In this document: one piece after another, positions 1 to 64,000 of the stretch
Numbering within the stretch: position 1 is the stretch's first letter
Layout: every line of letters starts with the position of its first letter
Assembly (NCBI GenBank): GCA_049663345.1
Contig: JBATDG010000075.1
Location: 11,793-75,792 of the forward strand
DNA: 64,000 nt
From: Bacteroidota bacterium
Lineage (GTDB): Bacteria; Bacteroidota; Ignavibacteria; SZUA-365
Direction: 5' to 3'
Notes under the pieces: model-generated
What the model was told of the DNA's origin: nothing
The model's database searches: none
The model's input: the letters and a program-made list of their open reading frames with translations, nothing else
Program-made: the position numbers and the translations under genes

Positions 1-305
1 CGAAGCTCGATGTGCTCAGCGGTCTTGAGGAAATCAAGGTTTGCGTCGGCTACGAGTACGACGGCAAGCGCACAGAGCATTTCCAGACCAATCTTCGCAC
101 ACTCGAACGCATGCGTCCTGTGTACGAGACCTTCCCCGGATGGGAAGATGATCTCACAGGTATGACCTCATATGAGCAGCTGCCGGCGAATGCAAAATCC
201 TATGTGACGGCGCTGGAAGAAATGATTGGCGCGCGTGTCGCTTGCGTCAGTGTCGGACCCAAGCGGACACAGATCCTGTTTCCGGGAGACGAAGCTGCGT
301 GGTAA
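1..305 (+). CDS. purA: adenylosuccinate synthetase, C-terminal fragment (5' end outside window)
   Basis: Translation VCVGYEYDGKRTEHFQTNLRTLERMRPVYETFPGWEDDLTGMTSYEQLPANAKSYV...VGPKRTQ matches the conserved C-terminus of PurA. The ORF runs to the window edge and stops at TAA 303-305. Confidence 0.85.
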   Translation, partial: KLDVLSGLEEIKVCVGYEYDGKRTEHFQTNLRTLERMRPVYETFPGWEDDLTGMTSYEQLPANAKSYVTALEEMIGARVACVSVGPKRTQILFPGDEAAW

Positions 306-1408
306 TGCTGGAGCGCCATAGCGAACGCATGGTGCTGCTGGCCGAGGGCCGTTTAAGCTCGATAGGCCTGCGCATGGTGATCGCCGCGCTGCTGTACATT
401 CCCGACCGCATTGTTGCCGTTATTGACAGCACCAAGGAGCGGGGCACCACCCAGGGAGTAATCGGTTTCGGCGGCGAGACTCCCATAGTGCCGACGCTCG
501 AAGAAGCGATGAAGTTCAAGCCCGATTCGATGCTTATCGGAATCACCCCGATGGGGGGACAACTTCCCGAGAGCTGGAGACATATCATTCGCAACGCTCT
601 GGATTCAGGACTGCATATTGTCAGCGGGCTCAAACAGTCGCTGAGGAAAGATCCGGAATTCGCTGTCATCGCTGACGAAAAGGGACTCAGAATCCACGAC
701 CTGCATCAGGTTTCGAAAAGTCACCTTATCCGTGCGCAGGGAAGCTGGCGCCGCCGAAATATCAACACCATTCTCACAGTCGGAACTGATTCCAATACTG
801 GTAAAATGACTACCGCGCTGATGCTGCATCGCGAGATGCTGCGGAGGGGAATGAACGTTGCGCTTATTGGTACGGGACCGACGGGCATTCTCATCAGCGG
901 ACGCGGCGTTTCCATCGAAGATATTCCCGCCGATTTCATCAACGGCGCGATCGAATTCGAGATCGACAAGGCCGCGAACGAAGGATACGAGTACGTGATT
1001 GTTGAAGGGCAGGGAGCGCTGTCGAATTGCGGGAATTCACCGATTGCTCTGGGATTGCTGCATGGCGCCATGCCGGACGCGATGATCCTGTGTCATCAGC
1101 CCTCGCGCGAAACCGACGGCTACGGACTTCCCATGCCCGATCTCGCCGATACGATTTCTCTCCATGAGCGCATGATTCGGGTGTTCAAGAAAGCGGATGT
1201 GATCGGTGTCGGACTCAATTCGATGGACCTCAACAAAGAAGACTATCGGTTGACCATCGCTGAGATAGAGCGAGCGACCGGATTGATGGCTGTCGACTCG
1301 CTGCGTGAATCAGCCGCTCCGCTGGTCGATGCGCTGTTGGATTATTTCTCCAAATACAATAAGGTTGTGCTTCCGCACGAAGTGAGTGAGATCCGGGACA
1401 GGGTGTAA
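305..1408 (+). CDS. DUF1611-family protein (Rossmann-like N-terminal domain plus P-loop-like C-terminal domain)
   Basis: ATG at 305 overlaps the purA stop (TAATG). Motifs GTDSNTGKMTTALML and VIVEGQGALSNCGNS are typical of DUF1611 proteins. Start chosen as the first in-frame ATG after the overlap. Confidence 0.6.
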   Translation: MLERHSERMVLLAEGRLSSIGLRMVIAALLYIPDRIVAVIDSTKERGTTQGVIGFGGETPIVPTLEEAMKFKPDSMLIGITPMGGQLPESWRHIIRNALDSGLHIVSGLKQSLRKDPEFAVIADEKGLRIHDLHQVSKSHLIRAQGSWRRRNINTILTVGTDSNTGKMTTALMLHREMLRRGMNVALIGTGPTGILISGRGVSIEDIPADFINGAIEFEIDKAANEGYEYVIVEGQGALSNCGNSPIALGLLHGAMPDAMILCHQPSRETDGYGLPMPDLADTISLHERMIRVFKKADVIGVGLNSMDLNKEDYRLTIAEIERATGLMAVDSLRESAAPLVDALLDYFSKYNKVVLPHEVSEIRDRV

Positions 1409-1535
1409 GGGACGCGTTGGGGGGACCCAACACAATTGGTGAATAAGAATCGGGACAGGTTGTGAGGGACGCGTAGGGGTGAGCTGCGCAATGAGCGTGT
1501 GGAATTCGGGATACGGTGCGTAGGGGCGAGCCAAC
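1394..1535. repeat. degenerate direct repeats with ~57-bp period (cgggacaggNtgtRagggacgcgtNgggg), three copies
   Basis: Copies begin at 1394, 1451 and 1508. The first 29 bp are near-identical between copies 1 and 2. Copy 1 overlaps the DUF1611 stop codon. Confidence 0.6.
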
Positions 1536-1607
1536 GTGGGATACACTCGGGGAGAGATTCGCCGCCACGAACATTAAAATCAGGCTTACATAACTTTCGG
1601 CATTGTA

Positions 1608-1718
1608 TACGCTCCGCCCGGGTTGGACGACTTCCGTCACGCTCTACGCTCCGCCCGGGTTGGACGATTCCCGTTGCGCTATAGCTCCGCCCGGGTTGGA
1701 CGATTGCCGTTGCGCTGC
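1608..1718. repeat. 37-bp tandem repeat x3 (tacgctccgcccgggttggacgaNtNccgtYRcgctN)
   Basis: Three head-to-tail units at 1608-1644, 1645-1681 and 1682-1718 with 3-4 mismatches between units. Confidence 0.85.
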
Positions 1719-1892
1719 ACCGCAAGGCAGCGGTGGGACGCGGGTGGGAGAGTTGAATTTTCGTTTTCGAAGGGAAAAACAGCCAACCCATCGGCATCCG
1801 GCAAAAAAATCGTGTCGGTAACCTCAATAAAACCATCGATTCCAGCGTGTTTTCCGCGCTTCAAAAATATTTTTTTCTGTGGGAGAAAAGTG

Positions 1893-1927
1893 CTTGACTC
1901 TGAGTTTCAAATGCGTAATTTTGGGTG
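1893..1927 (+). promoter_or_regulatory. candidate Bacteroidetes-type promoter (TTG ... TAATTTTG) for the dcw operon
   Basis: cTTGactctgagtttcaaatgcgTAATTTTGggtg: the -7-like box TAnnTTTG lies ~19 nt after a TTG, ~50 nt upstream of the mraZ ATG. Assignment is by eye only. Confidence 0.3.
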
Positions 1928-1966
1928 AAAGTGGGTAGAAGTGGGAGGAAATGGAATAACGTGGCG
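1921..1966 (+). promoter_or_regulatory. MraZ-box-like array: GTGG(G) direct repeats at exact 10-bp spacing in the mraZ leader
   Basis: tTGGGTgaaaGTGGGtagaaGTGGGaggaaaTGGAataacGTGGCgg: repeat cores at 1922, 1931, 1941, 1951 and 1961. MraZ proteins bind spaced direct TGGG/GTGG repeats upstream of mraZ. Confidence 0.55.
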
Positions 1967-1975
1967 GCTGAGTAA

Positions 1976-2428
1976 ATGGCAGGTTTTAAAGGCAAATACG
2001 ATCATTCTGTGGACGACAAAGGGCGAGTAAGTCTCCCTTCCAAGATCCGCAAGGCCCTCACCCCGGAGGCGAAGGATTCTTTTGTCATTACCCGCGGCTA
2101 CGAAAACAGTCTTGTTCTCTATCCGCTTGATGCGTGGAACCGCTACGAAGCCCAGATGACCGCGGAACTGAACACGCACAGGGAGGAAGATCGTCTGTTT
2201 GTGCGCATGATCATGATGTGGGCGCAGGAAGTCACATTGGACAAACAGTCGCGCATCATGGTACCGCAGGAGCTGATGGAAATCTCCGGGATCACATCCC
2301 AGGTAGTGATCATCGGCGCATTGGAAAAAATTGAAATCTGGAGTCCGGAATACTTCCGTGCCTACAACGAGCGTTTTGCTGACACGACCTATGAGGCCGT
2401 GGCTGCGCGCGTCATGGGAGGAGTGTGA
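1976..2428 (+). CDS. mraZ: transcriptional regulator MraZ
   Basis: MAGFKGKYDHSVDDKGRVSLPSKIRKAL... shows the duplicated MraZ/SpoVT-AbrB-like fold signature. It is the first gene of the dcw cluster. Confidence 0.9.
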   Translation: MAGFKGKYDHSVDDKGRVSLPSKIRKALTPEAKDSFVITRGYENSLVLYPLDAWNRYEAQMTAELNTHREEDRLFVRMIMMWAQEVTLDKQSRIMVPQELMEISGITSQVVIIGALEKIEIWSPEYFRAYNERFADTTYEAVAARVMGGV

Positions 2429-3369
2429 TGCAGCATGAAGATGCGGGCTATCACATACCGGTACTTCTCGAGCGTTCGATCGAGCTTCTCGTCACCGATC
2501 CGGCTGGGGTCTATGTAGACGGGACGCTCGGAGGCGGCGGTCATAGCCGTCTTTTGCTGAGTAAACTCGGAGAGAATAGTCGCGTCCTTGGTTTTGACCA
2601 GGACGAAGACGCAGTACAACACGCACAGAAGCTGTTCGCCGACGATCGCCGTATGACTGTCGTTCACAGCAATGTGGTCCATCTGAGCAACGTTCTCCAA
2701 CAAAACGAAATCCCTTTGATCGATGGCATCCTGCTTGACCTGGGCGTGTCGTCGCATCAGATAGATATACCGCAGAGAGGCTTCAGTATCCGATTTGAAG
2801 GCCCTCTCGACATGAGAATGGACCGCGAGAATACAGTGACTGCAGCAGACATCATAGCGCAAAGCTCGGAAGAGGAACTGGCGGACATTTTCTTCACCTA
2901 TGGTGAGGAGAGAAACAGCCGGCGCATCGCCCGTGCAGTCGTTCAGGCGCGAAGAATTCAGCCGCTGAAGGACACTGCGCGGCTGGTTGAAGTTATCAGC
3001 GCTGCCACCTCGCCGGTGCATCGGAGCAAGTCGCTTGCCCGCATTTTTCAGTCCCTGCGCATAGCCGTCAATGACGAACTGCAGGTTCTGAAAGACACCC
3101 TCGCGCAAGCAATGGAAGTGATGAAGGTCGGTGGCCACATCGTGGTCATTTCCTACCATTCGCTCGAAGACCGCATCGTCAAGCATTTTCTGCGGCACGA
3201 GGTTTCTTCATGTGTATGTCCGCCTCAGACGCCGATATGCGTCTGCGGCAAAATCAAACGAATCAAATTGCTTCACAGCAAGCATATAGAGGCAGATGAG
3301 AACGAAATACGTCGAAATCAACGAGCCCGCAGTGCCCGCCTTCGCGCAGGTGAAAAGATTCACGCGTAA
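2425..3369 (+). CDS. rsmH: 16S rRNA (cytosine1402-N4)-methyltransferase RsmH/MraW
   Basis: Start overlaps the mraZ stop (GTGATG). HIPVLLERSIELL...GTLGGGGHS SAM-binding motif. Conserved position after mraZ. Confidence 0.9.
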   Translation: MMQHEDAGYHIPVLLERSIELLVTDPAGVYVDGTLGGGGHSRLLLSKLGENSRVLGFDQDEDAVQHAQKLFADDRRMTVVHSNVVHLSNVLQQNEIPLIDGILLDLGVSSHQIDIPQRGFSIRFEGPLDMRMDRENTVTAADIIAQSSEEELADIFFTYGEERNSRRIARAVVQARRIQPLKDTARLVEVISAATSPVHRSKSLARIFQSLRIAVNDELQVLKDTLAQAMEVMKVGGHIVVISYHSLEDRIVKHFLRHEVSSCVCPPQTPICVCGKIKRIKLLHSKHIEADENEIRRNQRARSARLRAGEKIHA

Positions 3370-3373
3370 GCGG

Positions 3374-3763
3374 ATGCAGCCGGTCCTCAGCGGTCTTTCG
3401 CAGGGTGCTTCATCTACGGGCATCCCGCTCGACTACGAACAGGCAGCGCCCGTGCGTGCACGCAGGATCAAAGGTCTGACGACCTTCAATATCGTGCTTG
3501 TGCTCATAGTGTTCGCGGTGCTGGTGGTTGTCTACATCTCGAACGTTGTAGCTGTTGACGGACTCATGACGGAGCAGATCGGACTGGAACGAGAGGAGCA
3601 GCTTCTGCTGCAGGAGCGAGAAACCCTGCGTGCGGAGATTAACATGCTTTCCAGCTACAATCGCATTCAGGCGATCGCCACCGAAAAATTGGGCCTCGTG
3701 CATGCAAATCAGCAGCCGTATTCGTTGACCGTGTTCGGAATGTCCCCGAACACCACGAAGTAA
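3374..3763 (+). CDS. ftsL: cell division protein FtsL-like (single TM helix plus coiled coil)
   Basis: Short bitopic protein with TM helix LTTFNIVLVLIVFAVLVVVYI followed by coiled coil EQLLLQERETLRAEINML, sitting between rsmH and ftsI. I moved the ORF-track start (3296) to the ATG at 3374 just after the rsmH stop. Confidence 0.7.
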   Translation: MQPVLSGLSQGASSTGIPLDYEQAAPVRARRIKGLTTFNIVLVLIVFAVLVVVYISNVVAVDGLMTEQIGLEREEQLLLQERETLRAEINMLSSYNRIQAIATEKLGLVHANQQPYSLTVFGMSPNTTK

Positions 3764-3773
3764 TCAGAGACAG

Positions 3774-5945
3774 GTGCCGTTGGAACCCTACGATTATAGA
3801 CCAGGACGAAATGAGGATCTCCGGATTCTGCAGAGACAGCAGAGTTCGGTGCGCATGTATATGCTCATTACCATTTTTCTGACCGGATTCTTCGCCATTC
3901 TGGTCAAGCTTTTTGTTATTCAGGTCCGCGATGCGGAAAAGCTGCAGGAAATGGCGCGCATCCAGTACGAGAGCCGGGAGATCATCAGGCCCGTCCGCGG
4001 TCTGATCCTTGATCGCAATCTTTCCATTCTTGCCTCCAACGTGACCGAATACACGCTTTCTGTCGATCCCTCTGTTATTGATTGCCCCGACACCGTCGCA
4101 CGCTTCATCTCCAGGGCTCTTGGCATACCGTACCAGAGCATGTTGAAGCATTTCCGCGATACCACTGTCCAGTACGACATCATCCAAAAACACATTCCGG
4201 AAGAAATCGCCGATAAATTCGACGGTTGGTCCTGCTATGGTGTGCGTATGCGGTCTTTCCCGCGGCGGCGCTACAATTTCAACGCACTCGCGGGTCCGGT
4301 GATCGGCTACACGAACATCGACAATAGCGGACAGAGTGGAATGGAACTGGAGATGAACAGCGAGCTATCCGGCAAGGAAGGGTTCATCGTCTATCAGCGC
4401 AATGCACGCGGCACGCGCCGGCCTGAGGTAGACTATCCGAAAGTGGAACCGGTGAACGGCCGCAGCGTAGTGCTCACGATCAGTCAGGTGTATCAGTCCA
4501 TCGCTGAAGAGGAACTCGCCCGCGGCGTCACGCTGCACGAGGCGGAGTCCGGCCGCTGCATCATCCTGCAGCCGAAGACCGGGGAAATTCTCGCCATGGC
4601 AAACGTGCCAAGCATCGATCCCAACAAGCTTTCCGAATATACTCCGGAAAAAGCGCGTAACCGCGCAGTGACGGATCTCTACGAGCCGGGCTCCACGTTT
4701 AAAATCGTTGCCATGAGCGGTGCACTCAATGAAGGATTGCACAAACCGCAGGACCGCATCAACGCCGAAGGCGGCAAGTGGCTGTACAACGCAAAACTTA
4801 AACCGATCGTAGACGATCATCCCTATGCTTCGCTCACCCTGCGCGGCGCCTTCGAGCACAGCTCTAACATCGTTTCTGCGAAACTCGCCAATGAACTGGG
4901 CGACGAACGCTTCTACAAATATGCACGGAATTTCGGCTTTGGAGTGAAGACCGGTATCGAGATGCCGGGCGAGCTCAACGGAGACCTTCGCAAGCCTCTT
5001 GATTGGGACGGCACGACGCTCAACTACCTGGCATTCGGCTACGGCCTCGCCGTGACGCCGCTGCAGATCGCCTGCGCTTACGCAGCGATCGCGAACGACG
5101 GAGTGCTGATGCGGCCGTTCATTCGCAAATGGATGCTTGATGCGGACCGCAACATCGTCGACGAAACCGTGCCGCAGGTCGTCCGCCGCGTCGTCTCCTC
5201 CGAGACCTCCCGCATCATGCGCGGCTTCATGCAGGGTGTGGTCGACAGCGGTACCGCGAAACTGGCGAAGATCGAAGGAATGAATATCGGCGGAAAAACC
5301 GGTACCTCTCAGCGGCTCGTCAACGGCTCCTACTCCAATAAATCGCATGTGGCGTCGTTTGTTGGATTCTTCCCTGTTGAAGATCCGGAAGTCCTTATCC
5401 TCGTGATCCTTGATGCGCCGAAGCGCGGGTATTACGGCGGAACCACAGCCGGACCGATTTTCCGCACGATTGCGATGCGCATCATCAACTCGTCGAGCGA
5501 TTTTGCGAAAAAGCCGGAACCTCTGTATGCGTCTTTCAAAGGCTCCGACCGGGTGCGCGTACCTAATGTCCGCGGCATGCGGGCCGACATGGCCAGCCAG
5601 GTGCTCAAGGCACATGGCTTCAACATGGAAACCGTCGGCAGCGGTGAACTCGTGGCCGAGCAGCTTCCGGCCGAAAACGCATTCTCCGAACGCCGCACTC
5701 CCGTCACTGTGCGGCTCATTGGCGCGAATCGGGCAGGGAAGGACGATCTGGTGCGGGTACCCGACGTTGTGGGAATGTCGCTGCGCCAGGCAATGAATTT
5801 TATCAAAGGCATGAATCTCGAACCGAGTCCGATAGGCAGCGGTGTCGTCGGCTCCCAATATCCTGCTGCGGGAGAGCTTGTCCCCCGCGGAACGCGCTGC
5901 ACGCTCGATGGCGAGGCGCGCACGGTCACGGCAAACCTGTACTAG
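3774..5945 (+). CDS. ftsI: peptidoglycan D,D-transpeptidase FtsI (class B PBP) with two C-terminal PASTA domains
   Basis: PBP dimerisation and transpeptidase motifs (STFK, SSN, KTGT at ...GGKTGTSQ). Two PASTA-like repeats (VPNVRGMRADMASQVLKAHGF..., VPDVVGMSLRQAMNFIKGMNL...). The GTG start at 3774 is uncertain; an alternative is ATG 3855. Confidence 0.85.
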   Translation: MPLEPYDYRPGRNEDLRILQRQQSSVRMYMLITIFLTGFFAILVKLFVIQVRDAEKLQEMARIQYESREIIRPVRGLILDRNLSILASNVTEYTLSVDPSVIDCPDTVARFISRALGIPYQSMLKHFRDTTVQYDIIQKHIPEEIADKFDGWSCYGVRMRSFPRRRYNFNALAGPVIGYTNIDNSGQSGMELEMNSELSGKEGFIVYQRNARGTRRPEVDYPKVEPVNGRSVVLTISQVYQSIAEEELARGVTLHEAESGRCIILQPKTGEILAMANVPSIDPNKLSEYTPEKARNRAVTDLYEPGSTFKIVAMSGALNEGLHKPQDRINAEGGKWLYNAKLKPIVDDHPYASLTLRGAFEHSSNIVSAKLANELGDERFYKYARNFGFGVKTGIEMPGELNGDLRKPLDWDGTTLNYLAFGYGLAVTPLQIACAYAAIANDGVLMRPFIRKWMLDADRNIVDETVPQVVRRVVSSETSRIMRGFMQGVVDSGTAKLAKIEGMNIGGKTGTSQRLVNGSYSNKSHVASFVGFFPVEDPEVLILVILDAPKRGYYGGTTAGPIFRTIAMRIINSSSDFAKKPEPLYASFKGSDRVRVPNVRGMRADMASQVLKAHGFNMETVGSGELVAEQLPAENAFSERRTPVTVRLIGANRAGKDDLVRVPDVVGMSLRQAMNFIKGMNLEPSPIGSGVVGSQYPAAGELVPRGTRCTLDGEARTVTANLY

Positions 5946-5969
5946 ACCGAAATCCTGAATCAGAGTGAA

Positions 5970-7526
5970 ATGATGTTTAACCAGGTCGCAACAAATCTTC
6001 TCGCTTTTCCTGCCAGTGCGCGGCTGTCCGAGATCATCAACGATCTCCCGGTTGTCACGCTGATTGGTCCGTGGGATGCCAGCATCGCCGGTATCACTAC
6101 GGATTCGCGCCAGGTAAAGCAGGGCTGGATGTTTGTAGCCACCCAGGGTGAACATACCGATGGCCACCATTTCGCACAGTCCGCCATGGAACGGGGTGCC
6201 AGTTGTGTCGTCGTATCCCTGCTTCATTACCAGACACACCTCCATCACCTGCTCACACCCGCTTTCTGCCAGCATACCGGAACTACCGTCGTTGTTGTGC
6301 AAGACACCCGCGCCGCGGTGGCGCTGCTCGCCGACCGGTTCTACCATTCGCCTTCGCGCGACCTCAAGCTGGTCGGCATAACGGGTACCAACGGGAAGAC
6401 GACGGTTTCGTATCTCATTTCCTCCATTCTCGAGGCCGCTGGCATCCGTTCCGGCCTTCTCGGTACTGTCGCATATCGCATTGGCAATACAGTTCGTCCG
6501 GCGCCGTATACCACGCCGCCTGCTGAGGACCTTCATGCGCTATTCGCAGAAATGCGTTCCGCCGGCTGCAGCACCGCCATCATGGAAGTATCGTCGCATG
6601 CACTTGTGCTCGACCGTGTTCAGGGCATTGAGTTCGACGTTTCGGTGTTCACCAATCTCACGCAGGACCATCTCGATTTTCATCGCAGCATGGCAGCCTA
6701 TCGCGACGCGAAAGCATTGCTTTTCGGCAGCCACACCCGGGGCATCGGATTGATCAACAGTGACGATCCGCATGCAGCCGACATGAAAGGACTGCCCGCA
6801 CGGCGGCGTAAAACTTATGGAATGAAGGGACGTCCTTCATTTCACATGCGCGATCTGCAGCTAAGTTCGAAAGGGAGCAAACTGACCGTCGATTATCGGG
6901 GCGAATCCTATGTCATCACCTCGCCCCTGCTGGGCGGATTCAATGCCTACAACCTGACTGCCGCTTTTGCTACGGGAGTCCTGTTGGGAATTGATCCGGC
7001 GATTGCGATTAAAGGACTCCGGCGTATGAAAAACGTGCCGGGCCGCTTCGAACGGATCGTTTCCGCAGACGGTGTGACCGCTATCGTGGATTATTCGCAT
7101 ACGCCTGACGCTCTTACCAAAGCGCTGCAGACATCGCGCGACCTGCTTGGCGACGGACGGCTTATCGCTGTGTTCGGCTGCGGCGGAGATCGCGATCAGG
7201 TCAAGCGTCCGCTGATGGGAGCCGCAGCGGCAACGCTCAGCGACGTGACCGTCATTACTTCTGACAATCCCCGTACAGAAGATCCGGATGCCATTATCCG
7301 CGATATCCTTGCGGGCGTTCCCGAGGGACTGCCGGTGCAGGTAAAGCCGAACCGGAAAACCGCGATTCACCATGCGCTGCGGATGGCTCGTCCCGGAGAC
7401 ATTGTGCTCGTCGCCGGGAAGGGACATGAGAATTACCAGATCATCGGCACGACGCGCCGTCATTTTGATGACCGTGAAGTCGTGCGGGCGTTCTTCGAAA
7501 GCAAGCGCGGAGGAGTGAAGGCATGA
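5970..7526 (+). CDS. murE: UDP-N-acetylmuramoyl-L-alanyl-D-glutamate--2,6-diaminopimelate ligase
   Basis: GITGTNGKTT P-loop of the Mur ligase family. The DNPR motif (SDNPRTEDP) is diagnostic for meso-DAP-adding MurE. Confidence 0.9.
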   Translation: MMFNQVATNLLAFPASARLSEIINDLPVVTLIGPWDASIAGITTDSRQVKQGWMFVATQGEHTDGHHFAQSAMERGASCVVVSLLHYQTHLHHLLTPAFCQHTGTTVVVVQDTRAAVALLADRFYHSPSRDLKLVGITGTNGKTTVSYLISSILEAAGIRSGLLGTVAYRIGNTVRPAPYTTPPAEDLHALFAEMRSAGCSTAIMEVSSHALVLDRVQGIEFDVSVFTNLTQDHLDFHRSMAAYRDAKALLFGSHTRGIGLINSDDPHAADMKGLPARRRKTYGMKGRPSFHMRDLQLSSKGSKLTVDYRGESYVITSPLLGGFNAYNLTAAFATGVLLGIDPAIAIKGLRRMKNVPGRFERIVSADGVTAIVDYSHTPDALTKALQTSRDLLGDGRLIAVFGCGGDRDQVKRPLMGAAAATLSDVTVITSDNPRTEDPDAIIRDILAGVPEGLPVQVKPNRKTAIHHALRMARPGDIVLVAGKGHENYQIIGTTRRHFDDREVVRAFFESKRGGVKA

Positions 7527-8938
7527 CACTCCGCATTTCAAATCTACTGACCATTTCCCATGTGCGCGCCATCAATCTTGAGGCGGTATCCGATGCCGCA
7601 ATCGGATCCGTCGCAACCGATTCCCGCACGGCCGGCCGGGGTGATGTGTTCGTCGCATTCCGGGGAAGCCGGGTCGATGCGCATGATTTCGTTGCAGACG
7701 TCTGCAAACGCGGCGCGCTATGCTGCGTCGTCGAGCAGCGCTGGTACCGGCGCAACGCCGCCGCGGTGAGCGGGCTGCCTCTGTTCGTGGTTAAGGACAG
7801 CATGCTTGCCTACGGCGCAATCGCGCAGCTGCACCGCGCACAATTCAATGTTCCGGTTTTAGCCATCACCGGCAGCAACGGCAAGACCAGCACGAGGGAA
7901 ATGGTAGCGGCGGTGCTTCGCAGCAAATTCCGCGTGCTCGCCACAGATGGAAATTTCAACAATCATATCGGACTCCCCGCGACGCTGCTGCGTCTGACGC
8001 CCGAGCATCAGATTGTCGTCACAGAAATGGGTACCAACCAGCCGGGCGACATTGCGTATCTATGCGGGATTGCGAATCCCACTCACGGATTGATCACCAA
8101 CATCGGCCGTGCGCATATCGAAAAACTGATTTCCCGCGAAGGCATCGCCGAAGAAAAGGGAGTTTTGTATTCTTCTCTGCCTGCGGACGGAGTCGCCCTG
8201 ATCAATGCCGATGAGCCGCTGCTGCGAATCAAACTTCCGCGCCGCGTACGCAGCATTCGCTACGGCACCCGCAAAGGCAGCGACGTGCGGATCGCCGATG
8301 TAAAGCTTGATCGTTCCGGCCGCGTGCAGCTTCGCATCGAAGCGCCGGAGTTCACTGCGAAGCCCATCACGATTCGTCTGAAGGCGGTCGGCCGTCATTC
8401 CGCATACAATGCCGCAGCTGCGGTTGCCGCAGGATTCGCTTTCGGCTGCGGCGTATCGAAAATCAAAGCTGCGCTGGAATCGGTAGAGAGCTTCGACAAA
8501 CGGCTGCAGATTGGAAGCGCGCGAGAGATTACCGTTATCAACGATACCTACAACGCCAACCCGGATTCGATGCTGGCCGCCATAGATCTTCTGCAGCAGA
8601 TCAAGATCGACGGAGCACGCTGTGTGGTTCTGGGCGACATGCTCGAACTGGGAAAGGCCACCCGCAGTGAGCATGAAGCACTTGGCGCGGCGCTCGCTGC
8701 AACAGGTATTCCCTATGTGTTGACGTATGGCCGTCATGCCCGCGCCATCAGCCGGGCGGTGCTCGGTGTGGCGAAAGTGGCGATGCATTTCACCGACAAA
8801 GCAGCACTGTGCGAAACGCTGGATGCATTACTTGCTCCCGGCGACGCAGTGCTCATCAAAGGATCACGCAGCATGCGGATGGAAGACGTCGCTGCACATC
8901 TGCTTCAAAGTGATACCATCGAGGAGGCGCACGCATAA
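7523..8938 (+). CDS. murF: UDP-N-acetylmuramoyl-tripeptide--D-alanyl-D-alanine ligase
   Basis: ATGA start/stop overlap with murE. ITGSNGKTSTREM P-loop and Mur ligase C-terminal domain. Confidence 0.88.
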   Translation: MTLRISNLLTISHVRAINLEAVSDAAIGSVATDSRTAGRGDVFVAFRGSRVDAHDFVADVCKRGALCCVVEQRWYRRNAAAVSGLPLFVVKDSMLAYGAIAQLHRAQFNVPVLAITGSNGKTSTREMVAAVLRSKFRVLATDGNFNNHIGLPATLLRLTPEHQIVVTEMGTNQPGDIAYLCGIANPTHGLITNIGRAHIEKLISREGIAEEKGVLYSSLPADGVALINADEPLLRIKLPRRVRSIRYGTRKGSDVRIADVKLDRSGRVQLRIEAPEFTAKPITIRLKAVGRHSAYNAAAAVAAGFAFGCGVSKIKAALESVESFDKRLQIGSAREITVINDTYNANPDSMLAAIDLLQQIKIDGARCVVLGDMLELGKATRSEHEALGAALAATGIPYVLTYGRHARAISRAVLGVAKVAMHFTDKAALCETLDALLAPGDAVLIKGSRSMRMEDVAAHLLQSDTIEEAHA

Positions 8939-8941
8939 GTT

Positions 8942-10051
8942 ATGTTCTACGAACTGTTCGAATACATCAATTCTGTATTCAGCCCTCCGGGCTTCGATGT
9001 TTTCCGCTTCATCACGTTCCGTGCCGCGGCGGCTGCGATTACTGCTCTGCTGATCAGCTGGTTTATCGGTCCCCGCATCATCGCGTTTCTCCGCAAACGG
9101 CAGATCGGCGAATCAGCCAAGCTGGAAGCCCCCGAAACGCATCTGGTCAAGGCCGGTACGCCGACAATGGGCGGACTCATCGTGCTGACTTCGATCATTG
9201 TGCCTGTACTGCTTTGGGGACAGCTGACGAACACCTATGTCTGGCTGATTCTCCTTGCCACCGCAATGCTCGGCGGAGTGGGGTTTGTCGATGATTATCT
9301 GAAAGTCGTAAGAAAATTTCCGAAAGGACTGATAGGAGAATACAAGATTGTCGGTCAGATAGTCGTCGGCCTCATCGTCGGCGGCGTGCTGTATTTCTCT
9401 CCGCAGTTTGATGCATATAAATCCGTCACCACTGTTCCATTTTTCAAGAACCTCGTTCTCGATTTCTCATTCTTCTACATTCCGATGATCATCTTCGTCA
9501 TTGTGGCGACATCGAACGCCGTCAATCTCACGGACGGGCTCGACGGCCTGGCCATCGGAACAATCTCCATTGCCTTCATCGCGATCGCCTTCATCAGCTA
9601 TGCCAGCGGCCGCGTTGATTTCTCGAACTACCTCAACATCATCTATCTCCCGGGCAGCGGAGAATTGACGGTATTCAGCGCGGCGGTGCTTGGGGCGGGC
9701 TTGGGCTTCCTCTGGTACAACGCGTATCCCGCCCAGATATTCATGGGCGACACCGGCTCGCTCGCGCTTGGCGGCGCGCTTGGCGTCCTCATGGTGATGA
9801 TCAAAAAAGAACTTCTTCTGCCGATTCTCGGCGGCATCTTTTTCGCGGAAACGGTTTCCGTCCTCATTCAGAAAGCATACTTCAAATACACCAAAAGAAA
9901 ATACGGGCAGGGCAAACGCGTCTTTCGCATGGCGCCCATCCACCACCATTTCGAGCTTCTCGGATGGCCCGAGCCGAAGATCGTTACGCGATTCTACATC
10001 ATAGCGATCATTCTCGCAATCATTAGTCTGGCAACTTTCAAGGTACGATAA
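8942..10051 (+). CDS. mraY: phospho-N-acetylmuramoyl-pentapeptide transferase
   Basis: Polytopic membrane protein with MraY motifs (NAVNLTDGLDGLA, PIHHHFE). Confidence 0.9.
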   Translation: MFYELFEYINSVFSPPGFDVFRFITFRAAAAAITALLISWFIGPRIIAFLRKRQIGESAKLEAPETHLVKAGTPTMGGLIVLTSIIVPVLLWGQLTNTYVWLILLATAMLGGVGFVDDYLKVVRKFPKGLIGEYKIVGQIVVGLIVGGVLYFSPQFDAYKSVTTVPFFKNLVLDFSFFYIPMIIFVIVATSNAVNLTDGLDGLAIGTISIAFIAIAFISYASGRVDFSNYLNIIYLPGSGELTVFSAAVLGAGLGFLWYNAYPAQIFMGDTGSLALGGALGVLMVMIKKELLLPILGGIFFAETVSVLIQKAYFKYTKRKYGQGKRVFRMAPIHHHFELLGWPEPKIVTRFYIIAIILAIISLATFKVR

Positions 10052-10053
10052 GC

Positions 10054-11436
10054 ATGCAGCGCGTTTTTGACATCGCAAGTTTGAATGTCACCGTCATCGG
10101 TGCCGCACGCAGCGGCCTCGCGGCGGCGCGCTTGCTCCATAACAAGGGAGTAAGTGTATTTCTGACAGAACTCTCTCCGGCAGCGAAGTATGAGCAGACC
10201 GCAGGTTCGCTGCGGGAAGAAAAGATTCCTCACGAATTCGGCCAGCACAGCGCCCGCGTGTTTGCCGCCGATCTTATGGTCGTCAGTCCTGGCGTGCCTT
10301 CTGATGCACCGATCATCGTCGAGGCCGAGCGCCGCGGCATCACCGTGATCAGCGAAATCGAGGTCGGGGCAATGTTCCTTGACGGACCGATCATAGCGGT
10401 GACCGGCACCAACGGCAAAACCACAACCACAACCCTCACCGGGGAGATCTGCAAGGCCGCCGGACGCAGTACGCTTGTCGCCGGAAATATCGGCAAAGCG
10501 TTTACCGACGCACTGTACGAGCACGAAGGCGACATCGACATCGCAGTGCTTGAAATCAGCAGCTTCCAGCTCGACACCTGTGTCACTTTTCATCCCACCA
10601 CAGCGGTGATAACCACGATTACCCCGGATCACCTGAATCGCTATCACGGGAATTTTCAGGAATACGTCGCTTCGAAACAGCGCGTCTTCATGAATCAGAA
10701 TGCTCTGGACCATCTCATTTACATCTGCGACGATCCTGTCGTCTCCGGCGCAATCAAGACCGCAAGTGCCGAGTTGTTCCCCGTCAGCTCCATCCAGCGG
10801 CTGAACAAAGGCGGCTGGCGCGAAAACGGTTCACTGGTGATGGATGCAGGCTTCGGAAAGGAATTGCTGGCGCGTGTTGACGATCTGCAGGTGTACGGAC
10901 GCCACAACTACATGAACGTGCTGATGGCCGGGCTCGCTGCGCGGCTTGAGGGTGTGGGTATCGATGTGATCCGCAGTGCAGTCATGCAATTCAAGGGCGT
11001 TGAACACCGCCTCGAATTTGTGTGTGAAATGGACGGCGTGCGCTGGATCAATGACTCCAAAGCCACGAACGTAGACAGTGTGGTCATTGCATTGCAGAGT
11101 TATCGCCAGCCGGTGGTGCTTATCGCAGGTGGACGCGGAAAGGGTGCTTCCTACGATCCGTTGATCGAACTGATACGCGAGAAAGTGCGCGCAATTGTGC
11201 TCATCGGTGAAGCCGCCGAGGAAATGGAGCAGATCTTTGCACCGTTGACAAAAGTATCGCGCGCCCGCGATATGCTCGAAGCAGTGAACATCGCCCGCAT
11301 GGCGGCGCAGCCCGGCGATGTGGGAATGCTTTCCCCCGCCTGCGCGAGTTTCGATATGTACGACAACTTCGAGCACAGGGGAGAAGTGTTCAAGGAATGC
11401 GTGCACACATTCTGCAGGGAGCCGATGGTGGCATGA
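10054..11436 (+). CDS. murD: UDP-N-acetylmuramoylalanine--D-glutamate ligase
   Basis: VTGTNGKTTTTTL P-loop and N-terminal Rossmann fold (VIGAARSGLAAARLL). Confidence 0.9.
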   Translation: MQRVFDIASLNVTVIGAARSGLAAARLLHNKGVSVFLTELSPAAKYEQTAGSLREEKIPHEFGQHSARVFAADLMVVSPGVPSDAPIIVEAERRGITVISEIEVGAMFLDGPIIAVTGTNGKTTTTTLTGEICKAAGRSTLVAGNIGKAFTDALYEHEGDIDIAVLEISSFQLDTCVTFHPTTAVITTITPDHLNRYHGNFQEYVASKQRVFMNQNALDHLIYICDDPVVSGAIKTASAELFPVSSIQRLNKGGWRENGSLVMDAGFGKELLARVDDLQVYGRHNYMNVLMAGLAARLEGVGIDVIRSAVMQFKGVEHRLEFVCEMDGVRWINDSKATNVDSVVIALQSYRQPVVLIAGGRGKGASYDPLIELIREKVRAIVLIGEAAEEMEQIFAPLTKVSRARDMLEAVNIARMAAQPGDVGMLSPACASFDMYDNFEHRGEVFKECVHTFCREPMVA

Positions 11437-12599
11437 AGCAGCGCACCGGACATATCGACCTGTATGTGTTCCTGAGCGTGCTCGCGCTGATGCTGTTCAG
11501 CGTGGGCGTCGTGTACAGTGCCTCAGTGTCCATTTCCGGTATGCGCCATGATGGCGACATCAACTTCCTGTTCCGCAATCATTCGATCCGCGTCGTCCTC
11601 GGCGTTGGCGCTCTCTTTGTCGGCATGTTCGTCGATTATCACATCTACCGGCACTTCAGCAAATATCTTCTGATCATCGGCCTGCTCCTGCTTGCATACA
11701 CCCTCGTCGGCGGTACGGTAGTAAAGGGTGCGCAGCGCTGGGTGAGCTTCGGCCCCATCAGCTTCCAACCGTCTGAATTTGCGAAGTTCGCGCTCGTGAT
11801 GCATCTCGCAGTGCTGCTGGCGGCGAAACAGAAATATATAACGGATTTCAAGGACGGGTTCCTTCCGCTCCTGGTATGGATTATCGCAGTAGTCGGACTG
11901 GTATTCCTTCAGCCGAATTTCAGCACAGGCAGCATCATTCTGGCTATCAGCTTCATGGTGCTGTTCGTCGGAAGGATCAGCATCAAGCACCTGGTCGGCG
12001 TCGCACTGGCTGGTCTTCCCATCATCATGGTGTATGCCGTCTCCGCAACCTATCGGTGGAACCGCATCATGGCGCATTTCACTGATGCAGGAGCCGCCAA
12101 CGCCGGCAACTATCAGGTCGAACAGGCCGTCATCGGACTTGGTAATGGGGGTTTGTTCGGTGTCGGAATGGGAATGAGCAAGCAGCGAGAACTCTTCCTC
12201 CCGGAATCATACACCGATTTCATTTTCGCCATCGTTGGCGAAGAATACGGATTCATCGGCGGCGCGATCATTATCGCACTGTTCGCCGTCATCATGGTGC
12301 GTGGAATGAAAATCGCGAAGCGTGCGACCGACGATCTCGGCCGCTACCTCGCTGTCGGAATCACCTGTACTATTTCTGTGTACGCGATCATCAACGCCAT
12401 GGTCACCACCGGCCTGCTGCCCACGACGGGTTTGCCTATGCCGCTGCTCAGCTATGGCGGCACTACGATTATTTTCACGGCCTATGCCCTCGGGATCCTG
12501 ATCAACATTTCGATGTACACGCGCATTCGTCCGCGAGAAATCAACCATCAGCACCAGGAAGAACCTGCCGGTATGCGGGTTGGAGAAATGTACGAGTGA
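11433..12599 (+). CDS. ftsW: peptidoglycan glycosyltransferase FtsW (SEDS family)
   Basis: ATGA overlap with the murD stop. Ten-TM SEDS-type protein (FQPSEFAKFALV, TDFIFAIVGEE). The ORF-track start 11397 was moved to ATG 11433. Confidence 0.85.
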   Translation: MKQRTGHIDLYVFLSVLALMLFSVGVVYSASVSISGMRHDGDINFLFRNHSIRVVLGVGALFVGMFVDYHIYRHFSKYLLIIGLLLLAYTLVGGTVVKGAQRWVSFGPISFQPSEFAKFALVMHLAVLLAAKQKYITDFKDGFLPLLVWIIAVVGLVFLQPNFSTGSIILAISFMVLFVGRISIKHLVGVALAGLPIIMVYAVSATYRWNRIMAHFTDAGAANAGNYQVEQAVIGLGNGGLFGVGMGMSKQRELFLPESYTDFIFAIVGEEYGFIGGAIIIALFAVIMVRGMKIAKRATDDLGRYLAVGITCTISVYAIINAMVTTGLLPTTGLPMPLLSYGGTTIIFTAYALGILINISMYTRIRPREINHQHQEEPAGMRVGEMYE

Positions 12600-13705
12600 G
12601 CGAAGCACTGCGCGTCATATTCGCCGGAGGCGGCACCGGGGGACATCTCTTCCCGGGCATCGCCATTGCGGAAGCTCTTCGCGAGCTGCGGCCGGATTGC
12701 AGCGTCAGCTTCGTGGGTTCGCGCAATCGCATCGAGGCGCGCATCGTGCCGAAGTACGGCTATCCTTTCGACTCAGTGTGGATCGCCGGACTGCAGCGCA
12801 GATTCTCGCTGCGCACCGCGCTGCTGCCGCTCAAGCTCGTGGTTTCGCTGTTCCAGTCATGGAATATCCTCCGTCGGCGGCGGCCGCATGTCGTGATCGG
12901 AACAGGCGGATACGTGTCAGGACCGCTTCTGTACGTGGCAGCGCGTACCGGTCGGCGCACACTCATTCACGAGCAGAATGAATATCCCGGCATCACCACG
13001 CGTAAGCTCGCGCCGTTGGTCGACGAAGTGCATGTGACCTTCGAATCGAGCGAAAGAATGCTCGGCGATACAAAAAAGCTTGTGTTGAGCGGTAATCCGG
13101 TTCGGCTGAGTCTTTCGCGCAGCGATGCCGGCGACGCCCGCATGCATTTCGGACTGCATCCTTCCCGTCCCACGCTGTTCATTTTCGGCGGAAGTCTCGG
13201 AGCGCGCTCCATCAATCGTGCTGTGCGTCCCCTCGTGCCGCGGCTCGTGCGGGAAGATTATCAGCTGATCTGGCAGACAGGCACTGCGGACTATGAAGAA
13301 CTGAAATCCCTCGGCGCGCTGTACCGCGAGCACGTGATCGTTCGGCCGTTCATTGACGAAATGGACCACGCATACTCAGCATCGGATCTGGTGCTTTGCC
13401 GAGCAGGAGCCACATCCATCGCAGAACTTACAGCGCTTGGAATTCCCTCGCTGCTGGTGCCGTTCCCGAAAGCGGCAGCGGACCATCAGTACAAGAACGC
13501 AGTCGCATTGGCGGAACAGGGTGCCTCGCTGGTGCTGCGCGACGAAGAACTTGGACGTCTGGAGCGTGAATTGTTCGCGCTTCTCGAAGACGGAGCCGCA
13601 TTGGCGCGCATGTCTGCCGCCGCGAAGAGTGCCGGTCATCCGCGTGCCGCATTCGATATCGCCGAAGCGGTTATACGGCTAGCAGAAAAAGGAGCAGGAG
13701 GCTGA
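12596..13705 (+). CDS. murG: UDP-N-acetylglucosamine--N-acetylmuramyl-(pentapeptide) pyrophosphoryl-undecaprenol GlcNAc transferase
   Basis: GTG start overlaps the ftsW stop. GGTGGHLFPGIAIAEAL glycine-rich loop of MurG. Confidence 0.9.
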   Translation: MSEALRVIFAGGGTGGHLFPGIAIAEALRELRPDCSVSFVGSRNRIEARIVPKYGYPFDSVWIAGLQRRFSLRTALLPLKLVVSLFQSWNILRRRRPHVVIGTGGYVSGPLLYVAARTGRRTLIHEQNEYPGITTRKLAPLVDEVHVTFESSERMLGDTKKLVLSGNPVRLSLSRSDAGDARMHFGLHPSRPTLFIFGGSLGARSINRAVRPLVPRLVREDYQLIWQTGTADYEELKSLGALYREHVIVRPFIDEMDHAYSASDLVLCRAGATSIAELTALGIPSLLVPFPKAAADHQYKNAVALAEQGASLVLRDEELGRLERELFALLEDGAALARMSAAAKSAGHPRAAFDIAEAVIRLAEKGAGG

Positions 13706-13706
13706 A

Positions 13707-14186
13707 ATGATCAAGCAGGAATACAGTTTCAAGCATCGCAACGATCTCTACTATGTCACGCTGCTCGTATACGTGGCGTTTGCGGTGCTCTACATCGTCG
13801 TCACCGGAACGATCACCGACGACAGCGTGGAATTCGGATTGAAGGACCCGGTAGTCTACATCATCGCTGCATTCATCTTGCATGCGCTGATCATGCTGCT
13901 GACGAGCGTTGTCCGCAACCGGCGGCTGGTCATCACCGAGGATTCGCTGGTGTTCGCTTCACGCTTCCGCGAGCGCTTCGTTCCCTTCAGCAGCATCGAA
14001 CGCATCACGCTGAAGCACGAACGCCGCCGGCTGAGCAACAGCAAGCTGAGCGATCGAAAATTCGCAGTGATCAAACTGCATGTCGCAGGCCGGCGCCGCG
14101 TCGTTCGCCTTCGCGTCGCCGCCTATGAGCGCGAGAAAGAACTCTATCAGATTCTCAAGAAGCTGAAGCATGATTTGAAGCTGTGA
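13707..14186 (+). CDS. small membrane protein with bacterial PH domain (YdbS/bPH_2-like), embedded in the dcw operon
   Basis: Two predicted TM helices (LYYVTLLVYVAFAVLYIVV, VVYIIAAFILHALIMLLTSVV) followed by an ~80-aa basic domain resembling the bPH_2 fold. ATG lies 1 nt after the murG stop. Confidence 0.5.
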   Translation: MIKQEYSFKHRNDLYYVTLLVYVAFAVLYIVVTGTITDDSVEFGLKDPVVYIIAAFILHALIMLLTSVVRNRRLVITEDSLVFASRFRERFVPFSSIERITLKHERRRLSNSKLSDRKFAVIKLHVAGRRRVVRLRVAAYEREKELYQILKKLKHDLKL

Positions 14187-14264
14187 AGACGTGAGGACGT
14201 GAGGACGTGAAGACGTGAGGACGTGAGTACGTGAGTACGATAGGACGTGAGTACGATAGGACGG
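14183..14264. repeat. 9-bp-unit tandem repeat array (GACGTGAGG / TACGATAGG units) ending ...TAGGACGG
   Basis: gtgaagacgtgaggacgtgaggacgtgaagacgtgaggacgtgagtacgtgagtacgataggacgtgagtacgataggacgg starts at the stop codon of the preceding gene. The same family recurs at 38061-38204. Confidence 0.85.
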
Positions 14265-14287
14265 AAAGAAAGCCAAGGAATGCAACA

Positions 14288-15670
14288 ATGAAATTCGCGA
14301 ACATCAATCACCTTTTCTTCGTCGGTATCGGCGGCATCGGAATGAGCGGCATTGCTGAAATCCTGCTCAATCAGGGCTTCCGTGTTTCGGGTTCCGATCT
14401 GACGATGACGGAAGTGACGCGGCATCTTGTGGACATGGGCGCCACGGTCTACGAGGGACATGACCCGAGTAATCTGCGTGATGTGGATGTACTGGTGTAT
14501 TCCTCGGCGGTCGCGCTGGAAAACCCGGAAGTGATTGCGGCGATCGAGCGAAAAATTCCCGTGATCCGCCGTGCCGAAATGCTCGCGGAAGTAATGCGTC
14601 TGCATCACGGCATCGCAGTCGCAGGCACACACGGAAAGACTACGACCACGTCGATGCTCGGCATGGTCCTGATCGAGGGCGGCAAGGATCCTACAGTAAT
14701 CGTGGGAGGCAAGCTTCACGCTTTCGGAGGAACAAACGCGCGCCTCGGCGGCGGCGAATTCATGGTCGTCGAAGCGGATGAATTCGACCGTTCCTTTCTC
14801 AAGCTCAATCCTTCCATTGCCATTCTCACAACGCTTGAGGAAGAACACCTCGACATCTACAGCAGTCTCGACGATCTGAAAAATGCTTTCGTCGAATTTG
14901 CGAACAAGGTGCCGTTTTATGGATTCGTGACGCTGTGTCTCGACGAGCCCGCGCTGCAGGAAATTCTTCCGTTGATCATGCGCAAGGTCGTGACCTACGG
15001 CTTCAGTTCCCAGGCCGATATTCAGGCAGTGGATCTGGTGCAGAAGGAGAATCGCGCAAGCTTCACCGTGCTGCGGCAGGGTGTGGAAGTCGGCGTGATC
15101 CATCTGGGCGTGCCCGGTGAGCACAACGTGCAGAATGCCCTGGCAGCCATCGCAGTCAGTCTCGAACTCAACATTCCGTTCGAACACATCAAGACCGCAC
15201 TCGATTCCTTCGCAGGTGCGTTCCGCCGCTTCGAAGTCAAGGCGGAAGTCGGCGATATCATGGTGGTCGATGATTACGCACATCACCCGACGGAAGTCAA
15301 AGTCACGCTTCGCGGAATCAAGTCCGGCTGGCGCCGCCGCGTGGTCTGCGTCTTTCAGCCGCATACCTACACGCGCACGCGTGATTTCTACAAGGATTTC
15401 GGTCGGTCGTTCATGAACGCCGATCTCCTGATCGTCACCGACATTTATCCTGCGCGCGAGCGTCCGATACAGGGCGTTACCGGTGAACTCATCGCCGACG
15501 CCGCGCGGAGTTTCGGACACAAAAATGTGATGTATGTCCCTGATAAAAAAGACGTGCCCGCACTGCTGAGCGACGTCGTGCTTCCGGGAGATCTCGTGAT
15601 CACCATGGGCGCCGGCGACATCTACACCTACGGCGCACAATTCATTGCTCAGCTGGAGGCCGCTTCCTGA
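14288..15670 (+). CDS. murC: UDP-N-acetylmuramate--L-alanine ligase
   Basis: HLFFVGIGGIGMSGIAEIL and AGTHGKTTTTSM motifs. The ORF-track start 14231 translates the upstream repeat array, so the start was moved to ATG 14288 (ggaa...ATG). Confidence 0.88.
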   Translation: MKFANINHLFFVGIGGIGMSGIAEILLNQGFRVSGSDLTMTEVTRHLVDMGATVYEGHDPSNLRDVDVLVYSSAVALENPEVIAAIERKIPVIRRAEMLAEVMRLHHGIAVAGTHGKTTTTSMLGMVLIEGGKDPTVIVGGKLHAFGGTNARLGGGEFMVVEADEFDRSFLKLNPSIAILTTLEEEHLDIYSSLDDLKNAFVEFANKVPFYGFVTLCLDEPALQEILPLIMRKVVTYGFSSQADIQAVDLVQKENRASFTVLRQGVEVGVIHLGVPGEHNVQNALAAIAVSLELNIPFEHIKTALDSFAGAFRRFEVKAEVGDIMVVDDYAHHPTEVKVTLRGIKSGWRRRVVCVFQPHTYTRTRDFYKDFGRSFMNADLLIVTDIYPARERPIQGVTGELIADAARSFGHKNVMYVPDKKDVPALLSDVVLPGDLVITMGAGDIYTYGAQFIAQLEAAS

Positions 15671-15672
15671 CC

Positions 15673-16590
15673 ATGCTTTCTCTCGAGCACATACGGAGTA
15701 TCTGCAGCGGCGAGATTCACATCAGTGAACCCCTCGCCCCGCTGACATCCTTCCGCATCGGGGGTCCGGTCGACATTTATATCGAACCGGCATCCTCGGA
15801 AGAACTCGCAGCGCTCGTGCGCTACTTCCGCAGTGCGGATACGTCGTATGTTCTGCTCGGCAATGGCAGCAATGTTCTCATCAGCGACGACGGCATCCGC
15901 GGCGTGGCGATCAACATCGAAAAGCATTTCTCCGAATTATCGATTGCAGACAGCGTGGTAACCGCCGGAGCAGGTGCGCGGCTCAGCAAATTCGTCGACT
16001 TCTGCGTGCGGCATAATCTTGCGGGCAGTGAAATGCTCGCGGGAATTCCCGGAACGCTCGGCGGCGCCGTGATCATGAATGCCGGTGCTTATGGCGGAGA
16101 GATTTCCGACCACATGCTTGATGTCACTGTTCTCCGCAACGGCGAAATCAAGACGTTAAGCAAGGAGAAGGCTGGGTTCCGCTACCGCAACTCCGACCTG
16201 TGGGGCGATATCGTAATTTCTGCGCGCTTCGAATTTCCGGAAGGCGACGAAGAGCAGCTCAGGGCCCGGCGCAAGGAGCTCCTGCTCAAACGCAATGCCG
16301 CGCAGCCGGTCAACTATCCCAATGCCGGAAGCATTTTCAAAAATCCGGAAGGGAAGCACGCCGCCCGTCTCATCGAGGAATGCGGTCTGAAAGGCTACAG
16401 CGTCGGCGGCGCACAGGTCGCAGAGCTGCATGCCAACTTCATCATCAACACCGGCGGCGCCACTGCGGCCGACGTACTCTCCGTGATCGGACATGTGCGT
16501 CGCAGCGTGCAGCAGCAGACCGGCATCACTCTTGAACTTGAAATTCTGCTCCTCGGATTTTCCGGGGAAGCACTCGCTAATCTCAACTGA
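15673..16590 (+). CDS. murB: UDP-N-acetylenolpyruvoylglucosamine reductase
   Basis: FAD-binding PCMH-type domain (FRIGGPVDIYIEP...LGNGSNVL) and MurB C-terminal domain. Confidence 0.88.
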   Translation: MLSLEHIRSICSGEIHISEPLAPLTSFRIGGPVDIYIEPASSEELAALVRYFRSADTSYVLLGNGSNVLISDDGIRGVAINIEKHFSELSIADSVVTAGAGARLSKFVDFCVRHNLAGSEMLAGIPGTLGGAVIMNAGAYGGEISDHMLDVTVLRNGEIKTLSKEKAGFRYRNSDLWGDIVISARFEFPEGDEEQLRARRKELLLKRNAAQPVNYPNAGSIFKNPEGKHAARLIEECGLKGYSVGGAQVAELHANFIINTGGATAADVLSVIGHVRRSVQQQTGITLELEILLLGFSGEALANLN

Positions 16591-16608
16591 GCAGGACGCC
16601 CGCAACTC

Positions 16609-17475
16609 ATGAGACGCAAACGCACAGTCAAGCCCACCCGATTCCGCTCCGCCGCGGTCGCCATGTTTTTCGTGGTGAGCGCGATCGCAGCGATCGCAGT
16701 ACTCGCTGCCGAATGGCGCGAAAGTGCGGTGGGTGTGCTGCTTGATGTACGAGGAATTTCCATCGCGACGAAAGAAAACATCCGCAAGGCGGCGGGCATT
16801 TCCGATACCTCTAACCTGGCGTCTCTGGATCTTCTGGCGATCCGCGGTAAAATACTTGAGAATCCTTTTATAAAAGACGTCGAACTGACCCGCGATCCGC
16901 CGCAGACGCTGCGGGTGGATGTGACAGAGCGCAAGCCGATCGCCATGCTGCTCAACGTTCAGGCCCGCGACTGGCTGCTTGATGAAGACGGCTTCGTCCT
17001 TCCCGCCTCGCACAAACCCGCGGTGCATGACCTTCCTGTGATCACAGGCGTCAACGACGGCGTACATGAGCTGACTCCCGGTGCGAAGGAACTGAAGCCC
17101 GGCTTGCGCGTCGTCAACGTGCAGGTTCAGAAAGGACTTCAGGCGTTGAAAGCGATTCACAGCATCGATCCCGGACTGGCGCAGCTGTTCTCCGAGATCA
17201 ATCTCGACAACAAACGCGATCTCGTGCTTTACACAATGGAAGGCGGAGTGCCTGTCATCCTTGGCTCCCCTGCGCGGCTGCCCGAAAAGATGCGCGCCTT
17301 CCGCGCATTCTGGGAAAACGTTGCGATGAAATATGACCCTTCGTCGCTTGAGTACATCGACCTGCGCTGGAAAGAGCAGGTGGTGACACGCTGGCGGGCG
17401 TCGGGCAACGTGCCGAAGAGTGCAGAAGCGGACTCGCTTCTATCCGACACGACAAACGTGAGAATAATCGAATAA
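16609..17475 (+). CDS. ftsQ: cell division protein FtsQ (POTRA domain)
   Basis: N-terminal TM anchor plus POTRA domain, in the conserved position upstream of ftsA. Confidence 0.75.
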   Translation: MRRKRTVKPTRFRSAAVAMFFVVSAIAAIAVLAAEWRESAVGVLLDVRGISIATKENIRKAAGISDTSNLASLDLLAIRGKILENPFIKDVELTRDPPQTLRVDVTERKPIAMLLNVQARDWLLDEDGFVLPASHKPAVHDLPVITGVNDGVHELTPGAKELKPGLRVVNVQVQKGLQALKAIHSIDPGLAQLFSEINLDNKRDLVLYTMEGGVPVILGSPARLPEKMRAFRAFWENVAMKYDPSSLEYIDLRWKEQVVTRWRASGNVPKSAEADSLLSDTTNVRIIE

Positions 17476-17502
17476 CATTAATACAGTGTTGAAGTACCCA
17501 CT

Positions 17503-18759
17503 ATGAAGAGCAAATTTCAGAATACCGGAATGGCGGACAACATCGTGGTCGGTCTGGACATCGGAACGACGAAAGTCTGCGCGATGATCGCTGCGAAGGA
17601 CGCGGATGACCGCATCAATATTCTGGGCATCGGCAAGGCCGAAAACGAGGGCATGGCCCGCGGCACGGTGACGCATATTGAAAAGACCGTTCGTGCGGTG
17701 CAGAAGGCTGTCGACGACGCCGAAAGGCAATCCGGCATCAAGGTGCGCGCCGTCAATGTGGGCATCGCAGGCGATCATATACAGAGCTTCCAGAGCCGCG
17801 GTGTGATTGCGATAAGCAATCCCGAAAATGAAATTACGCGAAAGGATGTCGAGCGTTTGCTGCAGGACACCAAGCGCGTCGCCCTTCCATCCGACCGCCG
17901 CATCATTCATGTCATACCCCAGGAGTTCATCGTCGACGGCCAGGATGGCATCTACGACCCGGTCGGCATGGCGGGTGTGCGCATGGAAGCAAACGTGCAT
18001 ATCATCACCGGCGGCATCACTGCGGTGCAGAACATTTACAAATGCGTCGAGCGCGCGGGACTCGAGGTCAATGATCTCGTGCTCGAACCGCTGGCCTCGG
18101 CCAATGCCGTGATCGACGACGAAGAAAAGGAAGTGGGAATCGTGCTCGTCGACATCGGCGGCGGCACTACCGACATCGCGATTTTCGAAGAGCGCACCAT
18201 TCGGCATTCAGCCGTTCTCGCCATCGCTGGGAAGAAAGTGACAGAGGACATCCGCAAGGGACTCGGCATTCTCAACGAACAGGCCGAGAAACTCAAGCGA
18301 GATCATGGATATGCATATCTCGCAGAAATAGTGGACGACGCTTCGATACTGCTGCCGCGTCTAGGCAGCCGCGATGAAATGCAGATCAGCCGCAGTCTCC
18401 TTTGCCAGATTATCCAGCCGCGTATGGAAGAAATCCTCGAGATCGTTGCATTAGAGATCAAACGGTCCGGTTATTCAAAGCATCTGCATTCGGGCGTGAT
18501 ACTTACCGGCGGTGGTTCGCTGATCAAGGGCACGGCCGCACTCGCGCGCGAAGTGCTCGGCATGCCTGTGAAAATCGGCATTCCTTCGGGCTTCGCCGGC
18601 GGCTTCGTTGCCGAGGTAGAAAACCCGATGTACAGCACCTGCACCGGACTTGTGCTGCACGGCATGAAAAGCATGGGCTCCGCCAGCTTCGACACTGACG
18701 TGAGCGACGGCAAGCCGAACTTCGTCAAGAAGATCATTGACTGGTTCAACGAACTGTAG
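17503..18759 (+). CDS. ftsA: cell division protein FtsA
   Basis: Actin-like ATPase motifs (VVGLDIGTTKVCAMIA, DIGGGTTDIAIF, VILTGGGSL). Confidence 0.9.
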   Translation: MKSKFQNTGMADNIVVGLDIGTTKVCAMIAAKDADDRINILGIGKAENEGMARGTVTHIEKTVRAVQKAVDDAERQSGIKVRAVNVGIAGDHIQSFQSRGVIAISNPENEITRKDVERLLQDTKRVALPSDRRIIHVIPQEFIVDGQDGIYDPVGMAGVRMEANVHIITGGITAVQNIYKCVERAGLEVNDLVLEPLASANAVIDDEEKEVGIVLVDIGGGTTDIAIFEERTIRHSAVLAIAGKKVTEDIRKGLGILNEQAEKLKRDHGYAYLAEIVDDASILLPRLGSRDEMQISRSLLCQIIQPRMEEILEIVALEIKRSGYSKHLHSGVILTGGGSLIKGTAALAREVLGMPVKIGIPSGFAGGFVAEVENPMYSTCTGLVLHGMKSMGSASFDTDVSDGKPNFVKKIIDWFNEL

Positions 18760-18764
18760 GAGAA

Positions 18765-18810
18765 GAATTAGGAATTACGAATTACGAATTAGGAATTACG
18801 AATTACGACG
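18765..18810. repeat. 9-bp-unit tandem repeat (GAATTAGGA / GAATTACGA)
   Basis: gaattaggaattacgaattacgaattaggaattacgaattacgacg lies 6 nt after the ftsA stop. A second copy sits at 58045-58079. Confidence 0.85.
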
Positions 18811-18913
18811 TAAATAACACGTCCCCGGAAACGGACGATTATATACAGCGAATGCAAAATGAAAAACAGTGAATTACATGCAAACACATCACCCACACAC
18901 TGAGGAGGGCCTT

Positions 18914-20101
18914 ATGGCTATCGTATACGACAACAGCACAGACAGCCGGGCGAAGATCCGGGTCGTCGGTGTCGGCGGCGGAGGCGGCAACGCGGTGGAA
19001 GACATGATCAACCGAGGAATTGATAATGTCGAGTTCATCACAGTCAACACTGACGCACAGGCACTCGATCGAAGCGGTGCCACGTACAAAATCCAGGCAG
19101 GGAAGAATTTGACGCGCGGTCTCGGCGCCGGCGCGGATCCATCAGTTGGATACCGTGCGGTCGAGGAAGACAAGGAAGAGCTGGCCACAGTGCTCGCAGG
19201 CAGCGACATGGTATTTGTGACCGCCGGCATGGGCGGTGGTACCGGTACGGGCGGTGGACCCGTCGTCGCGAATCTCGCCAAGGGCACCGGAGCGTTGGTC
19301 GTCGGCATTGTCACGAAGCCGTTCCATTTCGAAGGCAAGCGCCGCATGGCACAGGCTGAGGAAGGCATCGAAGAACTGCGTAAGCACGTTGACACCCTCA
19401 TCGTGATTCCCAACCAAAAGCTGTTGTCGTTGGTGGACAAAGGTACGCCTTTGTCCGAGGCCTTCATGCTCGCAAACGAAGTACTATATAACGCCACACG
19501 CGGAATTGCGGAGATCATCGCAGTGCCGGGTTTGGTGAACGTCGATTTTGCTGATGTCCGCACGATCATGCGCGACATGGGCGACGCCTTGATGGGCAGC
19601 GGTGTAGCCGAAGGCGAAAACCGCTCTGTCGAAGCAGCGCACAACGCGATCTCGAGTCCTCTGCTTGATGGCATCTCGATCGCCGGAGCGCAGGGCGTGC
19701 TCGTCAACATCACGGGCGGATCGGATCTCTCGCTAGCCGAAATCGACGAAGCGGTTTCCATCATCACCGAAGCCGCTGGCGAAGACGCCAACGTCATCTT
19801 CGGTTCCGTGATCGATCCCACACTCGAAGGCAAGTTGGTGGTCACCGTAATCGCCACGGGCTTCAATCGCGCAAGGGGACGCGGGGCCAACCGTCCTGCC
19901 GCACCGCAGCAGCGTCAGCAGGCTCGCGCCTCGCACATCCCGACCGGCATCCACGAAATCCGCGAGCTCGACGAGCCCACCTTCATTCGCAAGGGCCTCA
20001 CGCTCGCCTCCACTCAGGACATGGACGAAGACACGACCGGTCAGCGCATCGAGAAATCGAATCCCGACCGCCCGGCTTTCCTCCGGAAGATAATGGACTA
20101 G
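18914..20101 (+). CDS. ftsZ: cell division GTPase FtsZ
   Basis: GVGGGGGNAV tubulin signature and GMGGGTGTG T7 loop. Start moved to ATG 18914 behind GGAGGG. Confidence 0.92.
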   Translation: MAIVYDNSTDSRAKIRVVGVGGGGGNAVEDMINRGIDNVEFITVNTDAQALDRSGATYKIQAGKNLTRGLGAGADPSVGYRAVEEDKEELATVLAGSDMVFVTAGMGGGTGTGGGPVVANLAKGTGALVVGIVTKPFHFEGKRRMAQAEEGIEELRKHVDTLIVIPNQKLLSLVDKGTPLSEAFMLANEVLYNATRGIAEIIAVPGLVNVDFADVRTIMRDMGDALMGSGVAEGENRSVEAAHNAISSPLLDGISIAGAQGVLVNITGGSDLSLAEIDEAVSIITEAAGEDANVIFGSVIDPTLEGKLVVTVIATGFNRARGRGANRPAAPQQRQQARASHIPTGIHEIRELDEPTFIRKGLTLASTQDMDEDTTGQRIEKSNPDRPAFLRKIMD

Positions 20102-20200
20102 CGAGCGGCTTCGCCGCTCGCGATGTAGGACGTTGGATGTAGGACTTCGGAGACGCAATATCCGAGGTATCCAACATCCTACATCCTACATCAGTAGGCA
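20102..20200. terminator. GC-rich hairpin (gcgagcggcttcgccgctcgc) plus long imperfect palindrome immediately after ftsZ
   Basis: Stem gcgagcgg/ccgctcgc begins 1 nt after the ftsZ stop. Next comes gatgtaggacgttggatgtagga...tccaacatcctacatcctacatc. No T-tract is present. Confidence 0.45.
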
Positions 20201-20383
20201 GTAAGCCTTCGCCCTGAAAGGGCGGACCATTGCAGCCCAGGGCGTTAGCCCTGGGTTAGCGGTGCGGCCTTAATAAATCCCCTTCGCCCTGAAAGTCGGA
20301 GGTCCAAAGGACCGAAGACTCGCCCGAGGCGAGGGCGAAACACGATTCTCTCCTCCCAATCTCTCCCTTACTCAGCCAACGCA

Positions 20384-20416
20384 CAGCGCCCAGGATCCCC
20401 TCCTGGGCGCTGTGAT
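20384..20416. repeat. REP-like hairpin, family AACGCACAGCGCCC-loop-GGGCGCTGTG (copy 1)
   Basis: caacgcacagcgcccaggatcccctcctgggcgctgtg. Related copies lie at 27166-27205, 30068-30118 (inverted) and 31511-31557. Confidence 0.7.
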
Positions 20417-20771
20417 ATTTTAGGGGAACGGGAAGACTCGCTTGGAAAACATTCGCTGCTGACATTTCTAATGAGTTTTTACACTGAAATTTTCGCTGAG
20501 TCATTCCACCATCGTTTGAAGGATATTCCTCATCGTGAAAAACAATGTCGTCGGTCAGGGTATCCTCCGCAGTGACGGCGGTTTCAAGGCGACCGGCCTT
20601 TGCGTACGCAACCTTGGATCAAATACATGGATACGGAATATCATATCCCAAACCCAGTATTGGTTGCGCACCATTGGCGTGGAGCGGCAGGAATTTCAGT
20701 TTCCAGTTTGACTATCCCATCGTATCCACGGACTGGAAGTGCGGTGGTATCCCGCCTACGAATAGCTTCCC

Positions 20772-22811
20772 TCACTCCTTCATCATCAATCCCGCGGCGA
20801 TGATCTGTTCGTGTTCCGCTACGGTGAAATAATAGATGCCCCGCGGCAGCTGCCCAGTGCGCAGCGTGAAGGTGACGCCGCAAAGATCGCGCTGGTCCAT
20901 CACGACGCCTCCGCGGAAATTATATAGCAGAAGCGTACCGTGACGCACTGGACTGTGCAGCGTGATTGTCGCCGCAGCGCGGCAGGGATTCGGATGCACA
21001 GTGCTTCGGACGGATGGGACGGCGAGGCTACGCACAGCACTGGGACCTGTGTATTCGTACGGACCGATGTCAGGAGCGGCTCCGGAAAACACCGGATTGC
21101 CGTCGAGGTCGTGCGTGATGTCGGGAACGCGTATGCCCGCGTCGATGCAGGGAGAAGACGCCAGGAGATGATAATCGCCGCCGATGTAATCGATGAAGAG
21201 CGGATCTGATTGCAGGTTGCCGGTAAGCACGTTTCCATGGCGTCCGTCCATGCGATTGAAATCCGTGACGCTCATCGCCGTACCGTAGTATTTCACGGCC
21301 GATGATTCCGGAGCGCGCGGACTGAACATGCAATTATTCTGCACTGTATTCCCGAAGACCTCCAGCGTGTCGCGCAGCAGGACGGCGATGCCGGAATCGG
21401 CCGCGCGGGCCGTGGCATAGCCCGCGTCGAAGATCAGATTATTCCGCACGAGATTGTTCCGCACTTTGTGCGGGAATCCATGCGACCAGAGGGCCACCGC
21501 CGCTTCGGAGGTGCGGAGAAACAGATTATTTTCGATGCGGTTGTCATGGCAGACAAGGTGCAGGCCGTACACTGATAACACAACGCCTTGTCCAGACCCA
21601 TCGGTGCTGAAATACTTCGCGGGCGACGTGGTCATTCCATCGAAAATGTTGTTGTGCACCCAATTATCATTGCCGTTGATCTGGCTCCGCACCGTATGGT
21701 CCTTCATCACGTTGTTACGGAACTCGTTGTGATGACATTTCCCCTCCGCGCCATCGGTAGCGAAGGGTCGCGCGTACGAGATATTCGATCCTGTGAATGT
21801 GTTGTCATGGAAGACATTCGCGTACACACCGCTGCGGGTGCTGTCGGGCGCGTAGCAATTGATCGCGACGTGTCCCCATCCGGTGAAGCTGCAGTGCCGC
21901 ACGATGCAATTGCTGACCGCATCGCCGAAGTGAATTCCGTCTTCGCTTCCCCGTTTGGTCGCGTCGACGGTGCCTGATGGTCCGAGAGAACTCAACCCGT
22001 AACGGAAGCGCAATCCTGAATCGAACGTGCAGCGCTCTATGAGCACGTCATGCGCCGAGGCAGACGTATCGGCACTCGTGAGTGTGAGTCCCGAACGCCC
22101 GTATCCGATGCAGCAATCGCGGAAGGTGATGAAGGAGCAGGCTCCGCCGTAAATAGTGGACCAACGCCCACCCCGGAAATCGATGCCGTCGAAAATAATA
22201 TATGCGCTCCTGTACAGGGCCATGACACCCGCGGGACGGTTGCCTTCGACGGATCGGTAGACATGCGCGGGATTCTGCGCGGCATAGAGAAAAAGCAATG
22301 AATCCGCAGTGCTGTAATACCACGATTCGAAACTGCCTTCGCTGTTCGTTGTTCCGACGTCCTCCGCGATCGCGGCGCGCAGCACCTCGACGCCATCGAG
22401 CCACAGCCTGTTGGGTGTCTCGGGGCATCGCATACTCCAGATGTTCCCGGAGCGGCGAATCCAGTTGAGCGAATCACCCGATCCATCCAATAGTGTGATG
22501 TCGCTTATGACAGGCCGGCTGCCCACTCCATAGGCAGCGACGATGATAGGTTGTTCGGCCGTGCCGCTTTCGGTGAAGGAAAGCAGCACACCATCCTTCC
22601 AGATGTCGCCGCGCTTGAAGAGCAGCGAATCCCCTGGCACCAGCCCCGCTGCGTTTACCCGCGCGATGGATTTCCATGGCGTGTGGTCGGCAAGGCCGTC
22701 GTTCGCGTCACTCCCCATCGAGGAGCTGACGTAGTACGTCGCGGGAAGGACGGGCGCCGCCCCGACGATGAGGAGCAGCAGGCTAAGGGACAAACACGGT
22801 GTGAATTTCAC
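20772..22811 (-). CDS. secreted right-handed beta-helix (pectate-lyase-fold) protein with T9SS C-terminal sorting domain
   Basis: Signal peptide MKFTPCLSLSLLLLIVGAAP. Repeated NxxFxG/HNN motifs (NNIFDG, RNNLIFDAGY, HDNTFTG). C-terminus ...VHPNPCRAAATITLH...GIYYFTV resembles a Por_Secre_tail domain. Confidence 0.7.
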   Translation of the reverse strand: MKFTPCLSLSLLLLIVGAAPVLPATYYVSSSMGSDANDGLADHTPWKSIARVNAAGLVPGDSLLFKRGDIWKDGVLLSFTESGTAEQPIIVAAYGVGSRPVISDITLLDGSGDSLNWIRRSGNIWSMRCPETPNRLWLDGVEVLRAAIAEDVGTTNSEGSFESWYYSTADSLLFLYAAQNPAHVYRSVEGNRPAGVMALYRSAYIIFDGIDFRGGRWSTIYGGACSFITFRDCCIGYGRSGLTLTSADTSASAHDVLIERCTFDSGLRFRYGLSSLGPSGTVDATKRGSEDGIHFGDAVSNCIVRHCSFTGWGHVAINCYAPDSTRSGVYANVFHDNTFTGSNISYARPFATDGAEGKCHHNEFRNNVMKDHTVRSQINGNDNWVHNNIFDGMTTSPAKYFSTDGSGQGVVLSVYGLHLVCHDNRIENNLFLRTSEAAVALWSHGFPHKVRNNLVRNNLIFDAGYATARAADSGIAVLLRDTLEVFGNTVQNNCMFSPRAPESSAVKYYGTAMSVTDFNRMDGRHGNVLTGNLQSDPLFIDYIGGDYHLLASSPCIDAGIRVPDITHDLDGNPVFSGAAPDIGPYEYTGPSAVRSLAVPSVRSTVHPNPCRAAATITLHSPVRHGTLLLYNFRGGVVMDQRDLCGVTFTLRTGQLPRGIYYFTVAEHEQIIAAGLMMKE

Positions 22812-23010
22812 GATGACAATTCCTCCATTTTGCAGCAGGGGAAATATGCAAAAAAAATTACTTTCCTGTCTTTTTTGCTCTTGCTAGACCGGAGGGAACT
22901 CGCTACTTTGACTGGATTGTGCCCCGAGACGATCACTCGCGATTTTTGGAGAATGTTTTGCGAGGCGTATGATACAACCACGTCGAATAAAGTGTGTACA
23001 CAGTCCGATC

Positions 23011-24042
23011 ATGTGTATGCTCGTCCTGCTTCCCCTCATTTTGCTGGCATCCTGCGGGGAGAGCAATGATAAGGAGCGCGAAGATTCCCGGCCGGTGCTC
23101 GCGGAAGGGTATCTGGTGCAGCCGGAATATCATGTGGTCAGTATACGCGCGACCGGTGATCTGCTCGCCAATGAGGAAGTGGAAATCAAGGCGCCGGTTG
23201 CCGGCAATGTGCGGAAAATATACTTCCGTGAAAGTCAGTTTGTGAACAGGGGTGAATTGCTGGTTGACATCGACAACCGCTCCTGGGTTGCACAGAAAAA
23301 AGGACTCGAAGCTCGCCTGATTTCTGCGGAGGGTGAACTGCGCAGGAAGACGAAGCTGCTCGAGACCCAGGTAATCAGCGAAGAGGAAGTTGAGCAGTCC
23401 GCTGCAGATGTCGGAAGCCTGAAAGCACAGGTGGAAGGACTTGATGTCATGATCGATCTGGCCGCGGTTCGGGCACCGTTCGCGGGACGCCTGGGCATGC
23501 GCAATTTCAGTCCCGGTGCCTACCTCTCGCAGGGGAGCGTCATTACGCGTCTGGTTCAAACCGACAAGGTGAAGGTGAATTTCACCGTACCTGCGAAGTA
23601 TGCCGCTCAGGCAGCCGCCGGACAGGAAGTGAAAGTCATTTCATCGAGCGGCGATACCGCCTCGGCTGAAGTCTATGCCGTCAATGCCAGGATCAGCCAG
23701 TCGTCGAGAAGCCTGCAGATCCGCGCGATAATGAATAAGAAGCACCCGTCGTTTATTCCCGGAGACTTTGTGCAGGTGCTTCTCGTGGTCGAGCGAAAAA
23801 CCGACGCGCTGCTGATCCCGGCGGAATGCATCGTTCCCGAGCTGAAAAAGCAGGTGGTATTTGTCATAAGCGACGGCAAGGCGATGCGGCGGGAGGTTGA
23901 GACAGGGTCGCGCACTTCAGACAGGGTTGAGATCCTCAAGGGACTCTCGCCAGGCGATACTGTGCTCACCACCGGATTGATGGAGGTGAAAGACGGTGAT
24001 CGGATTGAGCTGCAGAAATTGAATGGGTCGGAGGCGCAGTGA
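23011..24042 (+). CDS. RND efflux membrane fusion protein (periplasmic adaptor subunit), lipoprotein
   Basis: Lipobox LLASC. Biotin-lipoyl-like hairpin and coiled-coil segments. Immediately followed by, and overlapping, the RND permease gene. Start moved from 22969 to ATG 23011. Confidence 0.8.
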   Translation: MCMLVLLPLILLASCGESNDKEREDSRPVLAEGYLVQPEYHVVSIRATGDLLANEEVEIKAPVAGNVRKIYFRESQFVNRGELLVDIDNRSWVAQKKGLEARLISAEGELRRKTKLLETQVISEEEVEQSAADVGSLKAQVEGLDVMIDLAAVRAPFAGRLGMRNFSPGAYLSQGSVITRLVQTDKVKVNFTVPAKYAAQAAAGQEVKVISSSGDTASAEVYAVNARISQSSRSLQIRAIMNKKHPSFIPGDFVQVLLVVERKTDALLIPAECIVPELKKQVVFVISDGKAMRREVETGSRTSDRVEILKGLSPGDTVLTTGLMEVKDGDRIELQKLNGSEAQ

Positions 24043-27000
24043 CCCTCTCCGAATTGAGCATTAAGCGTCCGGTGCTGACAATTGTCCTCGCCATCGCCAT
24101 AGTCATATTCGGTGTCGTATCGTTCATATCCCTCGGGGTAAGGGAATATCCGAGCGTGGACCCTCCGATCATCACTGTCAGAACTGATTACACGGGAGCC
24201 AACGCACAGATCATCGAGGCACAGATCACCGAACCCCTCGAAGTGCAGATCAACAGAATCGACGGCATCAAAACGCTGTCCTCGGTCAGCTCCACCGGAC
24301 GCAGCACCATCCGTGTGGAGTTCGAACTTGGAATGGATCTGGACAATGCAGCGAATGATGTAAGGGACAGAGTGTCTCAGGCCGTGCGCTATCTTCCTCC
24401 GGATACTGATCCGCCGATAGTCTCCAAGGCCGATGCCGATGCCCAGACCATCGTGACCATCACCCTGCAGAGCAGAAAGCGGTCCCTGCTCGCGCTTACC
24501 GATATAGCGCAGAACATTTTCGCTGAACGGCTGCAGACCATACCGGGAGTAAGCCAGGTCTCCATCTGGGGCAGCAAGCAATATGCCATGCGGCTGGTGC
24601 TGGACGTCGAACGAATGAATGCACTCAGTGTCAATCCCGTCGATGTGCGAAATGCACTTTCCGAGCAGAATATCGAACTCCCATCGGGACAGATTGAAGG
24701 CGACAGCCGCTATCTGACGATACAGACCTATGGCCGCCTGAATTCAGAGGAAGAATTCAACAACCTCGTCATTGCAGACAGGAACGGGACCATCATCAGG
24801 CTGAAGGATATCGGCCGCGCGGAGCTGGGTGCGTTGAACGAAAAATCCATCATGCGCGGGAACAAGGGCATTCCCATGGTCGGCGTGGCCATACAGCCGC
24901 AGCCGGGTTCGAACTACATTGAGATCGTGGATGAAGTCTACCGCCGTGTGGAAATGCTGAAGAAGGAAATTCCACCCGATGTCATTATTGGTACCGGTCT
25001 CGATATTACAGGCAGCATCCGTAAATCCATCAAGGACGTGCAGTCTACAATCATTGAGGCGTTCATACTGGTCGTCGGCATTATTTTCCTTTTTCTGCGA
25101 AACGTGCGGACAACACTCATCCCGATTATCGCCATCCCGATATCGCTGATCGGCGGCTTCATCTTCCTGTATGCATCCGGATTCTCGATCAATGTCCTTA
25201 CGCTTCTGGGATTGCTGCTTGCCACCGGCATTGTGGTGGATGACGCCATTGTGATGATGGAGAATATTTATTCCAAGATTGAACAGGGAATGAATCCCAT
25301 ACAGGCGGCATTCAAGGGCTCCCGCCAGGTGTTCTTTGCGATCATTTCCACAACGATCACATTGATCTGCGTATTTCTTCCGATATTTTTCATGTTCGGA
25401 CTCACTGGAAGGCTGTTCAGAGAATTCGCCATGGTCGTGGCAGGTGCGATCATCATCTCCATGTTCATATCGCTGACGCTGACCGTAACGATGTGTTCCC
25501 GCATGCTGAAGCCGAACGACAGGGAATACCCCTGGCTGCGGCAGGTCCACAAGCCCATCGATTACATCATCGCCAGATATCCGGCTTGGCTGACTTCATT
25601 CATGAGGGTCCGGCATCTGGCAATCCCGATCGTTATTGCCTCGGCAGTCATCATCGGGGTGCTGATGGTCACGATGCAGACGGAACTGGCTCCCCTCGAT
25701 GACAAGAGTGCCATACGCCTGATGTCGACCGCGCCCGAGGGAACTTCATTTTCGATGATGGACGAGTATCACAGAAAAATCATTCAGCTTGTCGACTCCT
25801 TGCCGGAAAAGGAAAATCTCGTTGCGGTGACTGCGCCGGGCTTCGGCGCCGCCGGTTCTACCAATTCGGGCTTCATACGCATCATGATGAAATCACCCGG
25901 GCAGAGAGACAAGACGCAAATGGATCTGGCGGTGGAGCTGAATCAAAGGTTCAAAGTTTACAGCATGGCGCAGACCTACGCTATCCAGGATCCAACCATC
26001 GCCGGGTCCGGCGGAGGCAGAGCCGGATTGCCTGTACAGTATGTGCTTCAGGCGACCGATTTGAAAAAGCTGGAACGGTATATACCTGAATTCATGCAGG
26101 CGGCGAAAGATAATCCCGCCTTCGATGTTGTCGATATCGATCTTCGCTTTACGAGACCTGAACTGATCATCGACATCGATCGCGACAAGGCCTTCGATCT
26201 GGGCATCAGCGTCAAGGACATTGCCGAAATTCTCCAGACCTATTTCAGTGAACAGAGAATCGGCTACTTCATAAAGGATGGGAAGCAGTATTTCGTGCTC
26301 GCGCTTGCGGAGGAGGCTCAGCGACGCAAGCCGGAGGATATTACCAACATACAGATCAGATCCTCCTCCGGAGAAATGATCTCACTCGGTAATCTGGTGA
26401 CTCTCAAGCATGAGAGCCTCCCTCCGCAGCTGCTTCGCTATAACAGATATTCCTCCGCCACGATATCCGCTTCTCCCGCTCCCGGGTATACCCTGGGCGA
26501 CGGTATTGCCGCCATGGATGAAATAGCGGCCAAGGTTCTGGACGAGACCTTCCTCACATCGCTTGCCGGTACTTCCGCCGATTTCGCTGAAAGTTCATCC
26601 AACCTGCTGCTGGTTTTTCTCTTTGCCCTGGTACTCATTTATCTCACCCTGGCTGCACAGTTCGAAAGTTTCCGGGATCCGCTCACCGTCATGATCACCG
26701 TACCGCTCGCGCTTGCCGGCGCCCTGCTGTCGCTCTGGCTATTCGGACAGACGCTGAACATCTTCAGCGAAATCGGAATTATTGTGCTGGTGGGCATCGT
26801 CACCAAGAACGGAATTCTGATCGTGGAATTTGCCAATCAGAAGCGGCTGGAGGGAGAAGATGTCATGTCCGCGGCGATCAATGCCTCCGTCGACCGCATC
26901 CGTCCAATCCTGATGACGAGCCTGGCCACAGTGCTCGGCGCGGTACCGGTCGCGATTTCATTCGACGGTACGGCGAACAGCCGCGTACCCATGGGCATCG

Positions 27001-27113
27001 TTATCATCGGCGGCCTGTTGTTTTCGCTTGTGCTGACGCTCTTCGTCATTCCCGCATTGTATACATACATCGCGAGAAAGAGTGCACCGGTGACTATTGT
27101 TGAAGAGATGTAG
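24039..27113 (+). CDS. RND multidrug efflux permease (HAE1/AcrB family)
   Basis: 1024 aa with 12 TM helices and two large periplasmic loops. Conserved AcrB motifs (GVAIQPQPGSN, ATGIVVDDAIV). Confidence 0.9.
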   Translation: MTLSELSIKRPVLTIVLAIAIVIFGVVSFISLGVREYPSVDPPIITVRTDYTGANAQIIEAQITEPLEVQINRIDGIKTLSSVSSTGRSTIRVEFELGMDLDNAANDVRDRVSQAVRYLPPDTDPPIVSKADADAQTIVTITLQSRKRSLLALTDIAQNIFAERLQTIPGVSQVSIWGSKQYAMRLVLDVERMNALSVNPVDVRNALSEQNIELPSGQIEGDSRYLTIQTYGRLNSEEEFNNLVIADRNGTIIRLKDIGRAELGALNEKSIMRGNKGIPMVGVAIQPQPGSNYIEIVDEVYRRVEMLKKEIPPDVIIGTGLDITGSIRKSIKDVQSTIIEAFILVVGIIFLFLRNVRTTLIPIIAIPISLIGGFIFLYASGFSINVLTLLGLLLATGIVVDDAIVMMENIYSKIEQGMNPIQAAFKGSRQVFFAIISTTITLICVFLPIFFMFGLTGRLFREFAMVVAGAIIISMFISLTLTVTMCSRMLKPNDREYPWLRQVHKPIDYIIARYPAWLTSFMRVRHLAIPIVIASAVIIGVLMVTMQTELAPLDDKSAIRLMSTAPEGTSFSMMDEYHRKIIQLVDSLPEKENLVAVTAPGFGAAGSTNSGFIRIMMKSPGQRDKTQMDLAVELNQRFKVYSMAQTYAIQDPTIAGSGGGRAGLPVQYVLQATDLKKLERYIPEFMQAAKDNPAFDVVDIDLRFTRPELIIDIDRDKAFDLGISVKDIAEILQTYFSEQRIGYFIKDGKQYFVLALAEEAQRRKPEDITNIQIRSSSGEMISLGNLVTLKHESLPPQLLRYNRYSSATISASPAPGYTLGDGIAAMDEIAAKVLDETFLTSLAGTSADFAESSSNLLLVFLFALVLIYLTLAAQFESFRDPLTVMITVPLALAGALLSLWLFGQTLNIFSEIGIIVLVGIVTKNGILIVEFANQKRLEGEDVMSAAINASVDRIRPILMTSLATVLGAVPVAISFDGTANSRVPMGIVIIGGLLFSLVLTLFVIPALYTYIARKSAPVTIVEEM

Positions 27114-27165
27114 ATAGCTGGCGGCAATTACTTCGCGGACTTCCACTCCGGCTATGAAGAATCAC

Positions 27166-27205
27166 GTACCAACGCACAGCGCCCCAGACGATATCCGGGG
27201 CGCTG
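27166..27205. repeat. REP-like hairpin (copy 2) downstream of the RND permease gene
   Basis: accaacgcacagcgccccagacgatatccggggcgctgtgg. Confidence 0.7.
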
Positions 27206-27230
27206 TGGTATTCGGGATAGCCGTGCAGTT

Positions 27231-28031
27231 CTAATGCCGTATAAGCACCTTCCCGGATTTTCGGCCGCTCTTGTTCTCCGCGACCAGGAAATACAGCCCC
27301 GACGGTACCTCCGCAATTCTCACCCGCATGCTGTGATTACCTGTTTGCAGCATGAGGTCCTGTGCGATGATCATCACTACGCGTCCGGAAATGTCAAAGA
27401 GCCTGAGACTGGTCGCGCTGGCCTCACCAAGCATGAGACGAATCGTGAATGATTCATCAGCCGGAGAGGGGTAGCCCTCCACCGAAAATAAGGGCAGGGG
27501 TTGTTCAAGCAGAACCTCTACTTCGGGAGAGTACTCGTGCTTGCCGTCGAGATCGATTTGCTTGAGCCGGTACCGAAGCCGACGACAAGATGCAGCGAGC
27601 CCTTCGAGAACGTCGGTGAATGCATAGGATTTCGTCCCTGTCGTGCTGCCGCTGCCCGGTGTGAAACCGAGGGTTGACCAGGTACCGCTTTCCGCCTTCC
27701 GCTGTACTTCGAAGCCGTAATTGCGCGTCTCGGTCTCCGTTGTCCACGAGAGGACAACGACGTCATTCTGCAGCGCGGCGGAGAACAACATCAGCTCGAC
27801 GGGAGTCACCGCTGTTCCAGCACAGATGCCTGCAGGATCGGCGAGCGTGAGTGTGCCGTAGCCGGGATTGTTTGCGAAAATGCGGTCAGCGCATATCTGT
27901 GCATTTAAGGGCACGCTTATCGAAGCAGTTGTCGGAATGGCGATGTCGCCCCGCTGCGCGGAAAGCAAAGCGGGGAGGAGCATTCCGATCAGGAGGAAAT
28001 GAAAACCCGGAAGCATGATGCGCGGTTTCAA
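27231..28031 (-). CDS. secreted Fn3-like domain protein with T9SS C-terminal sorting domain
   Basis: Signal peptide MKPRIMLPGFHFLLIGMLLPALLSAQ. Fn3-like segment (VVLSWTTETETRNYGFEVQRK). C-terminus SLRLFDISGRVVMII...GLYFLVAENKSGRKSGKVLIRH is a typical T9SS sorting domain. Its ATG overlaps the stop of the upstream tail-fibre-like gene (ATGA). Confidence 0.65.
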   Translation of the reverse strand: MKPRIMLPGFHFLLIGMLLPALLSAQRGDIAIPTTASISVPLNAQICADRIFANNPGYGTLTLADPAGICAGTAVTPVELMLFSAALQNDVVVLSWTTETETRNYGFEVQRKAESGTWSTLGFTPGSGSTTGTKSYAFTDVLEGLAASCRRLRYRLKQIDLDGKHEYSPEVEVLLEQPLPLFSVEGYPSPADESFTIRLMLGEASATSLRLFDISGRVVMIIAQDLMLQTGNHSMRVRIAEVPSGLYFLVAENKSGRKSGKVLIRH

Positions 28032-29770
28032 TGATTTCCCTCCGGCGTTTGCAGCTGTGCCTGACGCAGCTCGGTTGTCGGCGTTTGCTGCAGATCGCGA
28101 ACAAGCTTCGCGAGATCGGTGTAGCGGCGATCGTTCTCGCGCTGCAACTGAGTGAGACGATCCTCATTTACTGCTTGCTGGGCGGCGAGCTGTGTACGGT
28201 ACTCGGCGACCTGATCGCGCAGGTCAGTGATTTGTCCTTTCAGATCCGCATTGGATTCGCGTTCGGTCTTCAATTGTACGTTCAATTCCTGCACGGCATT
28301 GACCATGGCCACATTGATCGCATGCATGTTGAATTCCAGGTAGCCGTCTGTCCCTTCAGAGACGCATTCCGGGAAGACCGTCTGCACTTCCTGTGCGACG
28401 AAGCCGATTTCCTGTGTGGTGTAAGGAAGCCTGCGAGGGTTGTCCTTCTTATAGTGAAAACGGATGCTGCGGAGTTGGATAATATCCGACAATCCCTTCG
28501 CGTAGCTGCCATCGACGTTTTTCAGACGGGCGTCCGAGGAGTTGGTCCATGACCCGCCGCCCGGCTTGTAGGCCTGCCCGGTGATCTCCAGATTTCCATT
28601 TCGCGCTACGGAAAACACTTCGGTGGTAGAACTGCTGCCGGATGCAGCGGTAATGATCTTGGCTGTCGAGGAAACGCTTGTGTTGTATGCCCGAATTGTC
28701 GGGTTCGAACTGCCCGAAGAATTCGCCTCGACGGCATTGCCGTTGTTCGCCGTAACGACCAGGGCGTCGCTGGAATTGCTGATGCTGGAAGTGACGGCAC
28801 GAATGCAATCCTTGGTAGAGCTGGTATTGTCAATATGGAAATATGCGGCATCATCGCTGCCAACTTCCTGTATCTCCAGTCCTGCAGTGGGGGTGGCAGT
28901 ACCGATACCGACATTCCCGTTTTTGAGCACCGTCATTGCATTCACTCGAGCGCTACTACTTGTTCCAATGCCGATTTCAAATATCGGCTCAGTGCCCACC
29001 CAGCTTCCGGCTGTACCGCCGCCGACATTGTACTGACCGAGTGCGAAGCATGAGTGGGATTCCGCGCGAGCGTGATTTCCGGTGGCGGTTGAACCTACGC
29101 CACTGGCGAGCGCAGATAGTCCCATAGCATTAGAACCTGCCCCAGAGGCGACAGAATATTCTCCAACTGCGAACGTGTAGTATCCGCTGGCTTTTGTATC
29201 TCTTCCCATCGCGACAGAATTGAGGCCAATGTAGGCATCATCCCATTCCCAATATTCGATGGAGCCAGCTCTAAACGCTGCCTTCCCAGGGTAGAACATC
29301 ATACGCGTGCCGTTCCCCGAGGCCGGGATGGTAGGGGAACCAGGGAGGCCTCCCTCCACAACAAACCCGCCGTTGCCCTGTACCACAACCGCGCCTGCGT
29401 CGGCGGTGATCGTGCGACCGGCTCCCGCGCCTCCCTGATCGTATGCCTGATCAAGGGTCACTCCTCCTGTTGAGGGAGTTGTCCATGTCGCCAGCCCGTT
29501 CGCATCGGAAGTAAGCACCTTCCCGAGTCCGGGCGTACCACCGCTCATCTTCAGTTGGCCGTTCACATCCAGCACTGTACTCGGGGTAACTGTTCCTATG
29601 CCGACTTTCCCGTCCCCGCGTATGGTGAAGATCGGCGTCCCCGCAGCGGTCTTCACAGTAAAGCCCTGTGCTGCGCTGCTGCCGGAGAGAGTGGATTCAA
29701 TGTCCTGCGAAAGGGTCTGAACCGTGGTTAACAGACTGAGGATGAAAACGAACAATGTATTTCGCATCAT
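28028..29770 (-). CDS. secreted tail-fibre-like protein with C-terminal peptidase S74 / intramolecular chaperone domain and coiled-coil tail
   Basis: Signal peptide MMRNTLFVFILSLLTTVQTLSQ. Gly/Ser/Thr/Asn-rich beta-rich body. SDARLKNV...LRSIRFHYKK...GFVAQEVQTVFPE matches the SD-R-LK motif of the endosialidase/tail-spike autoproteolytic chaperone domain. C-terminal ~80 aa are coiled coil. Confidence 0.65.
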   Translation of the reverse strand: MMRNTLFVFILSLLTTVQTLSQDIESTLSGSSAAQGFTVKTAAGTPIFTIRGDGKVGIGTVTPSTVLDVNGQLKMSGGTPGLGKVLTSDANGLATWTTPSTGGVTLDQAYDQGGAGAGRTITADAGAVVVQGNGGFVVEGGLPGSPTIPASGNGTRMMFYPGKAAFRAGSIEYWEWDDAYIGLNSVAMGRDTKASGYYTFAVGEYSVASGAGSNAMGLSALASGVGSTATGNHARAESHSCFALGQYNVGGGTAGSWVGTEPIFEIGIGTSSSARVNAMTVLKNGNVGIGTATPTAGLEIQEVGSDDAAYFHIDNTSSTKDCIRAVTSSISNSSDALVVTANNGNAVEANSSGSSNPTIRAYNTSVSSTAKIITAASGSSSTTEVFSVARNGNLEITGQAYKPGGGSWTNSSDARLKNVDGSYAKGLSDIIQLRSIRFHYKKDNPRRLPYTTQEIGFVAQEVQTVFPECVSEGTDGYLEFNMHAINVAMVNAVQELNVQLKTERESNADLKGQITDLRDQVAEYRTQLAAQQAVNEDRLTQLQRENDRRYTDLAKLVRDLQQTPTTELRQAQLQTPEGNH

Positions 29771-30067
29771 AGCCGATCTCCATGAAATGATGACAAGACG
29801 GATAAAGTATGGGGTAATTATGATATAGGATAAAATATTGCGCGGGAGATACTAAGTCAAATCCGGTCAGGTTGTTCAGGGAGCTGCGTAATTGCAGTAC
29901 AAGGAAGGAAGCACTGGCCACATCGCATTGATTCATACCCCGTCTCAGGATTGCGCTCGCTCGGATGGAAGTGGTCAGTTACGCACACGGGATACTCCAC
30001 GCCCCGGAGATCTGTGCGCCAGCATCGGTTTCATTTCCCTGATCCTTGCAATCTGGCGTCGTCGAGG

Positions 30068-30118
30068 CATCACATTACGCACAACGCCCGGTCCCTCACG
30101 TGGAGAACGGGCGCTGTG
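30068..30118. repeat. REP-like hairpin (copy 3, inverted orientation) downstream of lipoprotein paralog 1
   Basis: cacaacgcccggtccctcacgtggagaacgggcgctgtgcgtt is the reverse complement of the family AACGCACAGCGCCCGTTC... Confidence 0.65.
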
Positions 30119-30153
30119 CGTTATGTGCGCAATCGTTTTTGAGAATGCAGCTG

Positions 30154-31155
30154 CTATTGGTTATCCTGAATACAACGAACGGACAACCCCATCCATTTAG
30201 GAAGTTGGTTTTGGTAGGTGTTAGCGTAATAACTGACTACCATTCGCATCCATCCCCTGGTATTGTCGTATTCGGATTCCGTCGAAGCCCACCAGGTGCC
30301 AGCGCTGCGGTAGCCATACATATTGCCGTCGGTTCCTATGTAGCCGCCCGGGAGCGCGGTGAACCCGGTTGAATTTGTCGCTCCGAGATTCGGGCTTCCC
30401 CAGAGACTTGTCCCCTGCTCTTTCAGTTTTCCACCTTCATCGGTACCGAAGTATGCATAGCCGTATCCGTCTGCAGCGGTCGGCGACATGCCGAGGAAAA
30501 TAAAGAGCTGTTTCCATTCGGGATTGCTTGCAACATGCCAGCCATCAGGCGCCAATCCTCGCGTATCGTTGACCGCGTACCAGTTGTACAGCTTTCCATA
30601 AATGGTGCCCAGAACGGGGTCATTGTTTGGGTACCGCCATGCGCCCGTTGATAAATTTGCCCACGTAGTCGGATCCGTCACCTGCGGAATCTGATCGTTG
30701 TTACGGTAATGGTCAACGTTGAGATTGGCGCCAGCCCATACCTGCGTTCCGATCGTCACTGGAGTGCAGGGTGACAGTGTGAAGTTCACCGCGTTGCTGG
30801 ACTTATTCTTCAGCTTTACGGTCACTGTGCCCGCACCGGCTGCGGCACCTGAAGGCACAAGTACGGTGATCACAGTATTCGACCAGCTGATATATACGGA
30901 AGCAGTGATCCCCTTGATGATCACGCTGCTGGTTGAAAGTTTTGAAGTCCCAAACCCTGTACCGGTGATGGTCAGTACATCACCAATTTCTGCCGCCGTA
31001 GGAGCAATTGAGGAGATGTCAGCCCGGCTGGCGGCCGCAGCTTTCATCAATCCATCACCCTCAGCGTCAGGTCCGCTCACTTGCTCCTGCTCACTGCAGG
31101 AGATGAGTGCCACGGCAAATACTAATGCCATCAGTAGTCGAAAAGAATTCTTCAC
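30154..31155 (-). CDS. lipoprotein with IPT/TIG domain and Fibrobacter succinogenes major paralogous (Fib_succ_major) domain, paralog 1
   Basis: Proposed GTG start at 31155 behind GGAGGA gives the signal peptide MKNSFRLLMALVFAVALISC (lipobox). TIG domain (VLTITGTGFGT...VTVKL). C-terminal motifs TIGTQVWAGANL, LYNWYAV, GWHVAS, SVRC characteristic of TIGR02145. ORF-track start 31221 is probably too far upstream. Confidence 0.65.
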   Translation of the reverse strand: MKNSFRLLMALVFAVALISCSEQEQVSGPDAEGDGLMKAAAASRADISSIAPTAAEIGDVLTITGTGFGTSKLSTSSVIIKGITASVYISWSNTVITVLVPSGAAAGAGTVTVKLKNKSSNAVNFTLSPCTPVTIGTQVWAGANLNVDHYRNNDQIPQVTDPTTWANLSTGAWRYPNNDPVLGTIYGKLYNWYAVNDTRGLAPDGWHVASNPEWKQLFIFLGMSPTAADGYGYAYFGTDEGGKLKEQGTSLWGSPNLGATNSTGFTALPGGYIGTDGNMYGYRSAGTWWASTESEYDNTRGWMRMVVSYYANTYQNQLPKWMGLSVRCIQDNQ

Positions 31156-31510
31156 GATGTCCTCCGGTGTTTGTATAGGATAGGAAGCGTTTGAATCAGA
31201 CAGTTTGATTGAAGGATTCAATACTTCGGGTGCTGCATGGTGGCGGCGACGTCAAGGAACAACGCAGTGGCATAGTGTGCGTCCGGGGTCGGGGATGAAT
31301 TCCTGCCAGCTTTTCTGCGTTCACACAGGGGAGGCAGGTGTAAGGGCCTGGAAAGCGTTTGTTGATTGATGCTGACCCTTGTGAGTACCTACGTCAAACA
31401 TCATCTGCAGAAATAACGGCGTTGTTTAGCCGAATAAATATAAATGCAGGGAATGAGCCAGTGCTCTGCAGCGTGCAGAGAGCCAGAAAGCTCCTTCGAG
31501 CTGAATTGCT

Positions 31511-31557
31511 CAAACGCACAGCGCCCGTTCCCTCACGTGGGGAACGGGCGCTGTCGT
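31511..31557. repeat. REP-like hairpin (copy 4) downstream of lipoprotein paralog 2
   Basis: caaacgcacagcgcccgttccctcacgtggggaacgggcgctgtcgtg. Confidence 0.7.
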
Positions 31558-31588
31558 GAATTTTATTCAGCATGGCGGCAGGGGAGAA

Positions 31589-32581
31589 TTACTGATTCTG
31601 CACACAGCGGACAGACATACCTCTTTCTTTGCCGATAGCCATTCTCAGAATTTGGGAACTGGCGTAGTGAACACCCCGATACCAGGCTGCACCCCCGGAA
31701 ACATCATCTGTTGAAGTCCACCAGCCAGCATAGCTTCCAACGAAGTCGAAGATAGCACCAACTTTTCGAATCCCTCCTGGGAGCGCTGTAAAACCGGACG
31801 AATTCGTTGCACTTGCGTACGCCCATTGCCAGAGGCTCGTCCCCATCTCTTTCAGTTTGCTTCCTTCCGTCGTTCCAAAGTAACCTCCAGACATATCCGC
31901 CTCCGCTTGCGACATTCCCAGGTAAATGGAAAGCGCCTTATAGTCATTGTCCGAGGCAACGTGCCAGCCGGTAGGTGCGAGACCACGCCCATCATTGACC
32001 GCATACCAGTTATACAATCGCCCGTACAGCGGTTCCGTCGAAGCGTCATTGTTGTAATAACACCACGCGCCTGTAGTAAGACTGCCCCAGACCGTCGGGT
32101 CTGTCACTTCGGGAATATCGTCGCCATTGAGGTATTTGGTGACGCTCAGATTCGCGCCCATCCATATTTGTGTCCCGATTGTGACGGGCGTGGATTCGAG
32201 CACTGTGAAACTGACGGCATTGCTGGCGCTGGTTCCGGCGTTCACGATCAGCTGGCCGGAAGTGTTCGGGATCCCTCCCGAGGGCACGATCACCTCAATC
32301 GCATTTGGTTTCCAACTCGGGTATACGGTTGCCTGAATGCCATTGATCGTGACATAGTAGCTCGATCCTTTTTTTGTGCCAAACGAATTCCCTGTGATGG
32401 TGATCAGATCTCCGATTTCTGCGGCGTTCGAGGAGATACTCGTGATGGCAGGACTAGATGCACCCTTTTGCAGTATGGTTGACTGATTGGCGTCCGGATC
32501 CGTGGGTGCATTCTGCTCACTGCATGAGATAAGCGCTACGGCAAATACCAATGCCGTCAGTAGTCGAAAATAATTCTTCAC
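31589..32581 (-). CDS. lipoprotein with IPT/TIG domain and Fib_succ_major domain, paralog 2
   Basis: Same architecture as 30154-31155. Conserved GTG start context (ggaggatatcGTG) gives MKNYFRLLTALVFAVALISC, and no in-frame ATG is conserved. ORF-track start 32698 is probably too far upstream. Confidence 0.65.
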   Translation of the reverse strand: MKNYFRLLTALVFAVALISCSEQNAPTDPDANQSTILQKGASSPAITSISSNAAEIGDLITITGNSFGTKKGSSYYVTINGIQATVYPSWKPNAIEVIVPSGGIPNTSGQLIVNAGTSASNAVSFTVLESTPVTIGTQIWMGANLSVTKYLNGDDIPEVTDPTVWGSLTTGAWCYYNNDASTEPLYGRLYNWYAVNDGRGLAPTGWHVASDNDYKALSIYLGMSQAEADMSGGYFGTTEGSKLKEMGTSLWQWAYASATNSSGFTALPGGIRKVGAIFDFVGSYAGWWTSTDDVSGGAAWYRGVHYASSQILRMAIGKERGMSVRCVQNQ

Positions 32582-32913
32582 GATATCCTCCGTGATTGTA
32601 TGGAACAGGAGGCAATTGAACCAGGTCGTTGGTCCGCTTGATTCAATGCTGTTGATGGTTCGATGGTAACTCCTGAGAATACCAACGCCGATCATCAACT
32701 GCAGAAAAAAAAGTGTTGTGTAGCCGAAAAACCTTAAATAAAGTCAGGTGGGACGCAATTATTGACAATAATTCGGATTTGTAACGCTGATATTACTGCA
32801 GATCAGCTCCGGTGGAGGTACTCCTTCAATATGAGTCATCCACATACGTCACGGCTGCCCTGCTGATTTTTGCGGGCGCTGCGGGATTTATGAACACATT
32901 CAAGGAGCACCCT

Positions 32914-34968
32914 ATGAAAACGAAGTACCGTGTTCTGCTGATTTTCGCGCTGATAGCAACTGTCAGTCAGGCGCAAGCGCAATGGGAAACATGCAATGAG
33001 GGATTGTCAAAAGCGAAAATCGTCTATAAAATCGCTCTTGATGGAACGAATATCTTTGTCAGCTCGCCCGACGGACTCTTCCTCTCCTCCGATCGCGGAG
33101 ACAACTGGGAGAAGAGGACCTCAGGACTTACCAATGATTCGGTTGTGGCGATGGTCGTCAATGGCGGCACCATGCTGGCAGGGACGAGAAGCGGCGTCTG
33201 TTCTTCATCAGACAAAGGTGTAACCTGGACCGAATCGAATTCAGGCCTGGAACCGAATGTTGTCCGCTGCTTTGCCATAGACGGAAATAATATCTTTGCC
33301 GGAACACTAAAGGGGGGCTTGTTCGTCTCAACGGATAATGGTGCGAGCTGGACCGCAAAAAACACCGGTCTGACAAACATGAATGTGACGTCAATCGCTT
33401 TCATCGGAAATAATATTTACGCGGGTACATCTGCGGGCGTGTTTCTGTCCACGGACAACGGCGAAAATTGGGAAACCCGGAATGAGGGACTGTCGAACTG
33501 GAATGTGAACCGCATTCTCGTCGACGGAACAAAACTCTACGTCGGTACCTCCGGGAGCGGAGTGTTTCTCTCTACGGACAATGGCGACCACTGGGTCCAG
33601 AAAAAATCGGGTTTTGAGAACCCCACAGTCTATGCTCTCGCCGCCTGTGAAGGCAAGCTGTTTGCCGGGACTCTGCAGGGTGGATTTTTTCTGTCTGATG
33701 ACAACGCAGAGAACTGGATACCGAAGTCGAAAGGGCTGCTCATCAACGTTGTCAATGATATTGGTATCTGCGGCGGAGATATCTTTGCCTGCACCGACGG
33801 TGGTGTGTATCTGTCCACGGACTTCGGTGAGAATTGGGTCAGAAAGAACAATAATCTCCCCGAAATTGTCCCAACCCTCTTTTCACTCACGGCCTGCGGA
33901 GATACACTTCTGCTCGGCGCGACAGGCGTGTTTATGTCGACCGACGGCGGGGACAGTTGGATCAACCGCAGTACGGGAATGTCAGGATCACAGTTCAGGG
34001 GTATGGCCGTCAGCGGAAATCGTATTTTTGCGGGGGCATGGACGACAGGCATCTTTGTATCAACGAATAGCGGTATAGACTGGGTTCAGAAAAAATCCGG
34101 AATGACAAATACGAATATCATGAGCATTGTTGTCGACGGCGATAAAATATATGCAGGCACGTGGGGCGGTGTCTATCTGTCAACTGATAACGGCGAGAGC
34201 TGGACGGAAAAGAATTCCGGACTCGCGGAAATACGAATCTATAGATTGCTAGTGGTCGGCAACAGGCTGTTCGCCGCCACCCGTGGTGGTGGAGTGTATG
34301 TTTCAACCGATAGCGGAGACACCTGGATTGAAAAAAATACAGGATTGATGAATCCCCTGGTGTATTCTCTGGCCATGAACGGGAACATGCTTCTTGCCGG
34401 GACGCTGAGCAGTGGAGTGTTTACATCGACGGACTTCGGCGAAACCTGGAACGAAAGCATGCCCGGAATGACAGGTGTGTATATCAATGGGATGGCGATT
34501 CGCGGCAATTATATTTTCGCGGCGACATTCGACGGGGTGCTCCTTTCGGTGGATAACTGCGAAAGCTGGCAGTCGCTGAATACAGGACTAAGGAGTTCCA
34601 CAGTCGAGTCTATAGCTGCATGCGGCGATAATATTTTCGTCTCCTCGCCGGCGGGCGTTTCCCGCATACGAATCGACGATATTACAGCGGTTGAATCGAA
34701 TTCAACGCCAGCCGATTTCCAGATCACACTGTCGCCCAATCCCGTTTCCGATGTAGTCACCGTAACATCCCAGGGCCCCGATTTCACGAACCGGAGCATA
34801 TCAATCTACAATTCCCTCGGAGTGGAGATGATGCGGTATTCAGGAATGGATCTCTCCGGTCGCAGGCAGGTGAGTCTCTCTACCAGCGGGTTTCCTCCGG
34901 CAGCGTATTACGTCGTGATCACTTCCGGCAAGCAGATCAGTACAGCTGGATTTGTGATCGTGCGATAA
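32914..34968 (+). CDS. secreted BNR/sortilin-like repeat (YCF48/xyloglucanase-like beta-propeller) protein with T9SS C-terminal sorting domain
   Basis: Signal peptide MKTKYRVLLIFALIATVSQAQA after aaggag. About 13 repeats of S-[ST]-D-x-G-x-[NS]-W (STDNGENW, STDNGDHW, STDFGETW). C-terminal ...ISIYNSLGVEMMRY...YYVVITSGKQISTAGFVIVR is T9SS-sorting-domain-like. Confidence 0.7.
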   Translation: MKTKYRVLLIFALIATVSQAQAQWETCNEGLSKAKIVYKIALDGTNIFVSSPDGLFLSSDRGDNWEKRTSGLTNDSVVAMVVNGGTMLAGTRSGVCSSSDKGVTWTESNSGLEPNVVRCFAIDGNNIFAGTLKGGLFVSTDNGASWTAKNTGLTNMNVTSIAFIGNNIYAGTSAGVFLSTDNGENWETRNEGLSNWNVNRILVDGTKLYVGTSGSGVFLSTDNGDHWVQKKSGFENPTVYALAACEGKLFAGTLQGGFFLSDDNAENWIPKSKGLLINVVNDIGICGGDIFACTDGGVYLSTDFGENWVRKNNNLPEIVPTLFSLTACGDTLLLGATGVFMSTDGGDSWINRSTGMSGSQFRGMAVSGNRIFAGAWTTGIFVSTNSGIDWVQKKSGMTNTNIMSIVVDGDKIYAGTWGGVYLSTDNGESWTEKNSGLAEIRIYRLLVVGNRLFAATRGGGVYVSTDSGDTWIEKNTGLMNPLVYSLAMNGNMLLAGTLSSGVFTSTDFGETWNESMPGMTGVYINGMAIRGNYIFAATFDGVLLSVDNCESWQSLNTGLRSSTVESIAACGDNIFVSSPAGVSRIRIDDITAVESNSTPADFQITLSPNPVSDVVTVTSQGPDFTNRSISIYNSLGVEMMRYSGMDLSGRRQVSLSTSGFPPAAYYVVITSGKQISTAGFVIVR

Positions 34969-35081
34969 AGTAAAAGTGAGTTCCGAAGCCTGTCGGTGCA
35001 GCGAAAAGCATTCGTGCAAATCTGCAGAATCTCAAAGCTGACGAGGTAGCCCGGCTACTATTCGCGTTTTGCGAAGGGAGC

Positions 35082-35109
35082 GGTCATTGGCCGCTCTCAC
35101 TTTTTTAAG
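35082..35109 (+). terminator. candidate rho-independent terminator (gagcgg-tcattgg-ccgctc + ACTTTTTTAAG)
   Basis: 6-bp GC stem, 7-nt loop and a T6 run ~115 nt downstream of the BNR-protein stop. Confidence 0.45.
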
Positions 35110-35317
35110 ACCCTGGAAAGCCGCGAAGCAGAGCCAGTGCTCAATAGGGCGATAGCGGATGAAAATACTGATAGGCACTGTGACGCTCTTTTTCGCATAT
35201 TTAGGAATATCACCTTTTGATGGAATGAGTATGCAATTGTACCCCGGTTTTCTCGTGATAAATTATCCTCAACCTCTCTGCAGTGACCTGCGAAAAAAAG
35301 ATGCTGCGACGATATCC

Positions 35318-35965
35318 ATGTCCATCGGCCTGGCTTTCGCGCTTCTTCTCCTTCTCAATTCCATGGGCGCGGCCTTCGCCCAAATCCCGGTATCGCCGAA
35401 TAAGCTCGACAGCAAGGGCGAGCGGGTGGGAACGTGGACGATCCTTTTCGATAAGGACATGAAGACTATTGAGAATCCCGACTCCGCTGCCTTTTATTCC
35501 GTCATGACATTCAAGGGCGGGAAGATCGTCGGGACTTCACGGAGCTTTTTCCGCAGCGGGAAGAAGATGTCAGAAATCAGCTACGAGAACGGTCTCGTCG
35601 TTGGGACCGTCGTCGGATGGTATGAATCCGGTGGAAAGGAATTCGAGACGCCGTATAAAAACGGCCTCCCGGACGGAAAGGAAACAATCTGGTTCCCTTC
35701 CGGCAAGAAGAGGACCGAGGTGAACTACAAGCAAGGCAGGGAAGAGGGCGTGCAGACGGAATGGTACCCGGGCGGGTCAAAGAAATCTGAAATCTCTTAC
35801 AAAAAGGGAGTAATCGACGGCAAGGCGGTCCGCTGGTACGAATCCGGCGCCCTGCAGACGGAAATGTCGTACAAGGCCGGCAAGCTGCATGGGAAGCGCA
35901 TCGACTGGCTTGAAAACGGAGAGATAAAATCGGAAACACGCTACGAAAACGGAAAGAAGCTTTGA
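35318..35965 (+). CDS. MORN-repeat-variant protein (YwqK-like), secreted
   Basis: Signal peptide MSIGLAFALLLLLNSMGAAFAQ. About 7 degenerate repeats of the type W(Y/F)xxGxKxxExxYKNGxxxG. Start moved from 35159 to ATG 35318. Confidence 0.6.
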   Translation: MSIGLAFALLLLLNSMGAAFAQIPVSPNKLDSKGERVGTWTILFDKDMKTIENPDSAAFYSVMTFKGGKIVGTSRSFFRSGKKMSEISYENGLVVGTVVGWYESGGKEFETPYKNGLPDGKETIWFPSGKKRTEVNYKQGREEGVQTEWYPGGSKKSEISYKKGVIDGKAVRWYESGALQTEMSYKAGKLHGKRIDWLENGEIKSETRYENGKKL

Positions 35966-35971
35966 GGCATC

Positions 35972-38056
35972 ATGAAAACGCATCACCTGCATCTTGTCGC
36001 ATTGCTGTTATACATGCCTTCACTGATGGCACTCGGTCAAAATGGAGAGGATCCCAATATGTGGCTTGAGGAAGTGAATTCCGGGCGTTCGCTCGAATGG
36101 GTGAAGGCGCAGAACAGCGCCACGACCGCGGTGCTCGAACAGCATCCGGAATTCTGGAAGTTGAATAAAAAAATCCTGGACATCCTTGATTCGAAAGAAC
36201 GCATCGCCTACCCATCGATCAGGGGAAAGTATATATATAATTTCTGGCAGGATGCACAGAACCCCCGGGGCCTCTGGCGGCGCGTTCCGGTTGAAGGATA
36301 TTTTGAGAAATCGCCCGCATGGGAGACCGTGCTCGATGTCGATGCGCTCTGTGCAGCAGAAGGGGAAATCTGGTCCTTCTCCGGAGCGGAATACCTCCGG
36401 CCGGATTTCGATCGCTGTCTGCTCATGCTCTCAAGGGGAGGCAGCGATGCGGTAGTTATCCGTGAATTCGATCTGCAGACAAAGAGCTTCGTGGAGGACG
36501 GATTCTACCTGCCCGAAGCGAAAAGCAGCGCGGCGTGGATGGACCGCAACACCGTACTCATCTCAAGCAGTCTCGGCGAAGGAATGGCGACCAGCTCCGG
36601 TTATGCCCGGCAGACGAAGCTCTGGAAGCGCGGTACTCCGCCCAGCGCCGCGGCGATATTCTTCGGCGGTGAAGAAACCGATGTTGCCGTGACCGGAGTC
36701 GTGGATAACACACCGGAGCGGCAGTATATCATGGCCTACCGCGCCATCACATTTTTTACTTCTTCCGTGCATGTGCTCGAAGGGAAGGATTTCTATAAGC
36801 TTGATATTCCGGAGGACGCACAATTCCAGGGCTTCTTCAAAGGCCAGATGCTGGTGGAACTGAAATCAGAGTGGACCGTCGGCGTAATTTCATATCCTCA
36901 AGGTGCTCTATTAGGCATCGATTATGAGAAGTTCCGCGCCGGAGACCGCGAATTCACCATGCTGTTCGTTCCGGATGACCGATCAAGCCTCGCATCCGTC
37001 TCTACGACGAAGAATCTGCTGCTGCTCGCTGTTCTCAACAACGTCAAGAGCGAACTGTGGCAGGCAAGATTTGAAAACGGAACCTGGAAGTTTGATGGCG
37101 TGCAGGTACCGGACAACGGCACGATCACCATCATGGCGCTCGATGAATATTCGGACCAGTACTTCTTCAGTTTCGAAAACTTCCTTCAACCGAGGACACT
37201 CTATTACGTCTCGGATACCGATCAGCGGGTATCTGAGGTCCGCAGCATGCCTCGATATTTCAACAGCGATGGCATGAAGGTGTGGCAGTACGAAGCCGTT
37301 TCCGCTGATGGCGAGCGCATTCCGTATTTCGTCGTCGGCCGTGAGAATATGCCGCTCGATGGATCGAACCCAACGAAACTCATGGCCTACGGTGGTTTCG
37401 AGGTTTCCATGCAGCCGAATTACAGTGCCGTCACCGGTGCGACATGGCTGGATTATGGCGGCGTCTACGTCGTTGCGAATATTCGCGGGGGCGGGGAGTT
37501 CGGTCCCCGGTGGCATCAGGCAGCACTGAAGGAAAAGCGGCAGGTTGCCTTTAACGACCTGTTCGCAGTCTCGGAGGATCTGATCCGCCGCGGTATTACC
37601 TCCAGCAGGCATCTCGGCATCATTGGCGGCAGCAACGGCGGACTGCTCGTCGGCGTGGCATTCACGCAGCGTCCGGAATTGTATAATGCGGTGGTGTGCG
37701 CCGTTCCGCTGCTCGACATGCAGCGATATAATAAACTCCTTGCTGGTGCAAGTTGGATGGCCGAATACGGCGATCCTGACATCCCGGAGCAATGGGATTA
37801 TATAAAAAAATACTCGCCGTACCATAATCTGCATGCTGAAAAACAATACCCTGCGGTACTGTTCACCACAACCACGCATGATGATCGCGTTCATCCCGCC
37901 CATGCCCGCAAGATGGCGGCGAAAATGAAAGAACAGGGCCACCCGTTTTTCTATTTCGAAAACACAGAAGGCGGACATGGCTCCGGCGTCACAAGCGAGC
38001 AGCGCGCCTACATGCAAAGCATCGAAGCCGCGTACATGCTGAAAATGCTTTTTTGA
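35972..38056 (+). CDS. prolyl oligopeptidase family serine peptidase (S9)
   Basis: Signal peptide, N-terminal beta-propeller region, C-terminal alpha/beta hydrolase domain with nucleophile elbow GGSNGG and catalytic Asp/His (THDDRVHP). 694 aa. Confidence 0.85.
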   Translation: MKTHHLHLVALLLYMPSLMALGQNGEDPNMWLEEVNSGRSLEWVKAQNSATTAVLEQHPEFWKLNKKILDILDSKERIAYPSIRGKYIYNFWQDAQNPRGLWRRVPVEGYFEKSPAWETVLDVDALCAAEGEIWSFSGAEYLRPDFDRCLLMLSRGGSDAVVIREFDLQTKSFVEDGFYLPEAKSSAAWMDRNTVLISSSLGEGMATSSGYARQTKLWKRGTPPSAAAIFFGGEETDVAVTGVVDNTPERQYIMAYRAITFFTSSVHVLEGKDFYKLDIPEDAQFQGFFKGQMLVELKSEWTVGVISYPQGALLGIDYEKFRAGDREFTMLFVPDDRSSLASVSTTKNLLLLAVLNNVKSELWQARFENGTWKFDGVQVPDNGTITIMALDEYSDQYFFSFENFLQPRTLYYVSDTDQRVSEVRSMPRYFNSDGMKVWQYEAVSADGERIPYFVVGRENMPLDGSNPTKLMAYGGFEVSMQPNYSAVTGATWLDYGGVYVVANIRGGGEFGPRWHQAALKEKRQVAFNDLFAVSEDLIRRGITSSRHLGIIGGSNGGLLVGVAFTQRPELYNAVVCAVPLLDMQRYNKLLAGASWMAEYGDPDIPEQWDYIKKYSPYHNLHAEKQYPAVLFTTTTHDDRVHPAHARKMAAKMKEQGHPFFYFENTEGGHGSGVTSEQRAYMQSIEAAYMLKMLF

Positions 38057-38060
38057 AAAC

Positions 38061-38204
38061 GTTAGGACGTGAGGACGTGAGGACGTGAGGATCGTTAGGA
38101 CGTGAGGATCGTTAGGACGTGAGGACGTGAGGATCGTGAGGACGTGAGGATCGTGAGGACGTGAGGATCGTTAGGATCGTTAGGATGTGAGGATCGTTAG
38201 GACG
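38061..38204. repeat. 9-bp-unit tandem repeat array (GACGTGAGG / ATCGTTAGG units) ending ...TTAGGACGG
   Basis: gttaggacgtgaggacgtgaggacgtgaggatcgttaggacgtgaggatcgttagg... starts 5 nt after the S9 peptidase stop. Same family as 14183-14264. Confidence 0.85.
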
Positions 38205-38289
38205 GACATTTGATCAGCTCGATATGATGCCGTTATATTCCATGGAACAAAAAATATCGTACACTTTATTTTTATCCGGAGAGTACACC

Positions 38290-38622
38290 ATGACCGCAAA
38301 ACGCGAGCAATATATAGCATTAATGGATCCGAAAGAACGCATTGAGCGCAATCCAATTCTCATTCCAAGGCAAAAGGAAGCCCTGCGGCATGTAATGAAA
38401 AAAGGTGAAATCAGCAGCAAGATATATGCTGAACGCTTCAAGGTATCGGAATCCACTGCGCGGCGTGACCTGCAGGAACTCATCCTCGGCGGCTGGCTGC
38501 GCCGCGAGGGAGCCGGACGCAGCATCGAATATCTCCCGGGCGATCTGCTCTATGCGGGCGGCGGCGAGCAGCGGGTCCCTTCTGCCGACGGTTCCGGCGA
38601 CGGCTGCTTCAATTGCGGATAG
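38290..38622 (+). CDS. putative winged-helix (DeoR-like HTH) DNA-binding protein
   Basis: ISSKIYAERFKVSESTARRDLQELILGGWLRREGAGRSIEY resembles a DeoR-type HTH. Local GC is lower (~48%). Start chosen at ATG 38290, which is uncertain. Confidence 0.4.
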   Translation: MTAKREQYIALMDPKERIERNPILIPRQKEALRHVMKKGEISSKIYAERFKVSESTARRDLQELILGGWLRREGAGRSIEYLPGDLLYAGGGEQRVPSADGSGDGCFNCG

Positions 38623-38721
38623 TCCTCGGTATGAAGCCCTCGGATACGGAATATTACGATATGATATTCAGAAGTATGGTTTTATATTACGGGAAATATT
38701 TCCTGTAAATAAGAGCTCATT

Positions 38722-41700
38722 ATGACAATAATGCTGCGGTGCTCAAGGTGCAAGGTCGTTCTCGTTTCAGCCTTCATGTTCTTCCTCAGTCCCGCAGCAA
38801 CCTTCGCCTCGATTGCCATCGATGTCGAGGGAATCGAAGGGCTGACGCTCGAGGTGCGAGGGAATGATTACCTCGTCAGCGTCACTGACACTTTTCATCT
38901 GCACGGTATGAAAGTCAATCCTTCGGGATTGACTTTGCAGTATACAGCAGCTGACACCTCCTTCCATATCTACGGCGCGGCAGAGTTTATTCTTGGAACG
39001 GATACGCTATCGATCTCGCTCGGGGCATCTGCGAATCCGGGAATCATCATCGACGACGGGAAGCTTGTGCTGGTCGAAGTCTCCATTACCGGTGATTTCC
39101 GTTTGCGCAAGCTGCACATCATTCCCGTTGATCTTTCCTTCGACTGGATCGCCGGAAGTCATGCCTATTCCATGTACGGCGACATCACGGTAATGATCGA
39201 AACGGACAGCCTCTTCGCTACACTGGGTGATGCCGCCCATCCGGGCATCGTAATCACGGATGGCGTCATAGACACGATCGACGTCAGCATCAGCGGCAAA
39301 TTCTCACTGAAAAGCCTGGCGATCAAACCGGATTCCCTCACCTTTGTCTATGACCGTGCTGCCTCTCAATACAAGATATTCGGCAGCGTGGAGGTCGATA
39401 TCGAAAAGGATACGATTGACGCGATGCTTGGAACGGCGAAGGACCCCGGGATCACCATCACGAACGGGGCACTCGACCATATTTTCATCCTGGTCTCGAG
39501 CAAATTCGAGTTGAAGAAGCTCACCATCAAGACGGATTCGCTGGGGATTGCCTGGCAGAAAGGCCTGGCAGGGAATGTGTTTCATCTATTCGGCAAGGTG
39601 AAAATTGAAATCGAATCCGATACCATCGCCTTCGATTTCGGAACTCCGGTAAAACCAGGGCTGGTTTATAAAGACGGGAAAATTGACTCGCTGAAAATCT
39701 CGACGACCGACGATCTGCACTTCGCGGGTTTCAAAGCCGGGACGAAAAACCTGACGCTCGAATACAGCGATTCAGTATATCATATATGGGGACAGCTGTT
39801 TTTAAAGAAATTCTGGAGTGCGCTTATCGATCTGGGTACCGGACCGGGTTCCGGCGTCACAATCGATGCATCGCAGAAGCCAGCGAAGATTACCATCAAT
39901 CATGCGAAATTCGATCTGGCGGATATTGATCTGGGGCCGATAACACTGAAAGACATCGATCTCGTGCTGGATAAGAATCGCGTCCAGAGCGCTTCGATTT
40001 CACTCGAACTTCCTCCGGGCTGGGAAATCGATGCCGGCGTCGCATTCAAGCTGGTGAACAATGCCCTCGAAGTTGATTCCATCGGCATCACATGGGAAAC
40101 CGACAAGATCTCCGAAGCAATCGAAATTCCTGGGACCGGCGCATTCATCGTGCGGCTCGACGGCGGTGTCTCCGGGCTTGAAAATCCCCATGATTTCAAA
40201 CTCAACGGCGGCATCGACATCGTGTTCGGCGGCCCCTTCACTATCAAGGGGGTCGGCGAAGTATCCCTGCTTTATCTCAATGCCGGGGTAATCATCTCAC
40301 GCTCCGAATTCAAGCTCACTGCCGGCGCAATGATGGGGGCATACAAGAAAAGTGGAACATGGACTCCGGTGCTCGGTGATGGCTTCCTCACATTTGATTT
40401 CCTCTGGGGGAATTCCTACTCCATTGTCGGCGACCTGAATATTCCTTCGGATCCGTATACAATGATCGCAGCCGCTCTGTCAGCAAAGCTTTCCAGCACA
40501 GGCGCCTTCAATGCAAGTGTCAGCGTGGCGCTGCAGCTGCCGGAAGTTGTGCCGGTGATCGGGGGACATAAGTTCGCGGAGGCCGACGGCCTTGTCCACT
40601 ACGATAAGAATGATCCGAGCAGCTTCGCGGCGGGCTGGGCCAGTCTTGATCTCGGATTCTACACTGTCAGAGGCGGCATCAAATACATTTTTCAGCAAAA
40701 AGATTTCGTTACGATCGGTTCTGACGGCATCGACGACCTGAAGACTGAAAATCAAACGCTACCGGATTCCGATCCCAGATACTGGGATTTTCTTCACATC
40801 AATGTCGATAATGCCAATCCGCTCCTCATTCAGGTGAAAGTGAAATTCAAGCAGGTTTTGCCGAAATTCTACTTCGATACCTTCTATCCGATAGCCGTCG
40901 GGAAAGTGAATTATTCTCCGATGTACATCGTCTCCGGCGCTGATCTTATCAGCAGTTCGGGCATGAATCTCACAACCATTCCGACCTATACGTGTAAGTG
41001 GATTCCTCAATCCGACAGCGTTCTTTTTTATATCATGGCGCCAGGGTATGCATCGAGTTCCAGGGCCACGCTTCCCACAGGACAATACACTATCGAGTTT
41101 GCCAACAACGTCGGCGCAGATATGATCGAGAGTTACGCGGTACATAAAATATACGATGCACCGTGGGCGGTGTGGACCTACCTCTATAGCTACTTCACCG
41201 ATGCTTCCGGACCGCTCGCCAATGCGATGATCACGCCCAAACTTGGGTATCACACGCGTTCCGAAGTCTATGATATTGATTCATCAACCGTGCGCATGTT
41301 TTTCACAAAACACAGCACGGATAACGGGACTCTTCTCAAGACCGTGAACTATGCCGATTATTGGGGGACGTATCCCCCCGACGGCGAATATCTCAAGATC
41401 GAAGGCGTCGATTTCCCGACGACGCTTGCCCGGGGCGACAGCCTGTTGCTTTACCTGACCATAGACGACGGCATTAATGCGATGTACAAGTCGCCGGTGC
41501 AGCTTGCGGCTTTCCGGCCCCCGTTCAATGCGAATGTCAGCATTACCGGATTTCCTGCTTCCGCGGCATCCGGGATTGAGACTATGCTGTATATTCAGAA
41601 TCCCGCAGATAATGCATGGTACCCTGCGGACACACTGAAGCACTTCACCAATGCGGCAGGGGATGTGTCCTTTCCCTACTGTCTCAAGATCAATACAAAC

Positions 41701-41844
41701 GTCAAGTTCCAGTTTGACATCCCGATGGGATATGAAGTGGACCCGGCATCAACATATCAAAACGGGCAGGCGCTGCCGGTGAGCAATATCAATGCCGACT
41801 GCGGAAAATATGTAACGATTCAGCTGCGGAAAACGCAGAAATAG
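38722..41844 (+). CDS. large secreted protein with five ~60-aa tandem modules (hypothetical)
   Basis: Signal peptide MTIMLRCSRCKVVLVSAFMFFLSPAATFA. Repeated module G(x)A(x)(N/H/D)PGI(I/V)ITDG(x)(I/L)D(x)(I/V)xVS(I/V)SG(K/D)F(x)LK(x)L(x)IK(P/T)DSL(T/G)... five times in the first 350 aa. 1040 aa. Confidence 0.5.
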   Translation: MTIMLRCSRCKVVLVSAFMFFLSPAATFASIAIDVEGIEGLTLEVRGNDYLVSVTDTFHLHGMKVNPSGLTLQYTAADTSFHIYGAAEFILGTDTLSISLGASANPGIIIDDGKLVLVEVSITGDFRLRKLHIIPVDLSFDWIAGSHAYSMYGDITVMIETDSLFATLGDAAHPGIVITDGVIDTIDVSISGKFSLKSLAIKPDSLTFVYDRAASQYKIFGSVEVDIEKDTIDAMLGTAKDPGITITNGALDHIFILVSSKFELKKLTIKTDSLGIAWQKGLAGNVFHLFGKVKIEIESDTIAFDFGTPVKPGLVYKDGKIDSLKISTTDDLHFAGFKAGTKNLTLEYSDSVYHIWGQLFLKKFWSALIDLGTGPGSGVTIDASQKPAKITINHAKFDLADIDLGPITLKDIDLVLDKNRVQSASISLELPPGWEIDAGVAFKLVNNALEVDSIGITWETDKISEAIEIPGTGAFIVRLDGGVSGLENPHDFKLNGGIDIVFGGPFTIKGVGEVSLLYLNAGVIISRSEFKLTAGAMMGAYKKSGTWTPVLGDGFLTFDFLWGNSYSIVGDLNIPSDPYTMIAAALSAKLSSTGAFNASVSVALQLPEVVPVIGGHKFAEADGLVHYDKNDPSSFAAGWASLDLGFYTVRGGIKYIFQQKDFVTIGSDGIDDLKTENQTLPDSDPRYWDFLHINVDNANPLLIQVKVKFKQVLPKFYFDTFYPIAVGKVNYSPMYIVSGADLISSSGMNLTTIPTYTCKWIPQSDSVLFYIMAPGYASSSRATLPTGQYTIEFANNVGADMIESYAVHKIYDAPWAVWTYLYSYFTDASGPLANAMITPKLGYHTRSEVYDIDSSTVRMFFTKHSTDNGTLLKTVNYADYWGTYPPDGEYLKIEGVDFPTTLARGDSLLLYLTIDDGINAMYKSPVQLAAFRPPFNANVSITGFPASAASGIETMLYIQNPADNAWYPADTLKHFTNAAGDVSFPYCLKINTNVKFQFDIPMGYEVDPASTYQNGQALPVSNINADCGKYVTIQLRKTQK

Positions 41845-41854
41845 AGGAATTGTC

Positions 41855-43390
41855 ATGATAGCCAAGATTTCACTGTATATAACCTTGTTCCTCTGCGCTT
41901 CGCTCCGCCTGGATGCGGGCGGTCACGTTTCGGGCTCCTCCGATGCGGCGCTGCCGCCGCACAGCCTTTTCGGCTGGGCCGTTTCCGTGCAGGGCGAATT
42001 CGCTGCCATCTCTGCTCCCGGTGAGCGCGATAACAACCTCACGTCAGCAGGTGCGGTATATATCTATCGCATCCATTCAGGGAACTGGGAATTCATGCAG
42101 CGAATTGCTCCCTCCGATCCGTCGATGATGAAGCTCTTCGGCGCTTCGATCAAGATCGAAGGCCACACGCTGATCGTCGGCGCTCCCGGCGACAATGCCA
42201 AGACTGGCGCCGTCTATACCTACGCTTACAGCGGCGAATCCTGGGAAGCAGTGCAAAAGCTGGCTCCCCGCACTCCCGTGATGTTCCAGGGCTTCGGTTC
42301 GAATGTGGATGCCGCACAGGGTATCGTGCTGATCAGTTCCGTGGCGTCCGGACGCAACGACTCTGCCTCGGGGTCCGTGGCCATATACAATCCTGAATCC
42401 ATTCCATGGAAAGAAGAGGCCGTTCTGACGGCTCCGATAAAGGACGTTAACGATCTTTTCGGTTCTGCTGCCGCGATTCTCTCATCGGATCATATCCTTA
42501 TCAGTGCCCCGAGAGCCGATGGGGCGGTGGAGCATAGCGGAGCTGTGTACGCATTCCGGCGCATTGATCAAGATTGGAAGCTGACAGGATCTTTCGCATC
42601 TCCTTATGCACGTACAGACGGCCTGTTCGGCTGCGCACTCAGCGCTTCCTCCGGACGGGTGCTGGTCGGCGCGATGCAGGAACATGTAACGGACATGAAT
42701 TCCGGATCCGCATATATTTATTCGCAGAACAGCGACGGACAGTGGACCGTGGAATCCCGCATCGTACCGGATACGGTGCGCAATCAGGATTATTTCGGGA
42801 CGGCAGTTTCACTCGACGGCGAAATCGCGATTGTGGGGAGTCCGAAATGGGATATTAATAAACTTCGGCGCAACGGCGACATGGGCCGTGTGGCTGTATA
42901 TGCACGGTCCGACAGCGGCTGGATGCACACGGGGAGCGTCATTCCCGAGGATGGAAATAGTGACGATCATTTCGGAATGGCGATCGGCATGAGCGGCAAC
43001 GAACTCATCGTCGGTTCGCGATTGCATGACAATGCCGCCTCCAACGACGGGTCTGCCTACTTCTACCGGCTGGGTGAACTCTTCCCTGCGCTCACAGAAA
43101 AAGTGATACCTGCCTCGTTTGAACTGAGCCAGAATTTTCCGAATCCATTCATCTCCTCGACCACGATTCACTACGATCTACCAGAGCGCACTCATGTCAC
43201 AATCGAAATCTTTGATGCGGATGGCCGGCTGATTCGCCAGCTTGTCGATCAGGATCAGGAGGCCGGTCATCGGCAGGTCACCTGGAACGGACGCAATCGG
43301 TGGTTCGGTGTTGCGCAGTCCGGCGTCTACGTCTACCGCATCACCACACCGAATTTCACTGCTTCGCGGAAAATGGTGTTTGTGAAATAG
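41855..43390 (+). CDS. FG-GAP repeat (integrin-alpha-like beta-propeller) protein with T9SS C-terminal sorting domain
   Basis: Signal peptide. Recurring LFG(W/A/S)(A/S)(V/I)...(I/L)(I/V)GAP(G)...GAVY(I/T)Y motifs. C-terminal LSQNFPNPFISSTTIHYDLPERTHVTIEIFDADGRLIRQL...GVYVYRITTPNFTASRKMVFVK is a canonical T9SS sorting domain. Confidence 0.75.
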   Translation: MIAKISLYITLFLCASLRLDAGGHVSGSSDAALPPHSLFGWAVSVQGEFAAISAPGERDNNLTSAGAVYIYRIHSGNWEFMQRIAPSDPSMMKLFGASIKIEGHTLIVGAPGDNAKTGAVYTYAYSGESWEAVQKLAPRTPVMFQGFGSNVDAAQGIVLISSVASGRNDSASGSVAIYNPESIPWKEEAVLTAPIKDVNDLFGSAAAILSSDHILISAPRADGAVEHSGAVYAFRRIDQDWKLTGSFASPYARTDGLFGCALSASSGRVLVGAMQEHVTDMNSGSAYIYSQNSDGQWTVESRIVPDTVRNQDYFGTAVSLDGEIAIVGSPKWDINKLRRNGDMGRVAVYARSDSGWMHTGSVIPEDGNSDDHFGMAIGMSGNELIVGSRLHDNAASNDGSAYFYRLGELFPALTEKVIPASFELSQNFPNPFISSTTIHYDLPERTHVTIEIFDADGRLIRQLVDQDQEAGHRQVTWNGRNRWFGVAQSGVYVYRITTPNFTASRKMVFVK

Positions 43391-43598
43391 AGGCGCTCAA
43401 GCCGTTGGAGAAGCATGCAGTATACCGGCATCTTCGCTTGCATTAAAATCCAGAACCGCCGATATTCCATTTCAACATTTCTGAAATATTCCTTCTTCCG
43501 GCGGATCAGATGACGGGATACGTTGACGGCGTGTGCTACAGAACAGCCGCGAGATCCGGTATCCGATGCAGACGGAACAAGCAAGAGGAGAGCAGATC

Positions 43599-43997
43599 AT
43601 GAGCAATCGCATTGTGCATTTCGAAATCCATGCGGCCGATATTGAGCGGGCGAAAACGTTTTACGGCGCTGTATTTGGATGGGATTTCCCATTGTGGATG
43701 GAGGAGCCACCGTACTGGGGCGTGATGTCCGCTCCCCCCGACAGTGCGGAACCGGGCATTAACGGCGGACTCCTGCAGCGCATGGGCAGCGCTCCGGTCG
43801 AGGGGGCGGCGGTGAACGCCTATGTATGCACCGTGCAGGTAGACAGCTACGACGAGACGCATGACAAGATCCTCGCCGCGGGCGGTACGGTCGCACTCCC
43901 GAAAATGCCGATTCCCGGTATGGCCTGGCAGGGCTATTACAAGGACCTCGAAGGAAACATCTTCGGGCTGCATCAGGCAGATCCGGAAGCCAAATAA
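43599..43997 (+). CDS. VOC-family (glyoxalase/bleomycin-resistance fold) protein
   Basis: IVHFEIHAADIERAKTFYGAVFGW and GGTVALPKMPIPGMAWQGYYKDLEGNIFGL motifs of the VOC fold. Start moved to ATG 43599 behind gaggag. Confidence 0.7.
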   Translation: MSNRIVHFEIHAADIERAKTFYGAVFGWDFPLWMEEPPYWGVMSAPPDSAEPGINGGLLQRMGSAPVEGAAVNAYVCTVQVDSYDETHDKILAAGGTVALPKMPIPGMAWQGYYKDLEGNIFGLHQADPEAK

Positions 43998-44014
43998 CAC
44001 TGCAGACAGCTCGT

Positions 44015-44425
44015 GTGAATCAGAAAGACGAAGCGGAGCATGACGTGAAATCGGATACACCGAACATCAACAGCATCGACGAGTATATCGACGGATTTCC
44101 TGAAGATATCCGGAACAAGTTGTCGGAAATGCGGGCTGCCATCGGGGAGACCGCACCCGATGCCGTCGAGGTCATCAGCTACCGGATGCCGGCCTTCCAC
44201 CACAATGGCGTACTGGTGTATTTCGCGGCATATAAAAACCATATCGGATTCTATCCCACCGCAAGCGGAATTGCACATTTCGTAGACGAATTCCAGGGTT
44301 ATACCTTCTCGAAGGGCGCGGTGCAGTTTCCTCTCGACAAACCGCTGCCTCTCGCTCTTATTCGCAAAATCGTCCGTTTCCGCCTGGAGGAGAACAAAAG
44401 CGCGAAAGCAACGCCGAAAGTCTGA
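44015..44425 (+). CDS. DUF1801 (YdhG-like) domain protein
   Basis: IDEYIDGFPEDIRNKLSEMRAAI...YRMPAFHHNGVLVYFAAYKNHIGFYP is the typical DUF1801 pattern. The GTG start at 44015 is uncertain. Confidence 0.55.
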   Translation: MNQKDEAEHDVKSDTPNINSIDEYIDGFPEDIRNKLSEMRAAIGETAPDAVEVISYRMPAFHHNGVLVYFAAYKNHIGFYPTASGIAHFVDEFQGYTFSKGAVQFPLDKPLPLALIRKIVRFRLEENKSAKATPKV

Positions 44426-44481
44426 TATTCCGAATATTGAGCATCCGTCATTCCGGATTGCTGAACAGAAAGTAGGGCAAT

Positions 44482-46050
44482 ATGTGTTTCCATACGTTTG
44501 CGATGGGGTCTTCATTCGCGCGATATGAGAGCGGCGTGATTGTGCACGACTGCGTTGTGCCATCGGCACGGCCTGTCGTGGGCACGACAAATTCCTTGTA
44601 TGAAATTGACGTACGTGAATTTCTCACCAGCGAGAAAAATGCCGTAGTGAAGCAGGTACTTCGGCGTGACATGCGGCGAATGCTGGATGACGCCTCGCGC
44701 ATCCCTGCGGAGGCTCCGCTTTTCGGTGTATACAGGAGCGCGTGGGAATTCTTCCAATCCAGTGATCAGGGGTCGTTTGATTTCCGGGCCCGCGCGGTGC
44801 AGCAATTTGTCGCTCAAGCGGTCCGCTACCGCCGCGACCCCCGGCGTGATACCTGGCAATTCCCGGACGAGACTCTGAGACTTGGCCGCGGCGACTGCGA
44901 AGACATTGCCTTTCTCGTGGCGTCTCTATTGCTCGGCAGCGGCATCAGCGGTTACAATATTCGTGTCTGCCTGGGGACCGTCGAGATGAGCACGCCCCGC
45001 AGCAGGAAATCGTTCGATCACATGTGGGTGATGTACAAGGATGAGCAGGGGCAATGGAATGTCATAGAACCGCTTTCCTTAAGCGCCACCGGGGAAGCGT
45101 CTCAAAAGACGAAAGCACCAGGAAAGGGTGCAGCCGCTGCTCCCATACTTTCATATATCCCCGAGTTCGGATTCAATGTCGATCATCTCTGGCAGTACGG
45201 GACGGCGCAGAAAGCCTCCTTTCAGGAGCGGGCGGAGCTGCGGAAGGAGTGGGTGCGTTTCGAGCCGCGCTTTGCCGGCTTCGTCCATCAAAGCCTCATT
45301 CACGACGCCCTCGCAGCGCGAGCGGCTGCGCATCCGCTCCTGCTGAACTTGCTGAACCAGGAATTCACTGTATTCCTCGGTGATCCGGCGAACACCGTCG
45401 CTGAGATCGATCTGCCTTGGAAATACCATCCGTTCGATCATTTCGATAATGGATACATCTCCGAAAGCTGGTCCCGGGCGCGTCAGCGTTTGGAGAGATG
45501 CATGGACCCGGCGAATCGCGAGATGGTGCGGGACTTCTCCCGCGCTGCGCACGCCATCGCCGATTACTATGCGCACACCTCCTATGCGCATTTCGCACAA
45601 CGGGATGCACAGGGTGCGCTCCTGCTTGCGAAGGACGATCTCTGGAGCGACACGGCGCTCGCCCGCTGGCCGGATTACAGCAACGGATCCGATTTCCCGA
45701 TCAATGATTTCCGTCCCGCAACTCCATGGCAGGGACGGGACTCGCAGCGGGTAGCGGTGTGGAATGGCGCCTTGCTCAGCGGGCGCTGGCGGCTTCCCGG
45801 AGATTTCGGCACCCCGCCCGAGGCTTCGCTCTGGGCTACAGAGCAGCGTGACAGGAGAATGCGCTACAGGATGGCTCTCCCGCATCACGATGAAATCGCA
45901 GTGGACAAACCGTCTGCCAATGGCGGCAGCAACGGACTTTACGATTCAGCGACCTTTGACGCGCAATACACTCTCCGCTACGATGCCGCCGTTCGCCACG
46001 TCCGCTGGGCCTTCGCACATTACGGAAGCGAACTGGAGAAGCTGGGGTAG
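44482..46050 (+). CDS. fusion protein: N-terminal transglutaminase-like cysteine-protease core plus C-terminal zinc phospholipase C / S1-P1 nuclease-like domain (hypothetical)
   Basis: N-terminal half: RLGRGDCEDIAFLVASLLLGSG (Cys), HMWVMYKDEQGQW (His), Asp downstream. C-terminal half: His/Asp-rich motifs HPFDHFDNGY, AHAIADYYAHTSYAH and LPHHDEIAVDKPS, reminiscent of Zn-PLC/P1-nuclease metal ligands. No signal peptide seen, and the start is uncertain. Confidence 0.45.
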   Translation: MCFHTFAMGSSFARYESGVIVHDCVVPSARPVVGTTNSLYEIDVREFLTSEKNAVVKQVLRRDMRRMLDDASRIPAEAPLFGVYRSAWEFFQSSDQGSFDFRARAVQQFVAQAVRYRRDPRRDTWQFPDETLRLGRGDCEDIAFLVASLLLGSGISGYNIRVCLGTVEMSTPRSRKSFDHMWVMYKDEQGQWNVIEPLSLSATGEASQKTKAPGKGAAAAPILSYIPEFGFNVDHLWQYGTAQKASFQERAELRKEWVRFEPRFAGFVHQSLIHDALAARAAAHPLLLNLLNQEFTVFLGDPANTVAEIDLPWKYHPFDHFDNGYISESWSRARQRLERCMDPANREMVRDFSRAAHAIADYYAHTSYAHFAQRDAQGALLLAKDDLWSDTALARWPDYSNGSDFPINDFRPATPWQGRDSQRVAVWNGALLSGRWRLPGDFGTPPEASLWATEQRDRRMRYRMALPHHDEIAVDKPSANGGSNGLYDSATFDAQYTLRYDAAVRHVRWAFAHYGSELEKLG

Positions 46051-46124
46051 TGGAGCTGCGGCTTTCCGGTATCGCCGGCAGGACGGCCTTTCCCATTTCA
46101 CGCATTCAATTGTTCGAGGGATAT

Positions 46125-46514
46125 ATGCAGATAAAATTCGTCAGCGTCATGGTCGAGGATCAGGCGCATGCACTGGAGTTCTATACAACCATTCTTGGTT
46201 TCGAGAAGATGGCGGATATCCCGATGGGCGAGTATCGCTGGCTGACGGTCATGTCTCCCGACGGAGTCGCCGGCGTGGAACTGGCGCTCGAACCCGTGGC
46301 CTTCCCTCCGGCTCGAATATTTCAGAAAGAACTGTACGAAGCGGGTATTCCTGCCACTGCCCTCATCACAACGGATATCAGCGCGGAAGTTGCACTGCTC
46401 AAATCCCGCGGCGTCGTTTTTCGCGGCGAGCCGGTGAACATGGGACCAATAATCGCCGTGATGTTCGAAGATACCTGCGGCAACCTCATACATCTGGTTC
46501 AGTCGCTGATGTGA
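46125..46514 (+). CDS. VOC-family (glyoxalase-fold) protein
   Basis: MQIKFVSVMVEDQAHALEFYTTILGF...VMFEDTCGNLIHLVQ. Start moved to ATG 46125. Confidence 0.65.
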   Translation: MQIKFVSVMVEDQAHALEFYTTILGFEKMADIPMGEYRWLTVMSPDGVAGVELALEPVAFPPARIFQKELYEAGIPATALITTDISAEVALLKSRGVVFRGEPVNMGPIIAVMFEDTCGNLIHLVQSLM

Positions 46515-46639
46515 TGTACTAAACTCGCAGCTTGCCTGCTGCAGCAGCAATGATATGAGAAATCTTGGCCGCATTGTGAAGCTGAAGATCTCAGCACATT
46601 TTCGATGGGAAAATTGTTCTGCAAATCGCATTTTCGTGT

Positions 46640-47722
46640 ATGGCACGGAAGCTTCCATTCGCACTCATTATTGTCCTTGGATTCGCATGCGCATCCCTGC
46701 ATGCTCAGGTGAAAAGCGTCGCTGCAGAATGGCTGCAGACGGAGAATGCGTCGGTAGAGAGTGCGCAAATTGGCAGTGCTCAAAACGACCGCGTGCAGCC
46801 AGGCAGTACACCAAAGGAAGGTACCCAAACGTACAGTGCACAGGGGAGCGTGCGCACAGCTTCGATCGGATTGGATAGCACGTCCGTCGATTCCAGCGCA
46901 ATCAGTTCCACCATGCTGTACACGGCGATAGGACTCGAGGCCGGGTATTATCTCACCGCGATGACAGTGCTGCGGAATACCTGGTACCGCGGCCGGAACG
47001 TTGTTCCGTTTCATTTCTACGACGATACTAAGGGCTATCTGCAGGTCGACAAGTTCGGCCATGCCTTCGGCGCCTACATCGAAAGCTACATAGGATACCA
47101 TCTGCTGCGTGATGCAGGGCTTTCCAAAAGCAATGCGCTGATTTTCGGCGGCTCGCTCGGACTCATCATGCAGACGCCGATAGAAATCATGGACGGCATT
47201 CACGAAGGCTGGGGATTTTCCTGGGGAGACATGGCCGCCAACACTCTCGGATCGGCGATAGTCGTCGGACAGGAACTGCTCTTCGATCAGCAGCTGATGA
47301 AGTGCAAATTCAGCTATTGGGAATCGAGCTATTCGCGCCAAGCTAACGGTTATCTCGGACAAACATCCCTCAACAGAATTCTCAAGGATTACAATGCACA
47401 CACGTATTGGCTTTCTGTTCCGGTGAAAAGTCTGCTGCCGACAAGTGCGCTCCCGCCCTGGCTCTGTGTTTCTGTCGGCTACGGCGCGAATGGGATGTTC
47501 GGGGAATACGAGAATCTGCGGGAGTATGAAGGCGTCACCATTCCCGAAACCAGGCGCTACCGGCAGTACCTGTTTTCGCTTGATATCGACTGGACGCAGA
47601 TCCAAACGGATTCGCCCGTCCTGAAAGCGATACTGACTGGTCTGACTTTCATCAAACTGCCGTTCCCTACCGTCGAATTTACTTCGACGGGCGATGCGCG
47701 GGGACACTGGATATATTATTAA
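46640..47722 (+). CDS. DUF2279-like lipoprotein (hypothetical)
   Basis: Signal peptide MARKLPFALIIVLGFACASLHAQ. DKFGHAFGAY motif as in DUF2279 proteins. The DUF assignment is from memory and not verified. Confidence 0.45.
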   Translation: MARKLPFALIIVLGFACASLHAQVKSVAAEWLQTENASVESAQIGSAQNDRVQPGSTPKEGTQTYSAQGSVRTASIGLDSTSVDSSAISSTMLYTAIGLEAGYYLTAMTVLRNTWYRGRNVVPFHFYDDTKGYLQVDKFGHAFGAYIESYIGYHLLRDAGLSKSNALIFGGSLGLIMQTPIEIMDGIHEGWGFSWGDMAANTLGSAIVVGQELLFDQQLMKCKFSYWESSYSRQANGYLGQTSLNRILKDYNAHTYWLSVPVKSLLPTSALPPWLCVSVGYGANGMFGEYENLREYEGVTIPETRRYRQYLFSLDIDWTQIQTDSPVLKAILTGLTFIKLPFPTVEFTSTGDARGHWIYY

Positions 47723-47799
47723 ATTCCTGCAGTGTTATTGTACCACCCTCGTATGAAAATCCGCGAAAGCCGCCGTGGCAGTTGCCCTGAAAGGAAATA

Positions 47800-48735
47800 A
47801 TGCAATCTTCCATAGAGAAACCAGCCTCGGCCGGGACCAGCCAGACGACAAAAATCATTCTGGCTTTCGCGGCAGTGTATATAATCTGGGGATCGACTTA
47901 TCTCGGCATCCGCTTCGCCGTCGAAACCATCCCGCCCTTTCTCATGGCGGGCACACGCTTCTTTATTGCGGGAGCAGGACTCTATCTCTGGCTGCGGATG
48001 CGCGGCGTCGCGGGTCCCACCCGGCCTCAATTGAAGTCCGCCGCCATCATCGGCTTTCTTCTCATAGGCGGCGGTAACGGCGCAGTGTCATGGGCCGAAC
48101 AGACGCTTCCGTCCGGACTCACCGCGCTGCTCATCGCGCTTATCCCGCTCTGGTTCGTGGCCATCGAGTGGGTGCAGGACGGGATTCGTCCTTCACTCAA
48201 AGTCGTGCTTGGACTTGCCCTAGGACTCACCGGCATGATCGTGCTCATCGATCCCGCGCGGATCACCGGCAGCGGACATGTCGATCTGATCGGAGCGGCC
48301 GCCGTTGTGGGCGGGACCATCGCCTGGGCCATCGGTTCGATGTATTCACGCGGAGCCGAGCATCCTTCGCGTCCTTTGCTCGGCACGGCCATGCAGATGA
48401 TGATCGGCGGTGCTCTGCTGCTCGTCACATCGGTTGTCACCGGGGAAACCGCCTCCTTCGACTTCCATCAGGTAAGCGCCATCTCACTCGCGTCGCTGGC
48501 CTACCTGATTGTGTTCGGTTCCCTGATCGCATTCACGTCCTACATTTGGCTGCTGCAGGCTGTTGCTCCCGCACGGGTAGCAACCTACGCCTACGTCAAT
48601 CCGGTCATCGCCGTGTTCCTCGGCTGGCTGCTTGCCGATGAACTTATCAACGGTCGGATTTTTATCGCCGCCGGCATTATCGTTGCCGGCGTTGCACTGA
48701 TCACTTCCGTAAGAATACGGCAGGCGGCGAAGTGA
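47800..48735 (+). CDS. EamA/DMT-family transporter
   Basis: Ten TM helices with duplicated EamA domains (IWGSTYLGIRFAV..., LIAFTSYIWLLQAV...). Confidence 0.8.
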   Translation: MQSSIEKPASAGTSQTTKIILAFAAVYIIWGSTYLGIRFAVETIPPFLMAGTRFFIAGAGLYLWLRMRGVAGPTRPQLKSAAIIGFLLIGGGNGAVSWAEQTLPSGLTALLIALIPLWFVAIEWVQDGIRPSLKVVLGLALGLTGMIVLIDPARITGSGHVDLIGAAAVVGGTIAWAIGSMYSRGAEHPSRPLLGTAMQMMIGGALLLVTSVVTGETASFDFHQVSAISLASLAYLIVFGSLIAFTSYIWLLQAVAPARVATYAYVNPVIAVFLGWLLADELINGRIFIAAGIIVAGVALITSVRIRQAAK

Positions 48736-48789
48736 AATGGACCTGATACAGGACCGGTATCTCCGATATTATCACAGGAGAATGGACGA

Positions 48790-49710
48790 ATGAACGATGT
48801 CACAGCATGGCTGCTAAAAGGGGATATCTCAATTCGGTATCAGACGAAGCGCGATCTTCTTGGCGAGGACGACGAACGGCTGCGCCGGCGGATTCTGAAG
48901 GAAGGGTGGGGGAAACAGTATATGGATTGCCGGAATGAGGATGGAAGCTGGGGACAAGGATATTATCGTCCGAAATGGACATCCTCGCATTACACGCTGC
49001 TTGAGCTGAAGAATCTGTGTGCGCCGCAGGACTCACGGCTTCTGCGTGAGAGCGTTGCGAAAATCCTGCGAGAGAACAAAGGTGCCGACGGAGGGATAAA
49101 TCCGTCGATTACCCGTCCACAAAGCGATGTCTGTGTGAACGGCATGCTGCTCAACTTCGGAAGCTATTTCGGAGCGGAAGAAAGCGCGTTGAGAAGCATT
49201 ATTGATTTTCTGATCGACAGCCGCTTGCCGGACGGCGGCTTCAACTGCGAATCCAACCGGAGTGAGGGGGTCCGCCACAGCTCCCTCCACACCACGCTCT
49301 CCGTGCTGGAGGGCTTCCATGAATACCGGATGAACGGCTATGCGTACCGGCTCGGCGAGATCGCAGAAATTGAGCAGCAGGCGATCGAATTCATACTGCT
49401 GCATCAATTGTTCATTTCCGATCGCAGCGGCGAGATCATCGACCGGAAGCTTCTTCGCTTCACATACCCCTTCCGCTGGAAATACACCATCCTCCGTGCG
49501 ATGGATTTCTTCCGCAACATCGATCATCCTTACGATGCGCGCATGGAGAGGGCAGTAGATGCGATCATCCGTAAGCGCGGGGCCGACGGCCGCTGGAAGC
49601 TGCAATCGAAATTCACGGGTGCCGAGTATTTTGCGATGGAGCCAGTCGGTGAACCGAGCCGCTGGATTACGCTTCTGGCATTGCGGGTGCTCGGCTGCGC
49701 AAACAGCTGA
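48790..49710 (+). CDS. hypothetical protein, possibly an alpha/alpha-toroid (prenyltransferase/terpene-cyclase-like) repeat protein
   Basis: Repeated DGGF/DGSW/DGRW-containing segments (NEDGSWGQGYY, LPDGGFNCESN, GADGRWKLQ). Weak assignment. Confidence 0.3.
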   Translation: MNDVTAWLLKGDISIRYQTKRDLLGEDDERLRRRILKEGWGKQYMDCRNEDGSWGQGYYRPKWTSSHYTLLELKNLCAPQDSRLLRESVAKILRENKGADGGINPSITRPQSDVCVNGMLLNFGSYFGAEESALRSIIDFLIDSRLPDGGFNCESNRSEGVRHSSLHTTLSVLEGFHEYRMNGYAYRLGEIAEIEQQAIEFILLHQLFISDRSGEIIDRKLLRFTYPFRWKYTILRAMDFFRNIDHPYDARMERAVDAIIRKRGADGRWKLQSKFTGAEYFAMEPVGEPSRWITLLALRVLGCANS

Positions 49711-49996
49711 GCTTCGGGGTATACGCCTGCTCGTTGAGATCAAGACGACGACGTGAGCGGAGGGCCTGCCAGTAATCGGGTTCTTATCAGGGCTCTCCAA
49801 ATAGGTCCAAACTGAATCCTGGAACGACAAGTACATTGCGCTGCATGGCCGAGTAGGATAGATCTTCACTCGTTACTGTTTTCGTACCGACCGTCTTTGG
49901 GGAGAAAGCGATGCAACTCATAATTGCAATGCAGCAAGGTATTTTTCAAGCTCGTTTCCAGCTTGCGGAAATATATAAAAACTTGTATGTTTCTCC

Positions 49997-50335
49997 ATGA
50001 GATCGCTCATATTTGTTGGATCCAGTCTAGCGGATCTCAGAGCGTTCCCTGAAGCCGTCCGGAGAGAGGCAGGATTCCAGTTGCACGCTGTGCAATGTGG
50101 TGACGAGCCATCCGATTGGAAGACGTTGCCTTCGATTGCCCATGGTGTGACTGAAATTCGCATACACTCAGCAGGCGAGTGGCGAATTATTTACGTGGCA
50201 AAGTTCAATGATACGCTCTATGTGCTTCATTGCTTCAGGAAGAGGACGAGAAAAATTCCTAAGGTCGATGCAGCAATCGTAAGATCGCGTTACAAGGAAA
50301 TTGGAGACCGAAAATGGCAACAAAACAAAACATAA
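49997..50335 (+). CDS. higB: type II toxin-antitoxin system toxin, HigB/Gp49-like (RelE/ParE superfamily)
   Basis: LADLRAFPEAVRREAGFQLHAVQCGDEPSDWKTLPSIAHGVTEIRIHSAGEWRIIYVAKFNDTLYVLHCFRKRTRKIP matches the Gp49/HigB pattern. Followed by an overlapping XRE antitoxin gene. Confidence 0.75.
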   Translation: MRSLIFVGSSLADLRAFPEAVRREAGFQLHAVQCGDEPSDWKTLPSIAHGVTEIRIHSAGEWRIIYVAKFNDTLYVLHCFRKRTRKIPKVDAAIVRSRYKEIGDRKWQQNKT

Positions 50336-50604
50336 CGGCCTCAAGCGGCAACGTGTTTCTTGATCTCGGGTTCGATTCCAGCGAGGCTGCAGTGCTGCAG
50401 ATGCGTGCGCGCTTGATGAGTGACTTACGTCAATACATCGAGACGAACAGTCTGACGCAGACACAGGCCGCTGAGCTTCTGGGCATCACACAGTCAAGAG
50501 TGTCCGACCTGGTGCGGGGCAAATGGCAGAAATTCAATCTGGAGATGTTGATCACGCTTGAGGCGCGAATCGGACGAACAGTGAAGATGGATTTTGCCGC
50601 CTGA
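50314..50604 (+). CDS. higA: HigA-like antitoxin, XRE-family HTH
   Basis: LTQTQAAELLGITQSRVSDLVRG HTH. Overlaps the toxin 3' end by 22 nt, in toxin-first (HigBA) order. Confidence 0.7.
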   Translation: MATKQNITASSGNVFLDLGFDSSEAAVLQMRARLMSDLRQYIETNSLTQTQAAELLGITQSRVSDLVRGKWQKFNLEMLITLEARIGRTVKMDFAA

Positions 50605-50679
50605 AATCTGCAGAGGTCGCGGATGGGCGGAGAGCGCTGACGAGTAACGAAAATGTTTTTCATACAGAGGTTTCCTATC

Positions 50680-51123
50680 ATGAAGACACTCAACTTTTCA
50701 ATAAGCATCGATGCGCCGCGTGCAGCGGTTTGGGAGGCGATGCTTTCGCCGGAGACCTACAAGATCTGGGCAGAGTACTTTGCGAAGGGGTCTTACTACG
50801 AAGGCTCGTGGGAGAAAGGCGCGCGCATACGTTTTCTCATCCCCGACGGCAGCGGGATGATCGCTGAGATCGCAGAGTGCTTGCCGCACTCCTACACTTC
50901 CATCAAGCATCTTGGGTGGATCAGCAACGGCGTCGAAGATACTGAGAGCGAGGAGGTACGCTTCTGGGCGCCTGCCTATGAGAATTATACTCTCTCGGAG
51001 GCAGGGACGTCCACCGAACTTAGTATAGCCGTTGATATTCTCCCGGAATTCGAAGAATATATGATCGCGTCCTGGCCCCGCGCCCTCGCACGTCTGAAAT
51101 CGCTGTGTGAAGAAGGAAAATAG
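50680..51123 (+). CDS. SRPBCC (START/Bet v1/AHSA1-like) domain protein
   Basis: FSISIDAPRAAVWEAMLSPETYKIWA... is typical of polyketide-cyclase/AHSA1-like proteins. Start moved to ATG 50680. Confidence 0.6.
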   Translation: MKTLNFSISIDAPRAAVWEAMLSPETYKIWAEYFAKGSYYEGSWEKGARIRFLIPDGSGMIAEIAECLPHSYTSIKHLGWISNGVEDTESEEVRFWAPAYENYTLSEAGTSTELSIAVDILPEFEEYMIASWPRALARLKSLCEEGK

Positions 51124-51127
51124 TTGG

Positions 51128-53437
51128 TTACCCCCGAAACCCGAACAATCCCCCAGTTTTCTCAAAAGCCCCCTGGCTTTCCTGTTCGCAGGCTCCTACC
51201 AGATCTTCCATTGTAAGCTTGTCGCCGCGGGAGGCAGCGGTGCGGAGGGCGTTTGCGGCGGCGATGGCGATCTGTCCTCCGGTGAACGTAAAGCGCTCGG
51301 AAAGACGCTCAAAATCGACCTCCGGGGTGCGGGGAACGCTCACGGGAATATGCCCTTTCCACAACGCAACGCGGGCTGCCATGTCGGGCGCGGCGAAAGA
51401 GATCTTGTAATCAAAGCGGCGGCTAAAGGCGTCGTCGAGGGATTCCATGAGATTGGTAGTGGCGATCAGGATTCCCGGGAAGCGCTCGAGCTGTTCGAGC
51501 AGGATGTTCTGCAGCCTGTGCTCGGTCTGGTCGGTAGAACGTCCGCCGCCGCCGCTGGACTCCCGTCTCCCCATTAGCTGGTCGCATTCGTTGAGCAGAA
51601 GCACAGGCGGCTTTTCACTGACGCGCATGAGCCGCGCATAGGAAGAGAACATCCGCTGAAGCTGGCTTTCGCTGCCGCCGTACCATTTCGAAAGGATTTT
51701 CGTGGCATCGGTTATAAGCAGATCGCGTCCGAGAGAGGCGGCGAAGGCCTCGGCGGTGTAAGTCTTACCGGTTCCTGGAGGACCGTGGAACAGCAGCAGC
51801 ACCGAGCCGCTGGGACGCGTTGCCGTGACGTGCTCAATTCCCCAGGCACGCAGGCGTTCGAGCTGTTCGCCGTGAACTGATCCCATTGCGACGTCGAGAC
51901 TCTTCCGCAGCTCAACGGGGAGCACGGCGCTGTCGAGGTTGTGTCCCGGTTGCCGGCGTTCGAATAGCTGCGATCCGTCGAAATCCGCGGCCTCCTTACT
52001 CTCAAGGGAATTTTCTTCCAGAATACGTTGAAGAATGGAGTCGGGGATTGTATAGTCGCTGCTGCCCATGAAGCCCTCCTCGACGTCGATGAGTCCATGT
52101 TTGCGCAGCGGCGAACCATCGCGGAAATAGCGCTGGCAGCGGAAGCCCTTAAAGTAGTCAGTTCCCCCAAGCGCCTCGGTAGCGTTCTGTATACCAACTC
52201 CGCCGCCTTTGAGGCCGGCGTAGAGGGCGAGTCCGAGTATGATGCGCTCGTTGACGTCGAGTTCCATGTCCCGCGCGATCTGCTCGAAGGGATAGACGGT
52301 TCCGCTTTCGCCTATGCGCCGCAGCAGCGACTGCACTTCCGGCAGCTTTTCGGCCGCTTCGCCTTTTCTCGGTCTTCGGCGTCTCCTCCGGAATTGGGGC
52401 GGAAGGTGGGAATTCTCCTCATCGTTCATCAGGAACTTTGCTACGTCGCACCAGGCAGAAAGAAACGCTTCATTGTTTTCGAATGCGCTTTCCGCCGGCT
52501 CCGCTTCGCTGTGCCGGAAATTCCGCGGAGAATCGCCTCCATTGACAAGCCAACTGCTGAGGGATTCGTCAATCACGACATCCTGCCGCATGAGAGGACC
52601 CACTCCATCAAGTTCAATAATTCCGTTTGCGATAAGAGTGCCGTCGCCCTCGAAATAGCCGCGATAGGTATAGCGGTCGAAGAGATCTCCGCTGCCGGCG
52701 ATTTCAATCAGGTCATGCACCTCAGGCAAATCCCCTTCAAGTTCGCCGCGCAATACAAGCAGCAGCATCGTCCAGTCGCTGCGGTCGAGATTGAGTTCCT
52801 GCGCGAGAGCCTCGAGCGGAGGCAGCGGATCAGTGAGAGAGCCCTTTCGACGCAGATAGGCATACTTGCTCTCGGCTGTGTTTCCTTCATCTGTTTTCTC
52901 CGTCGAGGCGCCCAGCTTTTTGCGGGAACGCCCACCTTTCTGAAGATCGCGGTTCTCAAGGAGGAGATCCAAGTAGGAGAAGCAGTCCTGCAGGTACGAT
53001 TTATTGGAAGCATAGCCCATTTGTTCGAGCGCTGGATCGAAGTCGGGGTCCTGCAGCCGCAGAGCGATCCGCAGCTGCCGCTTCTCGCTGCCCCGCAGCG
53101 CGGCGAGCGTATGGACGTCGGAAGGACCTTCATTTCCGCTGCCGTCGAGCACGGCGATATACTCCCTTTCAGCCAATGAAGCAAGCACAACATCCCAACG
53201 CAGGCGGAGGTGATAATCCTTCGCGGCGGCCTGCAGATGGCCGATATCGGTCAGCAGGTTGCCTCGCTGTGTTTCGCGGGAAAGCACGGCCAGCGCCGCC
53301 AGCTCCTCTTCCGAACAGGGGTGCGGCAGCAGTTCCGCACAGTTTCCCATTCCGCCGCGGATCTGCTTCCTGTCGTTGTCTGACAGGGCCTCAGCCAGCG
53401 AATCCAGCGCTTCGAGAATTTCTATTTCTGAACACAT
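51128..53437 (-). CDS. AAA+ ATPase (classic AAA clade) with ~500-aa uncharacterised N-terminal region
   Basis: C-terminal AAA module: Walker A GPPGTGKT, Walker B VLLLNECDQL, second region of homology ATTNLMESLDDAFSRRFD. The N-terminal 500 aa have no motif I recognise. 769 aa. Confidence 0.75.
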   Translation of the reverse strand: MCSEIEILEALDSLAEALSDNDRKQIRGGMGNCAELLPHPCSEEELAALAVLSRETQRGNLLTDIGHLQAAAKDYHLRLRWDVVLASLAEREYIAVLDGSGNEGPSDVHTLAALRGSEKRQLRIALRLQDPDFDPALEQMGYASNKSYLQDCFSYLDLLLENRDLQKGGRSRKKLGASTEKTDEGNTAESKYAYLRRKGSLTDPLPPLEALAQELNLDRSDWTMLLLVLRGELEGDLPEVHDLIEIAGSGDLFDRYTYRGYFEGDGTLIANGIIELDGVGPLMRQDVVIDESLSSWLVNGGDSPRNFRHSEAEPAESAFENNEAFLSAWCDVAKFLMNDEENSHLPPQFRRRRRRPRKGEAAEKLPEVQSLLRRIGESGTVYPFEQIARDMELDVNERIILGLALYAGLKGGGVGIQNATEALGGTDYFKGFRCQRYFRDGSPLRKHGLIDVEEGFMGSSDYTIPDSILQRILEENSLESKEAADFDGSQLFERRQPGHNLDSAVLPVELRKSLDVAMGSVHGEQLERLRAWGIEHVTATRPSGSVLLLFHGPPGTGKTYTAEAFAASLGRDLLITDATKILSKWYGGSESQLQRMFSSYARLMRVSEKPPVLLLNECDQLMGRRESSGGGGRSTDQTEHRLQNILLEQLERFPGILIATTNLMESLDDAFSRRFDYKISFAAPDMAARVALWKGHIPVSVPRTPEVDFERLSERFTFTGGQIAIAAANALRTAASRGDKLTMEDLVGACEQESQGAFEKTGGLFGFRG

Positions 53438-53485
53438 AACGCCTCACTTGTGATTACAGTCTGTAATACAAGTTAAGGTCCAGAA

Positions 53486-53504
53486 TGTCAGATGGTGACA
53501 AACA
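53486..53504. promoter_or_regulatory. palindrome TGTCA-N5-TGACA (+TTCT on the minus strand), ~45 nt upstream of the AAA+ ATPase start
   Basis: Plus strand tgtcagatggtgaca at 53486-53500. Minus-strand reading is TGTCAccatcTGACAttct. A near-identical site lies in the WYL regulator's own upstream region (56800-56818). Confidence 0.45.
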
Positions 53505-53523
53505 GATGAACTACATCCGTACA
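53490..53523. repeat. 34-bp direct repeat, copy B (agatggtgacaaacagatgaactacatccgtaca)
   Basis: 29/34 identical to 55759-55792. The two copies flank the low-GC hybrid histidine kinase gene. Confidence 0.7.
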
Positions 53524-53618
53524 GGCGGTACATTTTTTTTGGTGCTGCGAAAAAAAAGCTGCAGACGGATGCTCTCGCGCTATTTGTCTGCAGCAATTGG
53601 ATAAGGGGAAGAACTTGT

Positions 53619-55469
53619 TCAACGGATCTGCAACTGCTCCCTGAAGTACTTATCGACTAAGGATAGCAGATCATTCTTTTTAATGGGCTTGGAGATATAG
53701 TCGTTGCAGCCTGATTCAAGCGCTTTTTCTCTGTCACCGGTTAATCCGTAAGCTGTTTGTGCAATTATGACAACATCAGGATTAAACTTCCGGATTTGCC
53801 GCGTCGCTTCATATCCGTTCATCTCGGGCATTTGAATGTCCATCAATATCAGGTCGAGATCGGGGTTGTTGCGGCAGGCTTCAACTGTTCCAACTCCTGT
53901 CCTGGCCTTCAAGATATTTTTGCTGAACCTGCTTACCATTATTGATAAATATTTTTCCGATGTTTCATCGTCCTCGGCAATGAGTACTTTCAACCCTAAA
54001 TCTGCAGCTGGGGCGATACTATCTTCAACAGAGCCCGAAGCCGTAATTTCGATACCGGCCCTCTCTTCCTTCTTGACATGATAAGGCAAGGTGAAATAAA
54101 ACGTTGAACCCACGCCGGGTTCGCTTTCCACCCAGATCCTGCCGCCAAGCATTTCTATGTATGATCTGGTAATCGCCAATCCCAGGCCCGCACCTTGTCT
54201 TGCCATTTTATCTTCGATATCGGCCTGAACGAAGCGCTCAAAAATGGCCTCCTGTCTGTCCTTTGGAATTCCAATCCCAGTGTCTTTCACGAAGAACTGC
54301 AGCGACGGAACAGCTTCCGCGGCTGCAAAGCCATATCCGAATTCTATGGAACCTTCGTCGGTATATTTAACTGCATTCTTGATGAGATTGGTAAGAATGG
54401 CAAATAATTTTTCCCTGTCGGTAATAATAGCTGCTTCCTTCGCAGACAATTTGCTGCCAAGGGAAAGTTGTAATCCTTTGGCTTCCGCCTCGGGTTTGAA
54501 AAAGGTGCAAATGTAATCAAGCTGCTCATTTACATTCGATTCGTCCAGATCCAATTTCATCAGGCCGGATTCTATTGTTGAGATGCTGATTATATCGTTG
54601 ATGATATTGAGCATTCGTACGCTGGCATTTTCTATAATACCGATATACTCCTGCTGCTGCTCGCCGGTAAGATCAGCCGCTTTCAGCAATCCTGCAAAGC
54701 CGACGACGCCATTCATGGGAGTTCTGATTTCGTGGCTCATGTTCGCCAAAAAGGCTGACTTAAGGCGGTCGCTTTCTTCGGCCCTTTCCTTGGCCATTTG
54801 CAGCTCGTTGGTCCGCGCTTCTACTGTCTTTTCGAGGTCATTATTAATCGCTTCAACACGTGATTTTTCTCTGTCAAGTTCGTAATTCAGGAAAAAGTTG
54901 TGACGCGCGTAATATTCAATATTGTAGGAAGCGAGCATCCCGATGATATTCGCACTGATAAAGAAGAAGTTGGTGTTAATGAGCACAATATGCGAGGCAT
55001 GTGAGTAGAATATCGCGCCAAGATTAAAAATCAACAGTGTAGTCCATCCCGCAATCGATGCAAGGAAAAACCGGAGTTTAATAAAGAAGTATCCTGCCGC
55101 GAAGATCAGCATCATGCCGGCATAGTAAGCATAATTTTCGGGCACAAACATAGTCATTACAATAACGCCCGATCCGGCTACAATAAAACTTATGAACAAT
55201 AGCCCTTGCCAAATCTTTTGAAATACTCTGGTAAAAGACAGAAGAAATACTATGGTTAGTGTTGGAATGACGAAGACAAATCGGATTATGTGGAAATGGA
55301 CGGCATAATCCGGGAACATTATTGAATCCAGATACCCAAATATTCCGTAAAGCAATACAACTAATACAAAGGAGACTCTGAATTGATTGACAGAGTCAAG
55401 GTAGTATTGTTTCTGGAAGGCCTCTTCCTCCTTTCCGGGAAAGGCCAGGGTCATTTTATTATATTGCAT
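53619..55469 (-). CDS. hybrid sensor histidine kinase / response regulator with N-terminal polytopic membrane sensor
   Basis: About 6 TM helices, coiled coil, HisKA ([16 protein letters not shown]), HATPase_c (G-boxes [14 protein letters not shown]), C-terminal REC (LIAEDDE...LMDIQMP...KP). GC is ~42%, against ~60% for neighbouring genes. Confidence 0.85.
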
Positions 55470-55758
55470 CGTTTTTGGGCAATCGTGTTTCGTTAAGGTA
55501 CTAAGAGCGAAGCTCGCATCCCCGCAAGCTGCAGGCAGAGATGAAACTCTGTGTGTAGTGATGCTGGATAATCCACCGACGCCCCTGTTCGAATAGCTCC
55601 GCCATATCAGTACCAGTAAGAACTAGAAAATGATTTTATTGTAGGAATAGCGGGAAAAATATTGAAATCGATCATCATTAGCAAGAACGCGGTTCTGTTC
55701 ATGACGCATGATTGCTGTTCGGGCGGTAGAAATCACTATACGTGAGGTGCCCGATATA

Positions 55759-55792
55759 AGATGTTGACAACCAGATGAACTGTATCAGTACA
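55759..55792. repeat. 34-bp direct repeat, copy A (agatgttgacaaccagatgaactgtatcagtaca)
   Basis: 29/34 identical to 53490-53523. Overlaps the stop codon of the WYL regulator gene. Confidence 0.7.
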
Positions 55793-56747
55793 GACTGCTC
55801 ATTCTATTTATGGCGCTGCGCATCGAGTCGCGGAGGGAGACGGGTTCGAGCACCTCGGCATATTCGCCCCAGCGGAGAATCCAGGCGATGAGCTCATTCG
55901 ACGGACCCAGACGCATGCGGAGTATGAGGTCGCCGTTTTCGTCGTCGGACATTTTCTGGCTCGGGTGCCACTGGCGGGACTCGATCGACCCGCGCACAGT
56001 TTTCGCGAAGCGGATCACCACATCCTCGGGAGTCTCATACCAGATGCCGAAACTGTCCTTCAGAACTTCGCTGAGCGAATATGCGGGATCGCGTTCGAAA
56101 GTGTCGTCTGTCAGCTCCACCGTTCGGAAGCGCGGGAGGGCGAAATAGATCGAATTGTTATAGGGAGGAACTCGTCCGATAATATAGAGAGCGCCGTTGT
56201 GCAGGAGGAGGGAATAGGGATGCAGCTTGTATTGCTTGCTGCGGTAGCGCACCTTCGCCACGCGGCGGTGCACGATGGCCTCGAAAAGGTCGCGCAGCAT
56301 ATCCGATCGCTCGCTGAGATCCGCCAGGCCGGGCTGGTGGACGTGAAGGAGCCCGCCCGAAAAGGCGTCCGGCACAGCTATGGCATCGTCGGGCAGCAGC
56401 TGAGTGAGTTTGTCGAACACACTGAGCATATCAGTCTCCAAGCGGGTGCCGGCAAACACTTCGCGGAACTGAAGCAGCAGCACGGCGGCCAGCACCTCCT
56501 CAGGCGTCAGCAGCTGGGGAATGAACTGGAAGCTGCGATCGAGGGAGTAATATTTTTCATTGTGTGGGCCCGTCCGCAATCGCAGCGGAATCGACGCGCC
56601 TTCTATATGCCTGATCGTGCGCTGAATCGTCTGCTTCGATTCCTCCTCTCCGAAATAATCATGAAGTTCCTTCACCGTCACGTCGTCGTGCGTACTGAGT
56701 CTCTGCAGAATACGGAGCGCACGGATGAGCATCGTCATTTCGGCCAT
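55785..56747 (-). CDS. WYL-domain transcriptional regulator (wHTH - WYL - WCX architecture)
   Basis: N-terminal winged HTH (LIRALRILQRLSTHDDVTVKELHDYFGEEESKQTIQRTIRHIE). Central domain with ...AKVRYRSKQYKLHPYSLLLHNGALYIIG... resembling the WYL core. C-terminal extension. 320 aa. Confidence 0.55.
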   Translation of the reverse strand: MAEMTMLIRALRILQRLSTHDDVTVKELHDYFGEEESKQTIQRTIRHIEGASIPLRLRTGPHNEKYYSLDRSFQFIPQLLTPEEVLAAVLLLQFREVFAGTRLETDMLSVFDKLTQLLPDDAIAVPDAFSGGLLHVHQPGLADLSERSDMLRDLFEAIVHRRVAKVRYRSKQYKLHPYSLLLHNGALYIIGRVPPYNNSIYFALPRFRTVELTDDTFERDPAYSLSEVLKDSFGIWYETPEDVVIRFAKTVRGSIESRQWHPSQKMSDDENGDLILRMRLGPSNELIAWILRWGEYAEVLEPVSLRDSMRSAINRMSSLY

Positions 56748-56799
56748 GGGGTCCTCACGGTTGCGGTTTAAAACCAGCTCGGAAGGTACGGGTGCAGTC

Positions 56800-56818
56800 T
56801 GTCATCCACTGACATTCT
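56800..56818. promoter_or_regulatory. palindrome TGTCA-N5-TGACA-TTCT, ~50 nt upstream of the WYL regulator start (candidate autoregulatory operator)
   Basis: tgtcatccactgacattct in the divergent intergenic region between the WYL gene and the TMEM175-like gene. Matches 53486-53504 in both half-sites and the TTCT flank. Confidence 0.45.
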
Positions 56819-57057
56819 AACCTAGGATATTTATAACAGAAAACGAACTCCCCTGCCGGTTTCTTTCCCCTCAAGACAATACCCGAGCGATTCACGCACT
56901 GCCTGACCGGGCGCCAGCTTCATCTCGATCGCAGCATCACTGCCTGGATGCGTGCGATGGTGAATGAATAGCGGCTCGTTTAGATTGCGTTGCACAAAAC
57001 CCCATTCGGTGATAGATTATCCCGATCTCATCTCCCGGAAATTGTCAGGAATTGCGA

Positions 57058-57627
57058 ATGAGCAAAAATAGACTCGAGGCCTTCAGCGACGGAGTGCTCG
57101 CGATCATCATCACGATCATGGTACTGGAATTGAAGGTACCGGAGGGAGACACGCTGACGGTTTTGAAACCGATGATGCCGCTGGTGCTCAGCTACATCGT
57201 CAGCTTCATTTATATCGGCATCTACTGGAACAACCATCACCACATGCTGCATACCGTCCATCATGTCAACGGCGGCGTGTTGTGGGCGAATCTCCATCTG
57301 ATGTTCTGGCTTTCGCTCGTCCCGATCACCACGGCGTGGATAGGTGAGAATCACATGGACCCGACGCCGGTTGCGATGTACGGCATCGTACTGCTTATGG
57401 CGGCCATCGCGTACTTCATTCTGCAGCAGGTGATTATACGATCGCAGGGAGCGGACTCCGTTCTCAAGAAAGCCATTGGGACTGATTTGAAAGGCAAGGC
57501 TTCGCCGATTCTCTACGCAGCTGCAATCGTGGCGGTGTATTTTTCGGTGTGGATTGCCATCGCACTTTATGTGGTCGTCGCGCTGATGTGGCTGATTCCC
57601 GACCGCCGCATCGAACGGAATCTGTAG
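57058..57627 (+). CDS. TMEM175-family (DUF1211) potassium channel-like membrane protein
   Basis: RLEAFSDGVLAIIITIMVLEL is the hallmark first-helix motif of the TMEM175/DUF1211 family. Six TM helices. ATG 57058 preferred over TTG 57052. Confidence 0.75.
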   Translation: MSKNRLEAFSDGVLAIIITIMVLELKVPEGDTLTVLKPMMPLVLSYIVSFIYIGIYWNNHHHMLHTVHHVNGGVLWANLHLMFWLSLVPITTAWIGENHMDPTPVAMYGIVLLMAAIAYFILQQVIIRSQGADSVLKKAIGTDLKGKASPILYAAAIVAVYFSVWIAIALYVVVALMWLIPDRRIERNL

Positions 57628-57664
57628 ACTTCCAAAATGTACCCCATTTTTCAGGACAACCCTC

Positions 57665-58036
57665 ATGAACGCGCGCAAGGATCTCATACGCGAATACAAG
57701 GAACGAAAAAAGACGGCCGGGGTTTTTCAGGTGAAAAACACGGAGAATGGAAAAGTGCTCATAGGCGGCAGCCTGAATCTCGAAGGTGTGCTCAACGGAC
57801 AGAAGTTCCGTCTCGATACCGGAACCCACCGCAACGCTGCGCTGCAGGCGGAGTGGAAGTCCTTCGGTGCGGCGGCCTTCACGCTTGAAATTCTCGAGGA
57901 GGTGAAGGAGACGGACGATCCGCATTTCAATGTGGAGGACGAACTCACTCTGCTTGAAGATATCTGGCTCGAGAAACTCGAACCGTACGGGGAGCTGGGT
58001 TATAATACGCGTGGGACGAAATTTCGTCAGGTGTAA
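57665..58036 (+). CDS. GIY-YIG nuclease-family protein (standalone)
   Basis: AGVFQVKNTENGKVLIGGSLNLEGVLNGQKFRL has GIY..YIG spacing with the catalytic Arg. 123 aa. Confidence 0.6.
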   Translation: MNARKDLIREYKERKKTAGVFQVKNTENGKVLIGGSLNLEGVLNGQKFRLDTGTHRNAALQAEWKSFGAAAFTLEILEEVKETDDPHFNVEDELTLLEDIWLEKLEPYGELGYNTRGTKFRQV

Positions 58037-58044
58037 AACCCTGA

Positions 58045-58079
58045 ATAATTAGGAATTACGAATTACGAATTAGGAATTG
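58045..58079. repeat. 9-bp-unit tandem repeat (GAATTAGGA / GAATTACGA), second locus
   Basis: aattaggaattacgaattacgaattaggaattgcg lies 8 nt after the GIY-YIG stop. Same family as 18765-18810. Confidence 0.8.
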
Positions 58080-58087
58080 CGCGGGAG

Positions 58088-59416
58088 TTAGAAATGCAGT
58101 CCGAGGACAAGGCCCCAGCTGGTGCTGGTGAAGTCGATGGTTGAGGAGGAGGTGTTGATGCCGTCGAGGGGACCGAGAGTGAGGGGCGCGACGTAGACGT
58201 ATTCTGCAGTCACTCCGATGGAGAGGGTGCGGTAGAGGTCGGTGCGGAGTTCGGTGAAAATTGTTGCGCCGAAGAGCTCCTTCGAGAGGGATTCCGTGTC
58301 GGAGATGTTAAATGTGGTCGCGCCTGTGCGGTCCACCGTGGTGGCGTTGGCTTCGCCGCTGCTGAACACCACGCCTGCTCCCGCTCCCAGCAGCCAGGAA
58401 TACGGCGAGGTATGCAGCGCTCGCAGAGGTTCGACGGTGACGACCGCAAATCCTGCATCGAGCGCATTCTTCATTACCAGACGGTGCTCGAGATTGCCGG
58501 CATGGGCGGATCCCGTCTGGTATTCCGCCGATTCTGAAAGACTCATATACGCAGCGCCGATTGCGACGGAGGGAAGAATGTCGCAGGTCAGCTGGACTTT
58601 TCTGAGGAGATTGACGGGCGTGCGCTTATGGTCGTTGCCGCCAAAGGGGGAGGGAATTTCCGCAGCGAAACCCGCTGCAGTCAGGATAGAGTAAGCGCGG
58701 TCCTTCAGCAGCGGATGTACGTCGGACATCTGCAGCGTTAGATGCAGACGGGTAGGGGAATGGGTACCGCGGACCAGCGTGAGAAAACGATGCTCCTCTT
58801 CACGACGGAACCCGGGGTCCGCCGCAAAAAGGAAGTTCTCTTCCTCTGCGGTTGTCGACCTCGCGATGACATAGGTGATTCCACCCACTACGGCTGCGAC
58901 GGCAAGGTTGGAAAGTATGAAGCCCGAATAGTCGCCATGCACATCCGCGAAAAATCCCGGTCGGCTGCGCAGCGGCCATAACAAAACGTCCGATACATAA
59001 GCGCTGACAAACATTGCATGCACGGCGGCCACGGACGCCAGCTGCTGCCGCGGCAGCTGCAGCTTCAGGATGTCGGTGAACGGTACGGGGGTGGTTTTTC
59101 CTTCGGATTGCAGGTACACGGAGTCATTCCTGACTTCCCGGAGAAATCCCGATATCGGAATGTCGGTGGTCCGGTAGACGACCGTGGGCGACATGAACAT
59201 GGCAGGTGTGAGTGTGGTTTCATACCAGGCAGCTGCACCTTCTTCACCAACGTCGCTACTGTCTCCGACTGCAGCGGCGCTGATTGCAGAAGCGCTGACT
59301 GCAGCAGCGCTGACTGCGGTACCGCTTGTATCCTGCTGCGCTGCAAGCGGCAGCGTGGACGGCAGCGCAAGTAAAAGGCAGACCGACAGACGATAAATGA
59401 TAGTACGGAAATGCAT
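58088..59416 (-). CDS. hypothetical secreted protein, possibly an outer-membrane beta-barrel (C-terminal ...GLVLGLHF)
   Basis: Signal-peptide-like N-terminus. Amphipathic beta-strand-rich C-terminal half ending in an aromatic residue. Start is uncertain, with several in-frame ATGs between 59416 and 59476. Confidence 0.4.
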   Translation of the reverse strand: MHFRTIIYRLSVCLLLALPSTLPLAAQQDTSGTAVSAAAVSASAISAAAVGDSSDVGEEGAAAWYETTLTPAMFMSPTVVYRTTDIPISGFLREVRNDSVYLQSEGKTTPVPFTDILKLQLPRQQLASVAAVHAMFVSAYVSDVLLWPLRSRPGFFADVHGDYSGFILSNLAVAAVVGGITYVIARSTTAEEENFLFAADPGFRREEEHRFLTLVRGTHSPTRLHLTLQMSDVHPLLKDRAYSILTAAGFAAEIPSPFGGNDHKRTPVNLLRKVQLTCDILPSVAIGAAYMSLSESAEYQTGSAHAGNLEHRLVMKNALDAGFAVVTVEPLRALHTSPYSWLLGAGAGVVFSSGEANATTVDRTGATTFNISDTESLSKELFGATIFTELRTDLYRTLSIGVTAEYVYVAPLTLGPLDGINTSSSTIDFTSTSWGLVLGLHF

Positions 59417-59673
59417 CACACTCATGCAGGCCATCGACAGAATGCGGAGAAGCGCGGTGTTTCGGATGAATTCCATTAAGCAGATAAGAATGTCCGTAAA
59501 TATGTTGCCAAGATTGCATTAATCATGGAGAATAACAAGGGGCCCGTCTTCGTCCCGCTGCGCGGGACTACGGCGCGTTAGAGGGCGGGGCATTGGGTAA
59601 TTCGGAGGACACTGGGTGTCGCGCGTGATTCTATGCGTATCTTGAGGGATTGCGAAAAAACAGGAGGTGCCCC

Positions 59674-61059
59674 ATGCTCGACCAGCTGCTGAAGCCGGAA
59701 ATCGAAGAGCTGATTCTCTCGAAAGATTTTGATGAGCTGCAGGATGTGCTTGAAGTGTTTGAGCCGGCGGAAATCGCCGCCCTGATCGTTGAGCTGGATG
59801 AAGCGGATGCAGCGGTCCTTTTTGCGGCTTTGCCAGGAACGAAATCGCCGCAGGTGTTCGAGTATTTGCCGCACAAGGATCAGGCTGCACTGGTTGAAGA
59901 GCTGTCCGGCGATACCGGGCTTTTGTCGGAACTTCTCAACGATCTTTCCCCTGATGACCGCACCGCATTTCTTGAGGAACTCCCGCCGTCGGCAGTGCAG
60001 AGACTGCTGGGGCTGCTGGATCCGCAGGAGCGGGCCGTCGCAGTGCGCCTTCTCGGTTACGCAGAGGACAGCGTCGGCCGCCTGGTCACGACGGACTTTG
60101 TCGCCCTGCGGCCTGAGTGGACGGTTGAGGACGCGTTCCGCCAGATCCGGCGCTACGGCAGGGACAGCGAAACGATCAACGTCATCTACGTCGTGGATGA
60201 CGCCGGAAAGCTGATTGACGACATCCGCATCCGCGATCTTATTCTCGCCGATCCGCAGACTCCCGTGCGGGAACTGATGGACAACCGCTTCATCGCCCTG
60301 CAGGCTACTGATGATCAGGAAGTTGCCGTGCAGACTTTCCGTACGTATGATCGGGTTGCACTGCCTGTGGTGGATGCCGGAGGATTGCTGATCGGCATCG
60401 TTACGCATGATGACATGCTTGACGTCGCCGATGAAGAGGCGACGGAAGACATTCACAAGCTGGGAGGCAGCGAGGCGCTCGACGAGCCGTATATGAGCAC
60501 GCCGTTGTTCACTCTCGTCAAGAAGCGTGCCCGCTGGCTTGTCGTCCTTTTCCTCGGAGAAATGCTGACCGCCACCGCGATGGGGTATTTCGAAGCTGAA
60601 ATCGCCCGCGCTGTTGTGCTGGCCATGTTTGTGCCGCTGATCATTTCATCCGGGGGCAACTCCGGCAGCCAGGCGGCCAGTCTTATCATTCGCGCTCTCG
60701 CGATCGGCGAGGTCAACCTTCGGGACTGGTGGCGAGTGATGCGGCGCGAGCTGATGTCGGGACTCTCGCTGGGAATCATCCTTGGAGCGGTAGGATTTCT
60801 GCGAATAACCATCTGGGCGCAGGCTTTCGGGATGTATGGTCCCCACTGGATGCTGGTCGCGCTCGTGGTGTCGCTATCCCTCCTCGGCGTTGTGCTCTGG
60901 GGCACGCTTTCCGGCTCAATGCTTCCGCTGCTGCTGAAAAAATTAGGCGCCGATCCCGCAGTGTCATCGGCACCCTTCGTAGCCACACTCGTGGACGTGA
61001 CCGGACTCGTAATATATTTCTCCGTCGCCTCAGCCGTCCTTTCCGGAACCCTGTTGTAG
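59674..61059 (+). CDS. mgtE: magnesium transporter MgtE
   Basis: N-terminal MgtE_N domain, tandem CBS domains, C-terminal five-TM MgtE domain (FVPLIISSGGNSGSQA). ATG 59674 behind aggagg. Confidence 0.88.
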   Translation: MLDQLLKPEIEELILSKDFDELQDVLEVFEPAEIAALIVELDEADAAVLFAALPGTKSPQVFEYLPHKDQAALVEELSGDTGLLSELLNDLSPDDRTAFLEELPPSAVQRLLGLLDPQERAVAVRLLGYAEDSVGRLVTTDFVALRPEWTVEDAFRQIRRYGRDSETINVIYVVDDAGKLIDDIRIRDLILADPQTPVRELMDNRFIALQATDDQEVAVQTFRTYDRVALPVVDAGGLLIGIVTHDDMLDVADEEATEDIHKLGGSEALDEPYMSTPLFTLVKKRARWLVVLFLGEMLTATAMGYFEAEIARAVVLAMFVPLIISSGGNSGSQAASLIIRALAIGEVNLRDWWRVMRRELMSGLSLGIILGAVGFLRITIWAQAFGMYGPHWMLVALVVSLSLLGVVLWGTLSGSMLPLLLKKLGADPAVSSAPFVATLVDVTGLVIYFSVASAVLSGTLL

Positions 61060-61190
61060 TATTTCGATTCTCATCAGCCATCAGCCATCAGCCATACAGA
61101 ATGGGTACTCCCACCCATTGACAATAGCACCGCGAATGCGTTACTTACTGTGTCTCTCGCCTTGAATGAACTTATGCATAGGTGCGTCCA

Positions 61191-61544
61191 ATGAAGATTA
61201 TGGTCGTGGACGACAACGAAGATTTGCGTACGCTGCTTCGCATTCAGCTATCTGCGCTCGGTGCGAGCACGGTTATTTGTCCGGACGGAAGGGAGGCAGT
61301 TGAAATCTACAGCCGTGAGTCTCCGGACGCAGTGTTGATGGATATTGCGATGCCGGATATGAACGGTCTCGACGCGACGCAGCGCATTTGCTCCCTTGAC
61401 GAGCGCGCGTGCGTTTATATAGTGAGCGCTTACAGCGACGAGATGCTGCGCCGTGCTGCGCGTGTGGCTGGCGCGACAGGATATTATTTGAAGGACAATC
61501 TGGAGCCGCTGTTTTCTCGTTTGCGACGAGGAATCGCCCACTGA
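61191..61544 (+). CDS. single-domain response regulator (CheY-like receiver)
   Basis: KIMVVDDNEDLRTLL...VLMDIAMPDMNGLDAT has the phospho-acceptor Asp in MDIAMP context. No output domain. Confidence 0.7.
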   Translation: MKIMVVDDNEDLRTLLRIQLSALGASTVICPDGREAVEIYSRESPDAVLMDIAMPDMNGLDATQRICSLDERACVYIVSAYSDEMLRRAARVAGATGYYLKDNLEPLFSRLRRGIAH

Positions 61545-61578
61545 AATAACCGTCCTGGAAAGGGAGGGATCGTTCTGA

Positions 61579-63015
61579 CTACTGCAGCAGCAGCCAGCGC
61601 GCGGCGGCATTCCGCCCATCCGAAACGCGGCATATATACCAGCCGCGGGGGATATGGCTCAACCACAGATTCACGGCATGAACCCCTGACTGCATTTCAA
61701 CCGTCCCGATGCCATGCATCAGCTTTCCGTTGATATCGTAGAGCTCAACGCGAAGAACTGCACTTTGCGAGATCTCCAGGCTCAGCGTCACAGCATCCGT
61801 GGCGGGATTGGGCCAAATTCCGGCGAGCGAGAAGTTTGCTGGCGGGGTGGTCGCTGAAACAGATACCGGGGGCAGGAATTCCAAGGCACCAATGTCTGGT
61901 AGAAGGGCGAGCGTACGGCTGCGTGAACCGGCGGGGTGGGCGTATTCCATTACGGGGAGAAGGGGCGTTCCCTCCAGCGACCCGGCATCCACCGCGCGAT
62001 CAATCGCAGGAGAATCGAATAGCGGACGGTAATCAAAGGCTGCAGGATCGCTCAGCCGAAAGGTTGCGATGTCGGTGGAGTAAAGGTTCGCCGCAGTGTC
62101 CAGCATAACCGCACTTCCTCCGAGCATACTCGCTCTTCCTGCGAACAGATTATTTTTCACCACTACCGTGTCGATGCCGCTGCCGCTGAACGAAACAAAG
62201 GTGCCAGCCGAACGTGCAGTGGAGAATGTGTTATGCACGACGTAGAGATTGTGAACAGGATTCGTCAGCCCTTCCTGTCCGTAGCCGATCAGGTTGGAGT
62301 TCTGCGTATTCACACCGTGCACGATCACATTGCCCGCGATGACTGCGAGTCCGCCGTTCGGCAGATCGATTTCCCGGCTGGGGTTGCCGTCATCGCCGCT
62401 GGTGATGCCGTTGCAGAGAATGAATGTCCGCAGCGCGCGGCTTTTGATGTTATGGCCGACTTTCGCATGATGGATATAGGAATAGCGGATGGTGAATTCC
62501 GCTATATGGTTGATATACATGTTGTGGGAGAAACCGTCGCCGTATCCGCAGCGCGCGAATTCGGAGTACTCGATGAGAATGCGGCTCTGAGAATTGTCGC
62601 CCGCGAGAATGCCGTCTTCATTGTCATGGAAGAAGCAGCGGCGGATGGTGAGCGTAGTTCCTTCCTGGCGAATGCCAGCGCCGTTCTTGTCAGGCACCGT
62701 TGCGCCGGAAAACTCGATCCATTCCACGGTCGTGTTATTTCCCTGAATCACCCATATCGCTTTCCCTCCATAGCATTTGTCGCGTACATGCGCATAGCCG
62801 CCGATTCCGCGGATGAGGAGGTTGTGCGCGGACCACCGGCAGGCATCCACATATTCACCGGCGTCGATGGAAATTGTGTCGCCGTCCTGCGCCGCCGCCG
62901 CGGCCTGACTCGGGAGCGTCATTGTGCGTCCTGCTCCGACCTCAAGCACACGGGCCGGAAGGAGGAAGGGGATGAGGACAAGGAAAAGGAAAAGCGGCAG
63001 TATTCGAATGGTCAT
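61579..63015 (-). CDS. secreted right-handed beta-helix protein with T9SS C-terminal sorting domain
   Basis: Signal peptide MTIRILPLFLFLVLIPFLLPA. Beta-helix motifs (HDNEDGI, NNLFAG). C-terminal LAGIWPNPATDAVTLSLEI...LYDINGKLM...GWYICRV is a T9SS sorting domain. ORF-track start 63177 translates a repeat array, so the start was moved to ATG 63015. Confidence 0.7.
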   Translation of the reverse strand: MTIRILPLFLFLVLIPFLLPARVLEVGAGRTMTLPSQAAAAAQDGDTISIDAGEYVDACRWSAHNLLIRGIGGYAHVRDKCYGGKAIWVIQGNNTTVEWIEFSGATVPDKNGAGIRQEGTTLTIRRCFFHDNEDGILAGDNSQSRILIEYSEFARCGYGDGFSHNMYINHIAEFTIRYSYIHHAKVGHNIKSRALRTFILCNGITSGDDGNPSREIDLPNGGLAVIAGNVIVHGVNTQNSNLIGYGQEGLTNPVHNLYVVHNTFSTARSAGTFVSFSGSGIDTVVVKNNLFAGRASMLGGSAVMLDTAANLYSTDIATFRLSDPAAFDYRPLFDSPAIDRAVDAGSLEGTPLLPVMEYAHPAGSRSRTLALLPDIGALEFLPPVSVSATTPPANFSLAGIWPNPATDAVTLSLEISQSAVLRVELYDINGKLMHGIGTVEMQSGVHAVNLWLSHIPRGWYICRVSDGRNAAARWLLLQ

Positions 63016-63028
63016 GGGTATATCCGGG

Positions 63029-63108
63029 TTAGGGCGTAAAGAGGTAATGAGGTAAAGAGGTGAAGGGGTAAAGAGGTAAAGAGGTAAAGACGTAAAGGCG
63101 TTAGGGCG
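63029..63108. repeat. 9-bp-unit tandem repeat (GGTAAAGAG) bounded by TTAGGGCG on both sides, in the 5' leader of the T9SS beta-helix gene
   Basis: ttagggcgtaaagaggtaatgaggtaaagaggtgaaggggtaaagaggtaaagaggtaaagacgtaaaggcgttagggcg. Confidence 0.8.
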
Positions 63109-63192
63109 AAAGAACGGCCCGTAGGGGCGAACCACCTTCCAGACCTGTTCAGCTTTCCGCAACGAACGGCCGTTCAAATCGCGATGAACGCT

Positions 63193-63400
63193 CGAATTTC
63201 ACGTCGGTTCGCCCGCGTATCAGGGCACCGCAACGTTCGAATTTCGCGTCGGTTCGCCCGCGTAACGGGTCACCGCAACGTTCGAATTTCACGTCGGTTC
63301 GCCCGCGTATCAGGGCACCGCAACGTTCGAATTTCGCGTCGTTTCGCCCGCGTATCAGGGCACCGCAACGTTCGAATTTCGCGTCGGTTCGCCCGGGAGC
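63193..63400. repeat. 45-bp tandem repeat, ~5 copies (cgaatttcRcgtcggttcgcccgcgtaWcRggNcaccgcaacgtt)
   Basis: Head-to-tail units start at 63193, 63238, 63283, 63328 and 63373 (last one truncated), with 1-4 mismatches per unit and no spacers. Confidence 0.9.
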
Positions 63401-63590
63401 GCAATTTGTCATCAATATGCACGAATTGTGGAAAAAATACACCTCGCCGTTTTCTCATCAACGCTGACATCGGGGCGTCAGAATATATGAGGGTGGATAA
63501 TTTGGAATGATCGAGATTAATCTCGATCTTCAACTTATCATCCCTCACATACATATCGCTTCGGCGGAGAGTCACTAAACGGAGAATCTC

Positions 63591-64000
63591 ATGAGAGCAT
63601 TCTGGATCGTCGTCATCATACTGTTATATACCGCCCCGATTTCTGCACAAACATTGGAGGACTGTCTCGACTGTCACTCGAAGAAAACCCCGGGGATCGT
63701 ATCGGACTGGAAACTCAGCAAGCACAGTGAAAACGGTGTGGGCTGCAACGTCTGTCACGGAACCGGGCATTCTGGTATGAAGGATATTGACAAGGTGCGC
63801 ATCCCCACTCCCGAAGTATGCGCCAAATGTCACCCAACCCAGGTGTCGCAATTCACGTTGGGCAAGCATTCCATGGCATGGGCGGCATCCAGCGCCATGC
63901 CGACCGCGCACGCGCAGCCCGTTGCGATGATGTCGGGTATGAAGGGCTGCAACGGCTGCCACAAGATCGGACTGAAGACAGAAGCCGATATCAGGAAGCT
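63591..64000 (+). CDS. multi-heme c-type cytochrome, N-terminal part (3' end outside window)
   Basis: ATG 63591 behind ggag. Signal peptide MRAFWIVVIILLYTAPISAQ. Four CxxCH heme-binding motifs within 130 aa (CLDCH, CNVCH, CAKCH, CNGCH). Not in the ORF track because no stop falls inside the window. Confidence 0.7.
   Translation, partial: MRAFWIVVIILLYTAPISAQTLEDCLDCHSKKTPGIVSDWKLSKHSENGVGCNVCHGTGHSGMKDIDKVRIPTPEVCAKCHPTQVSQFTLGKHSMAWAASSAMPTAHAQPVAMMSGMKGCNGCHKIGLKTEADIRK

Follow-up and report, generated by a model that had tools for sequence, protein, structure and literature searches.

How a hybrid histidine kinase (HK) gene of low GC content came to lie between a WYL-domain regulator gene and an AAA+ ATPase gene, bracketed by imperfect direct repeats, is the question raised by this locus, which was analysed within a 64-kb stretch of DNA (the window). 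A first-pass annotation had regarded the kinase gene as a horizontally acquired cassette that may have split an originally contiguous WYL-AAA+ unit. The likely history is that a foreign HK gene was inserted between the two genes, that ~75 nt of the junction was duplicated and that the redundant halves of the two copies decayed (Table 1).

Table 1. Coordinates of the features of the WYL-HK-AAA+ locus within the window.
Feature	Coordinates	Strand	Description
WHD + AAA+ ATPase gene	51128..53437	-	769 aa; presumed WYL target
Junction copy A	53476..53549	-	intact R-box and decayed relic of the WYL 3' end; contains 34-mer 53490-53523
R-box A	53482..53504	.	AGAATGTCA-gatgg-TGACAAACA, ~45 nt upstream of the AAA+ ATG
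WYL 3'-end relic in copy A	53516..53549	-	last 12 WYL codons and stop
HK intrinsic terminator	53550..53594	-	9-bp G+C-rich stem GCUGCAGAC/GUCUGCAGC (53558-53594), then U8 (53550-53557)
Hybrid HK gene	53619..55469	-	MASE8-HisKA-HATPase_c-REC, 616 aa (611 aa from the ATG at 55454); putative foreign cargo
HK leader	55470..55744	-	275 nt, from copy B to the HK start; GC 0.455
Junction copy B	55745..55820	-	real WYL 3' end, stop codon and decayed R-box; contains 34-mer 55759-55792
wHTH-WYL-WCX regulator gene	55785..56747	-	320 aa
R-box C	56796..56818	.	AGTCTGTCA-tccac-TGACATTCT; presumed site of WYL autoregulation, ~50 nt ahead of the WYL ATG

The kinase is one intact polypeptide in which HisKA, HATPase_c and Response_reg domains score 68, 88 and 80 bits against Pfam, and a MASE8 domain is on record for the same protein. 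Its gene has the lowest GC content of the 36 long open reading frames (ORFs) scored in the window, at 0.442 versus 0.588 for the AAA+ gene and 0.578 for the WYL gene. Its GC3 of 0.506 is also the lowest, all other window ORFs of at least 150 aa lying between 0.54 and 0.76, and no other long ORF agrees so poorly with the rest (35 ORFs) in synonymous codon usage (z = -3.4). The low GC content and AT-rich codon usage described earlier are thus confirmed, the earlier figure for the kinase gene having been ~42%. The deficit of 13-14 GC points affects all three codon positions as well as synonymous codon choice, although part of it is not a sign of foreignness, because HK-family genes on donor-like contigs are likewise poorer in GC than their own genomes, by ~5 points. 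The nearest homologues share 68-72% amino acid identity over their full length (the alignment covers 99%) and lie on contigs of 39-41% GC, some of which are named Prolixibacteraceae, Bacteroidales or Lentimicrobium. A native synteny of DoxX, HK and PIF1/HRDC helicase genes is present, whole or in part, in four of the five homologue contigs examined (DoxX-HK-PIF1 in L018 and L020; HK-PIF1 in L012 and L019), and is absent around the window HK. These features bear out the proposed horizontal acquisition and support a low-GC Bacteroidia lineage as the probable source. DNA homology to five HK-homologue loci (L012, L013 and L018-L020) ends at the coding sequence, and the leader and terminator of the gene are consequently untraceable to a donor.

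The 34-mers at 53490-53523 and 55759-55792 are identical at 29 of 34 positions, as first reported, and are part of a longer repeat. A repeat finder extends them to 65 nt at 74% identity, and a gapped alignment of 53476-53549 with 55745-55820 extends them to ~75 nt, with 59 of 77 columns identical and four gap columns. The two copies align locally with a score of 56, whereas none of 300 shuffles exceeded 28. With up to three mismatches allowed, a degenerate pattern for the two 34-mers has only two sites in the 64-kb window and matched none of 100 shuffles, and in JGI metagenomes the 22-mer junction core had a single match, ascribed to chance, within a PD40-repeat coding region; within the window and the metagenomes searched, the 34-mer is thus not a dispersed repeat, which had been named as a possible objection. 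Within the repeat, the final 12 codons of WYL and its stop are followed by a spacer and by a BrxR-like operator (TGTCA-N5-TGACA). Copy B spans the WYL stop codon (55785-55787) and copy A overlaps the palindrome TGTCAGATGGTGACA (53486-53500) upstream of the AAA+ gene, in agreement with the overlaps noted initially. The repeat is therefore the old WYL/ATPase junction and not the end of a mobile element. The relic in copy A (RST../..KKMYRLYG), in which GGA has replaced TGA and two 1-nt deletions have occurred, matches the real WYL end (RSAINRMSSLY*) in 27 of 36 columns of a fixed in-register alignment. An NCBI MAG contig and two Logan runs, assembled independently, are 100% identical across the WYL-HK junction; two of the three cover the whole 8-kb region while the third stops inside the kinase gene, and a k-mer misjoin is an unlikely source given that the longest exact run between the copies, 10 nt, is too short. 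The arrangement is not an assembly artefact.

AAA+ orthologues, 50-53% identical, were found in three lineages (L004, L008 and L014), and all three have a WYL gene upstream and no HK gene, which, together with the WYL relic that precedes the AAA+ operator, upholds the suggestion that an insertion split a WYL-AAA+ unit. WYL and AAA+ are separated by 401 nt in L004, by 166 nt in L014 and by four unrelated genes in L008. A contig scan for empty-site relatives with the single AAA+ protein returned none, and a scan with a three-sequence AAA+ alignment returned only L014, a 3-kb contig, at 53% identity. The comparison with related genomes proposed in the first-pass annotation was thus answered in part: relatives with an HK-free WYL-AAA+ arrangement exist, but a close relative with an empty site was not found in the collections searched, and the pre-insertion state is reconstructed from relatives of 50-53% identity and not observed.

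The regulator scores 64 bits for WCX (cut-off 23.9) and 34.4 bits for WYL (cut-off 21.8) in Pfam, with a weak HTH_11 match of 19 bits that falls under the cut-off of 25. It matches the PADLOC WYL model at E = 1e-29 and WYL-domain proteins of the PDB at E ~1e-8, shares 70% identity with the WYL protein of L004 and 69% with that of L008, and its intact C-terminus ends at the same residue as in its homologues. Its predicted domain order fits a wHTH-WYL-WCX repressor of the BrxR/CapW type. The targets of BrxR are 11-bp inverted repeats separated by 5 bp, one of which (R-BOX1) precedes brxR itself and the other (R-BOX2) the operon under its control (PMC9122601), and wHTH-WYL-WCX repressors let go of DNA upon ligand binding (PMC11662680).

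A position weight matrix (PWM) for the R-box was built only from sites of L004, L008 and L014, with no window site included. R-box A ranks first (24.2 bits) and R-box C second (22.8 bits) of 63,978 window positions, the best unrelated site scoring 14.4 bits, and the exact motif TGTCA-N5-TGACA has only two sites in the window, one of which is R-box C. In L004 and L008, the region upstream of the AAA+ gene aligns with R-box A and that upstream of the WYL gene with R-box C. R-boxes lie upstream of both genes in L008 and in L004, where the AAA+ one is degenerate, and upstream of the AAA+ gene in L014, where the region upstream of WYL is off the contig. In gene orientation, a TAnnTTG box (TAACTTG) lies 6 nt beyond R-box A, and such a box follows the R-box at identical register in four of four AAA+ promoters, as read from the alignment and sequences. 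A palindromic operator is thus predicted in silico in the regulator's own promoter and in that of the adjacent gene, which is a BrxR/CapW trait, and the AAA+ gene is probably controlled by the WYL regulator, with repression suggested by the position of the operator between TTTG and TAnnTTG boxes. The palindrome was also considered as a dif/Xer (IMEX-like) site, which was rejected on its 5-nt spacer, its recurrence upstream of both genes in related loci and the lack of a turn of cumulative GC skew at the locus. Both the ~75-nt length of the repeat and the family-conserved WYL operator within it had been missed by the first-pass annotation.

In the proposed history, the ancestor would have carried the WYL gene directly upstream of the WHD-AAA+ gene, with the WYL stop ~15 nt from a BrxR-type R-box with extended half-sites, this R-box lying between the TTTG and TAnnTTG boxes of the AAA+ promoter, and with a second R-box upstream of WYL. 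A 2.2-kb piece of foreign DNA (53550-55744), consisting of one intact hybrid HK gene and its own terminator, would then have entered the junction, and ~75 nt, from the last 12 WYL codons through the stop and spacer to the R-box, would have been duplicated. The insertion would have been tolerated because the duplication left WYL with a complete 3' end in copy B and the AAA+ gene with its operator and promoter in copy A. Later decay is envisaged to have cost the WYL relic of copy A its stop codon and reading frame, and copy B its right half-site and -7 box, while the kinase gene may have drifted partway to host composition, if partial amelioration is assumed. The differential decay of the copies is judged by the functional elements lost and not by rates; the three repeat segments are 75%, 85% and 67% identical, as counted on the alignment, and these differences are not significant. 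The duplication may have arisen by staggered-break fill-in, template switching or Campbell-type integration via a homologous segment. Of this history, the duplicated junction, the relic, the conserved operator, the foreign composition of the kinase gene and the existence of HK-free relatives are shown by the data, and WYL repression, WYL-HK co-transcription and the way in which the duplication came about are inferred.

The kinase gene is probably expressed by read-through from the WYL promoter, in co-transcription with the regulator gene. The HK leader matches no Rfam family and contains no terminator, there being none between WYL and HK; its structure is not unusual (z = -1.0), and no sigma-70-like HK promoter site could be credibly placed. 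The HK terminator, with a centroid hairpin of -18.8 kcal/mol in an RNA fold, directly abuts copy A and would insulate the AAA+ gene, which would stay under direct WYL control.

Several hallmarks of mobile elements are missing from the locus. No recombinase, transposase or integrase gene lies within ~8 kb on one side or 10 kb on the other, consistent with what had been stated earlier, and the insert holds the HK gene only. Transposon and insertion sequence (IS) insertions likewise duplicate target sequence directly on both sides of the inserted DNA, but the duplication here is ~75 nt and not 2-15 nt, there are no terminal inverted repeats at the insert ends and there is no transposase, and an IS or transposon insertion was rejected. 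To our knowledge, a 75-nt target duplication is far beyond the length made by any transposase. An integron gene cassette was rejected in view of the lack of a GTTRRRY core in the repeat (GTTGACA does not conform) and of an intI-like gene at the locus. The integrase expected of an integrase-mediated island is likewise absent from the insert and the neighbouring genes. No tRNA or tmRNA gene lies at the locus, and a search for plasmid relatives of the insert gave none beyond generic kinase motifs.

Integrative elements and islets are known to leave imperfect direct repeats at the 3' end of their target gene, and islands that target gene 3' ends supply a replacement working 3' end. The 2.2-kb segment could by analogy be a decayed or trans-mobilised integrative element that entered by att-type site-specific integration, with a homologue of the WYL-3'-end/R-box junction as its att site. 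The copy differences would then be original, as in hybrid attL and attR sites, the relic would be the displaced WYL 3' end of the host and the working end would be one that the element brought in. As in att-flanked islets, DNA of foreign composition lies here between imperfect direct repeats, one of which covers the 3' end of an intact gene; the longest exact run common to both copies, the 10-nt AGTTCATCTG bounded at either end by mismatches, might have served as a crossover core; the ...CGCCTGTACG... of the relic is closer to the L014 WYL end (RKMKRLYA*) than the window's own WYL end is; and other genes have been inserted in the same regulator-effector gap of L008. Unlike such islets, however, the locus lacks genes for an integrase, an excisionase or a tRNA, only one gene with its terminator makes up the cargo, and the repeat is the host's own regulator/operator junction with an exact core of only 10 nt. 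Moreover, a repeat of this kind does not flank the L008 insert (score 19, noise level), the native HK loci L012 and L013 contain no R-box or similar site, the flanks of L012, L013 and L018-L020 have no homology to the repeat, and the site was not found elsewhere in JGI metagenomes. Site-specific integration is therefore considered unlikely.

The contents of the WYL-AAA+ gap, namely a kinase gene in the window, P-loop and PDC-S26-like genes in L008 and small ORFs in L004, also bear on a broader reading of the locus, in which a rare and uncharacterised Bacteroidota module for stress or defence would have the gap as its recurrent cargo slot, with a dedicated junction-duplicating mode of entry that leaves ~75-nt repeats and with the captured HK gene co-transcribed with the repressor gene. 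This is thought quite improbable; if true, a membrane two-component sensor would have been wired into a WYL-controlled response.

Copy B might alternatively be a second working operator or promoter, duplicated to a position ahead of the kinase gene so as to bring it under WYL control and kept by selection, an adaptive duplication that is judged very improbable. In copy B the left half-site (TTGTCA) survives together with the 11 nt that precede it, where conservation within the repeat is highest, and BrxR can bind and repress via a single half-site, R-BOX2 of pEFER having one poorly conserved half (PMC9122601). The R-box of copy B, GTTGTCA-acatc-TTATATCGG, nevertheless scores 3.1 bits in register (rank 65), against 23-24 bits for the two real sites, and lacks the TAnnTTG box of the AAA+ promoters, which is absent from copy B and the entire HK leader (background 0.27 per kb per strand). 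It also lies 275 nt from the HK start, against ~45-50 nt for the real R-boxes, and the 12 duplicated WYL codons have no regulatory use. It is extremely unlikely that there was no insertion, either because the kinase gene is an old resident with a low GC content due to a membrane-rich composition and flanked by independent operators, as the low GC of its family even in native loci and the recurrence of R-boxes as conserved cis-elements within the locus might suggest, or because the contig is a metagenomic chimera, given the size and reach of the compositional deficit, the lack of HK in all related WYL-AAA+ loci, the continuation of similarity past the R-box into WYL coding sequence, and the identity of the three assemblies over the junctions each covers with a shared exact run of only 10 nt.

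The favoured insertion with junction duplication makes the locus a well-documented but ordinary gene-transfer scar, which leaves current understanding unchanged and provides a good annotation and a modest lead. It would be a clean, internally dated case of a foreign gene that settled inside a regulator-target pair and left the pair unbroken, each flanking gene having kept the part of the duplicated junction that it needed while the redundant halves decayed in a complementary manner. A by-product is a conserved R-box operator and a probable Bacteroidota-type promoter of a very rare two-gene module of WYL and WHD-AAA+, which could be a new WYL-regulated stress or defence unit. The module resembles the BrxR/CapW family (PMC9122601, PMC9122589, PMC11662680) in its HTH-WYL-WCX order, in a palindrome with a 5-bp spacer, in having a box ahead of the regulator gene and another ahead of the gene it regulates, and in an operator that overlaps the promoter; the related locus L008, furthermore, sits in a BREX island. 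It differs in that the regulated gene encodes a rare WHD-AAA+ ATPase with no full match to a defined defence system, that the predicted operator has a half-site, (A/T)TGTCA, specific to this small Bacteroidota group, and that a foreign kinase gene lies between regulator and target.

The AAA+ protein scores 91.7 bits for AAA and 51.6 bits for WHD (PF22977) in Pfam, and its match to PADLOC IetA and NCBIfam IteA covers the AAA module only (86 bits, against a cut-off of 510). In a database of 5.8e9 proteins, the family consists of three proteins only, including that of the window. Apart from the window's own protein, the N-terminal 530 aa matched no more than the two relatives already known, and gave 26 matches in a representative library, with approximately six full-length cluster representatives among 1.84 billion. 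An AlphaFold2 model from the three-sequence alignment was of low quality (pLDDT 47). Outside the family, the closest homologues that bear a name are located in eCIS loci, and eCIS AAA+ ATPases (Afp15/Pvc15-like; WHD PF22977 and AAA) likewise combine a WHD variant with a classical AAA module, but the similarity extends over only ~25-35% of the AAA+ protein and the window contains no eCIS genes. The surroundings of the AAA+ gene in the window and in L004 are not defence islands, and the L008 locus adjoins BrxL and PglZ.

The hybrid histidine kinase (HK) gene lying between the genes for a WYL regulator and an AAA+ ATPase has a GC content of 0.442, versus 0.588 (AAA+) and 0.578 (WYL) for its neighbours, a deficit to be read with the caveat that genes of this family are ~5 GC points lower than their own genome in native loci as well. 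Its GC1, GC2 and GC3 (0.506) are the lowest among all 44 window ORFs of at least 150 aa, and its synonymous-codon fit is the worst of 36 long ORFs scored (z = -3.4), in agreement with the first-pass annotation, which had singled the gene out by GC and codon profile. Three independent assemblies, one an NCBI MAG contig and two from Logan, match the window at 100% identity; two of these span all 8 kb and the third ends within the HK gene. Because they agree and the longest exact run common to the two repeat copies flanking the gene is 10 nt, the arrangement does not come from a chimeric assembly. Approximately 0.5 kb past the AAA+ 3' end (window ~49900-50600), a HigB-like (Gp49)/HigA-like (HTH_37) toxin-antitoxin pair lies in DNA where GC drops to 0.48-0.50.

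Features of the WYL-HK-AAA+ locus (window coordinates)
Feature	Position	Strand	Description
WHD+AAA ATPase	51128-53437	minus	769 aa
Hybrid histidine kinase	53619-55469	minus	616 aa; MASE8-HisKA-HATPase_c-REC
HTH-WYL-WCX regulator	55785-56747	minus	320 aa
Insert	53550-55744		2195 bp; GC 0.444
Intrinsic terminator	53558-53594 (stem), 53550-53557 (U8)		9-bp G+C-rich stem + U8; good; directly abuts copy A

The best HK homologues are 68-72% identical over their full length and carry the source names Prolixibacteraceae, Bacteroidales and Lentimicrobium. Five homologue loci examined have a GC content of 39-41%, and their HK gene 35-37% with a GC3 of 0.30-0.37. Neighbours are conserved in four of the five: the order of a 518-aa DoxX protein, HK and a convergent PIF1/HRDC helicase is complete in two loci (L018 and L020), and two others (L012 and L019) have HK followed by the helicase. 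Judged from this synteny, the DoxX-HK-helicase order looks like the native context of the gene, and the window has neither neighbour. When the DNA of the window is compared with these loci, similarity sets in 4-31 nt ahead of the ATG and breaks off ~50 nt short of the stop codon, and since it thus stays approximately within the coding sequence, the HK flanks are not traceable. The composition, the low-GC homologue loci and the differing native synteny together support the earlier proposal that the gene was horizontally acquired. Its GC3 in the window (0.51) lies between a donor-like ~0.34 and a host ~0.65, where the presumed donor composition is taken from the homologue loci; this intermediate value and the 77% identity of the junction copies fit an old, partly ameliorated acquisition.

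The imperfect 34-mers reported at 53490-53523 and 55759-55792 are present there and are 29/34 identical. A degenerate pattern describing both (up to three mismatches) matches the 64-kb sequence at these two sites alone and has no match in 100 shuffles, so within the window the 34-mer is not a dispersed repeat. In a gapped alignment in gene orientation, similarity reaches 55820-55745 (copy B, on the WYL side) against 53549-53476 (copy A, on the AAA+ side), with 59/77 columns identical and four columns gapped. The alignment scores 56, and the best of 300 shuffles reached 28. Followed along the direction of transcription, the duplication takes in the final 12 codons of WYL with the stop codon, a spacer of 11 nt and a palindrome, TGTCA-N5-TGACA (R-box), with extended half-sites. 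Copy B, as first proposed, overlaps the WYL stop: it holds the real end, RSAINRMSSLY-TGA, which is homologous to the ends of WYL orthologues. Copy A carries a decayed end, CGCAGCACCAAAAAAAATGTACCGCCTGTACGGA, readable in two frames (RST.. and ..KKMYRLYG), with two 1-nt deletions and GGA in place of TGA; its RLY resembles the end of the orthologue at related locus L014, RKMKRLYA*. The palindrome is perfect in copy A, whereas copy B reads TTATA at the right half-site and has diverged in the bases after it. An 8-mer, ACAGACTG, occurs four times in the window versus 0.9 expected (1/100 shuffles reached four), with copies at three junction or promoter sites, 53457-53464 (-), 55790-55797 (+) and 56795-56802 (-); one lies within a palindrome, ATTACAGACTGTAAT, between the R-box and ATG of AAA+, one abuts the WYL R-box and one falls within the final codons of WYL.

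The AAA+ family is rare, with ~six full-length cluster representatives among 1.84 billion. Only two full-length relatives were found among 5.8 billion proteins, P0002 (51%) and P0003 (49%), with one further relative from GTDB genomes at L014 (53%). The N-terminal 530 aa (window 51848-53437, minus) match only three proteins in the 5.8e9 database, the window's own included, and ~six full-length cluster representatives in the 1.84e9 library; an AlphaFold2 model from three sequences is poor (pLDDT 47). IetA/IteA are matched in the AAA module only, and the sole named distant relatives are ATPases of extracellular contractile injection systems (eCIS), which share the WHD and AAA parts alone with the window protein; the latter has no eCIS neighbours. 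Such WHD (PF22977) + AAA homologues lie at L016 5001-6983 (Streptomyces pactum) and L017 5001-7013 (an ENA/NCBI contig), in loci with Pvc16_N, eCIS_core, sheath and gp19 tube genes.

A WYL gene lies upstream in every AAA+ relative locus, and the WYL proteins of L004 and L008 are 70% and 69% identical to that of the window. The distance from WYL stop codon to AAA+ start is 401 nt in L004-L007, with just one 33- to 48-aa ORF called, and 166 nt in L014. In L008-L010, four other genes in a region of lowered GC occupy the gap, including a P-loop gene with its duplicated fragment and a gene whose 333-aa product weakly resembles PDC-S26. Since the relatives keep WYL upstream of AAA+ with differing gap contents, the pairing is conserved and the gap variable. 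Among the loci compared, a kinase occupies the gap only in the window's lineage, which supports the suggestion that an originally contiguous WYL-AAA+ unit was split. Within the L008 gap genes, a 258-nt direct repeat (6343-6600 and 7146-7403, 84% identity) is present, and a 113-aa ORF duplicates a 5' fragment of the 234-aa P-loop gene; alignment of the flanks of this insert revealed no flanking duplication, and BrxL, PglZ and a DDE transposase are encoded in the adjoining island. Divergent from the WYL gene, L004 (4917-6491) and L008 (2533-4066) carry ADP-ribosylglycohydrolase and Bflower_2 genes, which may be further module members in other lineages; a TMEM175-like gene holds their place in the window.

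An R-box-type palindrome (TGTCA/TATCA/CATCA-N5-TGACA/TGATA/TGATG) precedes the AAA+ start by ~45-50 nt in every related locus, and the motif also stands upstream of the WYL start where sequence exists. Exact TGTCA-N5-TGACA occurs only twice in the 64-kb window, at the AAA+ (site A) and WYL (site C) promoters. With a weight matrix built solely from the L004, L008 and L014 sites and 63,978 window positions scored, site A ranks first (24.2 bits) and site C second (22.8 bits); the best unrelated position scores 14.4, and copy B in register scores 3.1 bits (rank 65). The palindrome is a family-conserved putative operator. In all four AAA+ promoters it begins with or follows TTTG (TTTA in L004, ATCA in L014), and alignment and sequences place TAnnTTG 6 nt past it (TAACTTG, TAGATTG, TAGATTG and TATCTTG), a motif with a window background of 0.27 per kb per strand that neither copy B nor any part of the 330 nt upstream of HK contains. 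These boxes are similar to the -33 and -7 elements of Bacteroidota, with a 23-nt spacing slightly longer than in Bacteroides.

Removal of the insert and one repeat copy would leave WYL, stop, ~15 nt, R-box, TAACTTG and AAA+, with an intergenic distance of ~78 nt. As a horizontal acquisition the insertion is ordinary; its junction duplication is unusually long and informative. The duplication may have arisen in situ, either when a widely staggered break was filled in or through template switching during replication. This or an unspecified illegitimate event is preferred because native HK loci lack a repeat-type site and the site was met nowhere else in a JGI metagenome scan. A possible but less favoured route is that a homologous junction segment served for Campbell-type or site-specific integration, the recombinase having acted in trans or since been lost; the segment identities of the repeat (75%, 85% and 67%, counted by hand on the gapped alignment) are too alike to discriminate between the two. 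The ~75-nt duplication is too long for a transposase; no transposase or integrase lies within 8-10 kb, as the first-pass annotation had also noted, and the locus has no terminal inverted repeats at the insert, no tRNA gene and no integron-type core in the repeat.

In gene order, the insert is made up of a 275-nt leader, which lacks any recognisable promoter, RNA family or terminator, then the HK gene and its terminator. The insertion would have been tolerated because the duplication left each flanking gene complete, WYL keeping its C-terminus and AAA+ its operator and promoter. Most economically, HK would be transcribed by read-through from an auto-repressed WYL promoter, and its terminator would insulate AAA+. 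BrxR recognises inverted repeats whose halves are 5 bp apart; one such box precedes its own gene and another the genes under its control, and it represses by promoter occlusion (PMC9122601). Related wHTH-WYL-WCX repressors such as CapW let go of DNA once the WYL domain binds ssDNA (PMC11662680). The window's palindromes likewise have a 5-bp spacer and stand one before WYL and one before AAA+; in predicted domain architecture and operator layout the regulator matches the BrxR/CapW family, and by analogy it would bind and repress at the R-boxes. A weaker matrix match, GGAATATTACGATATGATATTCA (38648-38670, ~13 bits, among the window's top five), lies 52 nt upstream of a 1040-aa ORF (38722-41844, +) and may be a further WYL target or a chance occurrence.
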